IMG/VR virus record: IMGVR_UViG_3300029567_000182
Coordinates: 1 to 12,027 of that record
Source of the DNA: a virus
Lineage: Duplodnaviria; Heunggongvirae; Uroviricota; Caudoviricetes
DNA: 12,027 nt
Reading direction: 5' to 3' (one strand)
Below are positions 1 through 12,027 of the stretch, piece by piece. The translations under genes were made by a program, and so were the position numbers. The notes below the pieces were generated by a model. The model was not told where the DNA came from, ran no database searches, and saw nothing but the letters and a program-made list of their open reading frames with translations. Within the stretch, counting starts at the first letter, position 1. Every line of letters begins with the position of its first letter.

Positions 1-1039
1 CCCGCCGTACCTGTTCGGCATAAAATGCCCAGTCCCACGGCTGCGCGCTAAACCCGCCTTGCTGCTTATCGATAACCGCCTGTATGGAGGGTAATTCATC
101 GCTAGCACGTTGACGCGCCGCTGGAACAATTTCCCGCATAAAGTTGAGTGCTGCTTCAGGTGTTTTTGCCATCTGATCGGCGATTTTCCATGCGGCATAA
201 TGAGGAAAACCAAGCAGTTTCGCCTGCTGTGCGCGAATCTCTACCAGACGTTGAATGATAGCGCGGGTATCATTGCCATCATTTTTTTCCGCTCGCGTCC
301 AGCCCGCAATAAACAGTTTTTCACGCGTCGCACGATCGCGCATTTCGGCAAGCGCCGGTTGTTGGGTGGTATTCAGCAGCGGAATCAGCCATTTGTTATC
401 CAGACCTTTCTCGCGAGCCGCCTCTGCCGCCAGCGCAATCTCTTGCTCACTCATTCCTGCCAGCTGCGCGATATCGTTCACAACCAGACCGCCGGATTTA
501 TTTGCTGCAAGTAACCGCTGGTTAAACTGGCTGGTCAGGGTCGCAGCTTCTGTATTCAGTACTTTTAATTTTGCTTTATCAGCTTGCGCAAGTTTGGCTC
601 CGGCAAGGACAAAACGTTGATGAATAACCTCCACCAGGCGGATGGATTCACTATCAAGCCCCAGGGATTCACGGCGCTGCCAGACAGCATCTACCCGCGC
701 GAATAATTCACCGTTCAGATAGATATCATTAGCCAGTTCCGCCAGTTCAGCGGAAAACTGTTCATCAAGACGCTGTAATTCATCATTGGTATGCGCCGCA
801 GTCATCGCAAAAAAGACGCTGGTAACGCGGGTAAGTAATTCTCCGCTTTGTTCCAGTGCCAGAATAGTATTGTTGAAATCAGGCGTTTGCGGGTTAAGCG
901 CGATGGCAGCAATTTCTGCCCGCTTTTGCTGCATTCCCTCATCGAATGCCGGGCGATAGTGATGATTGGCAATTTGATCAAAATGAGGAGCCAGATACGG
1001 CAGTGTGCTTTGCACAAGGAAAGGATTCATTGTTGTCAT
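1..1039 (-). CDS. dcp: dipeptidyl carboxypeptidase II (peptidase M3 family), N-terminal 346 codons; 3' end lies beyond the window start
   Basis: Reverse-strand translation from ATG at 1039..1037 reads MTTMNPFLVQSTLPYLAPHFDQIANH..., and at the window edge ...DKQQGGFSAQPWDWAFYAEQVRR, matching the Dcp N-terminus as I recall it. The frame is open to position 1. It is absent from the ORF track only because no stop codon lies inside the window. Confidence 0.92.
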   Translation of the reverse strand, partial: MTTMNPFLVQSTLPYLAPHFDQIANHHYRPAFDEGMQQKRAEIAAIALNPQTPDFNNTILALEQSGELLTRVTSVFFAMTAAHTNDELQRLDEQFSAELAELANDIYLNGELFARVDAVWQRRESLGLDSESIRLVEVIHQRFVLAGAKLAQADKAKLKVLNTEAATLTSQFNQRLLAANKSGGLVVNDIAQLAGMSEQEIALAAEAAREKGLDNKWLIPLLNTTQQPALAEMRDRATREKLFIAGWTRAEKNDGNDTRAIIQRLVEIRAQQAKLLGFPHYAAWKIADQMAKTPEAALNFMREIVPAARQRASDELPSIQAVIDKQQGGFSAQPWDWAFYAEQVRR

Positions 1040-1175
1040 TTTCTTCTCCTGAACGCGAGGTGTTCCATAGCGTAGGCTTACTGATAACGGAGTGCAATCT
1101 TGCAAACCAGTATTACCCGCTCTTAAGCATCACGTGCTATGTTATTGACACACAAAAGCGTTGAGGAACAGTGAG

Positions 1176-1922
1176 ATGATCGTTTTAGTAACTGGAGCAA
1201 CGGCAGGTTTTGGTGAATGCATTACTCGTCGTTTTATTCAACAAGGGCATAAAGTTATCGCCACTGGCCGTCGCCAGGAGCGGTTGCAGGAGTTAAAAGA
1301 CGAACTGGGAGATAATCTGTATATCGCCCAACTGGACGTTCGCAACCGCGCCGCTATTGAAGAGATGCTGGCATCGCTCCCTGCCGAGTGGTGCAATATT
1401 GATATCCTGGTAAATAATGCCGGCCTGGCGTTGGGCATGGAGCCTGCGCATAAAGCCAGCGTTGAAGACTGGGAAACGATGATTGATACCAACAACAAAG
1501 GCCTGGTATATATGACGCGCGCCGTCTTACCGGGTATGGTTGAACGTAATCATGGTCATATTATTAACATTGGCTCAACGGCAGGTAGCTGGCCGTATGC
1601 CGGTGGTAACGTTTACGGTGCGACGAAAGCGTTTGTTCGTCAGTTTAGCCTGAATCTGCGTACGGATCTGCATGGTACGGCGGTGCGCGTCACCGACATC
1701 GAACCGGGTCTGGTGGGTGGCACCGAGTTTTCCAATGTCCGCTTTAAAGGCGATGACGGTAAAGCGGAAAAAACCTATCAAAATACCGTTGCATTGACGC
1801 CAGAAGATGTCAGCGAAGCCGTCTGGTGGGTGTCAACGCTGCCTGCTCACGTCAATATCAATACCCTGGAAATGATGCCGGTTACCCAAAGCTATGCCGG
1901 ACTGAATGTCCACCGTCAGTAA
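1176..1922 (+). CDS. ydfG: NADP-dependent 3-hydroxy acid dehydrogenase, short-chain dehydrogenase/reductase (SDR) family, 248 aa
   Basis: ORF 1161..1922 in the track starts at a TTG; the in-frame ATG at 1176 (MIVLVTGATAGFGE...) preceded by GAGG is the more likely start. Classical SDR features: TGxxxGxG Rossmann motif (VTGATAGFG), NNAG, and catalytic Y-x3-K (YGATK). Confidence 0.92.
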   Translation: MIVLVTGATAGFGECITRRFIQQGHKVIATGRRQERLQELKDELGDNLYIAQLDVRNRAAIEEMLASLPAEWCNIDILVNNAGLALGMEPAHKASVEDWETMIDTNNKGLVYMTRAVLPGMVERNHGHIINIGSTAGSWPYAGGNVYGATKAFVRQFSLNLRTDLHGTAVRVTDIEPGLVGGTEFSNVRFKGDDGKAEKTYQNTVALTPEDVSEAVWWVSTLPAHVNINTLEMMPVTQSYAGLNVHRQ

Positions 1923-1930
1923 TTTTTATA

Positions 1931-1956
1931 CCCGGCGTAACTGCCGGGTTATTGCT
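1931..1956 (+). terminator. putative intrinsic terminator downstream of ydfG
   Basis: Hairpin cccggc-gtaact-gccggg (1931-1948) immediately after the ydfG stop, followed by a T-rich but interrupted tract (ttattgctt). Confidence 0.45.
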
Positions 1957-2010
1957 TGTCACAAAAAAGTGGTAGACTCATGCAGTTAACTCACTCACAA
2001 GCAAGAACGA

Positions 2011-2697
2011 ATGACCGTCGAAACGCAACTTAATCCCACACAGCCTGTCAATCAGCAGATTTATCGTATTCTTCGTCGCGACATTGTCCATTGCCTGATT
2101 GCACCAGGCACACCGTTGTCGGAAAAAGAAGTTTCTGTTCGTTTCAATGTGTCACGCCAGCCGGTTCGTGAAGCCTTTATTAAACTGGCGGAAAACGGCC
2201 TGATTCAAATTCGTCCGCAGCGTGGCAGCTACGTCAACAAAATTTCCATGGCCCAGGTGCGAAACGGCAGTTTTATCCGTCAGGCCATTGAGTGCGCGGT
2301 GGCGCGTCGGGCGGCGAGCATGATTACCGAAAGCCAGTGCTACCAACTGGAACAAAATCTTCACCAGCAACGCATTGCCATTGAGCGCAAGCAACTGGAT
2401 GATTTTTTTGAACTTGATGACAACTTCCATCAACTCCTGACGCAGATTGCCGACTGTCAACTGGCGTGGGATACCATTGAGAACCTGAAAGCGACCGTTG
2501 ATCGCGTGCGCTATATGAGTTTCGACCATGTTTCTCCACCAGAAATGCTGTTACGCCAGCATCTTGATATTTTCTCTGCCCTGCAAAAACGTGATGGCGA
2601 TGCGGTAGAACGTGCAATGACGCAACATTTGCAGGAAATCAGCGAGTCCGTGCGCCAGATCCGCCAGGAAAACAGCGACTGGTTTAGCGAAGAGTAA
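2011..2697 (+). CDS. ydfH: GntR-family transcriptional regulator (FadR-like subfamily), 228 aa
   Basis: ORF 2011..2697. N-terminal winged-helix region typical of GntR regulators (IYRILRRDI...[24 protein letters not shown]) and an all-helical C-terminal effector domain. Matches E. coli YdfH (also called RspR) as I recall it. Confidence 0.9.
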
Positions 2698-2705
2698 TTC
2701 ATTTA

Positions 2706-2737
2706 CTCTCATCCCATCCGGGATGAGAGGCTTTTCC
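2706..2737 (+). terminator. rho-independent terminator downstream of ydfH
   Basis: Perfect 10-bp stem ctctcatccc / gggatgagag with a 4-nt loop (2706-2729), followed by gcttttcc. Confidence 0.7.
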
Positions 2738-2773
2738 CCCCACCTTACGGCTCATGCATGCATCAAAAAAGAT

Positions 2774-2825
2774 GTGAGCTTGATCAAAAACAAAAAATAT
2801 TTCACTCGACAGGAGTATTTATATT
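2774..2825 (+). promoter_or_regulatory. putative ydfZ promoter with an FNR/CRP-type site (TTGATcaaaAACAA, 2780-2793) about 41.5 bp upstream of the inferred start point; -10-like TATTTA/TATATT at 2816-2825
   Basis: TTGAT-N4-AACAA is a 9/10 match to the FNR consensus TTGAT-N4-ATCAA. It overlaps TGTGA-N6-TCAAA (2774-2789), which is CRP-like. The spacing to the AT-rich -10 candidates fits class II activation. Flanking A-tracts. Assigned by motif only. Confidence 0.5.
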
Positions 2826-2874
2826 GCGCCCGTTACGTGGGCTTCGACTGTAAATCAGAAAGGAGAAAACACCT

Positions 2875-3078
2875 ATGACGACCTACGATCGTAACCGTAA
2901 CGCAATCACCACTGGCAGCCGTGTTATGGTTAGCGGCACCGGTCACACTGGCAAGATCCTGTCGATTGATACTGAAGGTCTGACCGCTGAGCAAATCCGC
3001 CGCGGAAAAACCGTAGTTGTTGAAGGTTGTGAAGAGAAACTGGCACCTCTGGACCTGATTCGTCTCGGCATGAACTAA
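2875..3078 (+). CDS. ydfZ: small conserved protein YdfZ (67 aa; annotated in E. coli as a putative selenium-binding protein)
   Basis: ORF 2875..3078 with a strong Shine-Dalgarno (AGGAGAAAACACCT-ATG). Sequence [32 protein letters not shown]... recognised as YdfZ. Confidence 0.88.
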
Positions 3079-3085
3079 GTGTGTG

Positions 3086-3116
3086 AATGCCGCCGATGGC
3101 GGCATTGCTTTTTTTA
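3086..3116 (+). terminator. rho-independent terminator of ydfZ, overlapping the stop codon of the convergent ydfI
   Basis: Stem aatgccgcc / ggcggcatt (3086-3106) followed by gcttttttt (T7 run, 3109-3115). The ydfI stop codon (TAA, 3114-3116 on the minus strand) sits in the T-tract. Confidence 0.75.
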
Positions 3117-4574
3117 CTTCACGGAATATTTCGCCACGGTCGCTTTCGCGCCATGCGCTAATAAAGACAAGTACGCTTCCGTCACTTTTGCAGTAAACAA
3201 GCTATTGTCTGGCAAATCATCACCAAAGATTGCCTTAATCGCCAGCAATGACTGGACGCGCGCTTTCCCTTCGGCACTACTTTGTACAGCCTTCTGAATA
3301 ACAGGTAACAGTGGGTCACTGATTTCTATCGGATTTCCCTGTTCATCAACACCACCGACATAACGCATCCAACCCGCGACGCCCAGCGCCAGCAGATCGA
3401 ACTTGCTGTCATGCGCCAGATGCCAGCGAACAGAATCCAACATCCGCTGTGGCAATTTCTGGCTACCATCCATCGCAATCTGCCAGGTTCGATGACGTAA
3501 CGCCGGGTTGCTATAGCGTGCAATTAATCGGTTAGCGTAATCTTGCAAATCAACGCCCTGCACTTTCAGCGTCGGCGCTTGTTCCTGCAACATCAAGCCA
3601 TACGCCGCATGACGATAATGTTCATCTTCCATACAGTCATTAATGTGCTGATATCCAGCAAGATAACCCAGATACGCCAGGAATGAATGACTGCCGTTGA
3701 GCATGCGCAACTTCATCTCTTCATAAGGCAGTACATCGCTAACCAGTTCTGCTCCCGCTTTTTCCCATTCCGGACGTCCGGCAACAAAATTATCTTCTAT
3801 TACCCACTGGCGGAAAGGTTCACAGGCAACGCCAGCAGGATCGCGCACACCGGTAAGTTGTTCGATTTTCGCAAGAGTATCCTCTGTCACTGCGGGCACA
3901 ATACGGTCCACCATTGTTGATGGGAAAGTCACGTTATCTTCGATCCATTGTGCCAGTTTTACATCAACGGCTTGCGCGTAGGAAGTGACAACGTCACGCA
4001 TAACATGACCGTTTTCTGGCATGTTGTCACATGACATAACGGTAAATGCGGGAAGTCCTGCCGCTTTACGGCGAGCCAGCGCCTCAACAATCACCCCTGT
4101 TGCTGTTTTCGGCTGGTGGGGATTTTGCACGTCGGCAGCGACCATCGGGTGATCGAGCATTAACTGTCCGGTCGCCGGAGAGTGGAAATACCCTTTTTCG
4201 GTGATTGTCAGAGAGACAATCGCAATTTGCGGTTCACACATCGCAGCCAGCACGGTTTCTAAGCCATCTATTTGTACGTGCAAGGCTTTTTTAACGACGC
4301 CAACGACGCGAGCCGTCCACGCGTCGGCCGACATTTCCGCAACGGTATAAAGATTATCTTGCTGTTGTAAATCGGCAATTTGCTGTTCGCCGCCGATTAA
4401 GTTGACCTCATAATATCCCCAGTCACTGAAATGTTCCGTAGCAAGAATATCGGCATACACGCCCTGATGCGCACGGTGAAATGCACCAAAGCCTAAATGA
4501 ACAATTCTTGGGGCCAGGTTATTACGATCATAAACAGGGAGTGTCGCTTTTGCTGATAACAAATTATTTCCCAT
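3114..4574 (-). CDS. ydfI: mannitol dehydrogenase-family oxidoreductase (mannonate/fructuronate reductase-like), 486 aa
   Basis: ORF 3114..4574. N-terminal dinucleotide-binding region ([16 protein letters not shown]) and overall length typical of long-chain mannitol dehydrogenase / UxuB-like enzymes. Recognised as YdfI. Confidence 0.9.
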
Positions 4575-4620
4575 AACAATTCCTTAAATATAAATATGGC
4601 AAGCTATATGTTTTGTTATA

Positions 4621-4654
4621 TGAATAAAAATCCCCTCTCCGGTAAGAGAAGGGA
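4621..4654 (-). terminator. possible intrinsic terminator downstream of ydfJ (minus strand)
   Basis: Imperfect stem tcccctctc / gagaaggga (4631-4654, one mismatch), followed on the minus strand by TTTTTATTCA. Lies between the ydfJ stop (4663) and the ydfI start (4574). Confidence 0.4.
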
Positions 4655-4662
4655 TTAAGGGT

Positions 4663-5946
4663 TTACAGACTTCTGGAAGGTTGCGCAGCTCTTACAACAC
4701 GCGGTTGATCTTCCGCAGCGTCTTCCAGCGCACTTAAATCACGGTCTTTCACCTCTGGCATTTTCAGCGCAGAGATTAAACCAATCACTGAATATGCCAT
4801 GATCATAATGGCGATCGGATACCAGGATTCCGTCATGGTGCAGAAAATACCCGCCAGGATAGGACCAAAACCGGAAGCGATAAGACCACCAATTTCTTTA
4901 GAAATAGCCATCCGGGTAAAGCGGTTTTTACAGCCGAACATTTCTGCCATGGTAATGTTTTCCAGAGCAAATAATCCCAGCACCGCACAGTTATGAATCA
5001 CAATCAGTGCAACCATAATGGTGCTCGGGGCATAGCTTTTATCTACAATGATAGAAAGCATTGGCCATGCCAGCACAATCGCGGAGGTATTCATAATAAT
5101 ATACGGGATCCGGCGACCAATTTTATCGGATAACCAACCAAGGAACGGAATGGTCATAAAGCCGAGAATCGAACTAATCATCAATGCATCTGTTGGAATT
5201 GCTTTGTTAAACAATAACGTCTGCACTAAATAGCCTGCAAGGAAAGTCTGAATTAACCCGGAGTTACCCGCCTGACCAAAACGCAGCCCTGTTGCCAGCC
5301 AGAAGGATTTGCTCTGGAACATGCTACCAGCAGGTGCAGGTTTTGCTGTGGGTTGGTTGCTGTCATTAACCTTCTCAAAGACCGGGCTTTCTTTCAGATT
5401 CATACGTAACCAGATAGCAAAGACCATCACGACAACGCTCGCCAGGAACGGTATACGCCATCCCCACGCCAGCAGTTCCTCTTTACTGAGAATGAAGAAC
5501 ACAAAGGCCCAGATTGCCGTTGCGCTCAAGGTTCCGCAGTTAGTTCCCATAGCTACAAATGAGGAGATAATTCCGCGCTTACCTTTTGGTGCATATTCCG
5601 CCAGCATCGTACCGGCACCGGAAATTTCCGCACCTGCACCCAACCCCTGAATAATACGCAGCGTCACCAGCAAGATGGGGGCAAAAACACCAATCTGTGC
5701 ATAGGTCGGTAACACACCAATTAAGGTGGTACAGATCCCCATCATGGTGATGGTAATAAAGAGCACTTTTTTACGCCCTATTCTGTCGCCCATTTTGCCG
5801 AAAATAAATGCTCCGACAATACGCGCCACATAACCTGCACCGTAGGTTCCCATTGCCAAAATTAACGCCATTGCCGTTGATGATTCAGGAAAAAATATTT
5901 CATGAAACACTAACGCTGCGCCGAGCGAATATAACTGGAAATCCAT
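4663..5946 (-). pseudogene. ydfJ: 5'-truncated MFS transporter gene (metabolite:H+ symporter family, ShiA/ProP/KgtP-like); remaining ORF 427 codons
   Basis: ORF 4663..5946. The signature G-x-M-x-D-R-x-G-R-K (GKMGDRIGRKK) lies only ~50 residues from the ORF start. The ORF begins MDFQLYSL..., which aligns to the conserved W-Y-D-F block that sits ~35-40 residues into ShiA/ProP, so the N-terminal cytoplasmic segment and the start of TM1 are missing. No Shine-Dalgarno precedes the ATG (upstream is aaaaaatatctatgaatt). Prophage DNA begins immediately upstream. Confidence 0.75.
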
Positions 5947-6164
5947 AATTCATAGATATTTTTTACCATCCTATGGATTTTTGGGCGTTTTCTAAGTTTT
6001 TTCAGATGGTTGTATTTTTTCTAAAAACTCCTGATCTCGATTTTGCTGTTTGTCTGAGGCCTTTTTATGTCCCATATATGCCCCAAGGTGCCCCATGTAA
6101 ATCCAATTCAACTCAAAGCATCCCTGTTCAATATTTTTACAAGGGGCTTGCATATCAGTGTTTT

Positions 6165-6734
6165 TTATTGCGTAACGTCAAACGCTCGGATTGAGCGTAA
6201 ATCCTCCAGATTATTCAGTTCATCCTTCATCTCCCGCTGCCGACGATAAATCTCATTATTGCGATCGACCTGTGCCTGCGCCATTGCTGCTGCCAGTTCT
6301 TCCAGTTCCTGCATTGACAGCGTCACCGGCTGATTATCTGCATCACCCCACGCAAGGGCGGTTCGTGCCGTATCAGATTTTGCGGCCATTACCACCGGAT
6401 AAAGACGGGCCATTGAGTCGGGGCCAGCATTCCAGGTACGACCGTTCCATTCGAACGTGAACGCCTTCGCCTCCTGTTCTGCTCGCCACGCCTCGATTTC
6501 CATCTTTTTGGCATCTTTTGCCGCTGCGATAAGTTCAGGTGTAATGGTGAACGGGGCGATTTCGCCCCATTTGCCGCTCTGTAACTCTTCCCAGATACGC
6601 TGGCCTGTTTCATCCATGTCTTCCGGCGATGCTGTGTAAGGCAAATACTCTTCCACACCGAAAAACAACACCTCACAATCCACAGCGCCATTTTCCAGCC
6701 TGCATATCTTTTTAATATCTTTTATTTTCATCAT
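6165..6734 (-). CDS. putative tail fibre assembly chaperone (189 aa), not of the lambda Tfa type
   Basis: ORF 6165..6734. Its ATG is 3 nt downstream of the stf stop (TAG-CTG-ATG-ATG), implying translational coupling. It occupies the position of tfa in lambda-like phages. The C-terminal half (FTFEWNGRTWNAGPDSMARL...W..DADNQPVTLSMQELEELAAAM...) resembles the conserved pattern of DUF4376-type tail-fibre-assembly proteins as I recall it. Function assigned mainly by context. Confidence 0.6.
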   Translation of the reverse strand: MMKIKDIKKICRLENGAVDCEVLFFGVEEYLPYTASPEDMDETGQRIWEELQSGKWGEIAPFTITPELIAAAKDAKKMEIEAWRAEQEAKAFTFEWNGRTWNAGPDSMARLYPVVMAAKSDTARTALAWGDADNQPVTLSMQELEELAAAMAQAQVDRNNEIYRRQREMKDELNNLEDLRSIRAFDVTQ

Positions 6735-6737
6735 CAG

Positions 6738-9041
6738 CTACCGTACCCGCACAAATAACCCCACAATAGTGTTGTTGTCAGCCATCAGTACACCACCCGA
6801 ACCAGATAACGCTCTGTATGCCCCGGGCAGGAAAAGCGAATATGACCGTCCACTGACATAACAAGTTGGTGTGATTCCTTTTACGCCAGCGCCTGTCGCC
6901 ACCCCTCCCGAGAATTCCACATGCCCCAGCCTTGAACCTGGATAAATCTTTCCTCTCTGCAGAGTTCTGGTCATATCGCTGTCTGATGTACCGTAATAGG
7001 CTGCAAGAATAATATTACCGACTTCCGGGGCCCGGCTATCACTCCCAAGCAGACTGGCAATCCCGCTTCTGTTTATGTAGCCTGAGTCCCAGGGGCGCAG
7101 GGACGGGTTTGTGGGATTTGCATCAAGAACTGTTCGATAGACATCCCCATACTGACCATAAAATGTCAGTAATTTTCTTTTGCCCTGATGTTCTGCCTGA
7201 CTGTATACCCTGTCAGAAATTTTAATTTCGAGCACTCCGGTAAAACCAATATCCGGAATGATGGGATTAAAATCCGGATGTGTTCTCTGCTCCACAAGGT
7301 AGCGCCCTGGCGGCGTCTGCATACACCAGGTTACAAGCTCAGACTGACCATCACTGGCACTAAAATATTTAATCGTCGAAGTCAGTGCTCCAAAACCCAA
7401 TGTCCCCGGTAATGCTCCTCTCCCTTCAGTGCGATCATAAATATTACTTTGTAATGCCACGCTATCTGAGATTTCAAGCACCTGCCGCATATCTTCGGAT
7501 GTGAACTGCGCCAGCAGTGAGCGGGCTTTTGCTGACAACGGAGACAGCGCAATATTCCCTCCGGTATTAAAATACAGAAGGTTATCTGCCCGTACTGTTA
7601 ATTTGCTAATCGCTGTTAAAATATCGCTAAGCGGCTGTTTACCTGCCAGTGCGTTAGTGACCGTCGTCGCAAAGTTTGGGTCATTACCCAGCGCCGCTGC
7701 CAGTTCGTTCAGCGTGTCCAGGGCTTCCGGGGACGAGCCAACCAGCGCAGCGAGCAGTTTGCGGACAAACGCCGCATTCGCCATCTCCAGTCCGACCGCA
7801 TCATCCGGTGGGGTTGGTGTGGTTGGCGTACCGGTGAATGCCGGGCTGTCCAGCGGCGCTTTGGTTTTCGTCTCGTCCATGACGATTTTGACGGCTTTTG
7901 GGGTTGCAGCAAATGCTTCAGATGTGCTGTTGGCAGCACTACTGAGCTGTACTATTCCCTTTTTCGTTGTACTCGCATCCTCAAGCCCCACGGCGGATGC
8001 GATATCCTCTGCCCGCTTTGCCGCTGTCTCGGCTCGGGTTGCCGCGGACTCTGCTGTACTTTTGCTCCGCTCAGCCTCCGCCGCACTGTCTGCCGCCTCT
8101 GTCGCCTTCGTAGCCGCAGCGTTGGCGGACGTCTCTGCAGCAGTTTCTGAATCTGCTGCAGCTGAGGCGTTCTGTGCTGCCGCTGTTTCAGAAGACCTTG
8201 CGTTCGTCTCGGACGTTTTTGCCGCCTTCGCGGAATTTCCTGCCGCCGTTGCCGAGGAGGCTGCACTACTGGCGCTCGAGGCTGCACTCGTTTCTGATGA
8301 TTTTGCCGCCTCTTTTGAAGCCGCCGCATTCCGTGCTGAAGTGGCTGCTTCTGACGCTTTCGTGGTCGCGGTGGATGCAGAAGTGGCTGCTGATTGTTGT
8401 GACGCTGCCGCATTCGTTTCAGACGTTTTCGCGGCACCGGCACTGGTGGCCGCCGCGCTTTTTGAGGACTCTGCTGCGGCAGCACTTTTTGATGCTTCAG
8501 TGGCCTTTGCTGATGCCGTTCCTGCGCTGGAAAAAGCCTCCTGAGCCGACGTCGCGGCCTGTCCGGCTGACGTTCTGGCTGCGCGTGCTGAGTCTGCAGC
8601 ATCAGTCGCATGGGTTGCCGCCTCACGGGCTGATGTGCTGGCATCGCTGGCTGACTTCTTCGCGGCTGCCGTGTTCTGTGCCACTGCGGACGCGTTACGC
8701 GCCACCTCTTCCACCATCAGTTCAAAGCGACGCAGTGCCTCCGGACGGGCATCATCCTCCGTCATGGCACCGAGAAAATCATTCAGCGTACCGGGTTGAG
8801 AATCTTCATACACGGTGATGGTCCCGGCATGTGACGGCGGGAACCCTTCCACCAACAAAATAACGCTGTACTGACCGTACTCAACGTCCATACTGTAACG
8901 CCCGGCTTCATCCGGATTTTCTGAGGCCAGCGTGTTCACCACCACCGTGGTGCTGTTACGTTTTGCTTTCAGCTGGATTGTGCAGTTCTGTACCGGTTTT
9001 CCTGTGCCGTCTTTCAGTACACCTGAAATCTTTACTGCCAT
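6738..9041 (-). CDS. stf: side tail fibre protein, lambda Stf family, mosaic (767 aa from ATG 9041; the ORF track uses GTG 9047)
   Basis: N-terminus MAVKISGVLKDGTGKPVQNCTIQLKAKRNS... matches lambda Stf. Long Ala/Ser/Thr-rich low-complexity segment (residues ~115-350). Conserved tail-fibre motif GIVQLSSAANSTSEAFAATPKAVK...LDSPAFTGTPTTPT (7812-7958). The lambda-like block LNELAAALGNDPNFATTVTNALAGKQP ends at 7632; the C-terminal ~297 residues (6741-7631) are unlike lambda Stf. Confidence 0.9.
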   Translation of the reverse strand: MAVKISGVLKDGTGKPVQNCTIQLKAKRNSTTVVVNTLASENPDEAGRYSMDVEYGQYSVILLVEGFPPSHAGTITVYEDSQPGTLNDFLGAMTEDDARPEALRRFELMVEEVARNASAVAQNTAAAKKSASDASTSAREAATHATDAADSARAARTSAGQAATSAQEAFSSAGTASAKATEASKSAAAAESSKSAAATSAGAAKTSETNAAASQQSAATSASTATTKASEAATSARNAAASKEAAKSSETSAASSASSAASSATAAGNSAKAAKTSETNARSSETAAAQNASAAADSETAAETSANAAATKATEAADSAAEAERSKSTAESAATRAETAAKRAEDIASAVGLEDASTTKKGIVQLSSAANSTSEAFAATPKAVKIVMDETKTKAPLDSPAFTGTPTTPTPPDDAVGLEMANAAFVRKLLAALVGSSPEALDTLNELAAALGNDPNFATTVTNALAGKQPLSDILTAISKLTVRADNLLYFNTGGNIALSPLSAKARSLLAQFTSEDMRQVLEISDSVALQSNIYDRTEGRGALPGTLGFGALTSTIKYFSASDGQSELVTWCMQTPPGRYLVEQRTHPDFNPIIPDIGFTGVLEIKISDRVYSQAEHQGKRKLLTFYGQYGDVYRTVLDANPTNPSLRPWDSGYINRSGIASLLGSDSRAPEVGNIILAAYYGTSDSDMTRTLQRGKIYPGSRLGHVEFSGGVATGAGVKGITPTCYVSGRSYSLFLPGAYRALSGSGGVLMADNNTIVGLFVRVR
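7992..8699 (-). repeat. low-complexity, quasi-repetitive coding DNA (Ala/Ser/Thr-rich shaft region of stf)
   Basis: Recurring GCN/TCN/ACN-rich strings encoding SAA/TSA/AAK-type repeats. Stop-free in several frames on both strands, which explains the overlapping 347-, 230- and 214-aa ORFs in the track. Confidence 0.7.
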
Positions 9042-9048
9042 ATTCACC

Positions 9049-9078
9049 CCACAAAAAAGCCCGCCTGAACCGGCGGGC
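9049..9078 (-). terminator. intrinsic terminator downstream of lom, abutting the stf start
   Basis: 7-bp GC-rich stem gcccgcc / ggcgggc with loop tgaacc (9059-9078), followed on the minus strand by TTTTTTGTGGG (complement of 9049-9058). Confidence 0.65.
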
Positions 9079-9105
9079 TGTCATAACACTGTGTTACCTG
9101 GCTAA

Positions 9106-9705
9106 TCAGAATTTATAACCGACACCCACGATGAAACCGTCAGTGCGCCAGTCACCACTGCCGGAGCCTTCATAAGCAATATCAATGGCCACGGATTCGG
9201 TCGGGTTAAACTGCACGCCTGCCCCCCACGCCAGAGACGTGTTGCTGTGGCGACTGTCATCACTTCCGGTCAGCACATCGTGCTTTTTCCCCTTGTTGTC
9301 AGTTACGCGGATATAATCTCCGGAGAAAGTCGAAACACGGCTGTAAGCCATACCCGCCATCGCATACGCGCTGAACCATTCATTCACGCGCACAGAGGGC
9401 CCCGCCATCACGCTGAACCAGCGGTTACGCACAGAATCTTCATGCCAGCGGGTATCGCTGTAACGGGTCAGCTGGCGATTCTTGTCTCCTGCATAGCTGA
9501 ATGACGTCACCAGCCCCAGTGTGTCCGTAAACTCATAACGGTATTTCACGTTAATCCCGTTCAGATTATCGCTGCCGGGAGCGTTCGTTGAGGCATGGAG
9601 ATACCCCGCGCTCAGCGTGGACTGATGTTCTGCTGCACTCGCTGGCGTAGCAGCGGCGACCTGCCAGACTACTGCGGACAAAATAACAGCACATAATTTA
9701 CGCAT
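9106..9705 (-). CDS. lom: Lom outer-membrane beta-barrel protein (Ail/Lom/OmpX/PagC family), 199 aa
   Basis: ORF 9106..9705 with Shine-Dalgarno GAGAGGTAATT-ATG. Signal-peptide-like N-terminus (MRKLCAVILSAVVWQVAAATPASA), C-terminal ...GVGYKF typical of OM barrels. Near-identical to lambda Lom as I recall it (EHQSTLSAGYLHA.TNAPGSDNLNGINVKYRYEFTDTLG...). Confidence 0.93.
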   Translation of the reverse strand: MRKLCAVILSAVVWQVAAATPASAAEHQSTLSAGYLHASTNAPGSDNLNGINVKYRYEFTDTLGLVTSFSYAGDKNRQLTRYSDTRWHEDSVRNRWFSVMAGPSVRVNEWFSAYAMAGMAYSRVSTFSGDYIRVTDNKGKKHDVLTGSDDSRHSNTSLAWGAGVQFNPTESVAIDIAYEGSGSGDWRTDGFIVGVGYKF

Positions 9706-9726
9706 AATTACCTCTCGCTTTTCTGC

Positions 9727-9753
9727 AATAAAAAAGGCGCCATTTCTGGCGCC
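9727..9753 (-). terminator. intrinsic terminator between J and lom
   Basis: Stem ggcgcc / ggcgcc with loop atttct (9736-9753), followed on the minus strand by TTTTTTATT (complement of 9727-9735). Lies between the J stop (9773) and the lom ribosome-binding site. Confidence 0.6.
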
Positions 9754-9772
9754 CGTATCTGGGTTATAAAAT

Positions 9773-12027
9773 TCAGCTAATCGTGATGCCTGCAGTGGCT
9801 TTCTTCATCACCACAACCAGCAAATCGCTGATACTTGCTGTGGGATACCAGTTATTTACCAGCCACGCTGACACCGAAAACTCCAGCGTCATGTGACCGT
9901 GACCAGCCGGCATATCAATAACACCACTGTAAATCAGCGTATTATCCAGCGCGGTACGGTTATAAATTTCAGCGCCGTTTTTCCGTACGATCAGACGGCA
10001 TGAGGAGTAAATATCAGTATGCTCTTTCTCATGTTTAGCGCCACTGAATGCCACCGCCGGAATAACAATCTGCCGGTCAAACGGCTGATCGTCATAAACC
10101 CTGACGGTAATGGTTCCTGATGGCCACCGCTCCGGTGCACGGGAGTCCCGGGGGAAAGCTTTGCCCACTGTTTTAACGAGATCGCCTTCAATCTGGTTCG
10201 CGGACAGTTTTCCCAGAACCCGACAGTTCTCGTTAATCGTGACGTTGTTGAGCGTCCCTGAGTTCGCATTCACGTTACCGCTGATATCGGCATTTTTCGC
10301 CGTCAGCCGCCCGTCCGGTGTCAGGGAAAATGCCGGAGGATTACCGCCGCTGGTAATGGTCGGAGCCGTCAGGCGTTTCAGGAACACGTCGTTCATGAAT
10401 ATCTGATCGCCCTGACCAACAAACATTGGTCTTGTGTTGCCATTAGACGGATCAATAAACGCGATACGGTTAGCGGCAACCAGGAACTGGCTCAGTTTGC
10501 CTTCCTCCGTGTCCTCCATGCTGAGGCCAAGCCCCGCGACATAATGCTTACCGTCTTCGGTCTGCTCAATTTTGACGCCCCACATGGCATTCCATTTATC
10601 GTTGGCGTCTTTCCACTCTTTCGAAAACTGATCCAGTCTGCTGGCGTTATCTTCCGTCAGGTCGACTTTTTCCAGCAGCTCCTTGCCGAGATGGGATTCG
10701 GTTATCTTGCCTTTGAAAAAATCCAGGTAACCTTCCGCATCATCGCTCGCCCGACCGACGGCCTCCACGAATGCCGATTTGCCAACGGTGTTCACACTGC
10801 GGATATAAAAGTAATAATCATGGCCCGGTTTGATATTGATACTGGCGGCTATCCAGTACAGCCCCGCGCCAAGGTAGCGGGCTGTGGTTTCAACCTGCCT
10901 GATATCGGTAATCCGCGTTTCCGAGAACCAGAACTCAAACTGTACCGTCGGATCATAAACCTCAAGATGCGGCGTGGCAGTTATCTGAAAATAGCCCGGC
11001 GTCAGCTCAATCCGCGACGGTGCTACCGGTGCGGCAATCCTGAACGATACCGACGCCGGATCGCCCTGCTGTCCCCACGCATTTACCGCCCGGACTGTCA
11101 GCGTGTACCGTCCCAGCGCCAGTTGCGTGAAGCGGTATGTGGTTTCCGTCGTCCGGGCCGTGCTGACCAGCCGCTCACTGCCGTCATCCGCTGCCACGGT
11201 CAGGCGAAGCAGGAAGCTCACGCCCTTCACCACCTTCGGCGTGTCCCATCGCGCCAGCACCTGATATTCCCCGCTGTCTGCAGTGACTTCGGCGGTCAGA
11301 TGCTGCACTGCTGGCGGCGTGACACCATTCACCGTGCCGCTCTGGTCGCCGTCAAAGTGCGCCCCGTTATCCACGATGGCCTCTTTTTCCGGTACATGCT
11401 GCACGGCGGTGATGGCATACGTGCCGTCGTCGTTCTCACGAATACTCACGCAGCGGAACAGGCGCTGGCGCAGCGTCGGCAGCTTCAGCCCCCACACGCT
11501 GTATTCAGCAACACCGTCAGGAACACGGCTCACTTTCACCTTCACGCCGTCGGTGACGGACTGAACCTCCACGCTGACCGGACTCCCCTGCCCGTCAACC
11601 AGGCTTATCAGCGTGGTGCCGGAAGATGGCAGCGTGATTTCACGGTCGAGCGTCAGCGTCCGGGTCTGGCTGTTTACCGCCAGCACGCGCCCGCCGATGC
11701 TGATACCGGCATAGTCATCATCACAGATTTCAATGACATCGCCCGGCACATGGCGAAGCCCTTCTGCGCCCACGCTGAAGTCCACGGTCTGCGTTTCCAG
11801 CAGTTCTGTTTTAATCAGCCACAGCCCGGCGCGGTGTGCCTGCCCCCGGCTGGTACAGCCAAAGGCATCCATCTTCGTGACGTTACGACCGTAACGGGCA
11901 ATGGCCTGCGTATCCTCCACAAGCTCTGTCGCCGTCTCCCAGCCGTTGTTCGGGTCAATCCAGTTCACCTCAACGGCATTATGGCGGTCTTTCAGGGCGC
12001 TGAAGCTGTAGCGGAACGGCGCGCCAT
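9773..12027 (-). CDS. J: tail tip / host specificity protein J (central tail fibre), C-terminal ~750 codons; the 5' end of the gene is beyond the window end
   Basis: The track ORF 9773..11968 starts at an internal Met. The frame stays open to 12027 and reads ...[47 protein letters not shown]..., recognised as lambda J. Contains the fibronectin-III-like and C-terminal receptor-binding region. Confidence 0.93.

Follow-up and report, generated by a model that had tools for sequence, protein, structure and literature searches.

Gene content of the locus

The window, that is, the entire stretch of 12 027 nucleotides that was analysed, consists of a bacterial chromosomal segment with the gene order dcp'-ydfG-rspR-ydfZ-ydfI-ydfJ', followed by the right end of a lambdoid prophage, as determined from the ORF table, Pfam searches and annotated relatives (Table 1). 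Judging by its sequence, the host part is a segment of the Escherichia coli chromosome. The best-matching complete E. coli genome covers 92% of the window at 94.7% identity and none is close over the whole window; one draft contig is collinear with it, with 96 mismatches. The G+C content falls to 39% in the 400 bases from 5801-6200, which include the host-phage junction.

Table 1. Genes and sequence features of the window
Feature	Position	Strand	Basis or remarks
dcp'	window start side		annotation of relatives
ydfG	1161-1922	+	
rspR/ydfH	2011-2697	+	
ydfZ	2875-3078	+	
ydfI	3114-4574	-	
intrinsic-terminator-like hairpin directly 3' of ydfJ	4629-4656	-	terminator scan
ydfJ' (codons 29-455, 427-aa ORF)	4663-5946	-	ORF table; Pfam MFS_1/Sugar_tr; NCBIfam TIGR00883; comparison with the 455-aa YdfJ
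attachment core, 11 bp	5938-5948		GAAATCCATAA on the + strand, TTATGGATTTC in ydfJ sense; holds the Met29 ATG
phage-side arm of attR	5949-6087		139 bp; homology ends at ~6087
dinI-like remnant	6006-6096 (approximate)	+	coordinates carried over from near-identical relatives annotated by PGAP
tail-fibre assembly-type protein	6165-6734	-	Pfam DUF4376, E = 1.7e-15; intact prophage gene nearest to attR
side tail fibre, 769 aa, Ala/Ser-rich repetitive middle	6738-9047	-	Pfam phage_tail_N, E = 5.8e-72
lom (outer-membrane protein)	9106-9705	-	Pfam Ail_Lom, E = 2.5e-119
J, tail-tip gene, 3' part; 5' end beyond the window	9773-12027	-	ORF; gpJ in the annotation of relatives

The DNA past the junction is lambdoid tail DNA, with all tail genes on the minus strand, and follows the lambdoid right-end order, J, lom, side tail fibre and tail-fibre assembly, on one strand and ending at the attachment site. 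The window stops inside gene J, and attL and the integrase are described here from relatives. The 1131-aa J protein on a public contig carries the Pfam J domains. The exact DUF4376 protein is present on 22 public contigs, the four loci shown all having it in the context of tail genes, ydfJ' and ydfI; the contigs with this protein that were read also end inside the prophage. Next to the attachment site, a 'DinI family protein, incomplete' pseudogene is annotated in strains PSS-15, AREA_497 and 120899, and O157 has an intact gene for an 80-aa DinI-like protein at the equivalent place. The ORF at 5973-6194 on the plus strand, which has no Pfam match, was rejected as a gene. Within 4500-6900, the part that was scanned, the hairpin that follows ydfJ is the sole minus-strand site resembling a terminator.

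The truncated ydfJ gene

The 427-aa protein encoded by ydfJ', which starts with MDFQLYSL, is an MHS-family MFS transporter (TIGR00883, 453.7 bits compared with the cut-off of 443.45; MFS_1, E = 1.6e-37). In the prophage-free strain 1070/13, YdfJ consists of 455 amino acids, with MTIEKHERSTKDLVKAAVSGWLGTALEF preceding MDFQLYSL..., and the gene lies 57 bp downstream of rspB. An intact 455-codon ydfJ adjoining rspB is found not only in this strain but also in RM9387, ST-131, CFT073, O2:H6 and KOr021. The comparison with 1070/13 shows that 28 codons are missing from the window gene, and the profile alignments locate the loss. For the window protein, the alignments with TIGR00883, ShiA and ProP start at profile positions 7, 37 and 40, respectively, compared with 1, 12 and 22 for intact YdfJ. 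The gene is interrupted at the E-F-M-D-F block, which we take to be the counterpart of the family E-W-Y-D-F motif. The window protein lacks the complete MHS N-terminus, namely the start of TM1 that precedes the E-(W/F)-(Y/M)-D-F motif, and hydropathy together with the family alignment indicates that it is the N-terminal half of TM1 that is missing. The truncation has presumably abolished the transporter function.

In the window, there is no Shine-Dalgarno-like sequence within 15 nt upstream of the Met29 ATG. In the ydfJ sense, the sequence 5' of this codon reads ...GGATGGTAAAAAATATCTATGAATT-ATG, with an in-frame TGA two codons upstream, so that the phage DNA cannot lengthen the ydfJ' ORF. From the alignments, the ATG is a native internal codon of ydfJ located inside the attachment core, and no start was made by fusion. 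The initial annotation had proposed that a prophage integrated inside ydfJ left a 5'-truncated ORF that lacks ~30 codons, up to the conserved block, and has no ribosome-binding site. These claims are borne out, and the related statement that the ORF begins exactly where the prophage DNA ends is accurate to within 2 nt, the distance of the ATG (5944-5946) from the junction, but needs to be refined given the native origin of the codon.

The attachment core and the phage-side arm

Alignment of the window with the empty site of the prophage-free strain places the host-phage boundary at 5948/5949, with identity to the host up to 5948 and unrelated sequence from 5949 on. The 11-bp core is the only stretch that is identical in attB of 1070/13, attL and attR of AREA_497, attL and attR of the K-12 prophage Qin, and the attR of the window, although a few positions flanking it also match among the aligned att sites. 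It is defined by perfect identity, with imperfect flanks, and is shorter than the att sequence of 18-19 bp in Nakamura et al.; the crossover is placed to within the core. The att alignments put the site in ydfJ codons 28-31 (TT ATG GAT TTC), that is, within the coding sequence of the transporter, as had been suggested at the outset.

The 139 bp of phage DNA adjoining the core are kept among all types of ydfJ-integrating prophages examined, at levels of identity to the window that range from 78.6% in K-12 Qin, through 85.6% in strain 2011C_4247 and 90.6% in O157 FRIK2533, to 97.9-99.3% in AREA_497 and 120899. Past 6088, the identity to Qin and O157 drops to 29-42%. This pattern fits an attP arm with putative binding sites for accessory proteins, followed by variable cargo. 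A slightly longer segment, 5949-6094 (146 bases), matches 19 records of Stx2a-converting phages at 90.5% identity. Among the sequenced phages searched, none was a free phage with such a right end; the matches were limited to the shared arm, in the Stx2a-converting records, and to parts of the tail-fibre assembly gene. A repeat search of 5930-6170 detected only one 9-nt inverted copy of a part of the core (5972-5980) and one weak direct repeat of 10 nt, which is imperfect. As the Qin arm does not conserve the inverted copy, this copy was not accepted as an integrase arm-type site.

The opposite prophage end and the probable route of integration

The other end of the prophage can be described from relatives. 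In AREA_497, a complete prophage of ~44 kb, with int, xis, early, lysis, head and tail genes, lies between rspB and ydfJ' and ends with J-lom-stf-DUF4376-dinI' as the window does. Its attL-side integrase has 431 amino acids, with Arm-DNA-bind_2 (E = 7e-24) and Phage_integrase (E = 2e-18) domains, and is adjoined by a DUF1233 excisionase. The mean nucleotide identity of the AREA_497 int region to the region of the K-12 intQ pseudogene is ~92% over the alignment. In relatives, rspB is followed by ydfJ codons 1-28, the core and then the genes for a tyrosine integrase and an excisionase, and in both AREA_497 and K-12 the 11-bp core is directly repeated at the two ends of the prophage. In K-12, the displaced 28 codons run through the core into phage DNA and are annotated as ynfP (b4534), which encodes MTIEKHERSTKDLVKAAVSGWLGTALEFMDF+KSHAC, i.e. 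MTIEKHERSTKDLVKAAVSGWLGTALEFMDFKSHAC; a similar peptide is encoded in AREA_497. Two other relatives contribute less. PSS-15, the first full-length match, was set aside as a source for this end because an IS100-linked rearrangement joins its prophage to paa genes. In strain 120899, the junction is 100% identical to that of the window, and the fetched 50-kb stretch is full of IS elements and ends short of attL.

Window positions 5938-6087 are almost certainly the attR of a lambda-like temperate phage that employs the integration module of Qin, or 'PPydfJ'. Site-specific integration of the lambda type is well supported and, for the window, is inferred from its relatives. By this route, a tyrosine integrase whose N-terminal domain is of the arm-binding type would recombine the phage attP with attB in ydfJ codons 28-31, and an excisionase would assist the reverse reaction. 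Of the two products, attR, which lies in the window, comprises the phage arm, the core and ydfJ codons 29-455, and attL, outside the window, would comprise rspB, ydfJ codons 1-31 running into a few codons of phage origin, and then int and xis. Precise excision would restore an intact ydfJ, with attB then reading ...GAATTTATGGATTTCCAG... With the prophage in place, ydfJ is cut off from the transcription signals upstream of it and lacks its start context as well as the first half of TM1, and the insertion of ~44 kb (the size in AREA_497) breaks the collinear rspA-rspB-ydfJ-ydfI array and parts rspAB from the repressor gene rspR.

Occupancy of the ydfJ site

The spread of the insertion was assessed in 5426 complete E. 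coli genomes with two 200-bp probes, one across the empty site and the other across the window junction (100 bp of host DNA and 100 bp of phage arm), a match being counted when at least 80% of the probe was covered. The empty ydfJ site was detected in 2009 genomes (37%) and the window-type junction in 3170 (58%). Most of the other genomes match the empty-site probe in two separate places, as expected of a split site. A junction present in 3170 of the 5426 genomes is not a product of chance. Occupied genomes include K-12, BL21, O157:H7 and ETEC strains; CFT073 and ST131 are empty.

These data bear on a different reading of the locus, namely that the 427-aa MDFQLYSL ORF is native, the gene is not truncated and the prophage occupies an intergenic position upstream. 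The RefSeq annotation of K-12, in which b1543 is an ordinary 427-aa CDS ('putative transporter YdfJ'), agrees with this reading, as does the behaviour of gene callers, which call the ORF. However, the 200-bp stretch spanning attB is uninterrupted in 2009 genomes, and every empty-site genome fetched has the 455-codon ORF. Moreover, the missing 28 codons sit at the other end of the prophage, the alignments of the intact protein with the MHS, ShiA and ProP profiles reach further towards the N-terminus, and sequences from Citrobacter and Buttiauxella run through the site with attB-like sequence. No genome was found in which a native MDFQLYSL start is preceded by sequence matching 5949-6164. The empty-site genomes, the attL fragment and the profile alignments refute the native-ORF reading, to which we assign a negligible probability. 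Except in the specially curated K-12 record, PGAP gives the ydfJ' ORF as a pseudogene, 'incomplete; missing N-terminus', throughout the occupied genomes fetched.

Behind the shared 139-bp arm, at least three types of cargo are found: ynfT-ydfK-pinQ in the Qin type, an intact dinI-like gene with genes for DUF1076-domain or NleC proteins in the STEC type, and the dinI remnant with tail-fibre genes in the window type. Compared with the corresponding part of the gene in strain 1070/13, where the site is empty, the window ydfJ' has 2 differences in 1284 nt and that of BL21 has 1. Given that occupancy varies between near-identical host alleles, the gain or loss of the prophage must have been recent in some lineages. 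Outside E. coli, a 19-nt string of host sequence plus core is present in Citrobacter and Buttiauxella, with an attB-like continuation in most cases. In Buttiauxella gaviniae ATCC 51604, an MFS transporter ORF starts at the same methionine, with genes for an acyltransferase and a tail-spike protein beyond it, an arrangement that suggests a different prophage end in this place.

Comparison with known prophages and the origin of the occupant

The use of this site is not new: ydfJ is a well-known attachment site of Qin-family lambdoid prophages. Ramisetty and Sudhakari (2019; PMC6379469) described the insertion of Qin at the 5' end of ydfJ, with the loss of the promoter and of 28 N-terminal codons. 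Nakamura et al. (2021; PMC8112680) determined attP, attB, attL and attR of 'PPydfJ' and remarked on the occupied state of the site in many E. coli including K-12. Oshima et al. (2008; PMC2608844) listed the lambda-like prophage PP_SE11-3 of strain SE11 between ydfJ and rspB, and Shimada et al. (2021; PMC8249747) noted that Qin parts rspR from its target rspAB.

The closest point of reference is Qin (Kim) of K-12 MG1655 (1632277..1652745; ydfJ b1543, ynfP b4534, intQ b1579), where the annotated 'cryptic prophage Qin' feature starts at the base that matches the first base of the core. Qin and the window share the identical 11-bp core, the identical truncated ydfJ' ORF of 1284 nt, homologous arms beside the core (78.6% over 139 bp) and, judging from the relatives of the window (~92% between intQ and the AREA_497 int region), the same integrase lineage. 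Qin is a decayed 20-kb remnant with int cut by IS2, and its attR-proximal genes, ynfT-ydfK-pinQ-tfaQ-stfQ, differ from the dinI remnant, DUF4376 gene, 769-aa fibre gene, lom and J of the window, where no homology to Qin is detectable past 6087. The initial annotation had placed Qin at this very position with different terminal genes, an invertase-type segment among them, which is borne out in K-12, and had considered the locus a recurrently used or remodelled integration site; the occupancy counts and the variety of cargo behind a common arm agree with recurrent use.

The PPydfJ prophages of STEC (O157:H7, O26:H11 strain 11368 and O177:H25), for which att was defined experimentally from the attP amplicon (PMC8112680), occupy the same locus, and the O157 arm is 90.6% identical to that of the window. 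They differ in their attR-proximal cargo, an intact dinI-like gene and DUF1076-domain or NleC proteins (type III effector loci), and often form tandem clusters; neither such cargo nor a tandem cluster is seen within the 6 kb of phage DNA in the window. PP_SE11-3 resembles the window prophage in locus and lambda-like architecture, and 84% of the window aligns with SE11, at 96.2% identity, but PMC2608844 lists no sequence duplication for it and gives the site as lying between genes, whereas the window site has an 11-bp core and is intragenic. Recombination by a tyrosine integrase into a short core within a coding sequence is also found in Rac (5' end of ttcA) and in Stx phages (wrbA, yehV/mlrA, sbcB and yecE). 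Rac alters the N-terminus of TtcA, whereas the window prophage provides no replacement 5' end for ydfJ; with the in-frame TGA two codons upstream of Met29, ydfJ is simply cut, unlike ttcA.

Remodelling of a resident prophage, as opposed to re-use of the site, has to be weighed here. Under this scenario, the occupant descends vertically from a Qin-like remnant, reshaped as incoming lambdoid phages recombined homologously with it. Lambdoid prophages are mosaics, and such recombination could be anchored in the int region (~92%) and the 139-bp arm, which are common to the Qin, O157 and window types. For prophages at ydfJ and elsewhere, recombination with one another and inversions are on record (PMC8112680), and in PSS-15 an IS100-linked rearrangement is found inside this very prophage. 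Against this stands the disparity between the arm, only 78.6% identical to that of Qin, and the adjacent host DNA, which differs at 12 of 1284 positions. Furthermore, the polymorphic occupancy between near-identical host alleles points to recent site-specific gain or loss, and complete prophages with intact int and xis reside at the site. Remodelling is a possibility of limited plausibility, and the two routes are not mutually exclusive; site-specific integration is the preferred explanation of the window attR.

The location of the core in the most conserved motif of the transporter family probably accounts for the stability of the site and for its repeated use by different phages.

The host gene cluster

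Where the site is empty, rspA, rspB, ydfJ and ydfI share a strand, with a spacer of 57 bp between rspB and ydfJ. A simple scan of this spacer detected neither a consensus promoter nor a terminator-like site, and a single terminator-like site follows right after ydfJ, which hints that ydfJ may be co-transcribed with rspAB. In that case, the displaced 'promoter of ydfJ' is probably the RspR-repressed rspA promoter. The initial expectation that the first codons and the promoter of ydfJ would be found at the opposite prophage end, together with a direct repeat of the core, is thus confirmed in relatives (AREA_497 and K-12) for the 28 codons next to rspB and for the repeat, and is modified with respect to the promoter. 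The scans are uninformative for promoters, with 1-2 consensus matches as against a larger number in shuffled sequence. A literature search on the rsp/ydf cluster in L-gulonate catabolism returned nothing usable, and no claim is made in this regard.

The fate of ydfJ'

Whether ydfJ' decays after the insertion was addressed by comparing the 1284-nt segment among 11 occupied genomes and 6 in which the site is empty. The ORF is open in all 11 occupied genomes (17 of 17 overall), pN/pS is 0.025 among the occupied alleles compared with 0.028 among the intact ones, and between K-12 and BL21, both of which carry Qin, there are 11 synonymous codon changes and no non-synonymous one. At face value, these data argue against long neutral decay of ydfJ', although recombination is a confounding factor. 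They would be compatible with a scenario in which ydfJ' is still expressed, by read-through from the tail operon or from an internal promoter, is translated from Met29 and is maintained by selection as a useful ORF. There is no minus-strand terminator-like site between the tail genes and ydfJ', and, according to the literature, ydfJ is among the genes whose expression changes on DicC induction in K-12.

Several observations argue otherwise. The ORF has no Shine-Dalgarno sequence and is preceded by an in-frame stop two codons upstream, and half of TM1 and the region of the conserved N-terminal motif are cut. The pN/pS test has low power: occupied and empty-site alleles are interleaved, with some pairs 1-2 nt apart, so that most of the variation probably predates the integration or was imported by recombination with intact alleles that are under selection. 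The ratio of synonymous to non-synonymous private variants is 8:4 in occupied and 15:4 in empty-site genomes, which is not a significant difference (Fisher p = 0.68). Retention of a function by ydfJ' is unlikely, and we would give such a scenario a small chance of being correct. A similarly small chance attaches to the broader proposition that ydfJ' is kept intact in most E. coli through prophage expression as a shortened transporter or fragment, or that the prophage acts as a reversible switch that restores an rspAB-ydfJ-ydfI cluster for sugar-acid utilisation. Recent integration and recombination with intact alleles explain the open ORF and the pN/pS values more simply.

Implications

[quoted passage not shown] What is called 'YdfJ' (427 aa) in the window, in K-12 (b1543) and in UniProt-style entries represents the 3' portion of a prophage-cut gene and is not to be taken as a full-length transporter. 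For typing the occupancy of the ydfJ site, the 139-bp arm together with the core is a handy marker. More generally, the ydfJ site is a textbook case of a phage attachment core that sits in the best-conserved motif of its protein family.

Inverted repeat and dinI remnant in the phage arm

Part of the 11-bp attachment core (window 5939-5947) forms a perfect 9-nt inverted repeat, TATGGATTT/AAATCCATA, with positions 5972-5980, so that an inverted, partial copy of the core lies 24 nt inside the conserved phage arm. Arms of the window type carry this inverted copy, and its counterpart in the arm of Qin, the cryptic K-12 prophage at the ydfJ site, has two mismatches. The inverted copy may represent a core-type integrase site or have arisen by chance. 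Further into the phage DNA, PGAP annotates a fragment of a dinI-family pseudogene in relatives that are nearly identical to the window. In contrast to this remnant, the DinI-like gene of the O157:H7 prophages that occupy the same ydfJ site is intact (80 amino acids), with the ATG at the extreme end of the conserved arm; in the window, dinI is diverged or deleted past about position 6087.

Coordinates of the features discussed in this part
Feature	Record	Positions	Strand	Source and remarks
dinI-family pseudogene fragment	window	~6006-6096	+	PGAP annotation of near-identical relatives; listed with compared record L008, 1830-2072
Side tail fibre, low-complexity middle rich in Ala/Ser/Thr	window	7400-8900		within gene 6738-9047
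ydfJ (b1543), 427 aa	K-12 MG1655 (L006)	9003-10286		curated K-12 RefSeq; ordinary protein-coding gene
ynfP (b4534), 36 aa	K-12 MG1655 (L006)	30729-30839		curated K-12 RefSeq; ordinary protein-coding gene
MFS transporter ORF, 432 aa	Buttiauxella gaviniae ATCC 51604 (L031, NZ_LXEP01000003.1)	2820-4118		region of interest 2820-8000

The ydfJ site outside E. coli

The 19-nt host-plus-core string of the E. coli site is also present in the MFS transporter ORF of B. gaviniae ATCC 51604, which is, apparently, the ydfJ orthologue and starts at the Met equivalent to the start of the interrupted ydfJ ORF (ydfJ'). Immediately past GAAATCCATAAATTCA, this strain departs from other Buttiauxella sequences, and among the ORFs that follow are those for an Acyl_transf_3 and a Tail_spike_N protein. 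This arrangement looks like the end of another, non-lambda-tail prophage at the same intragenic site in a second genus. The ydfJ-Qin junction was also detected around positions 2203-2221 of the 31-kb contig SMXE01000224.1 from the metagenome-assembled genome 'Caldithrix sp. CR04bin15', where it is identical to that of E. coli strain ECDA1023 over the roughly 140 bases shown; this contig almost certainly represents contaminating E. coli DNA in the Caldithrix bin.

Variation and annotation of the interrupted locus

The annotation of ydfJ' is inconsistent because the same ORF that is classified as a pseudogene by PGAP in other strains is an ordinary coding gene in the curated K-12 RefSeq, where the other half of the interrupted gene, ynfP, has the same status. 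Only four private amino-acid variants were found in the 11 sampled occupied alleles, among them a Met-to-Val replacement in the window (position 5502; codon 149 in ydfJ', corresponding to residue 177 in the full-length protein; AIWAFVFFIL versus AIWAFMFFIL), with the Val absent from the 16 other alleles compared.

On the phage side, the closest draft contig has 96 mismatches to the window, many of these within the tail-fibre gene. The middle of this gene reaches a G+C content of 62%, with AT skew down to -0.48, its low-complexity region yields spurious long ORFs in other frames (7501-8544, plus strand; 7952-8644, minus strand), and the fibres of relatives are annotated as truncated in the Ala/Ser/Thr-rich stretch. 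In E. coli PSS-15 (L004, 10486-13044), an IS100 copy cuts the ydfJ prophage in the tape-measure gene and joins it to a truncated paaJ, followed by paa, tynA and fea genes; the left part of this prophage was therefore removed by IS-mediated rearrangement or inversion.

Splitting of the rsp/ydf cluster

In empty-site genomes, rspA, rspB, ydfJ, ydfI and rspR form one compact cluster that encodes a dehydratase-type protein, a Zn-dependent oxidoreductase, an MHS transporter, an enzyme of the mannitol dehydrogenase family and a GntR regulator. Together, rspA-rspB-ydfJ-ydfI and rspR look like a single sugar-acid utilisation locus. The prophage parts rspR (ydfH, window 2011-2697) and ydfJ-ydfI from rspA-rspB, which lie outside the window. 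Among complete E. coli genomes, about 58% therefore have this locus in split form.

Follow-up and report, generated by a model that had tools for sequence, protein, structure and literature searches.

Among the systems closest to the gene described here are two groups of proteins. The first is represented by lambda Tfa, Mu Tfa (TfaMu, PDB 5YVQ) and P2 G (Caudo_TAP, PF02413); its members occupy the slot after the side tail fibre gene stf and combine a tip-binding N-terminal domain with an oligomerising C-terminal domain. This scheme has been structurally established for Mu Tfa and for Pam3 gp25, in which fibre-tip binding falls to a variable β-domain at the N-terminus and oligomerisation to a conserved helical domain at the C-terminus (PMC9608196). 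The second group is defined by the domain DUF4376. In Alteromonas phage V22, production of a functional gp26 fibre depends on gp27 (195 aa, with DUF4376 at residues 92–184), which is no longer found in the mature complex (PMC7289586), and the DUF4376 gene downstream of the H-fibre gene of Campylobacter CJIE1 is needed for fibre function (PMC7882524). AlphaFold-Multimer models of the A5 and V22 systems have a trimeric helical core, with three chaperone β-strands extending the fibre-head sheet; A5 fibres fold without their DUF4376 chaperone gp9, so that dependence on the chaperone is not universal (PMC10579305). [quoted passage not shown] Prefoldin subunits (1FXK, 6NR8) are also among the closest known systems.

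The window, by which is meant the whole 12,027-nt stretch of DNA analysed, consists of E. coli chromosome (ydfG, ydfH, ydfZ, ydfI and a truncated ydfJ; 1161–5946) joined to the right end of a lambdoid prophage (Table 1). On the minus strand the prophage genes follow one another as J (9773–11968, cut by the window end), lom (9106–9705), stf and then an ORF of 189 aa. This order matches J-lom-stf-tfa of lambda, and the first-pass annotation was right in placing the gene in the tfa slot. It was right, too, in separating the stf stop from the downstream start by 3 nt: the minus strand reads TAG (the stf stop, 6740–6738), CTG (6737–6735), ATG ATG (6734–6729), the second ATG (6731) being the database-annotated start. 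A strong terminator-like hairpin (9058–9079, minus strand; 8 pairs, 7 of them G-C, then TTTTTTGTGGG) lies between lom and stf. Beyond the 3' end of the 189-aa gene, the minus strand showed neither promoter-like nor terminator-like sites. The stf shaft is additionally covered, within 7500–8820, by alternative-frame ORFs of 347 aa (7501–8544, plus strand), 230 aa (7952–8644, minus strand) and 214 aa (8174–8818, plus strand); lying over Ala/Ser/Thr-rich, low-complexity sequence, they look like by-products of composition bias and not genes.

Table 1. Features at the prophage end of the 12,027-nt window (AF2, AlphaFold2)
Feature	Position	Strand	Basis or remark
ydfJ without its N-terminus, chromosomal gene interrupted by the prophage	4663..5946	-	RefSeq 'incomplete; missing N-terminus' in matching strain
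DinI-family gene remnant, ~90 bp, between the chaperone gene and ydfJ	about 6006-6095	+	pseudogene in strain 120899
Probable DUF4376-type tail-fibre assembly chaperone gene, 189 aa	6165..6734	-	ORF list and DNA; stop codon 6165-6167
C-module, residues 66-189, putative generic oligomerising/assembly module	6168..6539	-	AF2; Pfam DUF4376 envelope 71-177
N-module, residues 1-62, putative fibre-tip adaptor	6549..6734	-	AF2 and alignment
stf TAG (6738-6740) and 3-nt CTG spacer (6735-6737) before the chaperone ATG	6735..6740	-	tight coupling-type junction
stf, 769-aa side tail fibre, presumed client	6738..9047	-	PF08400 N-terminal domain (residues 3-136), Ala/Ser-rich shaft, C-terminal tip
Stf extreme C-terminus, residues 742-769, GAYRALSG...GLFVRVR, putative docking region	6741..6824	-	motif shared by all fibres identified ahead of N-module chaperones

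Since ydfJ lacks its N-terminus, the prophage is considered to have inserted in this gene, and the junction between prophage and chromosome therefore lies between 5947 and about 6005. We take ydfJ to be also the insertion site of Qin in K-12. In strain 120899, which is 99.1% identical over the stretch, the DinI-family gene is annotated as a pseudogene with its C-terminus missing, and the upstream stf is likewise a pseudogene; several O157, O26, O103 and O111 strains among those listed carry a DinI-like family gene at the same position, adjoining ydfJ. The remnant is outside the chaperone system and helps to define the prophage end. It also qualifies the earlier description of the 189-aa gene as the last before that end: this holds for intact genes, but a dinI-family remnant is present within the 218 bp before ydfJ.

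The 189-aa ORF is a real gene and not a chance ORF, because it has 1791 homologues at E ≤ 1e-3, is represented by a cluster of 145 members that are 100% identical over 188 aa (beginning at the second Met), and has a dN/dS of 0.18 among 57 non-redundant relatives. A scan of genome contigs returned six loci only, all near-identical and from Shigella or E. coli. In a defective prophage such a gene might nevertheless be a decaying relic without current function, and its surroundings could be read in this way: the adjacent dinI-family gene is a remnant, ydfJ is disrupted, stf has become a pseudogene in strain 120899, and several related loci (L077–L081) carry copies that are truncated or interrupted by insertion sequences. 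In the window itself, however, both stf and the downstream ORF are intact and the coupling junction is preserved. The 145 identical database members and the dN/dS value also speak against decay, as does the comparison with the closest relative, L012 (pN 0.034, pS 0.181), and we consider a functionless relic very unlikely.

Over its full length the 189-aa protein matches phrog_1141 (category 'tail', E 7e-85), and Pfam places DUF4376 (PF14301) at residues 71–177 (57.8 bits, with a gathering threshold of 25; E 1.7e-15), in keeping with the RefSeq name 'DUF4376 domain-containing protein', given next to a 'prophage tail fiber N-terminal domain-containing protein'. Residues 1–65 alone match two families, phrog_1141 (E 7e-23) and phrog_1795 (E 7e-6). 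NCBIfam assigned the 189-aa protein to no family, and sequence searches of the PDB with the protein, its family profile and the Stf tip returned nothing. The possibility of an intramolecular chaperone domain of the autoproteolytic Peptidase_S74 type was rejected: the gene is a separate ORF after the TAG stop, and Peptidase_S74 matched neither Stf nor the 189-aa protein.

That this is not the lambda-type Tfa sequence, as first noted from the letters alone, is borne out by each comparison made. Caudo_TAP gave no Pfam match at E ≤ 0.1, whereas lambda Tfa itself scores 147.6 bits; BLASTP against lambda Tfa found nothing (E 0.39); and hhalign, with small alignments, gave probabilities of only 0.3% for DUF4376 as a diverged Caudo_TAP C-terminus and 0.2% for the N-terminal part as a diverged Caudo_TAP_N (PF28596). 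Caudo_TAP proteins thus differ from the 189-aa protein in having no sequence or profile similarity to it in either half. DUF4376 has been stated to be homologous to the TfaMu C-terminus (PMC7882524), a relationship that hhalign with small alignments did not reproduce. The view that the C-terminal part is tail-fibre-assembly-like therefore needs dividing: a chaperone-type domain is indeed present, but it is DUF4376 and not Tfa or Caudo_TAP sequence, and the C-terminal half appears to resemble Tfa in role and not in sequence.

The position of the gene is conserved along with its sequence. Among isolated phages, relatives occur in Rac-SA53, SerU-LTIIb and phiP27 (L57), at 75–77% identity, in the Vequintavirinae phage Av-05 (43%) and as ORF-191 of the P-Eib phages (37–39%), and in each of these the homologue is directly 3' of a fibre gene. 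Of the 70 IMG/VR loci in which both ORFs could be called, nearly all have a fibre ORF of 350–1100 aa whose end lies -4 to +14 nt from the chaperone start. The same layout, fibre then chaperone, is found in phiP27, Rac-SA53, Av-05, P-EibA and PhiR5_2. A co-oriented position immediately 3' of a fibre gene is shared by about 60 related loci and by distantly related DUF4376 proteins from a range of phages, P2-like and Mu-like ones included.

AlphaFold2 given 26 homologues predicts two modules (pLDDT 94.7); this alignment-based model was used in place of a single-sequence one, dropped because its pLDDT was 60.5, with the N-terminus below 50. In the N-module, strands are predicted at residues 4–12, 18–24 and 31–35, and a helix at 42–53. 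The C-module is predicted to comprise helix 66–89, hairpin 92–103, helix 105–120, hairpin 126–140 and helix 141–174, so that residues 66–183 would form a long helical hairpin bearing two β-hairpins. A helical body with central β-hairpins, following N-terminal β-strands, is also the arrangement of the V22 gp27 type. Compared by published description, V22 gp27 and A5 gp9 share with the 189-aa protein a helical body with one or more β-hairpins and N-terminal β-strands, which in the published models extend the fibre-head sheet; gp27 is also of similar size (195 aa as against 189), has DUF4376 in its C-terminal half, too, and is encoded directly 3' of its fibre gene. They differ in host, in phage type (here a lambdoid siphovirus prophage) and in client fibre. 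A Foldseek search of the model against the PDB returned nothing at E ≤ 0.001.

Family membership, conserved synteny, predicted architecture and the published experiments on DUF4376 relatives all favour the initial suggestion that this is probably the cognate fibre chaperone, and they support its assignment, by analogy, as an ordinary DUF4376-class fibre chaperone, its function being one that we infer from these sources. In more specific terms, our preferred reading, to which we would give a probability of about 0.78, is that the product of the gene is an intermolecular chaperone of two modules, serving the Stf side tail fibre, whose own gene lies immediately upstream.

The N-terminal part had been set down initially as without assignable function, and no Pfam or NCBIfam model covers residues 1–70. 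The evidence now points the other way: residues 1–62 form a conserved domain of their own, which co-varies with the fibre tip and is found again on other chaperones of fibre assembly. In an exhaustive search of representatives, most DUF4376 proteins matched residues ~60–187 only and had unrelated N-termini, while some 20 relatives, at 25–45% identity, matched over the full length, N-module included. These share the motif G-x-I-D-C-E-V-x-F...L-P-[YF]-T-A-x-x-x-D...G-x-x-[IL]-[WFY]...G-x-[WYF]-G-x-I-x-P, and the conserved framework comprises G16, D19, C20, P32-Y33-T34-A35, D39, G44, W48, G54 and G57. Both halves of the protein are under purifying selection, the dN/dS within the N-module being 0.21 for residues 1–42 and 0.06 for residues 43–62.

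An HMM of the N-module (66 positions) matched 10 of 10 proteins of the N-module kind and none of four chaperones with other N-termini. At 60–71 bits it detected the 142-aa gp47 of Pseudomonas phage E217, two Aeromonas proteins, from 85AhydR10PP and AhyVDH1, of 132 and 136 aa, and a Vibrio VPs20 protein of 148 aa annotated 'tail assembly chaperone', so that the family could be traced through enterobacterial, Pseudomonas, Aeromonas and Vibrio phages. Like the 189-aa protein, all four, together with the Pbunavirus homologues of gp47, carry the N-module and are encoded directly 3' of fibre genes whose products end G-x-W...F-x-R-h. They differ in having no DUF4376, their C-parts being short Tfa-like helices of Caudo_TAP or Phage_tail_APC type: the C-part of the AhyVDH1 protein is Caudo_TAP (E 1.3e-8) and that of the VPs20 protein is Phage_tail_APC (E 3.8e-14). 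PHROGs agrees independently: the E217, Aeromonas and VPs20 proteins match phrog_1141 (E 1e-12 to 9e-14), and for the C-parts the matching families are of 'tail fiber assembly' type. A search of the literature found no functional study of these proteins. The reverse combination also exists in P0171, from a P2-like prophage, where a lambda-Tfa N-domain (47% identity over residues 1–117, E 8e-40) is joined to DUF4376 and the upstream fibre tip is of the lambda-Stf/P2-H type. P0171 and the AhyVDH1 protein are natural chimeras that link the present family with Caudo_TAP.

Two loci are worth recording in their own right. E217 gp47 (L091, 4001–4429), annotated as hypothetical, combines an N-module with a Tfa-like C-terminus and follows directly on gp46, the tail fibre gene; to judge from its sequence it is likely to be a fibre chaperone of the therapeutic Pbunavirus group, so far without annotation as such, and 263 Pseudomonas phage records give the same weak tblastn match. 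In a metagenomic phage contig (L093), an 839-aa fibre gene lies between two DUF4376 genes, one of 124 aa upstream (43–417) and one of 199 aa and N-module type downstream (3001–3600), a layout which suggests serial fibre/chaperone cassettes. At one further locus, L095, no upstream fibre was called.

The relation between chaperone and fibre tip was examined in 57 non-redundant fibre/chaperone pairs of E. coli type, using the last 120 aa of each fibre. Variation in the chaperone is concentrated at residues 1–12, 25–31 and 36–42, the variable patches of the N-module, and at residues 171–189. Fibre identity is correlated with chaperone identity over residues 1–12, 13–24 and 25–42 (Spearman 0.66, 0.63 and 0.55, respectively) but not over residues 91–189 (-0.06 to 0.08); for whole halves, in 59 pairs, the values are 0.66 for residues 1–62 and 0.19 for residues 66–189. 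Individual loci behave in the same way. The C-module encoded in the window is 85–90% identical to C-modules from loci whose fibre tips are only 33–38% identical, and for Av-05 the identity is 60% in the N-module against 33% in the C-module. Chaperones of the L014 and L002 types, which belong to other tip clusters, are 61–65% identical in the N-module and 79–90% in the C-module. As co-variation is seen for the N-module and not for the DUF4376 half beyond residue 90, the N-module appears to move together with the fibre tip, and the DUF4376 body to be swapped without such constraint. With increasing distance from the fibre gene the correlation declines steadily, and the drop comes inside the module, after residue ~42, and not at the domain boundary; because the coding region of the N-module adjoins the 3' end of the fibre gene, the co-variation could in part reflect recombination linkage.

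Five loci (L077–L081) that match residues 62–187 only had been considered as natural N-module swaps and were left out of the evidence, since the two inspected, L077 and L081, proved to be decayed or IS-interrupted remnants. There, 3' fragments of DUF4376 genes adjoin a Caudo_TAP-type tfa or are cut by an IS3-family element (L077, 2582–3127 and 3528–3884; L081, 2236–3449); they are remnants of earlier fibre-module replacements.

The fibres themselves share a feature at their extreme C-terminus. All of those preceding N-module chaperones (59 of 59 and a further 10 of 10) end in G-x-[WYF], 12–34 residues, and then [LIVFAM]-[FWCA]-x-R-h. The motif is absent from all four fibres paired with other N-modules, and its background among 474 ORFs was two, both of them fibre remnants. 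It is post hoc, having been written after inspection and then loosened: the first regular expression missed 23 of the 59 E. coli loci, whose tips are of G-R-Y or G-S-Y type. When an HMM was built from the C-terminal 200 aa of fibre tips of E. coli type, it detected the tips of Av-05 (E 4e-43), PhiR5_2 (7e-8) and, weakly, P-EibA (0.02), and gave no match to those of E217, Aeromonas and L086 (E > 0.2), so that the suggested long-range link between tips is carried by the short motif.

Most likely, then, on the pattern of conservation and co-variation, residues 1–62 are a small adaptor domain that would recognise the tip of its own fibre. A broader proposal is that they represent an undescribed, portable fibre-tip adaptor, attached to at least three unrelated assembly modules (DUF4376, the Caudo_TAP C-part and Phage_tail_APC) and strictly paired with one class of tip (G-x-[WYF]...F-x-R-h) in phages of E. 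coli, Pseudomonas, Aeromonas and Vibrio; we judge the chances of this to be about even.

The position of the gene at the end of a prophage had also raised the idea of an additional, accessory role. The N-terminal third might then be a separate, moron-like function, for example in superinfection exclusion or directed at the host, fused to a minimal DUF4376 chaperone. Besides the position, the lack of a Pfam or NCBIfam model for this region fits such an idea, and in the P-Eib prophages cargo genes (eibA and others) come directly after the homologous ORF-191. Yet the N-module was found only on proteins encoded directly 3' of fibre genes, including those of lytic phages in which the gene is in the tail module (Av-05, E217, VPs20) and, in Av-05, in mid-genome; it is fused to three different assembly modules; and it co-varies with the fibre tip. 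PADLOC returned no match (0 families at E ≤ 1), and the cargo genes of the relatives are separate downstream ORFs. The accessory role thus finds no support, and a fusion of this kind seems to us scarcely credible. Since the N-module tracks the fibre tip and recurs on other chaperones, it is better regarded as part of how the chaperone works than as an activity of its own. The P-EibA locus (L010, 3918–5096 and downstream), with immunoglobulin-binding eibA and further cargo genes directly after ORF-191, does indicate that the slot following the chaperone is used for cargo elsewhere; in the window that slot holds only the dinI remnant.

For the two-module chaperone the following course of events is proposed. 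The protein would be translated immediately after Stf from the same message, by way of the stop-CTG-ATG junction. Its N-module (residues 1–62) would dock with nascent Stf chains at their C-terminal tip, where its strands would probably extend a β-sheet, and the DUF4376 module (residues 66–183) would self-associate, most likely as a trimer. Three Stf C-termini would thereby be brought into register, and trimerisation would begin at the tip and proceed towards the N-terminus. Binding to Stf, the oligomeric state, the need for the chaperone in fibre folding, and its leaving or staying on the mature fibre are all argued by analogy with relatives, and the mechanism as a whole is transferred from proteins that share only the DUF4376 module.

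Whether such a protein leaves the fibre bears on a different reading, that it belongs to the fibre structure itself, as a distal cap or adhesin kept on the Stf tip with a share in receptor binding, as in Mu Tfa or T2-type gp38, for which help in assembly would be only part of the job. Mu Tfa stays bound to its fibre tip (summarised in PMC7289586 and PMC9608196), and a transient 'cap' role has been proposed by the Alteromonas authors (PMC10579305). By contrast V22 gp27, the only DUF4376 member tested in this respect, does not co-elute with the mature fibre even at high salt (PMC7289586). GenBank and the PHROGs family label call the protein a 'tail fiber protein', but these are automatic annotations, and in the predicted fold, a helical hairpin, no domain resembles a receptor-binding one. 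The C-terminal tail (residues 171–189; 6168–6224, minus strand; mean pairwise identity 0.50, dN/dS 0.27) is hypervariable, more so than any other part of the protein, but varies independently of the fibre tip (Spearman 0.07). It would suit a surface exposed to a partner other than the fibre; it could equally be simply unconstrained. E217 gp47, with the same N-module, is never mentioned (0 occurrences) in the E217 cryo-EM paper, in which the distal fibre is unresolved. On balance a structural cap is unlikely, and we retain the intermolecular chaperone as the preferred reading.

The modular logic set out here has already been described for Mu Tfa and Pam3 gp25, and no new biological question is opened by finding it again. 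What is new is the assignment of residues 1–62 as a conserved, fibre-tip-linked adaptor that phages appear to attach to other assembly modules as well. Thousands of E. coli prophage genes now called 'DUF4376 domain-containing protein', 'tail fiber protein' or 'hypothetical' become readable as two-module fibre-assembly chaperones. Without co-expression of the right chaperone, recombinant side tail fibres, retargeted pyocins and host-range swaps usually fail, and the finding that ~60 residues at the N-terminus go with the tip, the DUF4376 body being interchangeable, would show which gene, or which part of it, must move with a fibre tip. If the adaptor alone sets which tip is matured, the pairing of chaperone and fibre would be predictable from sequence, and retargeting might be achieved by swapping ~60 residues.

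Follow-up and report, generated by a model that had tools for sequence, protein, structure and literature searches.

The window analysed here is a stretch of 12,027 nucleotides (positions 1 to 12,027 of the IMG/VR record IMGVR_UViG_3300029567_000182), in which a lambdoid prophage abuts E. coli chromosomal genes with its right end. On the chromosomal side lie four host genes that, partly from the annotation of matching genomes, we take to be ydfG (1161-1922), ydfH (2011-2697), ydfI (3114-4574) and ydfJ (4663-5946). The prophage side carries J (9773 to beyond 11968) and lom (9106-9705), both recognized with very strong Pfam scores, then the side tail fibre gene stf (6738-9047) and an open reading frame (ORF) for a protein of 189 amino acids at the position of tfa (6165-6734), all on the minus strand and all uninterrupted in the window. 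The C-terminal domain of J also differs from that of lambda J. With the order J, lom, stf and 189-aa ORF running up to host ydfJ, as at the right end of a lambdoid prophage and as in the J-lom-stf-tfa arrangement of lambda (Ur-lambda), the locus forms the host-range end of a prophage of lambdoid type, inserted beside ydfJ.

Architecture of the side tail fibre

The assignment of stf draws on the ORF list, on Pfam family PF08400 and on matches to phrog_8713 and phrog_2636. Its reading frame is intact, with 769 codons from a GTG at 9047 to a stop codon at 6738-6740, while the lambda-equivalent ATG lies two codons further in at 9041 and gives a product of 767 amino acids. Residues are counted below either from GTG 9047, as by the ORF finder (769-numbering), or from ATG 9041, as in an earlier sequence-only reading of this DNA (767-numbering). 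At the N-terminus, the anchor (8640-9041, minus strand; residues 3-136 in 769-numbering) matches Prophage tail fibre N-terminal (PF08400) over the whole profile, positions 1-134 of 134, with an E value of 5.8e-72 and 240.4 bits against a cut-off of 26.6. It is followed by an Ala/Ser/Thr-rich shaft (7962-8639, minus strand), delimited from the translation, the composition profile and the alignment to the lambda shaft. The DNA of the shaft has a high GC content and a strong AT skew, and long spurious antisense ORFs arise there. In lambda PaPa the N-terminal fragment of Stf is orf-401; residues 3-397 of the present protein, spanning anchor and shaft, share 83% identity with it, and together with the PF08400 anchor this bears out the description of the N-terminal part as lambda-like.

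The shaft leads into a collar block (7632-7961, minus strand; GIVQLSS...TPKAVK...DSPAFTGTPT...LNELAAALGNDPNFATT..ALAGKQP), which is present in lambda up to GKQP and common to many members of the tip family in our alignment, and which a profile of that family matched to the solved fibre 9d93 gp4 with an E value of 1.4e-9. The 3' end of the block is the end of DNA homology to lambda: blastn of the window against lambda returned a single HSP of 82% identity running from 9185 down to exactly 7632, with none past 7632. Translation of 6738-7700 reproduced the junction quoted in the sequence-only reading, ...ALAGKQP followed directly by LSDILTAISKLTVRADNLLYFNTGG..., at the boundary 7632/7631, and GKQP is confirmed as the joint relative to lambda.

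That reading had the protein depart completely from lambda Stf after GKQP and took the remaining ~297 residues for a single module. The departure is real from about residue 526 onward, but similarity to the beginning of lambda orf-314 persists through residues 463-524 (769-numbering; 37% identity over 62 amino acids, pairwise E value 4e-8), and hhalign against the orf-314 region gave 88% probability with the similarity confined to this segment. The first ~55 residues of the stretch are thus a conserved neck that is still weakly homologous to that of lambda (7467-7631, minus strand; residues 473-527 in 769-numbering; LSDILTAIS...ADNLLYFN...KARSLLAQ...MRQVLE), over which the confidence of an AF2 monomer model was low. 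Beyond the neck, neither pairwise BLAST nor hhalign aligned the protein to orf-314. The distal ~240 residues are unrelated to the His-rich, gp37-like tip of lambda, and the absence of that tip, already noted from the sequence, holds: there are only three histidines here and none of the HxH repeats of lambda.

The distal tip and its family

The tip core, a putative receptor-binding module (6741-7466, minus strand), comprises residues 528-769 in 769-numbering (526-767 in 767-numbering) and was delimited from phrog_2636, the family alignment and the AF2 model. It is beta-rich, about 240 residues long, and has two sub-domains: D1 (residues ~531-654), with the invariant motifs Q..IYDRTEG..A.PG..G.G, W and PGRY, and D2 (residues ~660-769), with the C-terminal end GLFVRVR. 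Across the aligned family, both the beginning (Q..IYDRTEG..A.PG.FG.G, W...PGRY) and the end (GLFVR) are conserved, and the segments between them vary. The sequence-only reading could not assign the tip to a known family, a verdict that did not hold, as PHROG 2636 ('tail fiber protein') matches the tip with its C-terminal half, at an E value of 3.8e-42 between query residues 57-296 and profile positions 326-567 of 568. No Pfam match to the tip was found, and an NCBIfam scan of Stf, the tip and the 189-aa protein matched none of them; no Peptidase S74 or beta-helix domain was found in the Stf tip.

Relatives of the tip were recovered at three depths of search. A tblastn search of 50,697 phage records returned 14 records at 32-38% identity, comprising phiP27, Rac-SA53, SerU-LTIIb, Av-05 and related Vequintavirinae, with a partial match in Goslar. 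A word-indexed protein search gave 31 clusters, one of them 79% identical to the tip and the others 30-57%, and HMMER, run exhaustively over 1.84 billion representatives, gave 85 clusters at E ≤ 1e-3, with the match almost always at the extreme C-terminus. Homologous tips end fibres on three N-terminal scaffolds (PF08400, PF03406 and PF12571), and some proteins of the family have D1 alone or D1 twice. Unlike the fibre in the window, the phiP27, Rac-SA53, SerU-LTIIb and Av-05-like relatives within PHROG 2636 are carried on other scaffolds and even on other virion types, such as that of the Vequintavirinae phage Av-05. Judged by these searches, the family is small and belongs mainly to enterobacterial phages and prophages, and neither the phage-record tblastn nor the IMG/VR loci returned Alteromonas or Campylobacter phages among the relatives of the tip.

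The exact allele is rare, occurring at ≥98.7% identity in only 6 records among 5,426 complete E. coli genomes and at 95-98% identity in two IMG/VR contigs. Because near-identical copies exist in public genomes it is not new to databases, and the tip is a rare allele of a recognisable but uncharacterised family rather than an unseen sequence. Its closest named counterparts, in phiP27, Rac-SA53 (tail3/tail4), SerU-LTIIb (stf/stf2) and Av-05-like phages (Av05_0076/0077), are homologous over the full length of the tip, with 91-100% coverage and an adjoining DUF4376 gene that is 43-77% identical; at 32-38% tip identity they would be different specificity alleles. The literature searched, including that on the carrier phages PhiR5 and PhiR12, gave no receptor for any member of the family; for lambda Stf the receptor is given as OmpC, as cited in PMC12312913.

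An AF2 monomer of the 297-residue stretch had a mean pLDDT of 69.9, rising to ~85 at residues 90-180 and lying at 65-85 in the C-terminal sub-domain. As a single sequence the tip matched PDB chains only by chance (E ≥ 0.39), the tip-family profile matched only the collar block that precedes GKQP, and neither a T4 gp37-type tip nor any other solved structure matched the tip in these PDB searches. Foldseek of the model against BFVD likewise returned only relatives that are detectable by sequence, the fibres of Goslar and Av-05. Because the PDB searches match only the collar block, the predicted fold of the tip is not placeable in any solved family, and the quality of the model is too low to support a claim of a new fold.

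Co-variation and joint exchange of tip and DUF4376 protein

The ORF downstream of stf, which the sequence-only reading had pointed to as a possible companion of the tip, is real and begins three nucleotides past the stf stop codon (6165-6734, minus strand). We identify its product as a putative tail fibre assembly chaperone from its DUF4376 domain (PF14301; 57.8 bits against a cut-off of 25, residues 71-177), a match to phrog_1141 (E 6.8e-85) and its synteny. An AF2 model of pLDDT 89.8 predicts long helices behind a beta/alpha domain at the N-terminus; the N-terminal domain, residues 1-75 (6510-6734, minus strand), is predicted as a small beta-sheet plus helix. Unlike the partner of lambda Stf, the protein is not of the lambda Tfa type: comparison with lambda Tfa (orf-194) gave a BLAST E value of 0.39 and an hhalign probability of 0.6%, and Pfam found no Caudo_TAP domain. 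Nor was any similarity in sequence or structure to TfaMu (5YVQ) or gp25 found.

In other phages, DUF4376 proteins are tail-fibre chaperones: they lie directly after the fibre gene in Alteromonas phages V22 (gp26/gp27) and A5 (gp8/gp9) and in the Campylobacter CJIE1 prophage with its H-fibre, and the chaperone is experimentally required for the V22 fibre and the CJIE1 H-fibre (PMC10579305, PMC7289586, PMC7882524). The same studies propose that the DUF4376 protein caps the distal end of the fibre, and describe a joint exchange of fibre and chaperone between unrelated phages. The gene order in the window is the same, but the fibre tips of the V22, A5 and CJIE1 pairs have no detectable sequence relation to the present one, and the chaperone role of the E. 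coli protein is a putative one.

Synteny of tip and partner was strict. Among 80 IMG/VR loci encoding a relative of the tip, 75 could be evaluated, and in 75/75 a homologue of the 189-aa protein lay directly downstream (E 3.5e-17 to 6e-119); the same pairing of tip and adjoining DUF4376 gene occurs in Av-05, Rac-SA53, pPE4 and three E. coli genomes. The converse fails, as DUF4376 homologues are also found in phages with no detected relative of the tip, for example the P-Eib prophages. Pairwise identities within 68 unique tip-chaperone pairs showed that the two proteins co-vary by domain. Identity of the tip correlated with that of the chaperone N-domain (residues 1-75) at a Pearson coefficient of 0.85-0.87 and with that of the C-domain (residues 76-189) at only 0.11-0.21; the coefficient for the fibre neck was 0.58, though the neck is farther from the tip on the DNA than is the chaperone C-domain. 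A natural swap supports the matching of N-domain to tip allele, since the loci L003 and L087 are alike in tip allele and chaperone N-domain and differ in the C-domain. By these identities the pattern matches the modular model described for TfaMu on the phage Mu fibre (PDB 5YVQ) and for the Pam3 pair gp24-gp25, where fibre binding falls to a variable N-domain and assembly to a conserved helical C-domain (PMC9608196).

The joints tell a similar story at the level of DNA. In blastn against the closely related E. coli prophage L003, identity was 95% over 7396-9200 and 90% over 6179-6509, with no DNA match over 6510-7395 and homology resuming only at 6509. The cassette exchanged relative to L003 is therefore 6510-7395 (minus strand), that is, most of the tip, from about residue 551 to its end, together with codons 1-75 of the chaperone gene. 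In many other genomes, homology to the window breaks off at 7474. Since homology ends at 7632, 7474 or 7396 depending on the comparison, at least three nested joints are in use within stf, and the single breakpoint at 7632 that the sequence-only reading assigned to a ~297-residue module has to be given up, other E. coli prophages breaking at 7474 or 7396. Its broader claim, that the distal part is a horizontally exchanged module of receptor-binding type, is supported. The gene pair recurs as a 3-kb cassette, with 98% identity, in prophages at another integration site, beside potB. The locus is an instance of ordinary tail-fibre mosaicism, in which a rare tip allele moves with its DUF4376 specificity domain.

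Proposed function of the fibre tip and its partner

We regard it as likely that a swapped tip at the receptor-binding end of the fibre and a dedicated DUF4376 chaperone together form one cassette, and propose the following course of events. Recombination has put a different distal module, made up of the conserved neck (residues 471-525 in 767-numbering) and the tip (residues 526-767), behind a baseplate anchor of lambda type and its Ala/Ser/Thr-rich shaft. From its position we infer that the tip forms the receptor-binding end of a fibre that would be trimeric, where it may mediate a first and reversible attachment to a surface structure that differs between strains, such as a loop of an outer-membrane protein or lipopolysaccharide (LPS), before J makes the committed contact. 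The 189-aa protein would act as the dedicated assembly chaperone of this fibre, its variable N-terminal ~75 residues recognising the particular tip allele and its conserved helical C-terminal part providing generic oligomerisation and assembly, as for TfaMu and Pam3 gp25. On this view, it is because the N-domain recognises the tip allele that the two move together as one recombination cassette.

We consider it unlikely that the roles are reversed, so that the 189-aa protein is itself the distal adhesin, gp38-like in the manner of T2/T6-type phages, and the Stf tip is a docking adaptor only. The names would allow it, as phrog_1141 is labelled 'tail fiber protein' in PHROGs and GenBank calls homologues 'tail fiber protein' or 'side tail fiber'; so would the co-variation of the N-domain with the tip, and TfaMu and the Alteromonas chaperones can stay bound as a 'cap' (PMC7882524, PMC10579305). 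Yet the 189-aa protein is far more conserved than the tip (mean pairwise identity 66-72% against 43-48%; mean column identity 72-83%), which argues against a gp38-like adhesin. Hypervariable loops like those of gp38 are absent from it, the variable parts being those of the fibre, its conserved half consists mostly of long helices, and the DUF4376 proteins of other phages act as folding factors (PMC10579305, PMC7882524).

Decay of the prophage would be a different explanation, in which stf and its partner are a non-functional relic, left in a cryptic prophage, and adsorption no longer involves the tip. The window shows the prophage end only, PGAP marks homologous stf genes as pseudogenes, and prophages at the ydfJ site (Qin in K-12) are often defective, which would count in favour of a relic. 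The PGAP flags are annotation artefacts, however, the stf ORFs in question being intact at 764-769 amino acids. The gene is full length, at 769 codons, in four independent copies, and every comparison put dN/dS below 1 (tip, 0.12-0.79; shaft, 0.14-0.23), which argues against decay, as do the uninterrupted genes from J to tfa and the near-identical cassette beside potB. On this evidence we give the relic little credence. It is highly improbable that the tip ends, instead of in a binding domain, in an intramolecular chaperone or in a domain with enzymatic (depolymerase) activity.

Returning to the tip as receptor-binding end and the DUF4376 protein as its chaperone, tail-fibre tips set which strains a phage or a phage-derived delivery particle can reach. 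Pfam, NCBIfam and the PDB contain no entry for the present family, and the NCBI pipeline calls its intact genes truncated pseudogenes, so that the family is systematically invisible in genome annotation. It is conceivable, if rather doubtful, that the tip combines a fold with no solved representative and an E. coli receptor new to characterised phages with a portable cassette of tip and DUF4376 adaptor. Should that be so, the cassette of tip and chaperone-adaptor could be moved onto particles of lambda type, joined at GKQP, in the neck or in D1; the value of the tip would rise only if its receptor or its fold were unusual, and otherwise the locus is routine mosaicism. For the construction of chimeric lambda Stf fibres, practical boundaries are offered by the joints within stf (7632, 7474 and 7396) and the one within the chaperone gene (6509/6510), with the rule that the N-domain of the chaperone must travel with the tip.

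Integration site and the prophage end

The cassette comprising stf and the DUF4376 gene, the latter encoding a putative tail fibre assembly chaperone, was 98.3% identical over window positions 6179-9200 to prophages of other E. coli strains. A near-identical cassette forms the prophage end beside potB in other strains (junction at 5763-5989 of the potB-site locus L002) and beside the host gene ydfJ in the window, where the prophage/host junction lies at 5947-6164. None of the complete E. coli genomes of our collection carried this exact ydfJ junction together with the window tip. In the ECOR-9 prophages, a homologue of the DUF4376 protein with 37-40% identity, ORF-191 of phage records AF151091 and AF151674-6 (P-EibA/C/D/E), immediately precedes the genes for the immunoglobulin-binding Eib proteins. 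At the end of these prophages, eib is therefore the next gene after that of the fibre chaperone.

Fibre tips, chaperone and J: observed and probable exchange

The best phage match to the window tip was the fibre tip of vB_Apl-pPE4 (PP818812.1; locus at L006 1448-4014), at 38.5%. The recorded host of this phage is Actinobacillus, its DUF4376 protein shares 73% identity with the E. coli one and is very near that of Rac-SA53, and we take this to mean either a questionable host assignment or a recent transfer of the module. Exchange is seen within the chaperone gene: prophage loci L087 (gene at 1196-1810) and L003 (2990-3583), the latter from a close relative of the window prophage, have a tip allele in common and identical chaperone N-domains, whereas their C-domains are markedly unlike and L087 carries an additional DUF1353 gene downstream. 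The pair is a natural example of a domain swap within this gene.

The central tail fibre J shares 83% identity with its lambda counterpart across the whole protein, with strong divergence in its last ~130 residues (window ~9776-10170, minus strand), which constitute the receptor-binding domain. Central fibre specificity was probably exchanged in addition to that of the side tail fibre, and LamB may not be the receptor of the window J.

Some fibres carry two tandem copies of the tip's first sub-domain (EGR.A.PGAFG.G...), and very long ones have it at an internal position; the fibres concerned are P0004, P0010, Rac-SA53 tail3 (L005 2501-4069), Av05_0078 and the Goslar fibre. The sub-domain thus acts as a "knob" that can be repeated, and recalls the duplicated knob in the fibre of Alteromonas phage A5 (PMC10579305).

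Annotation of stf and its shaft

RefSeq/PGAP calls the stf homologues of window 6738-9047 pseudogenes in L002 (7757-8860), L003 (4687-5841) and L087 (2935-4068), with the label "incomplete; missing C-terminus", and gives the tip no annotation, in what looks like a systematic gap for this tip family. Pseudogene status was ruled out by intact ORFs of 764-769 aa.

Three long ORFs (214-347 aa) overlap the Ala/Ser/Thr-rich shaft, two on the plus strand antisense to stf (7501-8544 and 8174-8818) and one on the minus strand in a different frame (7952-8644). These are compositional artefacts of a GC-rich, strongly AT-skewed repeat region; at the equivalent position, lambda has the annotated orf206b.
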